The translations under genes were made by a program, and so were the position numbers. Below the pieces are notes generated by a model that saw only the letters and a list, made by a program, of their open reading frames with translations, did no database searches and was not told the origin of the DNA. From Anolis carolinensis (lineage: Eukaryota), in the NCBI RefSeq assembly GCF_035594765.1, contig NC_085841.1, positions 75,501,574 through 75,565,573 on the forward strand: a DNA stretch of 64,000 bases, in the 5' to 3' direction. Shown here piece by piece: positions 1-64,000 of this stretch; position 1 is the first letter of the stretch; the number at the start of each line of letters is the position of its first letter.

Positions 1-39
1 ATGTGCTAAAAACTTCTATAAGATAGAGTTATGATCATA

Positions 40-175
40 AAAGCACCAGATCCCTTTTGATTTTTGAGTCTATACAGTATCAGCCCTGGTCAGTATTTGG
101 ACAGAAAGCCATCAATGAATAATAGATGATGTAAATTATAATTTTAGAGAAAGGAAACTGGTAAAACAATATGAA
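40..175 (+). mobile_element. Degenerate 5S rRNA-derived SINE (5S-Sauria-like)
   Basis: agatccc...tcagccctggtcagtatttggacagaaagcc resembles a decayed 5S head, followed by the AGAAAGGAAACTGGTAAAA body typical of squamate SINEs. Confidence 0.5.
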
Positions 176-570
176 CAAGAACCCAGTTGTGGACAGAGGC
201 CATCAAACACATACCAGCTCTGACTGCCATACAGTAGCAATTGCACATGAATAGTCTGTTAGGGAACAATCCTTCAGTCACCTACTTCTCCTTTAACTAT
301 GATAATAAATATAGACTGTGCCAGCTCAGAATTTGGAAAGTTGCATTCTCTCTGTACTTCCCATGGTCTTGTTTGACATATTTTGATGCTTGTCGAGTAT
401 TTTTAGAACAACGTCACTATGGAAAAATATTTTGTACAGTGGTCTCATTTGTTAGGCATAAAGATTGTATCCAGATATTTTTTTTAAATAAAATCTAGAT
501 AGGAAATGTATGGTGAAGTCAGTCTTAATCTAAAAACAGTTCTACAAGAATGCCTTTCTTTTATTTGTAG

Positions 571-726
571 CTTTGAAGATCTGAGTAAGAAGTGGGGTTT
601 GTGGCTTCATGAAATGGAGGAAAGGATGAGCACAGAAGCCTTGGGTGAGAGCAAACAACACATCCCTGAAAAGAAGAATGAGGTGAAGAAAGTGGAAGCA
701 TTTCTGCATGAAATTCTGCTTGCAAG
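571..726 (+). CDS. SYNE1: SYNE1 exon w1 (156 nt, phase 2-2)
   Basis: tttgtag|CTTTGAAGAT...GCAAG|gtatac; FEDLSKKWGLWLHEMEERM...EILLA. Confidence 0.92.
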
Positions 727-1520
727 GTATACAGTGTACTTTACCAGTTTATCTCTCTTCTGTTTCCCTTACAGTGGTTATATGCTACTGGCTACAATGA
801 TGTTAAATAGTTTATTTTTGCAACAACCGAAGCCCAGCACCCTGTAAAATTGTTTCTTCAGACTGAAAAACAAAACCAGATTTTGAATGGTTATGTACTG
901 CATAATCCTTTTTGTTTGAAAATAGTTTGAAAATTGTTTAGTGCACTTTGTTTATTTCATTAGGAAACACATGTTATCCATATGGCATGTGTCAACTTCA
1001 GCAATATGTTTCTAGTATGTCTGAAGAAATTACTAAGAAAGGTTTCGTGCTGTGGTCTAAGCAGGGTGAACAGAGAGTGACCCATGGATTACATAAGACC
1101 CCAGGGCCATTTTCCACCCCATTCTACCATTCTCATTTGGGGGAGGGGGAGGAAGAGATGATCTCGCTAAGGCCAAGTTAGTAGAGGTTCCTTATAATTT
1201 TGAATGAATGATTCTTTCGGTTGTAGCATTCAACTGACATCGGCTATGGTCCCATCTACACTGACTATATAATGCAGTTAGGTCCTGTTTCACTTACAGA
1301 GCCACATTTTCAGACACTGGAACACATCAGTGGTTTTCATTATAATGACTAAAATTTTGCTCATGTATTTTATAGTAAATTATTGCCCTTCACATCTGAA
1401 ACACAATTAATTTACCTCCTATGTGCTGTTTGTATTTTTTTCATACTCAGAATTTTATTTATATAGCTACATTTATAACTCAGCTGCTCTTCTTCCCTTC
1501 TCTTTACATTTCTTGTTCAG

Positions 1521-1812
1521 AGAATCATTTGATAAACTGACTCAAAAGGCTCAAATTTTAAATGAGAAAGGATATAGTGCTGGGATTGAAACCCGCCTTG
1601 CATCTCAGCATTTTTCGGCTTATCAGAATCTAATCAAGTCAGTAAAAGAGAAACTGAAAACCTCCCAGATGGCCCTCCAGGACCACCAAGCTTTGGAAGA
1701 GGCTGTGCAGAGTATGTGGAGCTGGCTGAAGGATGTGCAAGAAAAGTTGGCATCTGCAGAGGGCACCACCGGTAACAAAGCTGTTTTAGAGAAACGCCTC
1801 TTGCAAATTCAG
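1521..1812 (+). CDS. SYNE1: SYNE1 exon w2 (292 nt, 2-0)
   Basis: ttgttcag|AGAATCA...ATTCAG|gtaaag; ESFDKLTQKAQ...EKRLLQIQ. Confidence 0.93.
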
Positions 1813-1964
1813 GTAAAGTAACAAGTAATTGCACTGATTATACCAGAAATATTGGAATCTGGAAGAAACTGGATATACCCCTTTTCTTGTGTTGCTTTTC
1901 TGGACGTACAAATGATTTCTACTTTTTTGTAGAATGAAAACATTTAACATTTTTTTATTTTCAG

Positions 1965-2137
1965 GACATCCTTTTAATGAAAGGGGAAGGGGAAGTTAAG
2001 TTAAACATGGCTATTGGCAAAGGTGACCAAGCCATCAAAGGCAGCAATGAAGAAGGTCAGAAAGAGATAGAGAACCAATTGCAAACATTAAAAGATCTCT
2101 GGAACAGCATTATCAGCACTTCGGTGAGCTGTCAGAG
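1965..2137 (+). CDS. SYNE1: SYNE1 exon w3 (173 nt, 0-2)
   Basis: ttttcag|GACATC...CAGAG|gtaagc; DILLMKGEGEVKLNMAIGKG... (absent from ORF track). Confidence 0.93.
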
Positions 2138-3066
2138 GTAAGCTCTTTGAGTTAATGCATGGCCAAAAATGTGACCATAATTCTGAAAAGCGATTGAACA
2201 AAGAAAAAATAATGCTCTGTAGTGTTCTGTGATTTTGGAAAGTCAAAGTTCTCAAATGGGTTTAACTTTATTTTTAAACCTTATTTTAGTATTGGTATTA
2301 ATGTTTGGTCTGTGTAGTTCAATATATGTATTTTAATAGTATTATATTTTATCTGTGTGTTTTAACCAAGATATGCACCACTATGAGAAGAGGCAGGTAA
2401 CAAATAAAATTATTTAAATAATGATAAGAGGAAACCAGAGACTGCTGCTTACCAACCTTACCACCTATTTTCTTGCTCAAAATTGCCCAAAATACACCTA
2501 TGAAATATTAAAGAACATTGTTCCATAACACTCTAATTCACAGCAGTGCTGAATTTAATTTTCTTAAGACAAGGATGGGCAAATGTCAAAGGTTAAGGAG
2601 TTACATTAGCCTCATCATTAGACCTTGAAGAGTTGCACTTCTTCCATGCTTGCTTTGAAAAAAAATTGAAGTGTTTCTTGGCCTGGAAGTCCTATTTTAG
2701 GAGAGATTGAGAATTTTTTTTTGTTACTATCAGCCATTTTATGCCTGGGAGAAGCCTTTTTACAGCAGGAAGTAGCTGAGAAGTCATTTGGTGACCAGCT
2801 CCTGTTTAGAATTAAGGTGTGTTCTGAGTTGTTGTTTGGTTTTTTTTGTTTTGTTTTTTTTAAAAAACTCAGATATAGTTAGCATTTGGTTAAAATGTCT
2901 TGTATGCTTTCTAGAAAACATTTGTGGATTTTCAGGAAAAAAATTGCAAAATATAAAATATTTAGTCCTAGTGATATATAAAAAATGGCCCTGGGAACCT
3001 ACTTGGTAGATCCCATCTTGTAGACTAGTGACATTTTCATCTTTTTGTGTGTCTCTTCAATGTAAG

Positions 3067-3376
3067 TTTATTGGATTCTGTGGTTAATCAATGGAATGAC
3101 TATCTGGAGAGGAAAAGTCAGTTGGACCAGTGGTTGGAGTCAGTAGACCGTAAAGTGGAAAAGCCTTTGGATCCACAGAATGACTTGAAAGAAAAGTTTT
3201 CCCAACTGGACTATTTCCAAGCTGTAGTTTCAGAAATGGAAGACCACTCTAAGGATCTGCATCAGCTGGTAGGGAAAGCAAGAGAACTACATGAGAAAAC
3301 AGAGGATGATTCTTTCAGAGAAGATGTTCAAGAAGAGCTGAAGACACAATTCAGTGACATTACAACTGTGGCCAAG
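3067..3376 (+). CDS. SYNE1: SYNE1 exon w4 (310 nt, 2-0)
   Basis: aatgtaag|TTTATTG...GCCAAG|gtaatt; LLDSVVNQWNDYLERK...ITTVAK. Confidence 0.9.
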
Positions 3377-4712
3377 GTAATTTTTTATTATTATATCCAC
3401 TCACTATGATGTTTTAACCAAGGGAGGCATGGCATGTTAATAGTATTGTGCTGATTTAATCATTGTACCTGGTTACATGCAGTGAGGCCTCCATAATTGT
3501 GTAGTGATGGCCCAAAATAAAATTAAGAAGACAAGATGTAGGTAGAATTTATCTATAACCCATTCAAAGGAAGGCAAGGTAAAGGGAAGATGGACAGAAG
3601 TCGGCAAGTAATAAATATAGATCAGAGAGCAAGCATATAGTTGAGACATAAATTAAATGTGTTGCTTTAGAAAGGAACGGTAGGTAATAGGACCTGTGTA
3701 TAATTATTGTGCATGTGCTATATGATTATTCTTGTTTATGTTTTAGCCAAGAAGCTAAAACAAAAGCACCCAACAAGAAATAAAAAAACCCTCTTTGTGA
3801 GTTGTCTTGATCATAGTTGCAACCAAAATACCTTGGGTTGGGTCCTCTTTTTCTGACAGCCACAACTTGACTCCAGAATTTCCTGTTCGAAAGTTATGCA
3901 TCCTATAGTAGTTTTAAAAGCATTTGTTCTTCACACCTTAAATCAGTGGCATAATGCAGCAAATACTTGAAAAAAATTGAGATCATGACAAGAAGTTGCT
4001 TTTTAGCCAAACCTGTTTAAAAACTCACTACATATTGCCTGCCAGAAAATGCAAGATTAATGGAAGATTTTAATCGATATCTCTGAAGACAAAGTCCAGC
4101 AGTTAATTCATTACAGCTAGTCAAAATAATCACGATGGAGAAGTAGCTACCAAAATATAAGTTTGTGTCAATCTTTGAATAATAAAATAAATATTTGATC
4201 AGTGGGGGAGGAGTAGAATTTTCAAGAAAAAGTTCAATAGTTGTTTGTATATAAAGTGGCTTCAAGTAGATGATACATGTAATGAATTTCATTAAGAAAT
4301 GTTCATAGATATAGAATTTCTTCTTGGATACTTTGGGGAAAGGAGGCTAAAGGCCTACTACATGATCTCATAGGATTGAGCCATGGTACTTAAAGTCGTT
4401 TCTTTTCATTATAGTGATGAGACTCTTTCATTCAGAGTGTAGCAACAACTCATGGAAGCCCTGTACAATGGAGAACCATGCCTTGGAATGTCATCTCTGT
4501 TAAATATCACCTACTAGTGAAAGGACCCAACTTTGCCTGAGTTAGAAACCCATTTGTCCCACCATCACCCTGCTACTACCACCTTGTTTTTGAAACATAT
4601 TTTCCCTCTGGTGCTTATTCAGCCCATACTAGCTCCACATGGTAGATATTATTTCTTAAACAGACTATTCCTTGAACACAGGAATTGAATACAGTCTTAT
4701 TTTAATTTTTAG

Positions 4713-4877
4713 GAAAAAATGAGAAGAATAGAAGATATTGTCAAGGACCATTTATTATACCTTGATGCAGTACATGAATTTACAGATTGGCTTCATTCAG
4801 CAAAAGAGGAACTTCACCGCTGGTCAGATACATCAGGAGACTTAACAGCTATACAGAAAAAACTGGCCAAAATTAAT
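4713..4877 (+). CDS. SYNE1: SYNE1 exon w5 (165 nt, 0-0)
   Basis: tttttag|GAAAAAATG...ATTAAT|gtgaga; EKMRRIEDIVKDHLLYLDAVHEFTDW. Confidence 0.92.
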
Positions 4878-4917
4878 GTGAGAAATTATTTTGCATTAGC
4901 TTTACTATACTTATTAT

Positions 4918-5220
4918 GGCAGCCTGAATGGTATAGTGGTTTGAGCACAAGGCTATGACTCTAGACCAAAGTCATAGTTCTTATTCAGCCATGGAAACCC
5001 ACTGTAATCTTGGGTAAGTCACATTTTCTTGTGGAAGTCAAAAGCGTCCCCCCATAAGTCATGCCAGCAAAACCCAAATGACTTTGAGGTGAAGCTGTCA
5101 TGAGGTCTTCTTGGTAAAACTTTTTCAGAGGGGTTTTATCTTTCCTAGAGGATGAGAGAGTGCTGAAGGTCACCCAATAGATTTCCATGGCTGAATGAGT
5201 CCTAGTCCAATTTCAAACCC
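4918..5220. mobile_element. Degenerate tRNA-derived squamate SINE pieces (one + copy followed by a - copy)
   Basis: GGTATAGTGGTTTGAGCAC...CTATGACTCT...CCATGGAAACCCACTG...TTGGGTAAGTCACA, then reverse-complement pieces (GGTCACCCA...TTTCCATGGCTGA). Similar copies at ~18840, 39372, 56940, 63060. Confidence 0.5.
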
Positions 5221-5655
5221 ACTTCTATTTTTCTATTATATTAAATGCTTTAAATTATTTCAAGGTGCTTGGACCTTGCAAATGAGACTTCAAAATGGCA
5301 ATAATTATGAGATTACTGGTGCATGTATCACCCATGTTGTCCCTTGGTGCCCAGCATCAATCAAATCAGACTTGTTTTTGTGTTCTAGGAGAAACGAGTT
5401 TAATGTTTAATGTTCTTCCTTTTGTGGTTTGTCAGACTTTCTCTAAGGTTTTTTCTAACTTTGTTACTTTGCACACCGCCAACTTTGTTGTTTTAACCTT
5501 TCCCTTACATTTTAATATAGAATGCATTTTTGGTGAAACTGCTTATGACCATGGAGCAGTCAGCAATTGCTGTGTGTTCTTTGTAGTAAGTGTGCCCTTA
5601 TCCAGCTGAAATGGATCACAGCCATTTCAGTTACCATGGTAATCTTCCATTGCAG

Positions 5656-6012
5656 GAGCTGATAGATTCCAGACAGACTGGAGAGAGCCGCCTAAACAGA
5701 ATTCAAACTCTGGCTCCTGCCGTGAAACAGAACACAACTGCTCAGGGCTGCAACGACATTGACACTGAAATGCAGGCTCTTCAGTCTGATTGGAAGCAGT
5801 GGGAAGAGAGTGTTTTTCAAGCACAGAACAGCTTGCAGGGGCTGCAGAATCAGATGGCCTTGTCGGAGCATGAGTTTACCACGCAGGCAGCTCATCTGGA
5901 AGAGGCCCTGCAGCACTTCAGCATGCTGCTTGCTGCCTGGTCAGAAAGCCTGACCCCTCTGGATAGTAAGCACACAGACAAAGAAATTGTGGAATTCTGG
6001 CACCGAGAAAAG
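5656..6012 (+). CDS. SYNE1: SYNE1 exon w6 (357 nt, 0-0)
   Basis: cattgcag|GAGCTG...GAAAAG|gtaaac; ELIDSRQTGESRLNRIQ...FWHREK. Confidence 0.92.
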
Positions 6013-7298
6013 GTAAACCATCTTGTTTTTGTTTTGGTCTTTTATTTTAGCTTCTTTTTTAAAGTTAAATCATGGTTTATGAACTACCCCTCGTAAAATA
6101 GAATGTCATATACAGTCATTTCTAAACTGAAAAGTTCAGAATACATTTCACACTGGTTTGGAGGAGGTAGTATTTAAAGCAGCAGTAACACAGAATGCCG
6201 TAGAATGTTCATCACCATCTGGAAAGATTTCCTGTTGCATTCTTTGTTGCACTGAAGTTGAGGCCTCTGAGTAAAGTGCATTAGCTTAGCTCCTTTGGCT
6301 TTACAAGATGCTGTGCATTCTACTTCTAACTGTCAACAAAGAGAAAAGAAATCACTTGCCCTGTCTTGGTGATACTTTGTTATAAGGAGTTTAGGGTGCC
6401 AGTAATCTGACAGATCTTACATTGGTGGTGTTAGAAATTTTGAGTGGAATTTAGCTTGAAAAGTTTTAGGAGTTAAATGCTTACTTTTTCAATTTAAATT
6501 AGCTTCACGGATATTATAAAGCTTAATTTTAAGTGATTTTTCTCCCATTGATTTCATATTTATTTAGAAAGAAGTCCAACTCTTTGTTCCATCTAGGCAA
6601 GACTCATTGAATCAATGGGATTTACATAAATGTTATTTGATATTGATTCAATAAATTTAACACATATAGATGAGACTAGCGGTTTAATTTAAGCCCTATC
6701 TGCTTAATCTACTGAGAAGTGGCTAAAGCTTGCAAATGGGATAGAGATATTTATCAATGATTTTAAAAAATAATGTTCTGTAAAGAGTAGCTGCTGCCTG
6801 CTGTTACCCTATATAAGACTGGAAAAAATATCTTTAGGCATTTATAGGTTCTCCAGTGCAATTTTATGGTGAAGCACCAAATGTTGACCATAGACTCATG
6901 CTGGAAGACCCAAACATCCCATAATAAGCCTTTTCTCATGAAAAAACTGGGATTTGAAATTTTTGTTTATATTTCGTTTCCCCACTTTTGTAGGGATACT
7001 TTTGTCCTAACCATAGCAAATGTGGAGATACTACTGTACTTATTCTTAAAACATGGGTGAGAATTACTCAATCCTTCAAATGTTAGAATAGTTTTCTCAG
7101 CACATCAGAGTGGGAATTATGTTGAATTCAACAGCATCTTGAGGGCCTCCTGATTAATATTTTAAAAGGATTTTTCATATGACATGAGGTTTATATAAAG
7201 GTCAACAGGAGACATTGTATAGAAGTTATAGTGCTACATATAATTTCCCAGAGAGGTATACGTATCATATGTTTTGTATATAATTATGTTTTGATTAG

Positions 7299-7435
7299 GA
7301 AACGCTGGATGACCTAACAAAGGCAGAGCATATGAATGATAACATTAAGACTCAGTTAAATGACCTTTGCCGATTTTCCAAAGATTTGAGTACCTATTCT
7401 GCAAAGGTATCACAGTTAATTAAAGAATATAACAG
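7299..7435 (+). CDS. SYNE1: SYNE1 exon w7 (137 nt, 0-2)
   Basis: tgattag|GAAACG...AACAG|gtaggc; ETLDDLTKAEHMNDNIKTQLNDLCRFSKDLSTYS. Confidence 0.9.
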
Positions 7436-7749
7436 GTAGGCTTCATTTCATAAAACAAATAAATCTGTGTGTGTGTGTGTGTTTGTTTTGCCTGGCATAA
7501 CCATGGCTTTTTTTATTCTTTCAATTAAAAATGTTGTAAGAGTGTCAAGGAACAGATTTTCCTTCTTTCAGCTAACATATGCAAATGTTCTTTTAAAAGT
7601 CTAATGGAGGTTTAAGCAATGTTATTTTGATTACTTATAATAAAGCTTATTTATTTTTATATTGCTTATCTGAAATAAATTCTTCTCTTTCTTTGTATCT
7701 AACACAATCCTGATTTACATTCTCCTTGTAAAAACATGGAACCATGAAG

Positions 7750-7927
7750 TCTTTGTCTGCAAGCATCAAAAGGTTGTCAAAGTAAAGAGCAGGCCTTACA
7801 ACAGAGATTCAGAACAGTCTTCAGAGACTTTCAGCAGTGGCTAGTCAATTCAAAAATCATGACTGCTAAGTGTTTTGATGCACCTCAAAGTGTCAGTGAA
7901 GCTACGGCTAACATAAACAAAATACAG
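7750..7927 (+). CDS. SYNE1: SYNE1 exon w8 (178 nt, 2-0)
   Basis: ccatgaag|TCTTTGT...ATACAG|gtaaat; LCLQASKGCQSKEQALQQRFRTVFRDFQQWLV; atypical acceptor. Confidence 0.88.
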
Positions 7928-8095
7928 GTAAATGTATGCAACTGATCTGTCATTCTCAAAGCTGTACTGAATTCCACTTCTTTTCTGTTACAACTGCATC
8001 CGAGATGCTTTATTTATTTATTTCGTGTCAAAAGCATTGTACAACAAATACATTTCAAATAATGGAAATTAAAAAAAAAAAGAAATCACAAGCAA

Positions 8096-11000
8096 CTAAA
8101 TAGTTTTGGACCAAAAGCAGGCAACAGCAACCGCATTGTCTGTAGCTTTAAACAACTCCTCCTCCGTACATGAGGCAGGGCATTGTGGGCAAGCATACAT
8201 ATGCTGAGTTGTTTGTTCAGCTCCACAGTCACACAAGGTGGAGGATTCCTCCAGGTAGTGCCACCTTGCCAAGTTGTCTTTTGATCTGCCCACTCCACTT
8301 CTGAGTCTGTTCAGGGACTTCCAAGTTGCCCATTCTTGGTTTGCCCCTGGAGGAAGACCCTCTTGGGGGGCCATCCAGTTAGAATTGCCAGGTTTAGCTG
8401 CCCAGAGGGACACCCTTGCTGCTGCTGGAGGAACATCAAGAGGAGTGGTGGTTCTCATGAAGCCCTTCCTTGATGTGAGTCTGGTGGGAGGAGGGTGATA
8501 GCCATGCAGTGGGTGGCTTTCACAATGTTCGACCTTTTTTCTCTCACCGTTAGCAGTGACTTCCCGTCGCACGTCAGGAGGGGCAATGCCAGCTAACTTG
8601 TAGAGTTTATCAACAGGTGTAGGTTTAAGGCATCCCATGATGATTCTGCATGTTTCATTCAGTGCTATGTCCACCTGCTTTGCATGGGCAGACTTGTGCC
8701 AAACAGGACAGGCATACTCTGCAGTTGAGAAAGACAGGGCCAGGGCTGATGTTCTTATTACTTGTGGGTCTGCTCCCCATGCGCTGCCAGTCAGTTTCCG
8801 CAGGATGTTATTGCGTGCAGCTACTTTGTGCTTGGTGTTCATGCAGTGTTTCCTATATGTTAGTGTTCGGTCTAAGGTGACACCAAGGTATTTAGGATGG
8901 AAACAGTGTTCGAGCTCTTGGCCTTCCCAAGTAACTTTCAGTTTCCTGTTGGCTTCGCGGTTACGTAGGTGGAAAGCACACACTTGTGTCTTGGAAGGAT
9001 TAGGCTTCAGGTGGTTCTCTTTGTAGTAGCTGGAGAGATCTTTCAAGGCATTAGTGAGTTGCTTTTCAACTGTTTCAAAATCTTTTGCTTGTGTTGTAAG
9101 GCCAAGGTCATCAGCATATATAAAGCTCTTTGTGAGTGGAGGTTGTGGCTGATCGTTCGTGAAGATATTAAATAAGGTCGGTGCAAGAACGCTGCCTTGG
9201 GGTAAACCATTTTTTGCCTCCTCCATCTGCTTTTCTGGCCCTGAAACTCCACATAGAAGCTGCGGTTTTCTAAGAGGGTCTGGACAGTTTTTGTGAAGTC
9301 AAAGTCCCGGGTGATATGGTAGACTTTATGCAGCATTTTTCTATGTTGCACCGTGTCATAGGCTGCCGTAAGGTCCACAAAGACTGTTCCTGTAATGCAG
9401 CCTTTCTCATAGCCTTCCTCGATATGTTCAGTCAGATGAAGAATTTGACCTGTACAGTTTTTCCCTGGTCTGAAACCTGCTTGTTGTTCAATAAGCTTGG
9501 GTTCGATAACAGGTCCTAGTCGATTTAATAGCATCCTCTCATAGACTTTATATAGATGACATAAGAGGGAGATTGGTCGATAGTTCCTGGCATTAGAGGC
9601 ATCTTCACCAGGTTTTAAGATGGCAATTATCTTAGTTTTCCTCCATGCTCTGGGAATCTGTTTGTGTGCCAAGCATTGATTGTAGAATTTCAAAAGCCAG
9701 TTTTCAGCTTTGGGGCCCAAGTGTTTGATTTGCTCCATCATCAGGTCATCTAGGCCAGGTGCTTTACCAGTCTTGCATCGCTTGATGGCTTCTCTGAGTT
9801 CTTTCAGGTTTAGAGGAGAAGACAACTGGTGGGTTTCAAGTTCTGGCACCCTGTTGATTTTCATCTTTATTCTGCTGCAGTTGGTTTTCCCATTCTGAAT
9901 TAGCTGGTGAGCTATCTGATCTGGTGTCACGTTCGCGTGTCCAGGGTTGACCAGAGGGTCACTATCCAGGCGTCTCAGCAATTGCCAGGCTTTTCGGCTA
10001 CTCTTGGACATGTCCAGGTTCTCAAGCAGCTCTATCCAACTGTCTTTCTTAGCATTAGCTAAGGCTGTAGATAGTTTTTGGCCTGCTGCTATAGTCCCAT
10101 CACTGTATGGGTTCTCTTGAAATAATCTGAGATATTCTTGTAGCTGATTTAGTGATTCTTCGTTTAGGCCTGGTAGGTAGCTTGTGCGACAACCTCTAGG
10201 GATTGAGAGCCTTGAGGATCTTTTCACAGCTTCTACAAACAGGTCATAATTTTCTATAGAAGGTTCTATATCAGAAATAGCAGCTTCCAAGGTCTCTGTA
10301 AACTTTGTCCAGTTAGCTTTATTGAAGTTATATCTTCTGCGGAATGGGACACTTTTCGGTCTTACAGCTGCATATGCTACGCAGCATATTGGTCTGTGTT
10401 GTGTGTTAGGTATCGGGTTTAATACCCTTTTGGTGCATTGGTGGCTTATGCTTTCCTTTACAAAAAATCAGATCAGGGTTATAACCACGCTTCCATCGGC
10501 CACTATTAAATGATGGTGGTAATTTACTGTCATGAAGGAGGCTCATTCTACTATTGTCGGCCCACGTTAGAACTGCTTCGCCATTTCTATCATCTTTGTC
10601 ATAGCCCCAGACACAGCTGTGGCTATTGAAATCTCCCACAACAAAATGGGCTTCATGATTGTGGCAACTGGTTGGGGGTGTAAAATAGAAATCAGCCCCA
10701 GGTGGTTTATAGAGTGATGATACGGTGCAACTATCAAGTTCCACAGATAAGATTTCAATGTTGTTCACTTCTGTGAGGGAAGTTGCAGAGATTGCTACAC
10801 CAGATCGTACAAAAATGGCACTGCCATATTGTCTGTGAGGTCGTTCCACTGACAGTTACATTCCAAGAATTTTTGGTCTTCTCATTGTGATGTCTCTGTG
10901 TGTTTCCTGTATACATAGGATGTCACACGAGATGTCCTCAGACATTTTGGCTAATAGTTCTTCCTTAGCAAGTGACAAACCTTCTATATTAATAGACATA

Positions 11001-11113
11001 ATCGTTAGCAATGGTCTTGATAAAGACCTTTGGTATTCATCCAATGCTTTTGGGTTTGGAAAGATCGGCCGCTTACAAGAAACGTTGCCCAGGGGACGCC
11101 CAACTGAATTCAC
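8096..11113 (-). pseudogene. Vingi APE-RT-ZnF polyprotein (~1,000 aa), interrupted
   Basis: ORF pieces 10856..11113, 10406..10849, 9043..10290 and 8096..9226; one TAA stop at 10856-10858 and two frameshifts in homopolymer runs (10462-10467, 9210-9215). Confidence 0.88.
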
Positions 11114-11146
11114 TCAGTCTTCGGGGAGGCTCTTTCCGTGTCCCCC
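11058..11146 (-). ncRNA. HDV-like self-cleaving ribozyme at the Vingi 5' end
   Basis: P1 GGGGGAC/GUCCCCU with G1.U wobble; P2 GGAAAGA/UCUUUCC; P3 GCC/GGC; P1.1 CC/GG; P4 after GGGCAAC; J4/2 CCGA (CNRA) with catalytic C at 11068. Confidence 0.85.
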
Positions 11147-11468
11147 ATCCGAGATGCTAAAACTATGATTTGTTCTGTGGAACATAGCAAGGGGTTAATT
11201 TTTAACTTAACATAAATACTGTTGCAGATAACTGACCATTAGAAAAGAAGAATATTAACCAAAAATCCTCATTTATTTAATTAAAGTTAAGAATTGTGTG
11301 TGATACAGAAAATAATTTACTTCTCTGGTAATTAGACTACCTCCACTAGGCTAATGTACAGTCAGTCCTCCATTTGTAGGTTTGATTGTTTTTCAATTCA
11401 TATTAATATGTTCTCTGTAGGAATGTTTAGGTCCTACATTATAATGCTATGGTTAATATCCACTAGTA

Positions 11469-11605
11469 CAGTGGTTCTCAACCTGGGGTCTCCAGATGTT
11501 TTTGGCCTTCCTACTCCCAGAAATCCTAATAGCTGGTAAACTGGCTAGGATTTCTGGGTTGTTGTAGGCCAAAACATTTGGGGACCCAAAGGTGGAGAAG
11601 CACTG
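11469..11605. mobile_element. hAT-type MITE (Charlie/MER20-like ends), nested in a Tigger-like MITE starting ~11358
   Basis: TIRs CAGTGGTTCTCAACCT / AGGTGGAGAAGCACTG; imperfect 8-bp TSD cactagta/tactagaa; same family as 56333..56441. Confidence 0.7.
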
Positions 11606-12437
11606 TACTAGAAGATGACCACAGAGTTGCAATAGGGACCTATAAATCTGCCAGCCCCCACCAAAATCCCCCCTCAGTCCTATTGAATTCCCCAACCCCA
11701 CCCCTTTCTGATAGGTGAAAGACATTTGAGATTAATTGTAACCAAACAAGAAACAAGACATGACTTATTTCTGCTAAACACAGTTTAACATTTAGATGGC
11801 AGTCTATTGTACAGTTCAGCTACAATGGAAGTGTAACGGCTGGCAATATTAGAGATGGAAATGGGGTGTTCACTGCCTAGTGAAAGATTGGATTTATTCT
11901 TAAAAGGCAAAATAGTGATGTAACATATGAAGACATGTATTTGGTCTTTATATACAGTATTGATGGGTAAAATGAAGAATTATATGTATTATGCTTCCTT
12001 TGTGCAATCTGCTGAATAGCCAAAAGCCTAACTGAAGAAAAATAGTACTAAATAGTCTGTGGGGTTTGAAGTTGCTACCCCAGATTAGTACATTCAAATT
12101 TAATTACGACCACACATAATCGGTTAAAAAAAACCTTTAAAACATCATCTGTACAAAATAAAAATCTGTCTCCAGGAAGATACTCTTTCTGCTTTTGAAT
12201 TATAACTTTTTTTCTTGCCATGAAAATCAAGACAAATAGAGGATCAATAGTCTGAGAGCCAATAAAGCAGTTGCCCTGTTATTTAAAAATAGTAATATCC
12301 TCCTCTTTAAATGTTCACTAATAAATAGTACCTGAAATCTATATCTCAGGCTTCTGCTGCATCTTTTATTGTTCAAATCTGTCAGTGTGGAAAGACATTG
12401 GGGGGGGGGGGTGGACTAATGCCCTATTTATTTGGTA

Positions 12438-13415
12438 CTAGCTTAGGAACCTGGCGTTGCCTGGGTTATTTGAAAAAGTCCTTTTTTAATTGTACAAAAT
12501 GAATACAGTTGTGGGTGAACTACAACTCACAGCATGCCAGGTTAACCCCTGACACTCCATCAGTACTTAATTTGTCATCTTGGGAAAGTTTGCTTTCTAG
12601 ATGCATCATTGGTGGGGATCTGTGTGGTCTCTGGCTGCATAGTGAACTACAGCTCCCACCATGGTGGGTCAGTTCCCCTCAAAACCCTCAGTATGTTCAG
12701 TTGGTCATGGTGGTTCTTTGTGCCAAGTTTGGTCCCAGTCTATTGTCAGTGGGGGTCATGGTGTCTCCATATGTAGGTGAACTACAACTCCCAAAAAGCA
12801 AGGTCATTCTCTCCCAAACCCCTCCAGTATTCAAATTTCGGCATATCAGGTATGTGTGCCAAGTTAGATCCAGGTCCATTGTTGGTGGGGGTCAGAGTGC
12901 TCTTTGATTGCAGGTGAACTATAAATCCCGGTACCTACTCCCAAATGTCAAGGCCAGTTCCCCCCAAATCCCTCCAGTATGTTCTGTTGGTCTTGGGGGT
13001 TCTGTGTGCCAAATGTTGTCCAGGTCCATTGTTGGTGGGGGTCACAGTGCTGTGTCTTGATGCAGGGTGAACTACAACTTACATCCTGTTGAATCAGTCC
13101 CCTACCCCCATCCCCAGTATGTTTGGTTGCTGGTCAATTCCTCTGTTTGCTGTGTGCCATAGGAAAGGGTAGGAAAGGGTTAAGGGAGAGGCTGTGGCCA
13201 GGGTCATGCAAATTCCCCACCAATAGAGATAATGAGAGACACTGGGATGTGATGCTCACTATAACCTGCAATGTCACTGGAGGGGAGGGCCATTGGTGTT
13301 TCCTACAAGGTGGGAAATATAGCTCTTTGGGGAGGCGGGAGTCTGTCTGTGTAAGTGGACACCTCCACCACATACACACTTACACATTGTCACCTTTATT
13401 GTGTATATAGATAGA
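12438..13415 (-). mobile_element. Non-autonomous Helitron with internal ~130-150-bp tandem repeats
   Basis: On - strand: A|TC 5' end, 3' hairpin ACCCAGGC-AAC-GCCAGGT then CTAG|T, no TSD; repeat unit GGTGAACTACAACTC...GTGTGCCAAGTT...TCCATTGTTGGTGGGGG starts near 12514, 12642, 12776, 12914, 13066. Confidence 0.7.
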
Positions 13416-13476
13416 TACCATGTGTACTCCCTGTTCTTGTAGTTTTATAAATTTTGGCAATGTTTTCTTGCCTTAG

Positions 13477-13659
13477 GAATTTTTATCTGAAACTGAAAGT
13501 GGCCAACATAAATTAAATTTGGCGGCATCCAAAGGAGAATTATTAACTTCTATTTTGCCTGAAGAAAAAGCTAAATCTGTCCAAGCTAAAGTTGCATCAG
13601 CTAAAGAAGACTGGAAAAAGTTTATCTCCATGCTACATCAGAAGGAAACCACTTTGGAG
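13477..13659 (+). CDS. SYNE1: SYNE1 exon w9 (183 nt, 0-0)
   Basis: gccttag|GAATTT...TTGGAG|gtacaa; EFLSETESGQHKLNLAASKGELL. Confidence 0.92.
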
Positions 13660-13829
13660 GTACAAGTCAATCAAAAACATAGAACTTAATCAGAAACATT
13701 TTTCTTGCTCTTTGCTGGTATGCTCTAAAAATAGAAATACATCAGTTTGGATTTTTCAGAAAAACTGCAGAGTCTTTGAGACCATCAGTAATGTGAAGCC
13801 ACTCATGCATTTCCTTCATATTTTCTTAG

Positions 13830-13973
13830 AACTTAAAGGTTCAGATGAAAGACTTTGAAGCTAGTGCAGAACCTCTTCAAGCCTGGTTAAATGAAACCCA
13901 GAAAACAGTACAAGAAAGCAGCAATCGTCTCCATGATCTCCCAGCTAAAAAGAGAGAACAGCAGAAACTGCAG
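13830..13973 (+). CDS. SYNE1: SYNE1 exon w10 (144 nt, 0-0)
   Basis: ttcttag|AACTTA...CTGCAG|gtgatg; NLKVQMKDFEASAEPLQAWL. Confidence 0.92.
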
Positions 13974-14212
13974 GTGATGATAACACAATGACCTTAAGTT
14001 TGGTTTTCTTTAAACAATTTCTTGGGTCAGAGGTTCTTGATTTCATGCTTTGCTTTCACATCTCATGCCTGGGTCAGTTCAAAGCACTGAGATTTATCCT
14101 TTGTGTCTGGCAAATGCTCCTCAATCTTTGAGTAACATAAGATGCATTTCAGTTTGTTGTATGCTTCAACACTGTGTATCAGCAAGTGCTTTTGTAATAT
14201 AGAGTAGGATAG

Positions 14213-14537
14213 GTAAAGGTTTCCCCCTGACTTTAAGTCTAGTCATGTCTGACTCTGGGGGTTGATGCTCATCTCCATTTCTAAGTCGAAGAGCCGGAGT
14301 TATACATAGATACCTCCAAGGTCATGTGGCTGGCATGACTGCATGGTGCACCGTTACCTTCCCGTTGAAGCGGTACCTATTGATCTACTCACATTTGCAT
14401 GTTTTCGAACTGTTTGTTTGGCAGAAGCTGGGGCTAACAGTGGGAGCTCACCCTGTTACCCAGATTTGAACCGCTGACCTTTCAGTCAGCAAGTTCGGCA
14501 GCTCAGCAGTTTAATCCGCTGCATCACTGAGGGCTCC
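14213..14537 (-). mobile_element. Full-length Sauria SINE
   Basis: - strand begins GGAGCCCTCAGTGATGCAGCGGATTAAAC (tRNA-like head) and ends ACCTTTAC; 14-bp TSD atagagtaggatag at 14199-14212 and 14538-14551. Confidence 0.9.
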
Positions 14538-15200
14538 ATAGAGTAGGATAGATATCTTTTAATAACTGATCCTCCCCTTTTTCTTTTTCTTTTTTTAAAA
14601 AAGAATTAGAAGGGTCATACAATGGACACTTATTAGGCATCATTGGAAGCAAGTTGGTACCTTTATTCATGTTCAACCGTGCTAAAAAAAACCAAACATG
14701 TATTCTGAAAATGTCTACACATTCAGTTTTTTGTTTGATCATTTTCATTGTCATTATGATCTTACTATTAAAATAGAATAACATTAATACAAGTTCACAG
14801 ACTTCCATAAATAGGAGATATTTGTTAGTAATGAAACATTTTTTCGTAGACATCTGTGATACCCAAGTAGTCACATTCCTACACAAAACTTACAATCACA
14901 AGTGGACTGGAGGGAAAAGAGGTTTGTGCACTTTTCCATTAAAACATATTCTGATGTGTTTGCTGAGCAAATGTCTGCAAGAGAGCCAATGTTTTGGGGA
15001 GATTTCCCTTAATCTCCCCCCAAACATAACAGACATGTGACAAATGTACACTTTATTCTTATCGTCTGGAGAGTCTTAGTGTCTCTTACGCTTAGCACAA
15101 CTTTGCTGATGGCCATCCTTTTAATTTTCTTGCTACTTGCCTTCTTCTTGGCGTGCTTTGTTGCATTTACACTTAACAGCAACATGCTTATGCTTTACAG

Positions 15201-15356
15201 TCTGTCCTTGAGGAAATAAGGTGTCATGAGTCTCAGCTCAACAGACTAAAAGAAAAAGCACAGCAGCTTTGGGAAGAACAAGCTGCCAGCAAAAACTTCA
15301 TGCACAGAGTATCTCAGTTATCTTCTCAATATCTTGCTCTGAGCAATATAACCAAG
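15201..15356 (+). CDS. SYNE1: SYNE1 exon w11 (156 nt, 0-0)
   Basis: tttacag|TCTGTC...ACCAAG|gtaatg; SVLEEIRCHESQLNRLKEKAQQLWE. Confidence 0.92.
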
Positions 15357-15413
15357 GTAATGCGCTTGTCTCTGCATGCTTTTATGTGATAAAGAAAAAC
15401 ACCTACTCAAACT

Positions 15414-15449
15414 ATAATAATAATAACAATAACAACAATAATAATAATA
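15414..15449. repeat. (AAT/AAC)n microsatellite between 34-bp direct repeats
   Basis: Direct repeat at 15380-15413 and 15450-15483 with 2 mismatches. Confidence 0.85.
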
Positions 15450-15494
15450 TTTTATGTGATAAAGAAAACCACTTACTCAAACTCAGCAATTCTA

Positions 15495-15792
15495 CAGGAA
15501 GTCCCTGAGTTACAAACATCGAACTTACAAACAACTCATAGTTACAAATGGGGGTGAGACAACAGGAAGTGAGCGAAATCTACCTCTCTGAAGGGAAATT
15601 CACTTCTGAATGAGTTATCATGGGGAAAAAGTCTCTCCACTGACGCTTTCTCACCAGTCCTTGTTTTCACAACAAGCCAGATGTTTCATAATCTGATTAA
15701 TCACACTGAGCTGAAATCTTCTGAACAGGTTCACAGACAGCAAACAAATACCACAGGGGTGATAAACCTTCCCTATGCTATCCAAAGATAAA

Positions 15793-15836
<44 letters not shown>

Positions 15837-15942
15837 TATTTTCTGGAGGTACTCTTAAAAATGTTCCAACTTTTTTACAAACAAATTCTACTTAATAACA
15901 GACCTATAGAACCTTTCTTGTTCATAACTTGGGGACTGCCTG
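15495..15942. mobile_element. Tc1/mariner-Tigger-like MITE with internal (GATA)(GACA) microsatellite
   Basis: TA|CAGGAAGTCCCTGAGTTAC ... ATAACTTGGGGACTGCCTG|TA; body homologous to 46585..47055. Confidence 0.8.
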
Positions 15943-17484
15943 TATTTATATATAGTGTTGTATCTTTTTGTGTGTAAAAGCTCATATCTAGGTTTCATAC
16001 TGGCAATATAGCATATACACTAATGCATGGATCCAGTTCCAACTCACAACTATAGCAGATCCACTGAATCAGTGGGAACTTAGTAGTTCAGCATTTATGT
16101 TAGCTTCATTGATTCATTATATGAACTCCGGTTGGGCTAAAAGTGAATGTGAGTCATACTCAGGTTAATACTCTGTTTCATTCCAATAGTATAAATTGAT
16201 GAAAAATATTAAAGCTACATCCCAAAAATGAGCATGTGTAATCACTGTGGAAAAACATGGATCAGGACACAAGGGGGGGGGGGGGAAGAGAGAGAGAAGG
16301 TAGAATCTTTCCATTGTTTTCTGTGGTATTCTGTCTTGAAAGAACATGGAGAATTTGCTCACTCCCATCACACAGGATCCACCTCTGCCCATTTCCTAAA
16401 ATAAAAAACCAGCACCCAAAAAGGGGGTGCGACTATTATGCGATGGTGGCTATTATGTGATAACATACAGTAATGTATGTGATAACATACAGTAATTGTC
16501 AGTTCTTTTCTGTGTCTGATTTATAATGGCTGCAGAAGGCACATTGAGGGGAGTGAAAAGACATGGAAATGCATGAACTAAAAATGGACTAATACACCAT
16601 TTCCTATCCCATGAAAAATGCCTGTTTCTAAATATTTCTAAGTGCAGGGGAATGAGTGGAGCCGATTTCAATCCATCTTTGAAATCCACCAATTTCTACA
16701 TGATGTGAAGACCGAAACCCATGGGCAACTCATGGAATGCATCATGCATCGTTTGATGGGAACCATGGAATTTTGTCTTTGAAGCATGTAGAAATGGGGA
16801 GGGTACCTCCCATATGATTAGGTCCTAATAGTGATATTTTTTTAAAAAACCACCCACCATATTATACATTTTTATACTCAATCAAGTAGAAATGTGCTTT
16901 ATTGGGTGAGTAAGAGACGTGGTGGTGGTTTCAATTGACTGATGGTTCTGTAGACTAGAATTATACCATAGTCTTCCGATTGTGATTTCAGGCAATTTTA
17001 TGGTTGGTTCATTAGTGTGCCATAATATACAATACAAAAGGAATAGGATAAAGTTGACATGTTACATAATTACCATGTATACTCCCATTATGCCCATAAA
17101 AGCATACATATGCTTTAAATGTACTTATGACATGATGTAGAGAAGCAGAGTTTCTTATCATATGCATTATGTTGAAGTAAAACAAGAAAAATAAATGTAT
17201 TCCTGCTATAAATTATGAGTGCATGTGATATATGTGGTATGCATACACATATTATTTACCATGTATTAAGCAGTTCTGGGAAGGTTTCATTTTTGTATCT
17301 GGCAGATGGACCTTAAGCAAAAGCACATAAGGAGAATTCAGTACAGTGGAGCCTTCTAATTTTCTACCCCTTGACTCATCCTGAATGTAGCCTTCTGAGA
17401 TGTCCCTTTCTGATTTTTTTCAACTCTAGTGGAATGGTAGATTGTCTGAATGGTTGGTAATGTTAACATCTGTATGAATTTAAG

Positions 17485-17649
17485 GAAAAGGTCTCCAGAA
17501 TGGACAGAATTGTAGCCGAGCACCAACATTTCTCTCATGATCTGAAAGAGCTTCAGGACTGGATGTCAGATGCAATTCAGATGCTAGAGTCTTATTGCCA
17601 TCCCACTGCAGATAAAAATGCCCTTGATAGTAGAATGGCAAAGCTTGAG
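17485..17649 (+). CDS. SYNE1: SYNE1 exon w12 (165 nt, 0-0)
   Basis: atttaag|GAAAAG...CTTGAG|gtaaga; EKVSRMDRIVAEHQHFSHDLKELQDW. Confidence 0.9.
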
Positions 17650-17715
17650 GTAAGAGAACATAACAAATCCCCAACTCTTATGTTTTTCATTAAACATTTC
17701 TATTCATATTGACTA

Positions 17716-17931
17716 CAGTCAGCCCTCTGTATCCGTGAATTCTATTTCCACAGATTAAAGCATCTTGAAAGTATTTCAACCAAAATTTCCAACAGTAAAT
17801 CTTGATTTTGCTATTTTATAGAAGGAACACTAGTTTGCCACTATATACAGTAGGACTTTAGTATCCCTGGATTTTGGTATCCCTCAGGGGTCCTGGAAAC
17901 CAATCCCAGCAGATACCAAATACCCACTCTG
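17716..17931. mobile_element. Tigger-like MITE
   Basis: TA|CAGTCAGCCCTCTGTATC ... GATACCAAATACCCACTCTG|TA; related fragment at ~47650-47797. Confidence 0.6.
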
Positions 17932-18301
17932 TATGAACACAGTTTCTTTCTATTTTTTTGGTACTAGCATCAAAAAAGTCTTTTACAAGTGTACTTTTCA
18001 GGAGTAAAAATCTGTTTTCATATCAGTTTTATTTCAAACTAGAGAGCTTTTGGAATCAAAGCATTTTAGTGTAAATCAGGTGGGATAATTTACAAATGTT
18101 CAAAGTGAAAATTTGATGAGGTTTATTTTGCTATAATCAAATTCCAGACTAAAACAAACCATGAACTTTAAAAAAAATCAAACATGTGTACTTGTGTATG
18201 TGAAAGAGAGGAAGTATGTGTGTGAGAAGAGAGTTCTTTCCATGTGCAGTAACATGCACATGTTTTAGTAATATTGGAAACATAGACTGTTTGTATTCCA
18301 G

Positions 18302-18474
18302 GGGCTGCTTTCAATAAAACAAGAAAAAGAAATTCAAATGAAAATGCTGCTGACCAGAGGAGAATCTGTTTTGCAAAATACATCACTAGAAGGAGTGCCT
18401 GTAATAGAACAGCAGTTAAGAACTCTTAAGGACTCTTGGGCTTCTTTATTGTCTGCTTGTATTCATTGCAAAAG
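18302..18474 (+). CDS. SYNE1: SYNE1 exon w13 (173 nt, 0-2)
   Basis: attccag|GGGCTG...CAAAAG|gtaaac; GLLSIKQEKEIQMKMLLTRGESVLQNTS. Confidence 0.92.
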
Positions 18475-19332
18475 GTAAACAGAGATCTGAACACTGAAAG
18501 GACATGGGTACAATCCACATGTACATGGAATCAGAATTATGAGCAGTGGAAAATTAACCTTTTAAACCATTTCAATGTTAATAACTTACAGACATCTCTT
18601 GAGTTTTTTTACCCTTGAATCCTGTACTGGTTTTGGCAAGTGAAGTGTGCATAGTTTCGTGGGATATTTCATGATTTCTGTTTGCAAAATTTGCTTTATG
18701 TTTTTTCCCAAAATAGGTTCAGGATACAAGATTCCAAAAAGAGAAATAAGAATAAGAAAATAATGCCAAATGAGAATTTTGCAAATGTACAGCCTCAACA
18801 CAGTTACTAAGAAATGCCCTTGGACAGATCTCTTTCAGCCCCAGAGAGAGGCAATGGCAAACTTACTCTGAACAAATAATACCAAGAAAGCACATGAAAG
18901 GGCTGTCATAAAATGACATGAAGGCATTTTTAGTGAATTTACTACAGCCTCAGTCTTCTAATTGCTTTAAAAAACTACTGTTTAGAATCAGATTATATTA
19001 TTTTTCCATACAAATAATTATAGATAATATAAAGTTTGAAATCTGTTATAAAGTTATCTTAAATCTAATTTTATATATGGATCCATCCAATGGTTAGTAA
19101 TGGGAGTGCATGACAGTCACTGCATCTAGATATTTTCTACTTTCACAGCCGGAAGAATGAAATCAGCAGCAGTCAAATCAAGTAGTTCATGTTAGAATAT
19201 TATTACATCTCACTTCTATTCTCTTCCATCAACTGCATATTAGCTTGTTCTTCTTTGGACTCACATATTTTTTTAAAAACTTAAATTAATTGGCACTGTT
19301 TATTCTTCTGTGGTATTGCCTTTAAATTTCAG

Positions 19333-19486
19333 TCACCTGGAAGGAGCACTCTCCAAATGGACAAATTATCAGGATGATGTTCGACAGTTTACTAGCTGGA
19401 TGGACAAAGTGGAAACAATCATGAATGCTTCAGAAAGACAACATGCTGAACTGAGAGAGAAAAAATCTTCACTTGGTAAATCTAAG
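19333..19486 (+). CDS. SYNE1: SYNE1 exon w14 (154 nt, 2-0)
   Basis: atttcag|TCACCTG...TCTAAG|gttagt; HLEGALSKWTNYQDDVRQFTSW. Confidence 0.92.
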
Positions 19487-20559
19487 GTTAGTAGAAAGTC
19501 CATACTTCAAAAATTTTAACAGCATTTCTACATAAAAAGCAAGGCATTTACATGCTCCATTTCACCTTTGTGAAATGGTACAACGTACTGTGTTTGGATG
19601 CCAAAGGGCTGACCCTCATCTACATTGACCTATGTGATCAGTGTAGAAGAGAATTCTGCCTAGCTTCTAAAATTGGACAGAAAGAGGTTTGTCCAGGGTA
19701 TTTAGTGTAATTAAGCCATTGTAATAATAAAACCAGGATTAATTGAAAATAGTACAGAAAACAGAAATAAAAGGAACACACATTTGTTGTCTTTCACTTG
19801 GTATAATTATTTTCCCAGGGCTTATTATAGAAAGTCCTTGCAGAGAAAAAGCCCACTGGAATGGAACTAACTTGGGGTACTTCCACACATACCTAAAAAC
19901 CACATCCAAATGGGTTAAAGTAACCCGCTTCAGCATGGGTTCTAGTCCCCACCCCCTCCCACAACCCCAGGATTTCCCTCCCGGAGTGGCTACATGCTAT
20001 CCCAATTGAAATCAGAATAGCATGAAGCCACCCCAAAGCCCCTGATTTACCCCCTACAACTTACTGAAAAGGTCCCTGGCCACCATGGAGCCTCTCACAT
20101 CCTCGTGCAAGAAAATGATGCCTGAGGAGATGGGAGGGTTGAGGAGGAAAATCCTTTGAGGGCTGAGGGGAGGAGTGGCTGCTTTCCTGCACCTTTGGGC
20201 TCCAGGAGCCCAAAGGTGTGGAATAGTAGTGGAGATTGACCCCCAGGAAACATGTCCCAGTACTCAGTCTCCACAGGCCTAACACCTCATAACTCCCAGA
20301 TCTTTCAAAGCTTGGATTACAAGTCAGGTCAATAAATGGCCCATTAAATAATCATATATGGCATTTGGCCTCATCATTTCATACTTGCACTTAAAGTGCT
20401 TGTTCTTTTTTGACACTTCTTTGGAATGACTACAACTAATTTCATAAGATCCAAACAATAGGTAGGGAGGGAGGGAGGGAGGTAGATAGATAGATAGCCA
20501 AGGTTTCTGCAAAGGCCAGGACTACTTTCACACATCTAAAACTTGTCCACCCACTCTGC

Positions 20560-21170
20560 CCATTCATTGAAAAGTCCAATCTGGTCATAATGGTAAATGC
20601 TTTAGTTATGTCCCATTTGGATTACCATAACATGCTCTATTTGAAGCTGCCTATGAAGAGTATTAAGAAATCTTGGTGGATCCAAAAAAATGAGGGCTGA
20701 TGCTTAATCGGGGCTGATTACAGGAAGCACAAAATCTCCCTGTTGTAACAGCTCTATTGACTGCTGGTTCCAGGCTTTTTGACATTTTTTTAAAATCATA
20801 TCTCAAACTTGTCTGAACTCTGAGATCTACAGGAGAAACCCTTCTTTCAGTACCACCACCTTCACAAGCATAGCTGGTGGGAACACAAGAGAGGGTCTTC
20901 TCAGTCCTTGGGCTGTGGAAATCTCTTCCCAGAGAGGCTACAATGGCTCCCTGGAAGAGGCCCTGCTTCTTTCCTGTGGCAGACTAAAAACTCTTTATCC
21001 AGGCAGGCTTATAAAACAAAGTTTTATAATAATTTTGCTTAAAATTGTATTGTTTTTACGATTGTGAACCACATTAAGTCTTGATAAAGAAAGAAAGGGG
21101 TATAATGGAGTCTTTTATATAAAGAATAATAATAATAATAACAACAACAACAACAACAACAATAAAAATA
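20560..21170 (+). mobile_element. Old L2-like LINE 3' fragment ending in an (AAT)(AAC) microsatellite
   Basis: Decayed match to L2 ORF2 C-terminus (GGATTAC..ACATGCTCT; GCTGGTGGGAACACAAGAGAGGG..TTCTC..GTGGAA). Confidence 0.55.
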
Positions 21171-21471
21171 TAGATGGAAGTACACATCCCTATGAAAACT
21201 CCATAATCAGCCTTATGATGATATGGTTGCAACTTGAATCAACCCACCCACTGATAACTGTGATAAAGTATATCACTTTTGTTTCAGTCCTGAGCACTAG
21301 ATATGTCCAAAAATCATTTTGAATCTTATATCGGATTTATATCGGATTGTTCCCGCTTTTTGAGACGCATTCCGAGACGTTGTCTCATGGCGCAACTGGC
21401 AATGTAATTTGAACCATCGTTGGCCCATTCTCTAATTGTTTCTTAATGTTTTATTAATTTTTTCCCCCCAA

Positions 21472-21610
21472 NNNNNNNNNNNNNNNNNNNNNNNNNNNNN
21501 NNNNNNNNNNNNNNNNNNNNNNNNNNNNNNNNNNNNNNNNNNNNNNNNNNNNNNNNNNNNNNNNNNNNNNNNNNNNNNNNNNNNNNNNNNNNNNNNNNNN
21601 NNNNNNNNNN
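21472..21610. other. Assembly gap (139 N)
   Basis: Run of n. Confidence 1.
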
Positions 21611-22270
21611 CCCATCTCCCCGAAGGGACTCGGGGCGGCTTACATGGGGCCTTGCCCGATAAAACAATCAAATATCAAAATACAGCAATAAAACAGTTAT
21701 CCAATAAAAACATCAATTACAGTAAAAACAATCGTTAAAATCAACATAAAACATACAATATTAACACTGGAGACTAATTCATAGAACCCAGGCAAAGTGC
21801 AACATGTGCCGAAATGGGCCGAAATGGGGAAGGTAATTTCACAGTTGAAATGGACAAAGTGCAATATAGCATTGGCAACACCTCAAGAATGGGGCTATTA
21901 TAAAATGGGCAGATAGATCAGCCCGACACCAAATTAAGTATCAAAGGCCTTTTGAAAGAGCCAGGTTTTTAAGCTCCTACGGAAGGAGAGGAGGGTAGGG
22001 ACCTGTCTGATCTCTCTAGGGAGCGAGTTCCAAAGCCGGGGGGCCACGACGGAGAAGGCCCTCTCTCTTGTCCCCACCAACCGTGACTGCGAGGGTGGTG
22101 GGAGCGAGAGAAGGGCCTCCCTTGACGAGCGAAGAGAATGTGCGGGTTCGTAGGGGGAGATGCGGTCTCTAAGGTAGGTGGGTCCCAAACCATTTAGGGC
22201 TTTGTAGGTGATAACCTGCACCTTGAATTGGGCCCGGAAAGTAAATGGCAGCCAGTGAAGCTCCTTAAAC
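21611..22270 (-). mobile_element. 5'-truncated L2 LINE (ORF2 C-terminus and 3' UTR)
   Basis: ITYKALNGLGPTYLRDRI...RERAFSVVAPRLWNSLP...FRRSLKTWLF; 3' end GCCCCATGTAAGCCGCCCCGAGTCCC shared with 61288-61330. Confidence 0.85.
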
Positions 22271-22727
22271 CTACCTTGAATGGGAGCTTAGCGCAGCCTA
22301 ACATGGCTGCCGCTCCTCGGCCAATCAGAAGCTTCCACGATGGACGCAAAGATGGGGGCTAGGGTCCTCTGCGTCCATGTGGAAGATTGCCATAAAAGCC
22401 CGTTGTGTAGCCCGGGTGAGCCATTCTGGGCTGGGTTTTGTGCAGAGAGGGTGGTGGTCTGTAAACTGAGAGCAAGCAAGCCTCGTGTCTTGAGGGAGAG
22501 AGAGGGTGAAGGGGTTTGGAGGGGTTTGGAGAAGGGGTTAGGGTTTTGTTGCGGGTTCCTTCTCTTGTGAGTGTGTTAATTTTGGGTAGCGCTCAGCTAT
22601 TTAGAGCTGTGAATTCCAGGGTTATTTTTTCCATATTATTTTTAAAAAATCTAGCTTTCAATTTCGTTAAGAATAGTTCTTGCTGGATCATAGCATATCT
22701 TTGCAGAATCAGTAGTCTATTTCATTA

Positions 22728-23652
22728 AGAAGGCATTGCCTTTCAGGCTTGTGGGATCACATAGCCAGAGACACCATTGATTTTTCCAGTGTTCTTGCTT
22801 ACAAATATAGCAAGGGAATTTATAGTTTTCAAAGTATCTGTGCACTCCTTGCCAGGGCATTGGCCAGCTTGCTCACAGGTACAATACCAAAGGAAGGCAA
22901 GGCATTGCCTTTGTGGCTTGTGGGATCACATAGCAAGACACACCATTGATTTCCAGTGTCCTTCTTGCTTAAAAATATAACAAGGGAATTTCTAGTTTTC
23001 AAAGTTTCTTTGCACACCTTGCCAGAGCATTGGCCAGGTTGGTCACTGGTACATTAACAAAGGAAGACATTGAGTTTGGGGCTTGTGGGAGCACATAGCA
23101 AGACATAGCATTGCATTCCAGTGTCTTTTTTTCCTAAAAAAATTACAAAGGGAATCTCTAGTTTCCAAAGTTCCTTTGCACACAGTGCCTGAGCATTGCC
23201 TGGCTTGGCCACAGGTACATTTCCTAATGAAGGCATTGGGTTTGGGGCTTCTTGGAGCGCATAGCAAGACATAGCATTGATTTCTACTGTCCTTTTTCCT
23301 TAAAAATATAACAAAGGGAATTTCTAGTTTTCAAAGTTACTTTGCACACCATGCTGGAGCATTGCCTGGCTTGGTCACAGGTACATTTCCAAAGGAAGGC
23401 ATTGAGTTTGGGGCTTGTGGGAGCACATAGCAAGACATAGCATTGAATTCCAGTGTCCTTTGTCCTAAACAATATTACAAAGGGAATCTCTAGTTTCCAA
23501 AGTTCCTTTGCACACAGTGCTTGAGCATTGCCTGGCTTGGTCACAGGTACATTTCTTAATGAAGGCTTTGGGTTTGGGGCTTCTGGGAGCGCATAGCAAG
23601 ACATACCATTGATTTCCAGTGTCCTTTTTCCTTAAAAATATTACAAAGGGAA
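22728..23652. repeat. ~166-bp tandem repeat, about 5.5 copies, with A/B dimer structure
   Basis: Unit AAGGCATTG..GGCTTGTGGGA.CACATAGCAAGACA..CATTG..TCCAGTGTC...TTTGCACAC...TTGG.CACAGGTACA repeats near 22728, 22898, 23059, 23226, 23392, 23558. Confidence 0.9.
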
Positions 23653-24178
23653 AATCAGACACAGAAACAAAGTTACACAAGTAGAAGAAGGACTTTCACA
23701 TTAAAAAAAACACAATTGAACAGGAAATAAAACTTTCAAACCAGGAACAGGTTTCTTCAATTATTAAAAAAATAGTTTATTATAAAAGCTATAAAAATTC
23801 GCCAAAAATCGGAGGATACAGGAAACGTTCTGCAATTTGGTGAGCTAGGAGGGTTGAATGTGTTCTCCCACTGTACCAAATTTGATCAGGATAGCTCAAG
23901 AAATGAGAGCGGGGGAGCCCTGTAAAAGTCCCCATGGGTGCTGGGTTTTTTTTTTGGCGATTGCGCATGCGCGTCCGCCATTTTAGAAACATTTAGAAAC
24001 ATTACGAATTTTCAGAAATATCCGAATTTTTTGAGGGAAAAATCGGAAATAGTTTCTATATCGAAGCGCCGGCGCCCCCTACTTTAGAAACAATAATTGA
24101 AACATTTTTTTCATCGATCGGACATGCCTACTGAGCATATATAAACTAAAATGAAAATATCTGTGTTTCAGTATATTT

Positions 24179-24339
24179 CAGGGCCATAGCCAGAGGGATG
24201 AGGTTTAAAGTTCAACCCCCACTCAAAATGTGTCAGGTTAAAAAAATTGGTTTACTCATAAATTGGTTAACCAGTTAAAATTCATGAGTAAACCAGGAGT
24301 TGAACCCTCCCCCCCTCCCCCCGCCGGGCTATGGCCCTG
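24179..24339. mobile_element. Short MITE with CAGGGCCATAGCC TIRs
   Basis: CAGGGCCATAGCC ... GGCTATGGCCCTG, perfect 13-bp inverted ends; TSD unclear. Confidence 0.7.
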
Positions 24340-24395
24340 TATAATTTGCTATATTACATGGGTTGTTAATACATCCTGTTATTTGTCTTCTACAG

Positions 24396-24539
24396 TTACT
24401 TAAGGAAGAAGTATTTAGTCATAGTACGCTTCTAGAGACTATTGAAGTTAAAGGCATGGGCATGACTGAACATTATGTAACTCAACTGGAACTTCAGGAC
24501 ATTCGAGAGAGATACCAGTTTCTCAAAGACAGGATAATG
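24396..24539 (+). CDS. SYNE1: SYNE1 exon w15 (144 nt, 0-0)
   Basis: tctacag|TTACTT...ATAATG|gtatta; LLKEEVFSHSTLLETIEVKG. Confidence 0.91.
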
Positions 24540-24798
24540 GTATTATTTCTTTTTTAAATGCACCAAGCTTTCTTCTTAACTATGTTAATTTAGAGGTGTT
24601 GAGAGATTATTTTTAAAATGTAGTGGCAAGTGCACCTAATTTACTAAATCAAAAGTGCTTGCAAAATATTTGTCTCTTTTCTAAATGTTTGTAAAACACC
24701 AAAGCAGTCCCTTCCCTCATAACATCCAATCACTGACATATTTCATTTGTGTCAGACAGCCTATTTTCCTAGCCCTAATGTGACATTTCTGATAACAG

Positions 24799-24963
24799 GG
24801 AGCAATAGCTAAAGCAGAAGAAATGGTTCATCTGCATAATGAATACCAAAGAAACCTTAAAGCCTTTGAAATCTGGTTAGAAAAAGAACAGGAGAAACTC
24901 AACTGTTTATCCCATCTTGAAGGTGATATGGAGAGGCATGAAGCAACACTCCGAGAACTCCAG
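24799..24963 (+). CDS. SYNE1: SYNE1 exon w16 (165 nt, 0-0)
   Basis: ataacag|GGAGCA...CTCCAG|gtagat; GAIAKAEEMVHLHNEYQRNLKAFEIW. Confidence 0.91.
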
Positions 24964-26453
24964 GTAGATTTGATTACATACATGTATTTTGTACTAATAA
25001 AAATGACTGAGGTGAGTACAGCCTGCAAAAACAGAATCAAAAAACACTGTGTGTGTCTCCTTTCTTTAAGAGAAATTACCCTGTTCAGCACTCTAGCCAG
25101 CTTTAAATATGAAGCTGGAGATACAGTTCAGGCTGGAGGGAGAAGAAACATGCAGGATATTTTTTTAAAGTGGCTTCCCATTTCTTTTTAACTGTTGTTT
25201 CAGTAATATATACATCCTTCAGGCTGTTCAAATTGTTTGGAAGGGTAGGTTAAAATATTACCCTTCCTTTTAATTTTAAACCTGTACATTTCTGTATGTC
25301 TAAGAAAACAGCAGAGTATGTAAATACCACTACATAATATTTAAATTGCTATATTTCCCATCACTGAATCATGCATTGAACTATGTGAGAGGGCTTTAAC
25401 ACAGCCATTTAATCCAGAGTATAAAGAGGGTTTTAAAGACCTGTTACTTTCTGGAGTCTCCACCTGGCTCAATTACCCCAGAACAGTCCTCCCAGGGCAC
25501 CCGCATTAATCTAGAATAATATAGAGCAGCGGGATATCTGCCTGAAGTTTTCCACCATTTTCCCCTCACATAGTCACAGAGATTGTGCAGAGTATGGAAT
25601 TCCTGGGGTTTTTAAAATGCTATTGTGTGCTGGTGCCATTCACACCAGCGCAATGTACCGAAATCTCATGAAGTCTTGCATTTTCTGCATACTAGGGGAA
25701 TATAATGGGCTCTATTACAATGCATCTTTCAACAGAACCTGGATTTTTCACACTTTTTAAAACACAGGTTTTTCCCATTTAGTGTGGTTCCAGTCAGATT
25801 ATGGGGTTGTGTCATTTGACTATCCCCCACACCATTTATATTCCACTTCCAAATGGATTATAAGACCTATGTAGATATGACCAGAGTTAACAATGAGAAG
25901 GAATTATTATATCCACGGTGTGGTAATATACATCAGCAGATGACATTTTGTTTAGTGTCACTGGATATTTGTAGGTACATGGAAATTAGATGGATAGATT
26001 TTAACTGTATGTTGATCAGTTCTGGGAACATAGATAACTCAAATCTGGGTAGGAAACATATAGCTTTTCTGATGTTGTAGGATTGGAACTCCCATTAATA
26101 GCAGTGTATGTGTGGTGTGTGTGCAACTGTTTGTTTATATATGTGCCTTCAAAACACCTGACAGGTTATGGTGATCCCATGTTTTTTGAGGGCTTTCTTA
26201 AGTAAAGAATATTCAAGTGTAGTTTTGACAGTTCTTCTATCTGAAATATATTCTAGAAGCTTGTATTTATTAGTGACCTCCCATGCAAATACTAATCAGA
26301 GCTGTTTCTGCTTATTTTCCAAGAGCAGACAGGATATGGTGCCTTTAGGGTATTTATGCAAGCAGCATAGAAAATGGCAAAGCATGATGGCATTCCTAAC
26401 TTGGCTTAAAATATCTTTAAATGAGTTTCTAATAAAACACATAAATCTTTTCA

Positions 26454-27724
26454 TGTCAAGAGTCAGACGCCAGTTAACAAACAAAACAGTTTATTCTGAA
26501 GATAAGCCAAAAATAACACAAAAACAAGCCATGCTATTTTCCCATGCTGGCATTCAATAAAAACTAAGGACGCTTCAATTCAGCTTAGAAGAAACAAATA
26601 GAGTTGACTGCAAGATAACATGCAAAATAAACGAAGGCTTGCAACTTTCCAAAAGCTGCAGAGTATAACAAAGTGCAAAAGCTTCTTTTAGCTCCAAACC
26701 GTTTCTGAAAACAGACAGCCGGCTCTGCAGAGTTAAAGGGACAGTTCCCAAAAGAAAAACAGCAAACTGGCTTAAAAACAAACAAACTAGAAGAGCAGTA
26801 AACTGCTTCCACAGTGCAGATAAAGCCGAAGCTTCAAAGGGATTATGAATAGCCGTCGTCAGGAGAATCCAAGGTCAGGTCGAGAGGCAGCAGCAAATTC
26901 CAGAAGTCAGAAGCCAGGAGTAGTCGTCAGTCAGGGAGCGTAGACAGAAGCCAGGTCAAATTCAATCCAAAGTCTGAAGAGGGTGCAGTCATCCAAACCA
27001 GATCCACGATAAGACACAGCGAGAGCCAAGCCAGATGGTATCAGCAGCTAGAAATAGTAATCAGAATGCAGTCCAAGGAAACCCACACAGTTCCATCCCT
27101 CTGCTGCAGAGCAGTCCCAGATAACTTACATCCGAATCACAGTCCAAGTCCAGTCTTCACGGAAACACAGAGATCCCAATGGCGCCTCAGCAACACCTTG
27201 CCACACGCAAAGTGCAATGGCCAAACATTCCCATTTTATTCCCCTTCCTCCTGGGTGACCAAACACTCACACCCAAACACCAGGTGTCCCAAATCTACTC
27301 AGAGTCCGAACTCCACACAGCTAGAGCTCGTGGATCTGGAGTACCTAGCAATTCATCGGAGTCCCAATCATCCTGCCCACACTTAGCCCCGTGAACACTT
27401 AAAGAACCATCCTCCCTTCTCCAAGCATCCCAAGTGGGATCAGCTCCTGCAGAAACCCCAGGTTCAGTAGTATCCATAGGCCCCAAATCCCCAGACATCT
27501 CTGGTGGCTGTGCCCATTCAGTGCCCACTTCCCCAGCCACCACCTGTTCCTCAGCATCCATTTCCCCAAACTCCCCATCTGAATCTTCCTCAGAAGATCC
27601 CCCATATAGCTCTCTAAGTCGCTTCCTGCACAACTCCTCCAGTGAACCCTCATCACGAGGGTTTTTTCTTCCTCTTCGGATCCCATCACCATCAACCATA
27701 ATCCCCGAAGGCGCAGTCACAACA
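26454..27724 (-). mobile_element. Solo LTR (Gypsy-like), 1,271 bp
   Basis: - strand TGTTGTGAC...TTGACA; 5-bp TSD tttca at 26449-26453 and 27725-27729; AATAAA near 3' end; homologous to 31388..32702. Confidence 0.8.
27295..27720 (-). CDS. LTR-encoded acidic protein segment (141 aa), function unknown
   Basis: Homologous to 31388..31898 with synonymous-biased substitutions; basic RRGRKNPR...RKRLRE motif followed by D/E/S-rich tract. Confidence 0.55.
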   Translation of the reverse strand: MTAPSGIMVDGDGIRRGRKNPRDEGSLEELCRKRLRELYGGSSEEDSDGEFGEMDAEEQVVAGEVGTEWAQPPEMSGDLGPMDTTEPGVSAGADPTWDAWRREDGSLSVHGAKCGQDDWDSDELLGTPDPRALAVWSSDSE

Positions 27725-28015
27725 TTTCATATGCTGTTCATGCATGGAAGAGCAAAGTCCCCCCCCCTCCTCCGGCGCTGGATAACTTTATTAAAGTTCA
27801 TATTTAGTGTTCTTGGGTAGAAATGTTCATCTGCACAAAAAGAAAGATGGTTTCACTAAAAAAGATTGTTTGATAATTTTGCACTATCATAATCTTTTTC
27901 ACAAAAGGCACAACATCTTCCAAATGTTTGTGACCATTCTTTCAACAGTTTGCCTCATTGTGTTAAAGCATTATTTCTTATCACAGTCAATCACAGTCAA
28001 GAAAATTTGTAAGTA

Positions 28016-28360
28016 CAGTAGAGTCTCGCTTATCCAACATAAACAGGCCGGCAGAACATTGGATAAGCGAAAATGTTGGATAATAAAGAGGGATTAAGGA
28101 ATTAGCCTATTAAATGTCAAATTATGTTATGATTTTACAAATTAAGCACCAAAACATCATGTCTTACAACAAATCAACAGAAAAAGCAGTTCAATACATG
28201 GTAACGTTATGTAGTAATTATTATATTTATGAATTTAGCACCAAAACATCCCAATGTATTGAAAACATTGACTACAAAAACATTGACTACTAAAAGGCAG
28301 ACTGCATTGGATAATACAGAACACTGGATAAGTGAATGTTGGATAAGCGAGAGATTACTG
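28016..28360. mobile_element. Tc1/mariner-type MITE
   Basis: TA|CAGTAGAGTCTCGCTTATCCAAC ... GTTGGATAAGCGAGAGATTACTG|TA. Confidence 0.85.
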
Positions 28361-28454
28361 TATAAGCTATGTCTCCAGTTCCTAGCATATTCCAGTATAT
28401 ACCTCTAATATGGAATGAGTGATTGATTAATGCCATAATTTAATAATTTTTTAG

Positions 28455-28772
28455 GAATTACAAGTGGAGTGTGCTGACGGACAGGCATTGCTTAATGCAG
28501 TACTTCATATTAGGGAGCAAGTAATCCCATGGGGTGTGCCCCAGTTGGAAGACAGAATACTAGAGTCTGTACGTCAAGACTGGACAGTCTATCAACATAA
28601 GCTTTCTGAAGTCAGAACACAATTAAACACTACCCTAAGCAAAGTGAGGCTCATGGAAAACAAATTTCTGAAGGTGGATGAATGGCTTCAAACTCTGGAG
28701 GAGAAAGTTAACATCAGAACTGGCCGACAATCTGACAGAGCCACAAAGGAAATGCAGTTGCAACAAATGAAG
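28455..28772 (+). CDS. SYNE1: SYNE1 exon w17 (318 nt, 0-0)
   Basis: tttttag|GAATTA...ATGAAG|gtgata; ELQVECADGQALLNAVLH...QLQQMK. Confidence 0.92.
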
Positions 28773-29153
28773 GTGATAAAGTTATATAATGATTATTTAT
28801 AATGAATTGGTGTAAATGGATTTAAAATTCTTCTGAATGATCTGTCAGCCAGCTAGCCAACCAACTTATTTTAGATGGGTAGGAACCAATCTCATTCTAT
28901 AAACAAACATCTTTCTGCAAAATGTTTTTATGTCCTCTCCTGAGAAATATCGATTTTCTTTTTAAAAGTTTCTTCATTCTTCCATGTCTCTTTTTGTTAA
29001 ATAAAAAGAATAACATTCTCTGATCAAAACTGCATGGTTTATAGTATGTATTTTATATAATGAGAAACCTGTTTCCAATTTTCTCTTTTTTATTTTAAAA
29101 TCCTAAAAGCCACATTTGTCATTTTGTCTGAAAATACAATTTCTTTCCTTTAG

Positions 29154-29309
29154 AAATGGCATGAAGAAATAACAGTCTATAAAGATGAAGTTGAAGAAGT
29201 GGGACTATTAGCCCAGCAAATTCTGGAAGAAAGTAATACTTGTAGTGCGACTGGAAGACAAGCTACCCACCTTGCATCTCGATACCAAACCCTTATTCTT
29301 CATGTATTA
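29154..29309 (+). CDS. SYNE1: SYNE1 exon w18 (156 nt, 0-0)
   Basis: cctttag|AAATGG...GTATTA|gtgagt; KWHEEITVYKDEVEEVGLLAQQILEE. Confidence 0.92.
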
Positions 29310-29472
29310 GTGAGTTCTGAGTGAATATCCCATAATCCATCGTTTTTGTGCCATGGACATACTCTGGCCTGTCATTTATATCATGTGAATTCTAACTTTG
29401 AGATAACTTAATTTCAGCATCGGACCATGGGCAGTTTGCTTCAACTTGCAGTTTCTTCACTGAATTTCCAAC

Positions 29473-30339
29473 CAGGGCCGGTTGTTACTAGGCGGCCGCG
29501 GACGCGGCCGCCTCGGGCGCTGGCTGCTAGGGGCGCCATTCGGGCCTGACTTCCTGGTCGCGGCCGGCGATCGCCCGGGCGGTCGCCGGCCGCGACCAGG
29601 AAGTCAGGCCCGAATGCCCTAGCTGTGCTGTGCGCGTGCGCACAGCACAGCTAGGCCATTTTGCCCTTAGTAACAAACTAAGGGCAAAAATGGCTTCTCT
29701 GGCTGTGCGCATGCGCACAGCCAGAGAAGCCATTTTTGCCCTTAGTTTGTTACTAAGGGCAAAATGGCCTAGGTGTGCTGTGCGCACGCGCACAGCACAC
29801 CTAGGCCATTCGGGCCTGACTTCCTGGTCGCGGCCGGCGACCGCCCGGGCGATCGCCGGCCGCGACCAGGAAGTCAGGCCCGAATGGGCTATCTGCGCTG
29901 TGCCCGTGCGCACAGCGCAGATAGCCCATTCGGGCCTGACTTCCTGGTCGCGGCCGGCGATCGCCCGGGCGGTCGCCGGCCGCGACCAGGAAGTCAGGCC
30001 CGAATGGCCTAGGTGTGCTGTGCGCGTGCGCACAGCGCACCTAGGCCATTTTGCCCTTAGTAACAAACTAAGGGCAAAAATGGCTTATCTGGCTGTGCGC
30101 ATGCGCACAGCCAGATAAGCCATTTTTGCCCTTAGTTTGTTACTAAGGGCAAAATGGCCACGCTGGGCGGGGGCGGGGCCAACTGTGGCCCCGCCCCCCC
30201 TCACTAATCGCCCTGGCCCCGCCTCCCACGCAGCGTGGGAGGCGGGGCCAGGGCACGCTGGGCGGGGCCAGGGCGCGGGTGGCGGGGGCGCTTTTCAGCA
30301 CCCCCGCTTCCCATTAAAAAATATCTCCGGCCGGCCCTG
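29473..30339. mobile_element. hAT MITE, 867 bp, CpG-rich, built from nested palindromes
   Basis: TIR CAGGGCCGG/CCGGCCCTG; perfect 8-bp TSD tttccaac at 29465-29472 and 30340-30347. Confidence 0.9.
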
Positions 30340-30603
30340 TTTCCAACTAAGCTCTCCACTGGTCACATAACTGAAGAGAATGTCTATATTAAAAAATATT
30401 GGAAGAACCCAGGATTTTATTTGCATAGCATTTTGCAGATGTACACTAAATACTTCAACATTGCTAACCCCCCAAACCAAGATCCTTGATACAGTAGTCA
30501 GTACCATTGCATGGTGTTTTTGCGGAGCTTTATAAATATGCATAAGCAGATCAGTAAGACAGATGTTTATGTGCATGTGTGGTATGTGAAGATCCTCAGT
30601 AAC

Positions 30604-30607
<4 letters not shown>

Positions 30608-30684
<77 letters not shown>

Positions 30685-30686
30685 TA
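30608..30686. repeat. Compound (TA)n(CA)n microsatellite
   Basis: Direct reading. Confidence 0.95.
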
Positions 30687-31387
30687 CTATAGACGTACAC
30701 ATGTTTCTGGGGATCATTGATCGTAGGGTGGGTAATTTCGCCAACTATCTGTGTTTCTGTTCATGGGGTCATAATGGCACATGTTCCAATTCTTTTTATT
30801 TTATTTTTTTGCAATGCTTGCATTTTCATTGTTCTTAGAACGTTTTTAGAGTTCAAGCCCCAGAACTTCCCAGCTCTCTGAATTGCCTCCACAAATGTTA
30901 ATACTTTCCACATTCCCTAAGATACATGGAGGCGTTTTTGCTATCTCCATGTACATATGGGGTTTGAAGATTGGACTGTTTTAGGCCCATATGGAGATCT
31001 TTATTTAACAAGAAAGAATAACTCAATTTCCAGTTTATGTCTATGCATGGGTAAATTAACATATTCCTGTAAAAATAACAGAGTATGTTGAGGCCCTGGG
31101 GACTTAGTCCTGTCCCTGCTCTGAGGTCTTACAGCTTTCGGGCCCAGCTCTTCTTGGCATGTCACCAGAATTGAGACAGTAGCTTTCACAGTGTTCTAAA
31201 TGTACAAGGTATTCAGAAGATATGTCTGTTCAGGGTTGGAGAGGCATATGATGTGTTGTGGATCAGGCCCATTTAAACAACCAACTGGACTCCCAACTCA
31301 CCATCCCTTTTCTTGCATATGAGGTGTGAAGAAAGCTTATATTATCCAGAGAAACAGAACAACATGCTTTACTCTAGGCACTGATAT

Positions 31388-31898
31388 TGAGAATGAGTCT
31401 TCTGAGGCTGTGAGTGATAATGGAGGGATCAGGAGAGGAAGGAAGAACCCTCGCGAGGAGGGCTCGCTGGAAGATTTACACAGGAAGAGAATCAGGGAGA
31501 TTAATGGGGAGTCTTCCGAGGAGGATTCATGTGGGGACTTGGGAGGGGATCTTGAGCTGGAAATGGATGCTGAGGAACCAGTGGTGACAGAGGAAGTTGG
31601 CATAGATTGGGCACGGGCTCCGGAGGATCTTGGGGAGGAATCTGGGTCCATGGATGCTGTAGATGCTGGAGAGGCTTGGGTATCTTCAGAAGCAGATCCC
31701 ACATGGTCTGCCTGGAGGAATGAGGGTAGTTCCACAGGTGTGGACAGAGTTGGGTTTGGGCAGGATGATGTTGATTCTGATGAGGAGTTTGGGACGCCTG
31801 ATCCTAGGGCGTTGGCTGTTTGGAGCTCAGATTCTGTTGAGAAACTTTGGACATCTGACCCTAGGGCGTTGGAAGTTTGGATGCCCAAGGAAACCTAA
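31388..31898 (+). CDS. LTR-encoded acidic protein segment (~170 aa inside the LTR), function unknown
   Basis: LTR part of ORF 31326..31898; aligns with 27295..27720 (GIRRGRKNPR.EGSLE, SSEEDS, EMDAEE, ADPTW.AWR, GTPDPRALAVWSSDS). Confidence 0.55.
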
Positions 31899-32702
31899 AT
31901 AAATTGGGGATGTTTGGCCACTATTCTTTGCGTGTAGCAAGGTGTTGCTGGGCGCCATTGGGTTTCCTGTACGTGATTCTGAAGACTGGCTTGGGACTTT
32001 GCAACAGATCTGCTGTTTGCCTTTGTTGCCTTGGCTTTTTGTGCCATCCCTTGACGTGGACCTTCCTGTGACGACTTCACCCTTTGGACCTTGGACTGAA
32101 TCTCGACTTGGCTTATCTCTTCACTCCCAAACTCGGCTTGGCATCGTTCTAATATCCGTGACTGTCTACCGTAGCTGACTGCTGGCTTCATTTCTGACCC
32201 TGACGCTGTTCCCTTATCCCGACTTCGGACCGGCTTGACTTCGCTACAACGCTACGCTCCTTTGGCTCCTGGCTTGGCTTCCGACTCTGCAGCGGCTTGC
32301 CGCTAAATCATCAGCGTTTTCCTGTTTTGTTTGTTTGTGCTGCTTTTGGCAAAGAGCTTTTAACCTGGTTTGGGTTTTTTCCTCAGTTTAGAATCGCTGC
32401 TGTACTCCTGGGTTTTGGGGAAAGTTTTGGGGCTTTGCAGTGATTTACCTTTGTTTGTTTTGCCATTTTAAGCCCATTTTGTGTCTTTGGGCTGAGTTCA
32501 AGTACTTTATGTTAAATCCGGATTATATCTCTGATTAATCCGGATTATATGCCAGTTCATGTTTTTGGTGTTTTTTCTGTTTTGACTGCTTAATAACACT
32601 GAAGGTTAAGTGTTTTAAGCCTCTGACAATTTACTGAGTTATTTTTGAGTTGTTACTTAAATAAACTATATTTTGCTCTCAGTTGGCATCTGACCTTTGA
32701 CA
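31388..32702 (+). mobile_element. Solo LTR (same family as 26454..27724), ~1,315 bp
   Basis: TGAGAATG...CTTTGACA; candidate 5-bp TSD gatat at 31383-31387 and 32703-32707; AATAAA at ~32660; 5' boundary uncertain by ~3 nt. Confidence 0.75.
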
Positions 32703-33470
32703 GATATAGTTTATTTAAAGAAATGTTTTTATTAAGTTCCAACCAAAAAGCATACATCATCAAAAGGGACAAAGAAAAAGGGTACACTTAAAGCAGGCAA
32801 ACATTGCATAATACAATTAAATAATAATAATAAAAGACATTCCTTCAGTGTCTTGTCTAGACTGCCTTCCTTCCCTTTGAAGTAGAAGCTATTCCTTAAT
32901 CATCTTGCACTCCATTTAGTGAAAAGAAAATGTAACTACTTAATGTTTATTTTTTGTTCACAGAGACTACTATCACTTCCTTATTTCCTCTAATGTTGAA
33001 TTCTTTAAGATTTTTACAATCTTTTTTATATAATTACTAGATATTCTCACAAATTTCCTGTTATATTTATTGGTAGAAATTTTCTACTCTTCCACTTGTA
33101 AGACATATTCCTTTAAACATTTCTCTACTTTCTCCCATTCTTTCAACACCTTGTTTAGAGACTGCCCTTCATTATCCTAGATTATTTTTCCATTTTGATA
33201 TGAGGGTGATCTCACATCTGTCACCCATTATCTCTAGGGTTGATAGGCTCAGTTTATGACACTGAGCAGGTAAGTGATTGAAGTAGAATAAAAATGCTTG
33301 TAATTTTGTTTCTTAATGGGAATAAGTAATCTAGTAACAATAAAAAGTAACTGCATTTCCCTATCCCTGTTTTATTTAAAAGAATATTATTTTGTAGCCA
33401 CTAATACATTTTTAGGAATTAAGAAATGAGTGAATAGCAAACCTTACTCCTATTTGAAATTTGCTTGCAG

Positions 33471-33641
33471 GAACAAATAAAATTCCTTGAAGAAGAAATT
33501 CGTAGTATGGAGGAATCTGAACTTGCTTTCAGTGCTTACAAAGAATGGTTTGGAGCTACACACAGAAAATTCAGCAATGTGATCACAAAATTTGAAGTAG
33601 TAGATAAAGCAGCAATGGAGAAGAAAATGCAGAAACTTGAG
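33471..33641 (+). CDS. SYNE1: SYNE1 exon w19 (171 nt, 0-0)
   Basis: cttgcag|GAACAA...CTTGAG|gtatag; EQIKFLEEEIRSMEESE. Confidence 0.92.
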
Positions 33642-34296
33642 GTATAGTTTATGGGCAATCTGAATGTATCCTTGGATAGTCTTGGGGAAAAATAACAACT
33701 AAGGAATTACCAGAATATCACTAAAATTGGGATTTAGAAATAACAAATGAAACAGCATAGAGAATTTGAAATCTATCCCATACCAGAAAAACATTCCAGT
33801 AATCAGAATGCCCAGTTCTGAAAGAAAATTAATTCATATATTAACTTTCCTGGTATGAACCTTTAATTGATATTTCTTTGCTAATTAAGCAATTTCCTTA
33901 TAAATGCAGCCTCTTAATTTTTCCACAGTCAGATCAGAAAATGCCTAATCAACGATGGTTTCTCATTTTATCTGAACTTTATCTGAATTTTATTACAAAC
34001 CTGCATAACAAACCAACTTTTATTTATGGTTTAATACTGTGTCTTGTTCTGGAACCAATTATCTCTCATTCAGATATGAAAACACAATTAGTCACAAATA
34101 TCCTGGGTTAGCTGTGGTAAAGCAAGGAGTGTGGTGGCTTCATACATGGCTAAACTTGTTGCCCATAAGTTGGTTAATTGCCTGACATTTAATAATTAAA
34201 AGGATTGTGTCAGTAGGAATAAAGCTGAATCTGCACAAATGAGTTACTGTTTGGTTCCACTGAAAACTATTTATTTTCTACATTTGTTGTTTGCAG

Positions 34297-34623
34297 GAAC
34301 TCATGAGTGACATGGATATTGGTCACAATTTGCTGAAATCTTCCCGTGAGAAAGGAGAGAAAGTTATGAAATATATGGAAGGAGATGAAGCTGAGCAGTT
34401 AAAAAAGGAGATCAGAGGCTGTATGGAGCAACTTGATAAGATGACTTTTTCTATCAGAAAAGAGCACACAACATTAGAGAAGTGTCTCCATTTAACAAAA
34501 GAGTTCTTAGATAAGTACAAAGTACAAACCCAGTGGCTGTCAGAGTATCAGAGTTTACTGCACACAGCGGTGGATCCTAAAATGGAGTTGTTTGAGAAAA
34601 AGGCACAGTTATCCAAATACAAG
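34297..34623 (+). CDS. SYNE1: SYNE1 exon w20 (327 nt, 0-0)
   Basis: tttgcag|GAACTC...TACAAG|gtgagc; ELMSDMDIGHNLLKSSREKG. Confidence 0.92.
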
Positions 34624-35653
34624 GTGAGCAGGTTATTTCAGGTTAAAAACTCATTTTTGAAATAAAAAAATATGTGTGTTATCTTTAATGCCTTGTTTAT
34701 ACTGACAAAAAAACCCTTGGGTTTGCCATCGCTTTTTCTCAGTTTGCATTGGCCATGTAGTAACTCCACACGCATCACATCCATCATGGTGAGATTGTCA
34801 TGATCAGTCATATAGTTTCCACCTCACTATTAGAAGGTAGTCCACATTTCTAATTCTTCACATTATTTTTGGCCACACAGCCATTGACACCCCACTTCTT
34901 TTGTTTGTTTGTCATGCATTTGAATAACTGTATATTCTGTTAAGCTGAGGTGCACTAATACTGATAGGTGTGTACCCATGTGCACAAACCTGTTATAATG
35001 TTTTTAACAGAAAAAAAATCTAGGAAAGACCCAATTCCTGGTGGGAACAGTAATCTCCTGCCAACTTACACAAGGGCACATAGCTACCATACCTTTAGGA
35101 AGCATGAACCTATGGCAGAGAAAATTGCACACATAGAGAAGCACATATTGTTGTTGTACATTCATACTTAAATGGTGAAATGAGCAAGAAAGATCGTTTT
35201 CTTAAGAGCTAGTGATTTTGTCACATATTCCTTTTGGTTGGCATCATTTGCTTTTTCATATTCTTGGATCGAATCAACATGTCACAGTGTTTGTGTATAC
35301 TATTATACAACTCTTTTTATTTATTAAAATGCTGGAAAATTACTGGGAGCATTTCACAAAACAAAGAAATTTTATGGGGATGAAAGCATCTCTTCTTTTC
35401 ATGAAAGCCCTACACCTATCTAAGATAAGCTTGTGATTCAATGGTGATGTCTTTGAAACATGTTAGGAGTGATCAGAAACTGCCATGGCCTGTTAAAGGA
35501 AACTTAAAGAAACACACTTGTATCATAACTTATTCTGGATTTTCCTGGTTCCCTTTCAAATAGGAAAAGAGTGATTTTCCCAGTGTTGTGGGTTATTAGA
35601 TTTTTACATTCATTTTAAAACTATATATGTTTTAACTATGTTTTTAATTTTAG

Positions 35654-35806
35654 TCAATCCAGCAGACTGTGCTGTCACATGAACCCTCCATAAAATCCGT
35701 GTTTGAAAAAGGAGAGTGCCTCCTTGAACTGGTCCATGATGCTAATTTAGCAGAAAACATCCAAAAGCTTCAGGCAGAATACCAGGAGGTCTGCACCATT
35801 GCAAAG
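35654..35806 (+). CDS. SYNE1: SYNE1 exon w21 (153 nt, 0-0)
   Basis: attttag|TCAATC...GCAAAG|gtaaaa; SIQQTVLSHEPSIKSVFEKGE. Confidence 0.92.
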
Positions 35807-36147
35807 GTAAAATCTGTGGGTTTTTTTTTAATAAATGCATTTGTTTCCTGGTAGAAATTGATGCTGATTACAGGTGAATTTAGGTGTATAATCTGGACTG
35901 CTACTGTAAGTTAAGTTAACCATTTTGATGAATGAGACATGATTATTTTCAGGCCTATTGACTTTGGTTCATGAATTGCTTGCACCAATGAAATTCTACT
36001 GAATTACCAAAGCTGATGCTGAGAAGGATTGGTGTATCTTGCGTCTTTTAAAATGACATTGAAGAAGGACTCTGTCAAAAGAATATGTGTTAATGTTTAC
36101 GAGCTGGTCATTGACTGTAATAAAAGTTTACTTACTTACTCTGTGTT

Positions 36148-36215
36148 AATGCAGTCCACAATGTCATCCCATCTCTTCCCAAAAGAAGAGATGGGATGAC
36201 ATTGTGAACTGCATT
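36148..36215. repeat. 31-bp inverted repeat (hairpin), 1 mismatch, 6-nt loop
   Basis: aatgcagtccacaatgtcatcccatctcttc-ccaaaa-gaagagatgggatgacattgtgaactgcatt. Confidence 0.9.
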
Positions 36216-36337
36216 TTGGATTCCAGTTATATCTCTTCCAGAAATAACTAGAAATTGGAGTTTCAAACATGATTCTTCTACAGTTAATATGTTTTCATGA
36301 AAGGAATTGAAAAGTTTATTTAAAATATTTTTTACAG

Positions 36338-36505
36338 ACACATGTTGCAAACTTAGAGGTGAAAGTAAAACAGCACGAAGAGTATAACAATGAATTACAA
36401 GAAGTGGAAAAGTGGTTGTTACAGATGTCCAGCAGGCTTGTTACTCCAGACCTTATGGAGAATAGTAATCTAGAAATTATAACACAGTATTTAGCCAGTC
36501 ACAAG
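36338..36505 (+). CDS. SYNE1: SYNE1 exon w22 (168 nt, 0-0)
   Basis: tttacag|ACACAT...CACAAG|gtaagt; THVANLEVKVKQHEEYNNELQEVEKWLLQMS. Confidence 0.92.
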
Positions 36506-36827
36506 GTAAGTTTAAGTGAGCACCCAGCAATAGTTGAATAGTTTCAACAGTTCATTCAGTGGAAGAAATTTGTTGATAGTTCTACATCTTGTTAATAGAA
36601 CTTTGGATGCTGTAATACTAGTAATCTTTCTTTCTTTCTCTGAAGAAACTTTCTCTTACGTTGCTGGAACTTTTGAGATGCTATGATCAGTTTGTGGAAA
36701 ATTGAAAATTGTGGGTCATGTTTAGTTGACCAAATGCTAGTAAAGTATATTTTAGAAACAAAAACGATGGTTCTTCTTTTGGGAAATGTTGCTTCTAATT
36801 AAAAAAAACCAAATTCCAGAATTCTTA

Positions 36828-37205
36828 TCATATATGTGTGTGTGTGTGTTATGTGCATAATTAGGACCAAGTTAACAAAACCACTGGGACAAATGTCACC
36901 AATTTTGGCCACAATACACCAACACATCCAAGGTATATCCTTTACTCAACCCCCCCCCCCAAAAAAAAACATTGGCATATATCTATTTTTCACCACCACC
37001 CCTCCCCAGAATGGTACATTCCCCTAGAACGCAAATACCCAGCCTTCCATGCAGCAAGCCTATTCCATTGTATTCCAGCTCAGTAAACAAGGATTTCCAT
37101 AAGAAGAAAGCAGCCTATTGAGGCTGCAAGGTTATTCACTGCTATTCCACCTGGCCAACAAAGGATTCCCATAAGCCACAGCAATACGTGGCCAGGCATA
37201 GTGAG
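36828..37205 (+). mobile_element. Degenerate Helitron-like non-autonomous element
   Basis: (TG)n start and 3' hairpin GCCAC-agcaatac-GTGGC followed by a decayed terminal motif. Confidence 0.4.
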
Positions 37206-39050
37206 TTTGAATATATTCATAATGGAAATTTTAAGTATTTATTGAACCCTGCAGACCTGAAAGAGGAATAAAGGGGGGATTAACCCATCTAATGGATCTA
37301 GGCAAGGAATAGGTGTCAAGTCCCTGACAAACTCCACAGACCACCCTTAGGCAAGCACCTTAACCCCAAGAATAACCCAAAATACCAAGCCACAGAACGC
37401 AGAGAAGCTCTTCTAGAAACCTACCCTTCACCCACAAAGGGAGTTATGTAGTGCTTACCAAATATAATCGAACTTTTAACCTGCCAATGACAATATATTT
37501 AAGTGACTCCCAATTTCCACACTAAACAGTAACAGTGTGGGGTAAGTCTAAAAAGTCTCAGGTGATATACTGGTGGTGGTGGGAGTGTTTCTTATTTGGT
37601 CCTGATGCAACACAGTTTCACACGCACTGTCACACACACAAGCAGAAAAAGGAGAGGTCAAGACAAGTGGCAGACCCTTCTGAAATAGTGTGCCCCTCAT
37701 CAAGTGATAAGGAAAGACCAGCAACGGCAGCCTGTCCCTCACATGATCAGCTTGACCTCATTCATGAATGCCTTCAAAAGCATTCCTGCACCATAGGCCT
37801 GGCCTTTTGACTTTGGATTGGGCATATTTACAAACTGAATATCTAGGATACATTTCCAATATTTCTATATATTCATTTGAAAATTAAATGAATCACTAGA
37901 AGACGTTGGTTTTTTAATTTAACTGAACATTCTTCCAGGTATTGTGTCCAAGCAAAACAGGTAAGTTATGTGAATTTTAAAAATGTTTGAATTTAAATCA
38001 GTATGTCCCAAAGCTTCATGACATCAGTGGAGAAGCAAGGGATGTACAGTTTGTGTTTTGTCAGTGCAGACGAGTGCCTTAATTAAACTACTAGTCTTAA
38101 TCCAATTGACACTATTGGTCCATTTGCATAATGGCAACATTCAACACATGATAACAAATGGGGTGTGGTTTTACATTCATGAGTGTCAATTAGCTTTAGA
38201 CTTGTATTCTTTCTCTTTTTCCCTTCTACACATCAGAAAGGGAAATCAAAAGCTTTTGTTTCTGATTACTAATAAATCCTAGTTTGTTGTTGCATCCAAA
38301 AGCAACAAACTATTGTTTGTCCACAAACTAGGATTCATCTTAACTATTTCACCATGTAATAATCTCCTCTTTTTTCTTGAGGCACCCAAAATGATATTCC
38401 AGCTACTGGGCTTCACTTGGCCAGCAGCCAAGTGAATCCCAGTAGCTCCAAGGGAAGAGGTGTGTGGGTGATTGAAGCTTCACTCGCCCATGCACCCCAC
38501 CCCCTTTCCTTTCCTTTCCTTTCCTTTCCTGAGACGGGTAAACAGACTCACCCATGTGCTGCCCCTGTCCAGCTATGTGGCTACACTCAACTGCCAGCTG
38601 AGTGAAGCCTCAGAACTGGAATTATTTTCCACCACATAATAATCACATCCCCTTTCTTTTGGCCAAAAAGGGGGATTAAAAAGTGTGATTATTACACTGT
38701 GAAATACAATATTTATAATCCAAGTTTTTGGGTTATGTTTTGTGCAGAATGCTCCTCCATATTCAGATACAATACAAACCACTATAAGAGACTCTGCTTG
38801 TCTCTCTTTTTCTTAAAAGGGGTGGGGTGGGGTGGGGTGGAGAAAAAGAATTGCATGAACCTGAAACTTGTATCACAGTGCACTGCTATTTCTAAATCAA
38901 TTCCTTTAGAAGGCCATCTAAATTAGCAATGTAATCTTTTTGTGAAAAAATAAGCCTTTTTTCAAGAAAAAAACATACAGTACATATATGAATGTTAAGC
39001 ACTGAAGATATTTCCTGTAATCTGTGGTCTTTTGAATGGTGCTGTCTTAG

Positions 39051-39227
39051 GCAATGATGGAAGAAATTGCTGGATTTGAAGATCACCTAAACAGCCTTAA
39101 AAACAAGGGAGATTTCTTAATCAATGATTGTGCTGAGCATCTACAAGCAAAGTTTAAGCAGAATGTAGAAACGCAGCTCCAGGGAACAAGGGACAGCTAT
39201 TCAGCCATCTGTAGCACAGCCCAAAGA
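39051..39227 (+). CDS. SYNE1: SYNE1 exon w23 (177 nt, 0-0)
   Basis: gtcttag|GCAATG...CAAAGA|gtaagt; AMMEEIAGFEDHLNSLKNKGD. Confidence 0.92.
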
Positions 39228-39371
39228 GTAAGTTCAGTCCAGTCATATTTAACAAGTGACACAGGAGCACAGAAATTGCAGATACAAAAAAAGCAATATA
39301 TGATAAAAATTATATAAATAATTAAAGATTAAATATGGAAAATAATCAAGAGGTTTAGTTTACATTTAGAA

Positions 39372-39755
39372 GGCCAGTATGATGGAATTATTTGAGCATT
39401 GGACTACAACTCTTTTATATGGTTTTTAATTTGTTTTATTAATATGTTTTAATTGTTTGTATTAGATTGTTTTATACTTCCATTGATGTGTTTTTCTTTC
39501 TGTGTCTGCACAGCATTGATTTTTTTCCCAAATTCTGTAAACCGCCTTACTCCAGAGTTGAGAAAGGTGGGGCAAATAAATAAATAAATAACTCTGAAAC
39601 TAGGCTTAAAATCTTCTATTATTTGTGGAAATACACTGTGGGATCTTGGTCAAATTATATTCTCTCAGCCTCAGAGGAAGGCAAAGAAAATCCTGTGATA
39701 GATTCATTTTATGGTGGTCATAAGGAAGAAACATTTTGAAGGTACACCACAACAA
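39372..39755 (+). mobile_element. tRNA-derived SINE interrupted by an L2-type 3' tail
   Basis: SINE head ...TTGAGCATTGGACTACAACTCT, insert ending GTAAACCGCCTT...(AAAT)n, then aactct repeated (39408-39413 / 39590-39595) and the SINE resumes (CTCAGCCTCAGAGGAAGGCAA). Confidence 0.65.
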
Positions 39756-39952
39756 CAGCAATGTTTATCATACTTAAAACTGATTTTAGTACAATTAGTA
39801 AAATGGCATTATCTGATTTTTGCCTCAATAGTATTGTAAAAGCAAAAACATTTCTTGAAGTTTTTAGCTTAGTTTAATAGATTCGGCACATTTTTCCTTG
39901 TTTTAAGAATGGTATCATAAAGATTAAATGATTCATCTATGGTTCTTTCTAG

Positions 39953-40099
39953 ATGTATCAAAGCTTGGAGAAGGAACTCCAAAAACATGTTAGCCATCAA
40001 GATACTCTTCAACAATGCCAGGTTTGGCTGTCTGCAGTTCGGCCAGAGTTAAAGCCAGTTCCTCGTCCACCATTCAGCTTGGCAGATGCTGTTAAACAG
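39953..40099 (+). CDS. SYNE1: SYNE1 exon w24 (147 nt, 0-0)
   Basis: tttctag|ATGTAT...AAACAG|gtaaaa; MYQSLEKELQKHVSHQDTLQQCQVWL. Confidence 0.92.
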
Positions 40100-40513
40100 G
40101 TAAAAAACAATCAACTGGGAAATATTTGATCCAAATGATGTATGCACCAAAATATATCTATATGAATTCCGAAATATGTTCATAATTAAACATGCTAATC
40201 ACTGAAATAGATTCTAGAGTGTGAGCTGTCAAAAAGATCCTTGGGTAATGCTATGATGAAGTCTCCATTAATCCTCTGTTAACATCATTGACATTAACCT
40301 CTCCCTTGCAAGAACAAAAAAAATGTAAACAAGCACAATCCTGGCAACAGTTTTCTGTTTAGCTGGAGTAGAAGATTTAAGAAAAGTCAGTATTGAGCAA
40401 GGGATTGGTATTGCCCTGAACTGTTTGTAACATCCATCTAAATAATTTCAAATTTTAAACACATCACAATGTTTCTGCAGTGATTTTTTTTTTGGTGGCA
40501 TTTGGCAACCTTT

Positions 40514-40857
40514 GGAGACATAATAGCCATGTACAAATATGTGAGGGGAAGTCATAGGGAGAAGGGAGCAAGCTTGTTTGCTGCTGCTCTGGAGACTAGG
40601 ACACAGAACAATGGCTTCAAACTACAGGAAAGGAGATTCTGCCTGAACATCAGGAAGAACTTCCTCACTGTGAGAGCTGTTCGACACTGGAACTCTCTCC
40701 CCGGACAGTGGTGGAGGCTCCTTCTTTGGAGGCTTTTAAACAGAGGCTGGATGGCCATCTGTCGGGGGTGCTTTGAATGCGATTTCCTGCTTCTTGCAGG
40801 GGGTTGGACTGGATGGCCCATGAGGTCTTTTCCAACTCTACGATTCTATGATTCTAT
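40514..40857 (+). mobile_element. CR1 LINE 3' fragment
   Basis: YKYVRG...RKNFLTVRAVRHWNSLP; (ATTCTATG)n tail; 7-bp TSD aaccttt at 40507-40513 and 40858-40864. Confidence 0.9.
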
Positions 40858-40990
40858 AACCTTTCATAATATAACTGGAGCTTTTAAAATTTTTTGGAAG
40901 AGTTCAACATGGAATAGATGGAGAGTAAGGAAATCTAACTGCATCCTTGGTGTTATTCCTTAAAGTCTTCTAAATGTACACTTATACATA

Positions 40991-43140
40991 TCATCATCAT
41001 CATCATTTAATTACTTATTAATCTCCCTCCATCCAAGATGCTCTAGGCGATTTACAAGATAAAATTGTAAAGGATAAAAACATACATACAAATATTGAAA
41101 AAATTAACATAGATCAAAATCTCTAGTAAAGAGCCAGGTCTTGAGTGCTAGGGTAAAAGGCCCTAACTCACGCATGGCTCTCATATAGGGTGGCAAGGCA
41201 TTCCATAAGGCAGGGGCAGAAATAGAAAAACCTCTGCATCTGGTCCTTTCCAAGTGCACTTCTCTAGGACCCGATATATAAAGTACATTGCGTTGGGATG
41301 GTCATTGCAACCTCCGATGATGGGAGAAGGAGAGACGGTCCCTAAGGTACGATGTGCCCTGGCCGTAAAGAATTTTAAAGGTCAGAACTAGCATCTTATA
41401 TAGACCATGGTAATCAGTTGGAAGCCAATGCAAATGCTGCAGAACTGGTGTTATATGGCATTTCATGGGTGTTCTTGTGAGTAGCCTGGCTGCCGCATTC
41501 TGAACAATCCGGAGCTTTCGGGTCGTGGACATCGGAAGGCCAACATACAGGGCGTTGCAATAGTCCAGCCTAGATGTGACCGTGGCATGGATGACTGTTG
41601 CCAGAGCCTCATCAGATAGATAGGGTGCCAATTGCCTCGCTTGTCATAGATGGAAAAAGGCCTGTTTGCTGGCAGCAGCGACCTGAGCTTCCATTGTCAG
41701 CTGTGAATCCAAGATGACACCCAAGCTCTTAATGGTAGGCGAAGGAGATAGGGCAACACCATCGAAGGTGGGTAGCAAATGGGTCAAACCAATCGAGCAG
41801 CCATGCCAGAGAATCTCAGTCTTCGCCGGGTTCACCTTCAGTCTACTAGCACGTAGCCAGTTTGACAGAGCTTCCAGACATAAGAGGAAATTGTCTGGTA
41901 TTAACATTGCTCCAGGCTCCAAGTGCAGAAGGAGTTGGGTGTCGTCCGCATATTGATAGCAGTCTAGGCCGAAACTCCGAGCCAAACTAGCAAGGGGTCT
42001 AACGTAGATGTTGAAGAGAAGAGGGGAGAGAATTGCACCTTGGGGTACCCCACATAGGAAGGGAGATCTTTCAGAGACTTGATCCATATACTCCACACAT
42101 TGGCTCTGGTTTTGGAGAAATGAGTTGAACCAATTGAGGGCCTGACCGCGAACTCCGGACATGGCTAGACGGTGAATCATTAGATCGTAGTCAACGGTGT
42201 CAAACGCTGCGGTAAGGTCGAGAAGTACCAGTAGCGCTGATCCGCCGCTATCAGACTGGCAATGAAGTTCATCTGTAATGGCAACCAGGACTGTTTCCGT
42301 CCCTTAGCCAGGGTGGAAACCTGATTGGAAAGGGTCCAGGCCAGCTGTATCATCCAAAAATTGTTGCAATTGTCCCAGTACAGCCTGCTCTCTCATCTTA
42401 CCTAAGAATGGAAGGTTAGAGACAGGACGGTAATTAGCAAGGGTCATGGGATCCAAGCTAGGCTTCTTTAGCAAGGGACGAACCCTTGCCTCTTTTAGGT
42501 TGTCCGGGAAGACCCCCTGTTCAAGAGAGCCATTGATTATATTACTCAATGGATCAAGTAGATCTTCCAGGCAGCTCTTCACCAATCAAGAGGGACACGG
42601 ATCAAGGGAACAGGTGGTTGGTTTTGCAACAGCCAGGATTCTAGCAACATCTTCCCTGTCAAGCGGAGTAAATCAGTCAAAGATAGGCCCACTAAGCGGC
42701 CACAAAGTCTCAAGCTCTCTCAAGGTATCAACTGTAGGGGGCTGTTCCTGCCGAAGCACAGTGATTTTATCAGTGAAAAACTTCTGGAATGCCACTGCTG
42801 TAAGAGCCGTGGTTGCTGGGTTTTGGACTAAGGGAGCCAGACTGATCAAAGCACGAACTTTTTTGAATACTTGTGCTGGGCGCGATCTAGCAGAGGCTAT
42901 TAAGGAGGAATTGTAAGATTTTTTAGCGTCCTTAATGGCTGATTCGTAGGACCTGCAAAAAGTCTTGAAAGCGGACACCGACACCTCGTCGGGTTTCCAT
43001 CACCACCGGCATTCCAGCCGCTTTCATGCTTGCTTCATCGTCCATAGCTCATTAGTGTACCAGGGGGAGCGATTCTGGCGAGGGCGAAGGAGGCGTCTGG
43101 GAGCAATCTCATCCAAGGCAGCCAACAAACTGACATTCCA
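40991..43140 (-). mobile_element. 5'-truncated L2 LINE with disrupted RT (~2.15 kb)
   Basis: NYRPVSNLPFL, QSGF, GVPQGAILSPLLFNIY, QYADDTQL, SRLDYCNALY in broken frames; (GAT)n tail at 40991-41006. Confidence 0.9.
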
Positions 43141-43767
43141 GACATAAATATGGACATATAGATACAAACTGACATATAGATATAAATATGGATCTAAAGA
43201 TGTGTGGCTATATATGTATGTGCTAGCACTTCCTTTTATGAATAGGGACATCTTCAAGAGCAGTTCATCAGAAGCTGGTACTTGAGACTATAATGCTATT
43301 AAGATTAGGCTGGATTAAGAAATTATTCAGAGAAACCAGACAGTGATGAATCTATTCAGATGGACAATAATTAGTTAGTCTAGACAGGCAATCCCTTGTT
43401 AACTCAGCAGTAAGAACCTGAATCCTGTTCTCTTGCTTTTCGCTGGATCAATGACCTGCTGTGTCTTCAGAAAGCAAACAGATTTCTTAAAAAGCTAACT
43501 GTAATCTGAAATTGTATTAACTCTTGGTATAGTCAGTAGTACTGGTAGTTGTATCAATGCTTTTATGCTCTATTGGATTATCTTCAGTTATTTTTATTCA
43601 AAACTTTGTATTTATATATACAGTGTTATGGTTAGTTAACACTAACAATGGTGACTGATATCATACTTTGGTTCTGGTATCATACTTTGGATTATTTTAT
43701 AAATTTGTATTCTTAGAGAACTATGATAATCTCCGACTTCATGAAAACATCTCCTTATTCCCTTTAG

Positions 43768-43893
43768 GTGAAGCATTTCAGAGCTCTGCAGGAACAAGCC
43801 AGCACCTACTTGGATCTTTTATGTTCTATGTGTGATTTAGCAGACAGCACAGTGAAAAATATAGCAACAGACATTCAACTAACAAAGCAAACG
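43768..43893 (+). CDS. SYNE1: SYNE1 exon w25 (126 nt, 0-0)
   Basis: cctttag|GTGAAG...CAAACG|gtatgg; VKHFRALQEQASTYLDLLCSMCDL. Confidence 0.92.
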
Positions 43894-45267
43894 GTATGGA
43901 TCAAACTGTAGAAAACCTTCTCTAATCCTTCTTAGAGATGTAATTGTCTTATTTTGTTCACAGGTTACATTAGGTAATATTAGTTGGAGAAAAGCTACTG
44001 TACATATGGCCTCCAATCTCATAAACATATTTCTCTCTTACTCTTTTTCTCTAATCCAGAAGAAATTATGTGGTGTTTGTTTAGAGTGGGAAAGTATCTA
44101 GATATTCACATTGAAAATAAGAATTTAAACACTTTAATAAGGATTCTAATTACTAATTATCATAAATTTAGTGTATAACAGAAACAGAGAACATACTGCA
44201 AGTGGATGTAGAAAGTTTAGGATTTCAGAATACCTTTAAATATCATCCCATGATATTGCTTTCTATCAAGAATTTTTACTTTAATTGTGTAAAATCATCT
44301 TAAATAACTAAATTTTAATTAATAAATAATAAAATGATACATTAAAATATCTAAAACTGTGAAATACTGCTAATTTATCATACTACCTATCCCATGATCT
44401 CAAATATAGTAAAACCAATGTGACAAATTTGAAACAATGTGGAATAAATATCATTTTAAAAGGCTATAGAGATCTTAAGCAATTTAAAAGTTAAAAAACA
44501 GATTGTGATATAAACAAGTTTAAAATAAAATGACACATTTCACATTTGTGTTTAAAATCTGGATTTACATCCAGATTTACCATGGAACCAAATGACACAG
44601 ATCCAGGAATCGGTAACCCATTGTTGCAACAGACCTATATTAACTTCCGTTTTCTGTTTCTGGAGAAGCAAGATAATAGGGAAGAAAAAAACCCACCAAA
44701 GGACCTAGCCTTAAGGTTAATAACCCTTTGCCATGCTTAAATCTTAAAGGCAACATGCTGTGTTCTATGAAGGAAGCTCAACACGCTTATCAGAAATCCT
44801 TCTATATTATTTTATTATTCCTTGTTTGAATAAAAAATATAGCTAAAAGACAAAATAATCAAACAATCAAGTCAGACTGAAACAGATTTAACCATGTCAC
44901 ATAGAAAACATGTAGATCAGAGCTATTCTTTGATTGCAGAAAAGGGAGAGAGCTTCCTTTCAAATCAGTTTGTAACTACAGTGCTATACATTTAAACTGA
45001 TTTTATGTTCTCATCAGGCCTAGAGAGTAAGGAATATTTTAATGAGTGGAGAAGTTATCCTGAGCTATGCTTCTCTTTTGATATTTTACAGGGTTAAGTC
45101 ATCATACACAATGGAGACTTGCGCAAGCTGCCTTATCCTTCATCCCTACCCCCTACTGTAAATCTCTCCCAAGAGTCTGCCCTACATAAAATGACAGTGC
45201 ACATCAAAGACAGCCCTAAAATAATTGTGTTAAAAATGTTCCTGCCACCCTCTTCTATATTTTTCAG

Positions 45268-45444
45268 ATTGAAGATCGGATAATGAACTCTCAATACCTT
45301 GCTCAGGGCTGGGAGGAAGTAAAGCAAATGAAAGCAGAACTTTGGATATATTTCCAGGATGCCGACCAGCAACTTCAGAATATGAAGAGACGAGGTGCAG
45401 AACTAGAACCCAATATTGCACAGAATATGGTTTTGCAGGTGAAG
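45268..45444 (+). CDS. SYNE1: SYNE1 exon w26 (177 nt, 0-0)
   Basis: ttttcag|ATTGAA...GTGAAG|gtaagg; IEDRIMNSQYLAQGWEEVKQMKAELWIY. Confidence 0.91.
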
Positions 45445-46584
45445 GTAAGGAGCTGCTATCATTGAAATGAAAGAAAATACGTGACCAGCAGTTAATTTCC
45501 TGTCATATTTTGCACCCTTTGAAAGCTGTGCCTCATTTCTCTTGAATAAGTGCAGCTATGTAGAAGGAATGTATTGTAGGGGTGGCACTTTATGTGTTCA
45601 AGCTGTACTGTTCTGGGACTGGAAGGGCAGGTGGCTGAATGTCTTTATGTATTTTACAATTTACTTTATTTCAAAGAGTTGAGCAATAATAAGTAAAAAG
45701 GGAGGCTCTCTGAGTTTATCTGTATTCCTCCTCTGTAAATAGAATAGGTGACTTGTTTGTTATCTCCACAATCTTGCACCAATTTCCTAGGACACTTTGC
45801 TTTATTCAGTGGACAATACCATCCTGATATGAAAGTGCTCAGTGAGGAATGCAATGTTTAATCAAAGGACAAGTTCTATCACATCTAAAAAATTATTTTT
45901 CTATATTTATGCATGGGCAAAATGATCTCTAAAATAAATTAATGCAAAATGCTATTAGTGAAAACATCTTCATTTGTAATTACATTGTATCTTCAAAACA
46001 TCCTAGAAAGCTCAACTTGTTTTCAGTAGCCTCTGTCAGTCTCTCCCTTTTTCTTTGCTAACTGTTGAAGAGATGGTATGGGGAACCAATGGAAAACAAG
46101 CTTCTTTTGTTGAGGTGCAGTTTCGAGTGTCTCCTGGCTTTTATGTGATAAGTCCTAAATCCCTTCTGGAGTTCATGACCTTCAATCTGGTAATTGGACT
46201 GGTGGAAGGCAATGCAGTTGAGATAGGATTTGAGGCTCATCTCATAATCAGGCTAGGATAAATATCCTAAATCCTTCTGAAATTGGTCAGCATCACTAGT
46301 TAGCAGTATTCCATCCTGTTTACCTTACAACTAACAAGTGTGTTGTATAGAGCAAATCCTAAATTAATTTTGACAGTGAAGAAGGAAATCTATAACCCAG
46401 TCTTTCATATACAGTCAATAAAGCAGTCTTTGACCCGAATTTTAGCTATACAGAAGCTACCTTTTATACTTTTTTCAAAAAACTTTTCTGTGGTTCTTAA
46501 TGAATTTTAGGGGGAAAGGGTTTTGTTTAAAAAATTAAAAGAAACTACCATCTTAGTATTTCCTTCAATCCTTGAACATATATA

Positions 46585-46918
46585 CAGGCAGTCCCTGAAT
46601 TTCAAACATCCAACTTACAAACAACTCTTGGGGGGAGGGGGGGAGTGAGACAACAGGAAGTGAGAAAAATCTACCCCTATGAAGGGAAATTCACTCCTGA
46701 AAGAGTTGTCATAGGGAAATGGTGGCTTAGCTGAATCTTTATCACTAATCCTTATTTCCACAATAAGCCACATTTTTCAAAATCCAATATCACAGGGACA
46801 GAAAGTGAGGTTGGAATCTCCCAAACAGGGGTTCAGACAGCAAAATAAACACTACGGGGTGTTAACCCTTTCCTATGCTGTCCAAAGCTTATATATATAT
46901 ATATCTATATCTATATCT

Positions 46919-46968
<50 letters not shown>

Positions 46969-47055
46969 CTGTAGTTACACTTAAGACATGTATCTGTTAC
47001 AACTTAAATATAAATTCAACTTAAGAACATACCTGCAGAAATTGGTAACTGCCTG
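46585..47055. mobile_element. Tc1/mariner-Tigger-like MITE with internal (TA)/(TCTATA) microsatellite
   Basis: TA|CAGGCAGTCCCTGA ... ACTGCCTG|TA; homologous to 15495..15942. Confidence 0.8.
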
Positions 47056-47980
47056 TACTATCAAAGCAGTATTATGCACAGATCATCTGTCCTGCAACTG
47101 AAATCATTTTGTTAAGAATGCATGTCTTGCAACTAGAAGATCAGCTGTACTTTAAATGCAAAGGAGTGTATTACATTCACAAAAAAGGGCTAATCAATCC
47201 CACCTCTTTCTCTTCGGAATTTCCCACTATAAACTGCAGTTTAACCCATGAGATCTCAAAACTGTGGTTCACTAGGCCACATTTTGGAGCTCTCTTCTGA
47301 TTAAGTGTCAGGTAGACACTTAAGAAAAACATGAAAACCCAGAACTGTTTTTCTTTTAAAGGAATAAAGAAGGTTTTTTAAATCAGTATGTCTGTACCTC
47401 CTCTAGGCCTTATCATCAATATCTATTTTTCCCGTTCATACTATAGAAAATGTGAAAAAGTTAGCATTTCTGTCCAGTGCTTTTAGGCAGGTGCTTGGTT
47501 ATCTTTTCATTCAGTTGAAAGAAATAGCATGCACAGTATGCTTGTAAAATAGAACAAGGAGAAATCTCTTTTAAGGGCACTGGAAATGTTGGGTCCCTGT
47601 CAGATTTTGTTTTGAATTTTGCAAGAAGATAGGACATTTCAAATTATAGTTAGTCCTTTATTTATGGATTTGGCATTTTATATAAAAGTCAGCCATTTAC
47701 TACACCATTGTCTCTAATAGAACTTGAGAATCCACAGATTTTGGTATCTGCTGGGGGTTCAGAAACCAAACTCCAGTGGATACCAAGCTCCGCTGTACTC
47801 TTCTTTGCTGAGAAATCATGATATCTCATGAAAGGCAAATGTAGATCTGTTTTCTTTATGTATCTGTGATGGAACCTAAGTAAAATGCTTCAAAACATTT
47901 ATTTTGATGTAATTAAAATTAGAGTTAAAACATAGATAAAATATTTATTTCTGTTTTCCCCTTCATATTATCTCATATAG

Positions 47981-48246
47981 GAATTTAGCCAAAAACTGCA
48001 ATCTAAGCAGACTGCTTTAACTGCTTTAACTGAAAAAGTGAGCAAACTAACCCAAGGGCAAGAGTCACCTGAACACAAAGAAGTGGGGCACCTGAGTAAC
48101 CATTGGTTGGAACTTTGCCTTCAGACTAGCAATGTGCTCCTACACAGAGAGGAAGACCTTCAGAGGACAAAGGATTATCATGATCTCTTAAATATAGTAG
48201 AAGTCTTTTTGGAAAAGTTCACACAGGAATGGGACCACTTGGCAAG
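47981..48246 (+). CDS. SYNE1: SYNE1 exon w27 (266 nt, 0-2)
   Basis: catatag|GAATTT...GCAAG|gtaagg; EFSQKLQSKQ...FTQEWDHLA. Confidence 0.92.
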
Positions 48247-48571
48247 GTAAGGAATCTTTGACCCACTGGGCAATCTCTCCACACCATTGTTTCTGGTTCA
48301 GTATTCATCAATACTTTTAAAATATAACAGTAATGTTTTGGTGATGTTGTTGTCAGTTTTTTGAAATGTCATTTAGTAGAAAGGCAGAATATAAACAAAA
48401 ATTGAAATAGTAAGGACCTATCTGGTGATGAGCAAGCTCCTTCTTTTTGTGCTGCCCACAAAACTCCCTCTTTCTTTCTTTCTTGCTTGCCTGCCTGCCT
48501 GCTCACATAGCTCACATTGTTCATGGTTTGTGGTTTTACAAAGACCCGAGAAACAAAAATAGCCTCTAACT

Positions 48572-48665
48572 TACCATCTGATGAAGTAGATTGAATCTAC
48601 AAAAGCTATTGCTATAAACTTCTTTCTTTTATTATCCAGGGTACAGCAAAATATCTTTGCATATT
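48572..48665 (+). mobile_element. Penelope-derived remnant with decayed hammerhead core
   Basis: CTGATGA-A-GTAGA-ttgaa-TCTAC-AAAA-GCT. Confidence 0.5.
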
Positions 48666-48722
48666 TACCCTATCTTGATGTAAATTAATGTTTGCATTAT
48701 CCATTCTCCATTTCATCAACAG

Positions 48723-50883
48723 ATCAGATGCTGAAAGTACAGCTACTCATCTTGAAGCTTTGAGAAAGTTAGCACTGGCTCTGCAGGAGAGACGGTTTGC
48801 TCTTGAAGACTTAAAAGAACAGAAACAGAAAATGATAGAACATCTAAAACTGGATGACACAGAACTGGTAAAAGAGCAGTCAGGACATTTTGAACAGCGT
48901 TGGATTCAGCTGGAGGACCTTATTAAGAGGAAAATACAACTGTCTGTCACCACTTTAGAAGAGCTGAACATGGTGCAGTCTAAACTCCAGGAACTTATGG
49001 AATGGGCAGAAGAGCAGCAGCCTAACATCTCTGAAGCTCTGAAACACAGTCCACCACCTGAGCTGGCCCAAAATTTCCTTATGGACCATCTCACCATTTG
49101 CAGTGAAGTGGAAGCCAAGCAGGTTGTTTTGAAAGGACTCAAAAAGGATGCTGATAGAGTGATGACTAACTTAGGACTTAATGAAAGACAGATGCTCCAG
49201 AAATGTTTGTTGGAGGCCCAGAACCATGTGGACTGCCTTAGTGAACTTGTTGGGCAGAGGAGGAAACACTTAAATAAGACGTTATCTGAAAGAACTCAGT
49301 TCCTCCTGGCAGCCTTTCAGGCCATGAATCAAATCCAGCAACATGAGAGAAAATTAAAGTTCCATGATCATATCTGTTTGTTACCAGATGATGTGAGAAA
49401 GCAAATCAGGGCCTGTAAGAGTGCACAAGTGAGCCTTAAGGCCTACCAAAGTGAGATCTCTGGACTGTGGTCTCAAGGGCGGGATCTAATGAAGGACACA
49501 ACAGAACAAGAAAAGAGTGAGGTTTTGAATAAACTTCAAGAGCTGCAGAATACATATGATGCTATTTTAGAAAAATGTAACCAGCGATTAATAGAACTGG
49601 AGAAACATATGGTTTCTAGGAAATACTTCAAGGAAGATTTGGATAAAGCATGCCACTGGGTAAAGCAATCTGATATTGTTTCATTCCCAGAAATCAATTT
49701 AATGAATAGCAATTCTGAACTTTATTCCCAGCTAGCAAAGTATAATCACATTCTTGAGCAATTCCCTGAATATGAAAACCTCTTGCTGACATTGCAAAAA
49801 GATGGCCAGGAGATTTTACCATCGCTTAATGAAATGGACCGTTCCTATCTTGAGGAAAAACTTAGTGCCTTACCTCAACAATTCAGTGTAATAATTGCTC
49901 TGGCTAAAGAGAAATTCTGCAAAGTTCAAGAAGCTATTTTTGCCCGCAAAGAATATTCATCATTAATTGAATTGACAACAAAGGCGCTGTCTGAATTGGA
50001 AGATCAGCTTCTGAGCATGCATAAGGCTCCTTCTACTCTCTTAGCCGAAGAAGTGGTTTCACTCCAACAGGATTACAGAAATGTCTTAACTGAAGTTGTA
50101 AACCTTGGTACTGCAGTAGATGAATTAAACCAGAAGAAGGAAGCATTCCGAAGTACAGGGCAACCATGGTTACCAGAAGAGATGCTGCAACTTACCACTC
50201 TGTATCAGAAACTAAAAAGGCAAATAGAACAGAAAGTGAACCAGTTCGATGATATGATGGATGCCTATCAGGAGCATGAGAAAATGTGTAAGCAACTGGA
50301 AATACAGCTAAATTCTATAAAAGAGGATCAAACAAAATTGAATAAAAAGACACTGCCAGCAGAGGAAAAGTTGAAAATGTATCACTCTTTGGCTGGAAAT
50401 CTGCAAGATGCTGGAAACCTTTTGAAACGCCTTGCAGAACATCTTGAGACACTTTCTTCCCAACTTGACCCATGTGTTCATGAAGAAGCAAATAATCAGG
50501 TGCGAACCTGGCAAGACATGATGAAAACATTACATACTGCCATTGGTGATATTGTGATGGAGTGTGAAAACAGGCTGGTGCAAAGCATAGATTTTCAGAC
50601 AGAAATCTGTCGTTCACTTGAGTGGCTGAGGCACATTAAGGCAGAATTAAATGACCCCTTGAACATAGATTTAAAACTTAATGATATTCAAGAAGAAATC
50701 CGCAAAGTTCAGATCCAGCAGGAAGAAGTCCAGTCCAGCCTGAGGATCATGAGAGCACTAAGTAATAAAGAAAAGGAGAAATACATGAAAGCCAAAGAGC
50801 TGATACCCACTGACTTAGAAAACAGTCTTGCTGAGCTCTCTGAATTAGACGAGGAAGTCCAAGAAGCAGTATTCAAGAGACAG
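48723..50883 (+). CDS. SYNE1: SYNE1 giant exon w28 (2,161 nt, 2-0)
   Basis: tcaacag|ATCAGATGCT...AGACAG|gtcagt; lies inside the 751-aa ORF 48688..50943; about 720 aa of spectrin repeats. Confidence 0.94.
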
Positions 50884-51885
50884 GTCAGTACAACTTGTAT
50901 TCCTAATTATGTTGAACCTAAAATTGAATTGAAATTAAAATAGTACATGCTGTATAGAAGCTGTGGCCAAACTGCTTCGGTCTGATGTAGATATGGCAGT
51001 TGATGTAACTTTAAACAGAGCTAAATAATGTAAAAGTTTACACATTTGTAACCTGAGTACACACTAGATCTATACCTAGTGAACAAATAACTTAAAGTTG
51101 TGTTACAGTACATTATTTACAGACTAAGAAAAGTCAATGTTATGCAAATAATAATACTCCCCTTTCCTTAAAGAATATAAGTGCATCACATGGATTGTCC
51201 ATGTGACAAACCCAAACACAATTTTCTGAAAAGTACTTATCCCATGTTTTCTGAGTTACCTGGCTCCTGGGAACTTGTACCCTTTGCTTTGCTGTATTAT
51301 TATTTACTGTTCAAATAAGTTCAAAAACTTCCACAAAGATACGTAAGATTATCAACATGGGGGTTCTGATAAATATGCTATAGATCATACCACAAAATGG
51401 TTTTAAATTTCTTAGAGAAGTAATTTGATTTCATTTTTGTAAGAAGTAATGTTTCTCCCTTAAAATATTCCTTAGTAGTAATGCAATTCTGATTTGCAAC
51501 GTCTGGGCCTCTGTTACAATAGAACATGACACTGTGACCATGGATATCCATGGGATCTTTCAGTATCTCAGCTAGCCTTGCCTGTAGAAATTTCATGTGT
51601 AAATCAGTAGCACATTTTAAAAAAATTTCCATTTACATACAACACCTATTGAATTCAGTGAGATGAACATTTAAGCACCCATTTGGATAAGCTGCTAGCA
51701 CAGTTTTCTGATTCAACGTACTGGAACTGAAGAAAGTTTCCACTTCATTCAGTATTCACAGCAGATATCAAATCCGCTGAGTTAGTAGAACTTCCCTAGT
51801 TTTGTATGCCGTAGTGTTTTGAGTGCAGGTAATGTGTATGTATTTGTGATTCTATACATCATTTTCATTATCTGTTTGCTTTTAG

Positions 51886-52223
51886 GAGAAATTGATCCAA
51901 TTGCATAGTATGTGCCAAAGATATTACCATGTTACTCAGACTGCTAGTGACTGGCTTGAAGATGCCCAGGAATTGCTACAGTTAACACGAAATGGGCTTG
52001 ATATGGAAAACTCTGAAGAAAATCTAAGGGACCACATAGATTTCTTTAGTACTAAAAAACAATTTCAAGTCAATTTGGAAGAGCTGTGGTCACTCATATC
52101 TGAAATTGAAACTTTTATACATGTCACAGGAAAAGAAGAGCTAATTAAGAATGTGAAGGCATTAGAAGAGAAGGGGAAAGAATCAGAACAAGAAGCACAA
52201 TGCCAGAATGAGTTACTACAAAG
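51886..52223 (+). CDS. SYNE1: SYNE1 exon w29 (338 nt, 0-2)
   Basis: cttttag|GAGAAA...CAAAG|gtattt; EKLIQLHSMCQRYYHVTQTASDWLEDAQ. Confidence 0.92.
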
Positions 52224-53166
52224 GTATTTGCTTTAGGGTTTTGAGTGTTTTTTTTATATTTGAAGATCATATTGAGTGAGTAATCTCACTCAGGAATGAT
52301 CAAACAACATGCCAAATCTGGCAATAGATTGCTGAGTCATCTATTTGCAAGAACATCAGCAGCATGTTTGCTTGCTACCAAAAGCTAAACAACAACAAAT
52401 GTTGTGATGGACAAAACATTTTTTAAAAATACTGCCATGACTATTCTTTTACATATTTTCTCCTGTTTTTCTTTTTTTTAATTGGTGTTTTTTTTGTTTT
52501 TTAAAAAGAAGAAGAATAAGACCAGCTAGAGCTCTCACAAGAAGGTAGCTGTGATATAGAGGAGGAACCCTAGTGACATGACTGGGCAGTTAGAACTCCC
52601 TGCCACCTCCAAGGTAGTTTGGGAAGTCACAATCAGGTCACCACGCAGGGCTGACTCACCATCTCCAACACTGGATTGACTCCACATTAATTGTCAGTGT
52701 AGAAGGCACTACGTTTAAGAGCCAGTGGTGAATTTTGGTATTCACGATAAGCAGAGTTGGTGCTTTCCTGCATCTCCCCTTTCATCATAGCCCTGTAAGG
52801 CCACTGGGAAACTCTTTGCCCTACATAGCAGATAGGGTGAAGAGGATTTGGAGAAGGATGAGATTTGGAGTGCTGGTAGATGTAGCAAGATAAATCCTCA
52901 AGATTTTTTGACAATTATTAGAACAATTGTTGTTAGAATAATTACAAACTTAATGTGGGCAAAGGGACGTACCATTAACATCAGTAGAAGACTATATGGT
53001 CAAATATCTTTCACATAATTCTGTGGGTTATAAAACAATAAACTTGTTTGTATTATTTATTTGGAATTTAATGTATGAGCCTATTTACTACAAGTAAGAA
53101 AATCTACATTTTTCTTTCATATATGATGCTTAGTCACATTTTCTTGCTGATGTTTGATTTTTCAAG

Positions 53167-53311
53167 CTGTGCTTCCCAATGGCAAGAATACCAGATAGCA
53201 AGGCAAGATGTCATTGACCTGATGAATGAATCTGAGAAGAAATTGTCTGAATTTTCTGTAGCAAAAGCTACTTCCATGCTTGAAGCGGAAGAAAAATTGA
53301 TCTCACATAAG
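53167..53311 (+). CDS. SYNE1: SYNE1 exon w30 (145 nt, 2-0)
   Basis: tttcaag|CTGTGCT...CATAAG|gtaaaa; CASQWQEYQIARQDVIDLMNE. Confidence 0.91.
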
Positions 53312-53585
53312 GTAAAACTTCGAAAATGCAGTAATTTTCTCCTGAAAACCCACAGACTTTTTAAAATCACTTTTGCTCAGTGATGAATTAATTTAATCTG
53401 TCTCCTCTCAGATAGCAAAAGGGTTCAGTAATTAGCAAAGTTGCAGGAGTGATTTCAGAATTGTATATATCCATTTCCACTAAAAAAAGCTTTGCACTTT
53501 AGCTGAACAAAAGATTGAGATCTCTTTGAAAGTATACATTATGTTAACATGAGCAATGTTGTTTTACTTCCCCCCACACCAGAAT

Positions 53586-53795
53586 TACCCATATTTACTC
53601 GAGTCTAGCGCACCATCAAATCTAATGCACACCTAAATTTTCAAAACCCTAAAACCATTTAATTAGAGATGACATTCCTCAAAGAGAAGCTTTGGCTCAT
53701 CACTAAGATTACTGTATGACACTATCTGATGCGCACCTGAATTTTGGCAGGGTCATTTAGCCAAATATATGAGCATTACATTAGAATAAATATAG
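53586..53795. mobile_element. Decayed Tigger/mariner-like MITE
   Basis: TACCCATATTTACTC...TCTAATGC ... GCATTACATTAGAATAAATATAG imperfect inverted ends. Confidence 0.45.
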
Positions 53796-54314
53796 CATTT
53801 TTGATGTCTGTAATGTATTCCAGCAATCTTCAGATTAACTATATCAAAAAGTTATTGTTGAAAGAACAAATCCAGATTTAATCATTTGATGTTACTGTTC
53901 AATTTGTAGCTCTTACCTGTGCAAAACAAATGAGATTTAAAAGCCCTGAGTGAGAGAAACTAGGTATATTTCATAGATCAGCAAGCCTAAAAAATTATTT
54001 TGAATACAAACTGTGATAACAGAAATGAAATCCGTGCTGCAATATTATAACCTGTGTAAACTATAGAGAAACACCACTGTGGCTTTTGTATTCTGGATGA
54101 GAGCATACCATGAGTTTTGTTGGACCTTTTCCACAATCACAGAAATTCTACAGTGACTTTTCCATGTGTTGTCCATCCAACAGTCTTCTCAGAATGAAAA
54201 AAGTTAGTTGCTCTCTAGTTATCTCATGACATTTTTTAAAAAACATGTATTAATACTCCAGCTGTCCTTGTAATATAATTTCTGAGAAATCTGAGATGGG
54301 GTTTTGAGCAATAT

Positions 54315-54632
54315 ACAACCTGAGTATCCTTACTCAAAATGCTTGAGGCCAGAAATGTTTTTGTTTTAAAAAATGGAATATGCATATTTCTATATGCATA
54401 CTTTGAGATATCATGGAGTTATGACTCGAGTGTAAAAACAGAATTCATTTGCATATACCTTTTATACACATAGTTTAAAGATAATTTTATACATTTTGAA
54501 TATTTTTTTCATGAAACCATGTTTGTGTACATTGGATCATCAGAAATGCAAAGGTCTCAATATCTCAGTCATGTGGAGAACTTTGGATTTTGGAGGATTT
54601 TGGAATTCTGGATAAAAGATGCTCAATCTGTG
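54315..54632. mobile_element. Tigger4/MER46-like MITE
   Basis: CTGAGTATCCTTACTCAAAATGCTTG...CCAGAAATG and GGATAAAAGATGCTCAATCTG resemble Tigger4-type ends. Confidence 0.55.
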
Positions 54633-54654
54633 TATCAAATCAGTATTTTATATA

Positions 54655-55212
54655 TGTTGTTGAAGGCTTTCTTGGCTGGAATCACTGGGTTGCTGTTGTC
54701 CAGGCTGTATGGTCATGTTCCAAAAGCATTTTCTCCTGACATTTTGCCCACATATATGGAAGGCATCCTCAGAGGTTGTGACATCTGTTAGAAACTGGGC
54801 AGAGCATATTATTTGAGAACTCAGAAATGCTGGACCACTCTAACAACTACCATGTCAGACTACACAGAGAAGCCATTAAAATCCACAAGCATGTGGACAA
54901 TTTCAACACAAAGGAGAAAACCATGAAAATGAACAAAATCTGGCTACCAGTATTTAAAAAAACTTTAAAATCAGGACAGTAAATTAAAAATCACTCAGAA
55001 AAATGGGAATTCTAGACATGAAACAATCAGGCCAGCTAACTTCTCTGAACAAAGGATTCCCCCAGGCAGGAAGCAGCCAGACTTTGAAGCTGGCAAGGCC
55101 ATTCAGTGCTAATCAAAGTAGCTAATTGAAAGATTCACACTTGAGTTTTTTCTCCCACCCTGGACATTATTCCATAGATATATAAACCTCACTTGCCTAG
55201 TTTCCAAGAGCT
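54655..55212. mobile_element. Penelope-like element remnant (inverted pLTR piece plus GIY-YIG C-terminus and 3' region)
   Basis: + strand DHSNNYHVRLHREAIKIHKHVDNFN (C-terminal GIY-YIG R-E-A motif); TAGAAACTGGGCA (~54789) inverted against TGCCTAGTTTCCA (~55194); hammerhead core on - strand. Confidence 0.75.
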
Positions 55213-55426
55213 CTTAACTAAGATTAAGACAGATGTTTGTAATCTGGGGGCTGCCTGTATAATTATAAAGGATAATTTTTAGATTTTATGAATGAAATGT
55301 GATCTGGACACCTGCAACATCCATTTCAGGAATAACGTATTTTGGTTATGCTATAAAATGCATTTTCTATTAAATGGTGTACAAATTAATTGTTAGAGGG
55401 AAAACTTATTTTCTTTGCTTGCTCAG

Positions 55427-55645
55427 TTACTGGTGTCTACTGTGAACTCTTTCCATGAGAAAATTACTTCATTGGAGGAAAAGGCATGTCACCTGGAGAA
55501 AATGGGAAATGATGCTAGCAAGGCAACCATAAGCAGGTCCATGACAACTGTATGGCAGCGCTGGACAAGGCTCCGAAGTATTTCCCAAGAACAAGAGAGA
55601 ATTTTGGATGAATCAATGCAGAAATGGAATGAATTTAATATTAAG
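55427..55645 (+). CDS. SYNE1: SYNE1 exon w31 (219 nt, 0-0)
   Basis: tgctcag|TTACTG...ATTAAG|gtatat; SKATISRSMTTVWQRWTRLR. Confidence 0.92.
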
Positions 55646-56332
55646 GTATATGAATCAGCCTTACTTCATTAGTTTAAATATTAGCTATTTGATGCATGTA
55701 TATTTTGCACTTCCAGTGTCAACATTCACTTTTTATACTTGGGATCCTGTTGGTGCTCATTTCACTATACCACTGCATGATCTTTGAAGAAAATGCAACT
55801 GACAGGATCCCAGTCAGCATGTTAACACAGTGCATCCAGTTTTGCTTTATTAGGAAATGCTTCCAGTCAGGCTAACTAGGAAATGTAAAATTTGATAACT
55901 TGGATGCCTGTTCAGTTGCACACACAGACACATATGCTACATACCAGCTTTTCTATATTTGGAACATGGCATGGAAAGCTTCTATAAGGAGAAATTTCAG
56001 GCCCTCTTTTGGGTGAATGGTAGAACTTTTGACTAAGTTAAAGCCACAGTTATTAAAATATTTCATTGAAGTGCATAGTAAAGAAGGCAGAAATATTTTG
56101 CACAGATAGTTGAAAGTAATTGTATGGAACTCATCTTTTACCACTAAAAAGTATGTGCCCTTGTGAACAAAAGAAACATACTTCTAAGTAAACCTAATTA
56201 GCATCTCATTTTAAAGTTATATAGAGGAGTATGCCATTTATTCTCATTCAGTCATAGAAATGTACGAGTCACTGGAGTAGCTGTGTAATCTAAATAAATT
56301 ATGTTTAAAATCTGATCCATTTGGGCTTAGAA

Positions 56333-56441
56333 CAGTAGTTCTCAACCTGACATCCCCAGATGTGTTTGGTTTACAACTCCTAGGAATCCCAGTCAGTTTA
56401 GCAGCCAAAAACATCTGGGGACCCCAGGTTGAGAACCACTG
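56333..56441. mobile_element. hAT MITE, 109 bp
   Basis: CAGTAGTTCTCAACCTG / CAGGTTGAGAACCACTG; perfect 8-bp TSD gcttagaa. Confidence 0.9.
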
Positions 56442-57179
56442 GCTTAGAAGGATAATTGCATTAACACTCTCCTTGCTAAATATAATGGTATGAGTAACAA
56501 GCTATTAAAAGTTTTAATATAAAGTTTACAATCTGTATTTTAATGCAATCTTTCTAGGACGCTAAGGCAAGGTGATAGGTTTGTCCTTCTCCAAATCTTG
56601 GTAGACTACATCCTGCTAGCTCCAGCCCAAAGCTCCCCACCCAGGAAGAGTCTTTTCAAATGCTATGCTGCAATCTCCAAATGGGAAGGAGGGGTGATTT
56701 GTTTCCTGAAGTTAATTTTCTTTCCTAGGTCAGTGTTAACTGCCCCCCCCCCCCAAAAAAAATCTGTTTTTCTTTAAAAATGGGTCCTTGAAGGACAACA
56801 AGTAGTTTGGCCACATTTAGCCCATTCACGTACTGAATAGTTGCTATGCTAGACTAACTGCAGTATAACATAGTGATGCATGTTACTATCCTACTCTGCA
56901 GCCATGTTTCTAAATATTTCTTTTTAATGTGGGATATTGCTTTGAATATTGCGTTATGACTCTGGAGATCAGGGTTCAAAGTTACTGAAAACCAAGTGGG
57001 TGACTGTGGTTATTGAAACACAGTGGGAGACCCCTCTCAGCCTCAAAAGAAGGTAGTGGCATGCTGCTTCTGATCAAATATTAAAAAGTGTGATAGATTC
57101 ATTTTTGGGTTGCCATAGATTAGAATAACTGAAAGGGATACAAAAACAGTAAGTCAAATCAAATCAAGTCATCTGTATT

Positions 57180-57830
57180 TCTATCCCATCCCATCTCCCC
57201 TTGGGGACTCGGAAGGCTTACAACATGGATGGCAGCTATACGATGCCACACAAATATACAATAAAAATACAAATACATAAATTAAATACAAATGATTAAT
57301 ACAACAATTTATCATAACTAAACATAATAACAAATTAATAAAACACAATTCACAGCAACATGTAAAGCAAGATTAACAACCAGATTGATAGCAAGATGAC
57401 CCAGAAGGATACCATGGTCGATGGTATCGAACGCCGCTGAGAGGTCCAGGAGAATCAACAGGGACACACTCCCCCTTTCTAGCTCTCTTCATAGATCATC
57501 TACCAAAGCAATCAATACTGTCTCAGTTCCATAACCAGGTCGGAAAACAGATTGAAATGGATCCAAATAATTGGTTTCTTCCAAGAATCTTTGGAGCTGA
57601 GAAGCCACCACCCTCTCTAGAACCTTGCCCCAAAGGGGAAATTTGAAACTAGCCAGTAGTGGGATCTAGTTCCAGTTTCTTTAACAGAGGTTTTACTACA
57701 GCCTCCTTAACCCACTTTGCCAGTCCCTCTCTGGCCTGTTTAATTAGCCAGGAATGTCAAGGGTCCACAGAACAGGTCAGTGTCTTCATTTCTCCCGAGA
57801 TCTTGTCCACATCATCAGATAGAAAAGAAT
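57180..57830 (-). mobile_element. L2 LINE fragments (3' tail plus RT piece)
   Basis: CCATCTCCCCTTGGGGACTC tail; - strand reads LDPFQS.FRPGYGTETVL...LDLSAAFDTIDH. Confidence 0.75.
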
Positions 57831-59187
57831 AAAAAAAAATAGGACAAGCAAGCACTCAGGTTCCATCTATCCTTTCAGAAAAAATCTAGTCAAGGACCTC
57901 ACCTCATTGATGAGGTCCCACTGAGCAATTGGCCAGCTTCTCTGGCACACTGGTGGGACAGCAGGGCAATCCCAGCACCCCGCCTTATTCACAGTGATGC
58001 TTCCCCCGTGCTGGCCCCATTGTTCTCTACGGAGCAAGGGAAGCATCCTGTGTTCCAAGGGAAGCATCCTACCATGCTGTCAAGATGCTTCCCACACAGC
58101 CCCGCCAGAAGTTGTCATATGTCGTGTCATGGCATCTGGTGGGCTCTGTGGAGGAAGCATACTGTCAGCATGCTAGGACACTGATTTCACGTTGTGTGAT
58201 GAGGTTACATAGCTTTAGAGTCAATCAGCTCACTAATGTTGCATGTCCTTGCATTTCTACATGGAAATGAATCCCATAGATTTTCATTGCATTTACTTAT
58301 AATAAATAATGCATGCTAGTTGTGAATGCTGAAATCATAGTTAGACATGAAAAATATTATAAGAAGTTAAAATAGTTCCTATATTTTGTTTTTCAGTATA
58401 TTCCTTAAAATGCCTTAATTTAATAGGTGCAAAAATATACATGTAAAAGCATTCCCTTTTCCTCCCAGCTGGCCTGGCCCTCTTAACTTCTGCAGTAGCA
58501 GAAGGAGGGCCAGGGGAGCTGCCAGCCAGCCAAATGGGAAAGATGCTTCTCACAAACACACAGCCCATTGCCTAGCCCCACGATTTCACTTCTTAATAAA
58601 AATATTACACTATCAAACAACTCCTTCAAATGTTTTCTGCTGATCCTTTGGGGGGGGGGGGTAAGAAAATGTTCCTCAAAGGCAAAAGGCAAGCCAAGCC
58701 AAGCCAGAGACCCAGCAACAGCAACCCAGCCCCAGCATCCAACAGAAGCAGCAATGGCTGCTTTAGGGGCAGTCCCCCCTTATATACCCTCCCTGCCCAG
58801 CCCACTTTAGTGATTCCTTGGCCTCCAATAGGCCAAAGATCACCTCCCCCCCCCCACCTACTTCTATCCCTAATAGATGGCATATTTTCTGTATAGATAT
58901 AATTGGAGGAAACTGGTGCCGTTTTTGGAATTCACAGATCAAATATGCAAAGAAATAGGTCTAACATTTGAGGCACTGAAATATTTGTTAGCCAGTGTTA
59001 TCAAATATATCTGACAGCAAAACCAAGTTTTGTGCTATGTAATGAATGGACCTGAGCACTCTACAGCTATATCTGGGACTTCAAGAATTCTATCACATAT
59101 TTAACATTTAATATTTAAGCAATACTCAATATTTAAGAATCCAATATATGACATTTTAATTCTCATTATTGAAATTCTTTTCTTTAG

Positions 59188-59450
59188 ATGCAAAAGGCAA
59201 CAGACACTCTTGATCAGCTGCAAGACCGCTTACCAGAGAGCTCAGTAGAAAAGGCTTCAAAGAATGAACTGCTGGATCTTCTAGATTATCACAGTAATTT
59301 CAGTCTGGAACTGGAACAGCAATTGTCATCCCTGGGACTGCTCAAGCAGCATGCTTTTAGTGTTCTCCGGGATATAGAAGTATCTTCTGGATCTCAAGAG
59401 CAAATGCCCATCATGCAAGAAATCAAAGCAATGCGAGACAGATACCTTAA
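59188..59450 (+). CDS. SYNE1: SYNE1 exon w32 (263 nt, 0-2)
   Basis: tctttag|ATGCAA...CCTTAA|gtaagc; MQKATDTLDQLQDRLPESSVEKASK. Confidence 0.92.
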
Positions 59451-59649
59451 GTAAGCAAATAATTATCTTGAAATAATAATGCTACCAATTGATTATTGGA
59501 GCCTACTTCATTTATATTTTTATAAAGTATAAAACATTCATATGTGCAGCTCTAATATATATTTTCTATTGTTCTGAAAGATGTAAGAGATACTTTTTAA
59601 TGTTACAAAAGTTTTATCATTGCAAAATATTCCTTTAAATTATTTTTAG

Positions 59650-59815
59650 CATGCAGCAAAAAGTTAAAAGAAGTGGAAAAGTTGTTAAACAAGAATTGAA
59701 GGAACGCAAAGAGGTTGAAAGCGAGATTAATAAAGTCAAGTCTTGGATCCAGGAAACCAAAGAATATTTACTGAATCCTACAACAGAAATAACTTCTCAG
59801 CTTGAAGAACTGCAG
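59650..59815 (+). CDS. SYNE1: SYNE1 exon w33 (166 nt, 2-0)
   Basis: tttttag|CATGCAG...CTGCAG|gtatgc; MQQKVKRSGKVVKQELKER. Confidence 0.92.
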
Positions 59816-60319
59816 GTATGCCAGACTTATAGCTGTCCACCCCTAAACATTAGTATGTCATCCACCTTATATGTCTGCAGAGGATAATGTTTTGTCTTTT
59901 ACAAACTATGTGAGTGATCATTATAATATTTCTCCATAATGTTTTGTAACAAGCTAGTGTTCATGCTAGATAGGCAGGCACTGCCTAGATATTGAGAATG
60001 CTTAATGTACATTCCAGTCCCAAGAAAGTGAATACCAAGGATCAAAATGTAATTTCCCATGCAAGCAAAATGATGCTAAAAACCTACAACATAGATTGTT
60101 ATCATATGGGGAGCAGTAAATGCCAGAGGTCCAAGCTGGGTTGAAGAAAGGAAGAGGGAGGGGGGATCATATTGCAAACATACATCTAATACTGGAGTGC
60201 GCAAAATAATGTAAGAAGAAAAATTGTTTTCAGGGATTAAAAACTCCTGTTAATTACCAGAAGTCACTATGCATCAAAAACACTGTGAGCTTCAGATTCA
60301 GGATGCAAATTTTTCTCTC

Positions 60320-60715
60320 ATGTAGACATGGCTTCAGTCATTAATCAAAATGGAAGCTGCAGTCAGTAATTCAAAAAAGACTAGGATTTAGATGGCCAGC
60401 TCTGAAGGAACTAGAAAAGGTCTTGAAGTGTCAAGTTATATTATTGAATTTTAAAGTTATTATTGTCCATACCATCTCACTTCCAATTTCTATGTATGGT
60501 TGTGAATTCTGAATAGTAAATACATTTTATAGAAATGAAATAAAATCTTTTGAAATGTGGCGCTAAAGATTAGCTCCTGAGACTGTCATCTTTCAATCAC
60601 ATCATGAGAAGATACGACTCACTAGAAAAGAAACGAATGCTTGACAAGGTAGAGGCAGTGGGGCAAGGAGAGAGAGCATTCTAGATGGATAGACTGAGTC
60701 TGCGAGACCTGCATT
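60320..60715 (+). mobile_element. Decayed BovB/RTE LINE fragment (continues ~61390-61460 after an L2 insertion)
   Basis: GAAGCTGCAGTCAG...AAAAAGACTAGGA...GAAGGAACTAGAAAAGG...ATGTATGGTTGTGAA...TTTGAAATGTGG resembles the RTE/BovB RT C-terminal region. Confidence 0.55.
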
Positions 60716-60726
60716 GGGCTTTGTGA

Positions 60727-61387
60727 TTGCCTTTCCCCGTACAAACCTGCACAATCTCTTCGTTCGTCAGGGGAGGCCCTCCTCTCACTCCCACCTCCAT
60801 CACAAGCGCGGTTGGTGGGGACGAGAGAGAGAGGGCCTTCTCCGCGGTGTCCCCCCGGCTCTGGAACTTGCTCCCCAGGGAAATCGGGCAAGCCCCCACA
60901 CTGGTAGCATTCAGAAAGAGCTTGAAAACTTGGCTCTTCACTCAGGCCTTTGGATAAAGATTGCTCATCCTCATAACAATCCTGTATCTGTGACCATTCT
61001 TGTACCTGTTGGCACTTTTTACCTTTGTCAACTTGATATAGACACCGGGTCTATTCCCATCCCAATTTGCACTTCCAAGAATTTGCAGCACTTTATCAGT
61101 CACCTCGTATTTACAATATTTATATGGTGCACCTTACCCAGTCTACTTTTACAACCTCTCCATTTTAATCCATGTTTTTATTAGTTCTTGTCATTTGTTT
61201 TCATTGGCTAATGTTTAAATTTTTATAATTGTGCAGGTCTTTTGTCTATTGTTGTGTTTTATATTGCTATTGTTTTTATTTGGGCTTGGCCCCATGTAAG
61301 CCGCCCTGAGTCCCCTTTGAGGAGATAGAGGCGGGGTATAAAAATAAAGTTGTTGTTGTTGTTGTTGTTGTTATTATTATTATTATT
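60727..61387 (+). mobile_element. 5'-truncated L2 LINE with (GTT)n(ATT)n tail
   Basis: RERAFSAVSPRLWNLLPREIGQAPTLVAFRKSLKTWLF; same family as 21611..22270. Confidence 0.85.
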
Positions 61388-61715
61388 GAAGATGAGGGAC
61401 TTGTAGGTCTCTTATTCACAGGATTGCCATAAGTTAACGTTGATTTGACTGCCATTAATAAGAAGACAGGCACATTGGAAAACAGGTTCACTTAAAATAT
61501 GTCTAGTTTTCTGCAAATTAATCAAACTCCATGTTCTAATCTAGGCTATATCATAGCTCATATATAAATGCTACATGCCTCTGTCTTTTTTCAAAATTGG
61601 GGACATTAATAGAGCTGCTCTATTTCTAACTATGTACATATCTAGACTAAATTTGAGTTTGATGTGACACTCTAAAATATGTGAATGTATTCCTTTATAT
61701 GTCAATATCTTTTAG

Positions 61716-61871
61716 GGCCTCACGAATGAAGCAACTCTTCACCGTCAGACTGTTGAGAAAATGGCTGAACAGCAGCAAAATAAGTACTTGGGACTATATA
61801 CCATTTTACCATCTGAGCTTTCTCTTCAGTTAGCAGAAGTTGGATTGGCACTTTTAAACATACATGAACAG
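61716..61871 (+). CDS. SYNE1: SYNE1 exon w34 (156 nt, 0-0)
   Basis: cttttag|GGCCTC...GAACAG|gtaaga; KYLGLYTILPSELSLQLAEV. Confidence 0.92.
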
Positions 61872-62667
61872 GTAAGAACCCCTTCAAGGTGAATGTTATA
61901 AAATACATAAAGCTAATTGTATTAATTGTATGAATACGAGCCAAATGAGCATACAAGCTTGAGCATAGTTCAGACTTCACTCCATTGGAAGAGATATGAC
62001 TGTGTGAGAGATCCAAAGATATCTTTACTCCAATAAAGTGCATAGTGTCCCTGCTGGTCTCTTTTTGTTGGCAAGGGAACCTTGAATGTTAAGATGCCTT
62101 TTTTCCCTCTACCATGCAAATAAGCCTTCATGTACAGTCCCAACTTCTAAACATCACTGCATGCCTGGTAGCATCACATACCTTGTTTTGTAAGTGGAAA
62201 GGACTCTAGAAAATTACTATCACATTTGGCTGAATATGTTAACAAAGCTGCCATGAGGTTGTGGAGCTCTGTAGTTCTTTTCAGCTGAACACATTTGCCA
62301 TTCACACCTTCACCTTTAAAAGGCAAAAATCTTGGAAGCTGCAGCCTGTGTAGTGATTTCTGAGGATCAAGTTTGCAAGTATATTCAAGTCCAATCTGTT
62401 ATGGAGGGTTTCTTACCCCTCCTGAGCAGATACTGGCAGTCCATTCATGTGAGATTGCACAGGAAAGATTGCATTCTTCTACATTTGCTGGCAGTGGCAG
62501 TAAGGGTGCCAAATTAGATACTGGCCTTATGGTGATATTGCATTCTTGTATTACATTGTAATAAATGTATATTTAATTACTTTAAATATTACTTGATGTA
62601 AATGATTTCTTTTCCCTGGTGTTCTGTAAATCAATATGTGTCACTATATTTTTCCCCCTTTTGGCAG

Positions 62668-62820
62668 ATTCAAGCCAAAGAAAAAGAAGCTCAGCAGAGC
62701 AAGACATTAAATCAAGAATTTGGGCAGAAGATTCAAGAAATAGCCAAAGAACTGAATTCAATTCTGTTGAAACTGAAAGAAAAGACAAGCAATATAACCC
62801 AAGCGAAAGTGGACCAAAAG
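62668..62820 (+). CDS. SYNE1: SYNE1 exon w35 (153 nt, 0-0)
   Basis: ttggcag|ATTCAA...CAAAAG|gtaaat; IQAKEKEAQQSKTLNQEFGQKIQ. Confidence 0.91.
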
Positions 62821-64000
62821 GTAAATAAAACCTTTTGCATAAAACAAAGTATTGTTTATGTTAACAGTATGGTAGAACCACAGACCATCAACAGTATGCA
62901 ATAATTTTTGTCTTTTGAAATCAGATAGAAAGAGTAGGTATATAATAAAAGAGGAAAGAGAAGGAAATATCAGTCTTCATCAGAATAGTGAAAAGCTTTC
63001 TGTTACTGGTGTTTCCAAAGTAGTGGTGACTTAATGATTATTGTTATATGTGTTCTAGGCAACTTTGATTCACCACAACTGTATCATGAGTTTTTTTCTT
63101 GTTTTTGTTTTTGGCAGGATTCATTCAGGGAAGGTTTACCATTTTCTTCCCCTTAGATTGAGAGAGAGCGTGTGATTTGCCCAAGGTTTTTCATAGCTGA
63201 GTGGACCTTTGTCTTTCAGGGTCTTAGACAAACATTCAAACCGCTACTAATTTTCATATTTATGTGTTTCAGTTGATTTTGTCGTTATCTTTTTGGAGCA
63301 ACTCAATTAATCCCATTGAAAACTTATTGTCTTGAATTATCTTGGTAATGACTGGTAATATGGGTTGTCTCTAATGTCTAGTGCATTGTGATGACTATTT
63401 CACACCTGCTTTTAACATGAATTGATGCTCTAGACTGGCAACCATAATGTTCTTATGTTTTTCTATATGCCCTTCTAAATGAAAGAAGTCAATATTTTTT
63501 TCTTTTATGTAGATTAATTGACAAGATAATGAAATATACCATTATTTACATGCTCATAGGCTTACAAGATATCCTATGACTTGGATATCTATAAGCTCAT
63601 TCTTCTTATTAGACCTTAATAACTTCTGTTTCACAACTGTTTGAACTAACTAGGCAATACTCTTTGCAGCTCATTTAGTGGAACAGGGTCAGTCAGAAAT
63701 GTATTCAGTTGTATGGTCTTCCAGAGAGCTGCAGGGCAATCCACCAGTTGCATGTGACATGACTAGCTAGTGAATGGGACTAGAAAGAACAGGGTGAAGT
63801 TTTCCTTCTGCTCAAGGGCCGGGCTATATAAGCTCACCTTTTAGTATTCCCCCTTCAGTCTGTTGAAGACTGTTTTCACTCTGTCTCCCAGGGATATCAA
63901 AAGGATTCTTAGTTAATTATTGGCACAAGTTTTAGGTGGTGGTTTGGCATGGGGCCTGGATCCAGTTGGTCAGCAAATGGGATTGGTAAAGAGTCCTAAG

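What the first reader, a model, noticed from the sequence alone, without database searches (positions are those of the whole stretch)
26454..32702. Two diverged solo LTRs both encode the same acidic protein segment under apparent purifying selection
Seen: LTRs 26454..27724 (-) and 31388..32702 (+) each have an ORF open from the LTR 5' end for ~140-170 codons. Over the 28 codons from GIRRGRKNPR to YG/NG, 10 differ synonymously (including first-position CGA/AGA Arg changes that are silent only in this frame) and 6 non-synonymously, 4 of them conservative (D/E, E/D, L/I, L/I). Indels preserve frame. The peptide has a bipartite-NLS-like basic head (RRGRK...RKRLR), CK2-type SSEEDS sites, a long acidic tract and conserved Trp motifs (W.AWR, DPRALAVW). 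It does not resemble gag, pol or env. No ATG is conserved at the start. Established: some retroelements have accessory ORFs running into U3 (HIV nef, MMTV sag, foamy bel/bet). Inference: the C-terminal part of an uncharacterised accessory protein, possibly a nuclear transactivator or anti-silencing factor, of a lizard LTR-retrotransposon family.
Basis: partly seen in the sequence, partly recalled or inferred. Interest (0 to 1): 0.8.

Follow-up and report, generated by a model that had tools for sequence, protein, structure and literature searches.

The report
Retrotransposon integrase tail mimicking LEDGF partners
The acidic peptide coded in these lizard solo LTRs is the tail end of a Gypsy retrotransposon's integrase, which has no chromodomain. 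Sister families carry a short motif there that closely matches host proteins that dock on LEDGF, the factor HIV uses to find genes, so the tail likely steers integration; the two window families lack the key residues.

Summary
Both are solo LTRs with 5-bp target duplications, and the shared frame is under purifying selection (dN/dS 0.24-0.26; other sense frames about 1.2).

It is not a separate accessory gene. In full-length family-A copies the frame continues pol (protease-RT-RNaseH-integrase) through the polypurine tract into U3. The element is a self-priming Tf1/sushi-type Gypsy element in an anole genome, and its integrase lacks the chromodomain. For family B no internal region was found, so read-through is inferred.

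The surprise is in sister families. Their LTR-coded tails carry a helix + acidic linker + FxGF motif: one copy in C, D and E, three in series in F. This is the signature of proteins that bind the LEDGF/HRP2 integrase-binding domain. The best PDB hit for two such tails is the LEDGF-bound JPO2 motif (E 1.6 and 0.15, weak alone), and C shares 11 of 22 residues with the lizard's own JPO2-like motif. Window families A and B lack FxGF.

Likely reading: a chromodomain was replaced by an LTR-coded host-mimic tether, as in plant CRM elements. Binding and gene-body targeting are untested.

The parts
26454..27724 (-). Solo LTR, family A, Tf1/sushi-type Gypsy element; intronic, antisense to the host spectrin-repeat (nesprin-like) gene
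   Evidence: TG..CA and TSD TGAAA at 27725-27729 and 26449-26453; full-length relatives; host exons
27295..27723 (-). U3-coded integrase tail of family A (142 codons + stop); in full-length copies continuous with pol
27565..27642 (-). Position of the helix-acidic-FxGF motif of sister families; here helix and acidic linker remain, FxGF is absent
   Evidence: alignments A1 and A2; motif scan
27301..27342 (-). TPDPRALAVWSSDS block, conserved at protein level in A and B only; partner unknown
   Evidence: 14 of 14 residues identical, 10 synonymous changes
27234..27240 (-). TATA-like AATAAAA about 30 nt upstream of the inferred transcription start
   Evidence: sequence; position relative to priming site
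27198..27208 (-). 11-nt stretch complementary to the primer-binding site behind the 5' LTR (self-priming; marks the inferred U3/R border)
26490..26495 (-). Polyadenylation signal AATAAA of LTR A (inferred)
   Evidence: sequence; same position in full-length copies
31388..32702 (+). Solo LTR, family B; intronic, sense to the host gene
   Evidence: TSD GATAT at 31383-31387 and 32703-32707; relatives
31389..31898 (+). U3-coded tail of family B (169 codons + stop, stop inside the TATA-like TAAATAAA); fusion to pol inferred from homology
   Evidence: no B-type internal junction found
31467..31541 (+). Eroded helix-acidic motif of family B (no FxGF)
31773..31881 (+). 57-bp tandem duplication that doubles the DPRALxVW motif in family B
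31930..31940 (+). Counterpart of the self-priming site in LTR B (one mismatch to the family-A site)
   Evidence: sequence

Best explanation
The LTR frame is the C-terminal tail of the integrase of a chromodomain-less Tf1/sushi-type Gypsy retrotransposon (shown for family A, inferred for B), and it likely serves as the host-factor docking module in place of the chromodomain. Shown: pol has no stop before the polypurine tract and runs about 140 codons into U3 of the 3' LTR, so every LTR, solo ones included, carries the coding sequence although only full-length RNA can translate it as part of Pol. Shown: in sister families C, D, E and F the tail holds one to three helix + acidic linker + FxGF motifs. 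Inferred: these bind the TND (integrase-binding domain) of LEDGF/PSIP1 or HRP2/HDGFL2, probably tuned by CK2, and would tether the integration complex to H3K36me3 chromatin of transcribed genes. This is the pocket family that lentiviral integrases use, reached here by copying the host's own motif. Families A and B lack FxGF, keep the basic head, helix and acidic linker, and have a new selected DPRALAVW motif. They likely bind another partner, or a TND by the helix alone.
For: Read-through: 47 of 56 pattern matches share one PPT-LTR junction; of 30 loci fetched, 26 have it, 24 have the integrase SH3 end in the LTR frame and 23 have no stop in between. Domain order from Pfam: gag, PR, RT, RH, H2C2, rve, SH3; no Chromo in A, C, D; Chromo present (E 5e-9) in family X. 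Chromodomain-less families form one clade, bootstrap 100. Selection on the tail: dN/dS 0.24-0.50 between families where estimable. FxGF with varying codons in C, D, E, F. Best PDB hit for both the C tail (only hit) and the F tail (best of 3) is LEDGF IBD-JPO2 M1, entry 6emo. Ungapped 11 of 22 identity to the lizard's own JPO2-like motif. Tail predicted disordered except a helix at residues 24-37, exactly the motif helix. Host PSIP1 present, and a second locus of the same family, probably HDGFL2. Motif definition and FxGF need for LEDGF/HRP2 from PMC9987994. Precedent for an LTR-coded targeting tail in PMC3059260.
Against: The two window families lack FxGF, so the LEDGF reading applies to their relatives, not to them. 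The PDB E-values (1.6, 0.15) are not significant alone, a profile of all tails found no PDB hit, and the A tail hit only an unrelated bacterial protein. No B-type internal region was found in four pattern searches or among the integrase hits fetched. No difference in target choice is shown: A (9 of 150) and chromodomain family X (1 of 150) both lie mostly on the six large chromosomes, which hold 85% of the bases. Named relatives of the tail were found only in Anolis carolinensis records. The A+E grouping has only 67% support in the final tree.
Confidence: 0.6

Rival explanations
1. The tail is part of integrase and does bind TND proteins, but for something other than target choice: nuclear retention or stabilisation of integrase, recruiting elongation factors or histone chaperones to the new insertion, or acting as a decoy.
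For: TNDs occur in TFIIS, ELOA, IWS1, PPP1R10 and others, and many motifs use the helix only (PMC9987994). Family A spread to many copies without FxGF. No positional signal was seen.
Against: It sits where the chromodomain sits in relatives, and FxGF is specific to LEDGF/HRP2 ligands in the review passage.
Confidence: 0.25
2. The tail is a generic acidic, NLS-bearing extension kept for charge, solubility or nuclear import, and the FxGF likeness is chance.
For: Low complexity (23-28% D/E); fast evolution (tail dN 0.22 against 0.047 for the integrase core, C vs D); chromodomain family X also reads 92 codons into its LTR without the motif.
Against: FxGF arises in about 1% of shuffles of a single tail. 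The helix+FxGF pattern (defined after seeing the data) arises in at most 2 of 20000, and three copies in F in 0 of 20000. Spacing matches the host motif without gaps.
Confidence: 0.08
3. One reading: a stand-alone accessory protein (transactivator or anti-silencing factor) made from a spliced or LTR-proximal RNA, or released from Pol by the protease.
For: C and D have an in-frame Met at LTR codon 2 and A at codon 9; one database protein starts at that Met (P0187). Cleavage cannot be excluded from sequence.
Against: In frame with pol in A, C, D, E, F. The Met is not shared by B or E. U3 lies upstream of the inferred start site, so LTR-driven RNA would not contain it.
Confidence: 0.07

Closest known systems
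Vertebrate Tf1/sushi chromoviruses (Ty3/Gypsy, Metaviridae)
   Same: gag + pol in the -1 frame, PR-RT-RH-IN order, no env, 5-bp TSD, 11-nt self-priming site; sister family X with chromodomain in the same genome
   Different: No chromodomain; 138-169 codons of U3 read as integrase tail
Plant centromeric retrotransposons, CRM group A (CR motif; PMC3059260)
   Same: [quoted passage not shown]
   Different: Animal host, dispersed on chromosome arms rather than centromeric, tail has TND-interacting motifs; homology to the CR motif not tested
Host TND-interacting motifs / LEDGF IBD-binding motifs (JPO2/CDCA7L, IWS1, KMT2A, MED1, JIL-1)
   Same: Helix, 8-residue acidic S/T-containing linker, FxGF, in a disordered region, repeated in series in family F
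   Different: Coded by a retrotransposon LTR; binding not measured; absent from families A and B
Lentiviral integrase-LEDGF tethering
   Same: Same host domain would be used for the same purpose (inferred)
   Different: Lentiviruses bind through folded integrase domains (recalled), not through a host-type linear motif
UniRef 'Gypsy retrotransposon integrase-like protein 1' entries of Anolis carolinensis (P0005-P0007)
   Same: Contain integrase fused to the C/D-type tail
   Different: Automatic names only; the Pfam lists shown cover no part of the tail
U3 accessory ORFs (HIV nef, MMTV sag, foamy bel/bet; recalled)
   Same: Protein coding overlaps U3
   Different: Those are separate genes; this frame is continuous with pol

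Membership tests
Tf1/sushi group of Ty3/Gypsy | gag then pol with PR-RT-RH-IN order, no env | tested here: met
   Pfam; ORF map (about 6.2-kb elements, internal region filled by gag and pol)
Tf1/sushi group of Ty3/Gypsy | Self-priming: PBS complementary to the LTR's R start instead of a tRNA | tested here: met
   11-nt complement in 3 of 3 elements tested; same PBS in 9 of 12 stretches; mechanism per PMC4600332 passages
Tf1/sushi group of Ty3/Gypsy | TG..CA LTRs with 5-bp TSD | tested here: met
   5 of 6 full-length copies with perfect TSD
Chromovirus in the strict sense | Chromodomain at integrase C-terminus | tested here: not met
   No Chromo hit in A, C, D; hit in X; none visible in E, F
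TND-interacting motif (LEDGF IBM), sister families C-F | Amphipathic helix with F/L/I/V | tested here: met
   Predicted helix 24-37, block pLDDT 80-82; a prediction, not a structure
TND-interacting motif (LEDGF IBM), sister families C-F | Acidic linker of 8-16 residues with S/T, then FxGF | tested here: met
   8 residues between helix end and FxGF; definition PMC9987994
TND-interacting motif (LEDGF IBM), window families A and B | FxGF | tested here: not met
   0 copies in either window tail
TND-interacting motif (LEDGF IBM) | Physical binding to a TND; CK2 phosphorylation | not testable with these tools
CRM group A | Pol extends into 3' LTR | tested here: met
CRM group A | Centromeric accumulation | tested here: not met
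   Hits dispersed along chromosomes
CRM group A | CR-motif homology | not tested
   No CR-motif sequence was fetched
Retroviral U3 accessory gene (nef/sag/bel type) | ORF separate from pol | tested here: not met
   Continuous with pol

The most novel reading that the evidence does not exclude
A vertebrate Gypsy lineage discarded its heterochromatin-reading chromodomain and evolved, inside its own LTR promoter, one to three copies of the host's LEDGF/HRP2-binding motif, so that it integrates into transcribed genes by the same host tether as HIV. The window's families then retargeted again through a new DPRALAVW motif. Co-active young families with chromodomain (X), with FxGF (C) and without either (A) make one lizard genome a natural experiment in switching integration targets.
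Probability: 0.4. Interest if true: 0.85.

Novelty: new variant of a known kind. Interest (0 to 1): 0.66.

Why it matters
How vertebrate LTR retrotransposons choose insertion sites is largely unknown, and LEDGF tethering is described for lentiviruses. A host-type LEDGF motif on a retrotransposon integrase would be an independent, simpler route to the same tether and a case of a selfish element mimicking a transcription-elongation motif. It also explains why thousands of solo LTRs here carry a selected reading frame, which turns up inside automatic gene models (P0008, P0172). The test is cheap: peptide binding, plus overlap of existing young insertions with gene annotation.

Tried and rejected
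Pfam scan of both window peptides: no family at E up to 10. Search for a family-B internal region: four patterns and the integrase search gave only solo B LTRs or E/G-type junctions. Relatives outside Anolis: two searches for longer proteins found only Anolis carolinensis records (4 and 7 hits; shorter proteins not searched). A profile search of 1.84 billion representatives returned 150 best hits, of which 2 match the tail, both C/D-like, one later named as Anolis; squamate transposon proteins are poorly represented, so this is weak evidence. Capture of the motif from the host CDCA7/CDCA7L-like genes: 23-39 of 66 bases identical, no sign of recent capture, ancient capture not excluded. Gene-body test through strand skew of flanks: dropped, because skew changes sign within the known gene body of this window. 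Chromosome-class comparison: uninformative. Literature: nine searches listed no paper whose title or abstract start describes this lineage or an FxGF motif in a retrotransposon. I saw listings only for most; subscription papers, Repbase/Dfam entries and supplements were not visible, and PMC6065015 and PMC8943916 are not held. Earlier scan findings: none.
Full report
1. Observation. Both LTRs are at the stated coordinates, with perfect 5-bp TSDs. Their first frames give acidic peptides with no Pfam match. Over 140 codons dN/dS is 0.24 and the bootstrap interval of pN/pS (0.27-0.53) excludes 1. The other sense frames behave neutrally. Both LTRs lie in introns of a + strand spectrin-repeat gene (the nesprin-1 name is inferred from Pfam Spectrin_SYNE1, below cut-off).

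2. Context. Both LTR types are abundant and mostly solo. Of 30 B loci none showed an internal region; 19 of 30 A loci had a perfect TSD. The frame reaches the terminal motif in 26 of 30 A and 21 of 30 B copies (the A set was selected by protein similarity, so it is biased). A PPT + LTR pattern gave 56 matches, 47 with one shared junction. Of the 30 fetched, 26 have that junction, 24 have the integrase SH3 end in the LTR frame, 23 have no stop in between and 16 run intact to the end of the tail. Full-length copies are about 6.2 kb with gag, a -1 pol of about 1,215 codons that ends inside the 3' LTR, and no env; 9 of 12 stretches had both LTRs. Pfam gives gag, PR, RT, RH, H2C2, rve and SH3 and no chromodomain. 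An 11-nt stretch behind the 5' LTR is complementary to LTR position about 510 (A) or 455 (C), some 30-35 nt after a TATA-like box. This is the self-priming arrangement of Tf1-like elements (PMC4600332, passages). The tail therefore fills about 80-90% of U3 (inferred border). LTR pairs are 98.9-99.5% identical in five A copies and 100% in one C copy. Named database matches are Anolis carolinensis.

3. Sister families. An integrase search and junction patterns found further chromodomain-less families C, D, E, F and G with the same junction. C, D, E and F read into the LTR in frame; the one G copy is truncated. C is very young, with many copies of a 1,214-codon pol. Family X has a chromodomain and also reads 92 codons into its LTR, so read-through predates chromodomain loss or is common in this group. 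In an integrase tree of 11 lizard copies and 9 chromodomain-bearing database proteins, the chromodomain-less families form one clade (bootstrap 100). A groups with E at 67 (94 in an earlier run with more outgroups); deeper order is unresolved. Family B has no surviving internal region in my searches, so its fusion to pol is inferred from the shared frame and selection.

4. The motif. Tails of C, D and E contain one motif and F three, e.g. RDIFAAPSDEESFEGF (C), KEIFEESTDEDSFEGF (E), RDILNAPRDDESFMGF (F). PMC9987994 (passages) defines TND-interacting motifs as an obligate helix, an acidic 8-16-residue linker with CK2 sites and an optional FxGF. It says all known LEDGF and HRP2 partners have FxGF and that IWS1 has three motifs in series. 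PMC6877644 (passages) reports the same mode for fly JIL-1. The C tail's only PDB hit and the F tail's best hit is the LEDGF IBD-JPO2 M1 fusion (E 1.6, 0.15). These are not significant alone, and a pooled profile found nothing. The lizard's own zf-4CXXC genes carry such motifs: C and F2 share 11 of 22 residues with the JPO2-like one without gaps, at 30 and 39 of 66 bases. Shuffles give FxGF in about 1% of single tails and the full pattern in at most 2 of 20000 (pattern defined after the fact). AlphaFold predicts the C tail disordered (mean pLDDT 58) except the motif helix. The window families lack FxGF. LTRs show a graded series: E (IFEESTDEDSFEGF), B-like (LLEESSDEDSFGDL), B (IDEESSEEDSCGDL), A (LYGGSSEEDSDGE). 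This suggests loss on the way to A and B, which instead share the selected DPRALAVW block.

5. Mechanism. Shown: the tail is coded in frame with integrase and is under protein-level selection; the chromodomain is absent; sister families carry the motif; the host has PSIP1 and a second IBD locus. Inferred: the tail stays on integrase, binds a TND and tethers integration to H3K36me3 gene bodies. [quoted passage not shown] Synonymous divergence in the tail (C vs D dS 0.85) is well below that of the integrase core (2.85). This points to DNA-level constraint on U3 or LTR exchange between families, so 0.25 probably overstates dN/dS. Against or open: no binding or expression data; no positional signal (A 9 of 150 and X 1 of 150 hits off the six large chromosomes); a skew-based gene-body test was not usable; no relatives outside Anolis found.

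6. Verdict. The feature is real and is a Pol/integrase C-terminus, not a new accessory gene. The fused proteins already sit in UniRef under automatic names. In nine literature searches I found no description of chromodomain replacement by an LTR-coded LEDGF-type motif (listings only for most papers; Repbase/Dfam and subscription papers not visible). New variant of a known kind; interest 0.66, carried by the sister families.

Noticed in passing
L100:4345-5022, L154-L165: Young chromodomain-bearing Gypsy family X also reads 92 codons into its LTR and ends in RRSLRIAAR; an older relative has RHSERL. This resembles nucleosome acidic-patch-binding RRSxRL motifs (recalled, untested).
   Followed up: partly
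L125, and G000:C6:36301568: Two family-C copies have gag and pol fused in one 1,480-codon frame instead of the -1 arrangement.
   Followed up: no
P0008, P0172, P0279, P0280: Automatic Anolis gene models have absorbed LTR tail sequence, including a glucosidase II alpha model; probably annotation artefacts, possibly exonisation.
   Followed up: no
window 29526-30254: GC-rich, largely palindromic array of 75- and 120-bp units with long inverted repeats, in the intron between the two LTRs.
   Followed up: no
window 22729-23652: Tandem array, 166-bp unit, 5.6 copies.
   Followed up: no
window 8096-10855 (-): Non-LTR retrotransposon with endonuclease and RT frames, nearly full length; L2/CR1-like fragments at 21934-22287, 40484-42303 and 60622-61184.
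   Followed up: no
window 48679-50943 (+): Very large exon (about 750 codons) of the spectrin-repeat host gene.
   Followed up: partly
L150 (G000:C2:143718346): Processed PSIP1 pseudogene with a stop in the IBD.
   Followed up: no
L175, L054, L102: F-type LTR fragments with FxGF motifs inserted upstream of the JPO2-like gene and inside family-A elements.
   Followed up: no
window 31388: Window LTR B starts 3 nt short of its relatives (TGAGAATG against TGTTGTGAATG), as does L024 (TGTGAATG).
   Followed up: no

Follow-up and report, generated by a model that had tools for sequence, protein, structure and literature searches.

A recently inserted hAT-type MITE of Anolis carolinensis whose interior is an array of alternating and mutually mirrored hairpins

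In a window of the Anolis carolinensis genome (the whole stretch of DNA analysed, 64 kb in length), an element of 867 bp (29473-30339) was found whose interior is built of palindromes that are themselves arranged in larger palindromes. Most probably (we put this at about 0.7), this is a young, multi-copy, non-autonomous hAT element whose interior was shaped by template switching in the history of its family.

The element starts and ends with a perfect 9-bp terminal inverted repeat (TIR), CAGGGCCGG, located at 29473-29481 on the plus strand and at 30331-30339 on the minus strand, and is flanked by a perfect 8-bp target-site duplication (TSD), TTTCCAAC, at 29465-29472 and 30340-30347 (both on the plus strand). 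The TIR starts with CAGGG, which fits the hAT terminal motif YARNG (PMC3014272), and an 8-bp TSD is likewise a hAT feature. Judged from the list of open reading frames (ORFs), the element is short and without a transposase gene, as MITEs are, its sole long ORFs (195 and 185 codons) being read-throughs of GC-rich palindromes. Local hairpins cover 717 of its 867 bases, and its observed/expected CpG ratio is 0.90 (0.25 for the window). The first-pass annotation, made from the letters alone, had proposed a hAT MITE with an exact TSD and almost undecayed CpGs, and it proved right on each of these points. By these sequence features, the element is a non-autonomous hAT-type MITE.

Inside the TIRs are two subterminal regions: the left one (29482-29534) harbours a hairpin with 11-bp arms at 29490-29513, while the right one (30160-30330) harbours GC-box hairpins at 30169-30198 and 30210-30254 together with G-quadruplex-pattern runs on both strands, and is where most contigs of other animals align. 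Between them lies the array (29535-30159), in which 13 overlapping hairpins follow one another as A-B-C-D-C'-B'-A'-E-A-B-C-D-C', exactly as first annotated. The sizes of the modules (80 bp for A, 48 bp for B and E, 46 bp for D and 31-41 bp for C, depending slightly on the cut point in the overlapping junctions) are broadly those first estimated, with somewhat different values. The first block is composed of A1 (29537-29616, plus strand), a long hairpin whose two arms each carry an ETS-like 8-mer; B1 (29613-29660, plus strand), with an NRF1-like and alternating purine-pyrimidine centre; and C1 (29659-29689, plus strand), a short hairpin of 13-bp arms and a 5-nt loop with a YY1-like motif at each end. 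It is followed by D1 (29689-29734), a perfect palindrome of 46 bp, and by C2', B2' and A2' (29734-29886, minus strand), an inverted A-B-C block that differs from the first at 3 of 159 positions. Beyond the diverged hairpin E (29883-29930), a third A-B-C block (A3, B3 and C3; 29927-30079) is again direct, on the plus strand, and D2 plus C4' (30079-30159) complete the array. An Rfam search at gathering score returned 0 matches in the whole window, strong BLAST matches were confined to the element itself, so that the window holds no further copy, and exact patterns for the A and C modules each had 0 matches among metagenome contigs.

Higher-order palindromes had been placed by the first-pass annotation at ~29711, ~29907 and ~30101, and mirror centres were located accordingly at 29711.5, 29906.5 and 30101.5. 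The first mirror, centred in D1, spans 352 bp (29536-29887) with 3 of 176 pairs mismatched; the second, centred in E, spans 506 bp (29654-30159) with three mismatched pairs outside its 6-nt centre; the third, in D2, spans 116 bp (30044-30159) and is perfect. The C loop, the asymmetry of A and the centre of B all flip with orientation, in agreement with the flipping loop asymmetries described earlier. Direct copies at a spacing of 390 bp, the period also reported at first, differ at 6 of 234 positions; however, this period arises because two mirrors stand 195 bp apart (2 x 195) and is thus not independent evidence. The 159-bp A-B-C block is present three times (direct, inverted and direct) and turns at D and E; as the orientation markers flip there, inversions are required at both. 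This higher order, as read from the letters, would most simply represent an inverted triplication of the 159-bp block.

Alternatively, one or two inversions could have created a palindromic unit of 390 bp, with the third block added by a plain tandem duplication, through slippage or through unequal exchange involving other copies or sisters, and template switching acting at most locally on small hairpins. Twice the mirror spacing equals the 390-bp period, as this scenario would have it, Tandem Repeats Finder reports periods of 75 and 120 bp, for Xstir/Xmix and miDNA4 the literature describes tandem arrays that have grown within a MITE (PMC12628747), and symmetry by itself cannot tell a fold-back from a tandem duplication of the last block. 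Yet flips of orientation such as those at D and E are impossible for head-to-tail duplication, and block 3 has fewer differences from block 2, its mirror partner (1 in 159), than from block 1, its direct partner (4 in 159), although an ancestral B2 would also explain the latter. Overall, tandem growth is considered an unlikely origin of the third block. The earlier claim of fold-back rather than slippage is hence upheld in that inversions are needed and block 3 resembles its mirror partner more closely, but not in its exclusion of slippage, since a tandem copy of a palindromic unit gives the same pattern.

Among 24 public runs, 20 matched some or all of the stretch, in each case in the form of short-read contigs; the empty site and the family copies were examined in four runs, from four studies with one animal each. 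In all four, a single unbroken contig joins 29464 to 30340 and thereby skips 875 bp, equal to the element plus one target copy. As the target is single in these empty alleles, the 8-bp repeat flanking the element is a true target duplication. In run X11 the empty-site contig has a depth of 57.5 and is unbroken, which makes a second allele in that animal improbable, as it would probably have broken the contig. The insertion is thus recent, and is polymorphic or private to the assembled animal; the youth implied by the first-pass annotation is borne out by the site being empty in four of four runs.

From 512 to 3,364 contigs per run matched the stretch, nearly all of them on the element, consistent with the many dispersed copies that characterize a MITE, and single contigs on the element had about 2-70 times the depth of the flanks (11 hand-picked values), although such depths and counts are not usable as copy numbers. 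In run X7, 18 contigs pass from the right TIR into other flanks. In run X1, at least ~54-65% of the exact 31-mers of the element were estimated, from sampled words, to occur elsewhere in the genome. Furthermore, in animals lacking the insertion, contigs cross the A-B-C, C-D-C' and A'-E junctions, the listed pieces that do so carrying 3-13 differing letters each. Other family copies join C straight to A, carry internal deletions and commonly have a C loop that is one base longer; a full family copy other than the element could be reconstructed from the short-read contigs in no case. Since the module junctions exist in animals without the insertion, the array arose in the history of the family, before the insertion. 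The iterative template-switch amplification proposed at first is therefore retained as to mirror copying, which the flips and the compensated changes described below favour, but the modules are family-wide and so were not grown at this locus.

The ends of the family copies vary in their own right. At 29494-29536, other copies keep the left TIR but differ in subterminal sequence, and some carry another short hairpin after the left end in place of module A. The GC-box hairpin at 30210-30280 shows ~10 times the contig depth of the array modules and continues into several different sequences, which suggests that a larger set of sister families shares the right end and has other interiors.

Could the insertion be real, with its interior mis-ordered or over-extended by the assembler from reads of many family copies? 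The window is scaffolded and contains a 139-N gap, only 333 of the 595 31-mers in the array are distinct, and none of the contig pieces listed for the four runs spans the whole array, so that the number and order of modules at the locus come from the assembly alone; stretches of the array that no listed piece crosses were counted as evidence neither way. Against this, at the TIRs and TSD the element joins exactly onto the sequence of the empty allele, module junctions of three types were seen in independent contigs, and the copies differ in a consistent, compensated way that repeat collapse would not create. An assembly artefact is accordingly regarded as quite improbable.

The five modules, distinct according to the first-pass annotation, reduce to two alternating ancestral hairpins, X (B, D and E) and Y (A and C). 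A 48-column alignment of B, D and E has a mean identity of 90%, and the three form one X hairpin. The relation of A and C is more distant: their outer arms match at 12 of 17 positions, and at 6 of 11 beyond the 6 shared junction bases. Family variants, aligned by eye, bring the outer end of A to a match of 10 of 11 with C in each of the four runs; in run X11, 13 contigs extend the C arm with letters that match the inner arm of A at 23 of 30 ungapped positions (also by eye), the loose-end consensus on which this homology is based having a median length of 14, an agreement of 0.82 and a far end drawn from few contigs. C is thus probably a Y hairpin of the A type that lost its centre. So reduced, the array alternates as Y-X-Y-X, each step being 120 or 75 bp long, and all 12 junctions share an AATG/CATT core. 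Purines and pyrimidines alternate over 16 bp at the centre of five of the six X copies.

The arms of the X hairpins have diverged in a compensated manner. In the covariation set of six X copies of B, D and E (23 stem pairs, 136 cells), 98.5% of cells are paired and two are unpaired. Six of the 23 stem pairs have changed on both arms (10 cells), as compared with one one-sided change, which is a wobble. Likewise, each arm of D is one base short, at mirror positions, eight of the nine differences between B2 and E fall in compensated pairs, and the two differences between D1 and D2 together make up one compensated pair. Six random substitutions yielded two compensated pairs in 54 of 300,000 simulations, and the covariation score was reached by 0 of 500 shuffles, a figure that gives no probability because the six X copies are few and related. 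Variants at the mirror positions 29837/29856 and 29896/29917 were rejected as evidence of compensation, for a contig of one arm fits either arm. Transversions, which pass through no G-U intermediate, account for four of the six double changes and favour copying of DNA over selection on an RNA stem. The changes on both arms point to arm-to-arm copying at the DNA level, that is, template switching, though selection on the shape of a DNA hairpin could be another source of them. Compensated stem changes and inverted loops are the outcome of template-switch mutation as described, for RNA genes, in PMC8794818, and both are shared by the element.

Under the template-switching reading, the following course of events is envisaged. 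A hAT transposase acting in trans would have moved the element to its present site, as suggested by the TIR, the TSD and the empty allele. Copying would have provided a single-stranded template, either on the lagging strand or while the gap left by excision was being repaired (PMC3014272 mentions gap repair at donor sites), on which the nascent strand could fold back on a hairpin or jump to the opposite strand. Short switches would overwrite one arm with the other, leaving compensated changes and perfected small hairpins, while long switches, for which the common junction core or a palindromic module would serve as the priming site, would copy a block backwards and then return, leaving an inverted triplication. 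All such switching would predate the insertion and belong to the history of the family.

Upstream of the element, a host exon of 52 codons (156 nt; 29154-29309, plus strand) encodes a spectrin repeat of a nesprin-1/SYNE1-like gene. The assignment to SYNE1, made in the first-pass annotation, is consistent with a long exon elsewhere in the window whose features match nesprin-1/SYNE1-type clusters (best score 0.98). From the exon end at 29309 it is 163 nt to the start of the element and 225 nt to that of the array, close to the ~230 nt first given for a double-stranded RNA of ~250 bp, and a stem of that length is the predicted minimum-energy fold. The folding energy is -877 kcal/mol versus -417 +/- 8 kcal/mol for 20 shuffles, and pairing is predicted for 96% of array bases in the best fold, or for 88% when only local hairpins are allowed; by either fold, the array in pre-mRNA would be mostly double-stranded. 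Within the element, no simple cryptic splice motif was found, and one ATTAAA is present, at 30313. RNA stems are expected to show more wobble relative to double changes.

It could be argued from the extent of this pairing (96% or 88% of the array), and from the position of the array 225 nt past a splice donor, that the hairpins were selected at the RNA level, as double-stranded RNA in the pre-mRNA serving editing, small RNAs or splicing. However, RNA stems would not be expected to show a single wobble beside 10 double-changed cells, and the allele is missing in four of four other animals, which also argues against a host function or regulatory device. Selection at the RNA level therefore appears highly improbable, and a role as a host regulatory device unlikely; until shown otherwise, the element is to be taken as a passenger for its host gene.

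The modules also carry motifs that we take to be promoter-factor-like, namely NRF1-like at the X centre, YY1-like at the ends of C and ETS-like in the arms of A, with a GC box at the right end, all by consensus motif. The motif set comprised eight promoter factors and was chosen after the sequence had been seen. Three of the eight motif classes are present in the collapsed core, as compared with 2 of 20,000 shuffled and re-palindromised cores, and letter-permuted motif sets gave three classes on the real core in 0 of 20,000 cases. When strict forms were used, only NRF1 (core) and the GC box (right end) passed, and the CpG-containing forms of YY1 and ETS were absent from the array.

A further proposal, compatible with template switching as it concerns why the modules persist, is that the doubled NRF1/YY1/ETS/GC-box-like sites mimic a CpG-island promoter, keep the copies open and unmethylated and aid their mobilization. 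The rarity of three motif classes in both controls speaks for such mimicry, and so does an adjacent pair of NRF1-like and strict YY1 motifs (~23961-23984) in an unrelated hAT-like element of the window (21298-24130), ~150 bp from the end of that element, where the NRF1-like site is the only other one in the window. In addition, a palindromic Xenopus MITE is described as enriched, at open chromatin, for NRF-family sites, which may not be those of NRF1 (PMC12676858). On the other hand, the choice of motifs followed inspection of the sequence, YY1 and ETS have no strict CpG-containing match in the array, a high CpG content would be expected already from youth plus correction between arms, and recent transposons are given as an exception to unmethylated CpG-rich DNA (PMC9842680). 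We thus hold promoter mimicry to be doubtful, and equally tentative is a combined reading of a self-symmetrizing interior, in which template switching doubles and repairs the motifs and so maintains a renewable NRF1/YY1/ETS/GC-box array that is unmethylated and accessible to transposase.

Several other repeats populate the window. Termini matching the Anolis families SPIN/hAT-N1 and TcMar-N7 are present, by motifs given in PMC3014272. Short SPIN/hAT-N1-like elements are located at 11469 and at 56333-56441, the latter with a perfect 8-bp target duplication. The hAT-like element at 21298-24130 has an 11-bp TIR that matches at 9 of 11 positions and a target duplication matching at 7 of 8; within it lie the 139-N gap, a LINE-like fragment at ~21940-22290, and 5.6 tandem copies of a 166-bp unit (22729-23652), and it resembles cargo-carrying hobo-N families. 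A small MITE at 24179-24339 has a 13-bp TIR that also starts with CAGGGCC, and is probably older, as its flanking 8-mers differ. Two copies of one repeat, 69% identical and in opposite orientation (27138-27725 and 31384-32001), lie one on each side of the element, at ~1.7 kb and ~1.0 kb from it; each has an acidic open frame of 140-190 codons, and the two could pair weakly in pre-mRNA. Isolated perfect hairpins at 20190-20218 and 36157-36206 have arms of 14 and 22 bp and no obvious TIR or TSD, and long minus-strand frames at 8099-10855 and 41305-42999 look, by eye, like the reverse transcriptase/endonuclease of two different non-LTR retrotransposons.

Features of the element recur, separately, in known systems. 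The Tip100-like hAT MITEs MER45 and MER91 have CAGGGCCGG-type termini and internal hairpins (MER45-like), and by this description resemble the element in both respects. Bacterial BIME arrays of REP palindromes alternate palindromic units as the element does, but are bacterial and tied to HUH transposases. Closer to hand, the orphan non-autonomous A. carolinensis families hAT-N6_AC, N7 and N8 share the 8-bp TSD, the YARNG motif and the non-coding interior, and, compared by termini, target and size, appear to be the nearest of the families tabulated in PMC3014272. There, hAT-N6 is listed with 810 bp, near the 867 bp of the element, and with 964 copies at 0.3% from the consensus. The TSD of the element fits the hAT-N6_AC target preference NTTRYAAN at five of six specified positions; six of six are matched by the consensus of the sequence beyond the right TIR in the 18 X7 contigs (low agreement, 0.43). 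In its TIR the element departs from hAT-N6_AC, whose listed TIR, CAGAGSCGGYCC, is 12 bp long: the element differs at position 4, which is G at both ends, and its complementarity stops at 9 bp. The main text of PMC3014272 contains neither 'palindrom' nor 'hairpin'.

MITEs with amplified or palindromic interiors are already known in Xenopus and zebrafish (PMC12628747, PMC6004289, PMC9659126, PMC12676858). In Xmix/Xstir and miDNA4 of Xenopus and Angel of zebrafish, an internal segment has been amplified into arrays, and models of stem-loop or fold-back replication were proposed for them (PMC12628747, PMC6004289, PMC9659126). As described in these sources, they belong to Kolobok/T2 (TTAA target) or Tc1/mariner rather than hAT, and form tandem arrays or single inverted repeats, whereas the element has alternating hairpins with second and third mirror levels and compensated divergence. 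Assignment to the T2-MITEs (Xmix/Xstir), which need a TTAA target and an AGGRR terminus (PMC6004289), was rejected on account of the 8-bp target and CAGGG terminus. Harbinger-N12A_XT and Kolobok-N2_XT (342 and 496 bp) are vertebrate MITEs of other superfamilies with internally repeated palindromic sequence, some in open chromatin, and were compared by description rather than by internal layout (PMC12676858). The direct-inverted-direct blocks with palindromic junctions of ODIRA inverted triplication (PMC10766186) are also found here, in the three copies of the 159-bp block with D and E at the junctions; ODIRA, however, is described for large copy-number variants and needs a replication origin in the block and a hairpin-capped intermediate, whereas the present block measures 159 bp and is part of a mobile element, and an origin within it is unlikely. 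In the literature searched, mostly outside subscription journals, no account was found of a hAT array that alternates two hairpins with multi-level mirrors and compensated divergence. The family may already be catalogued in repeat databases.

Were promoter mimicry true, it would constitute a new route for a transposon to escape silencing; on the self-symmetrizing reading, the motif pair in the element at 21298-24130 would be a case of convergent mimicry, and each intronic insertion would deliver a portable open-chromatin cassette plus a double-stranded RNA of ~250 bp. Assemblies made from clones or short reads may contain too few elements of this kind. A near-perfect palindrome of ~500 bp that is both mobile and polymorphic would allow fragility, editing and splicing to be compared between carriers and non-carriers. 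If template switching in the history of the family is indeed the correct explanation, a young family with known ancestral states would offer many natural replicates of the process, and the rates of hairpin repair and of inverted triplication, usually inferred from single loci, would become measurable in a vertebrate germline.
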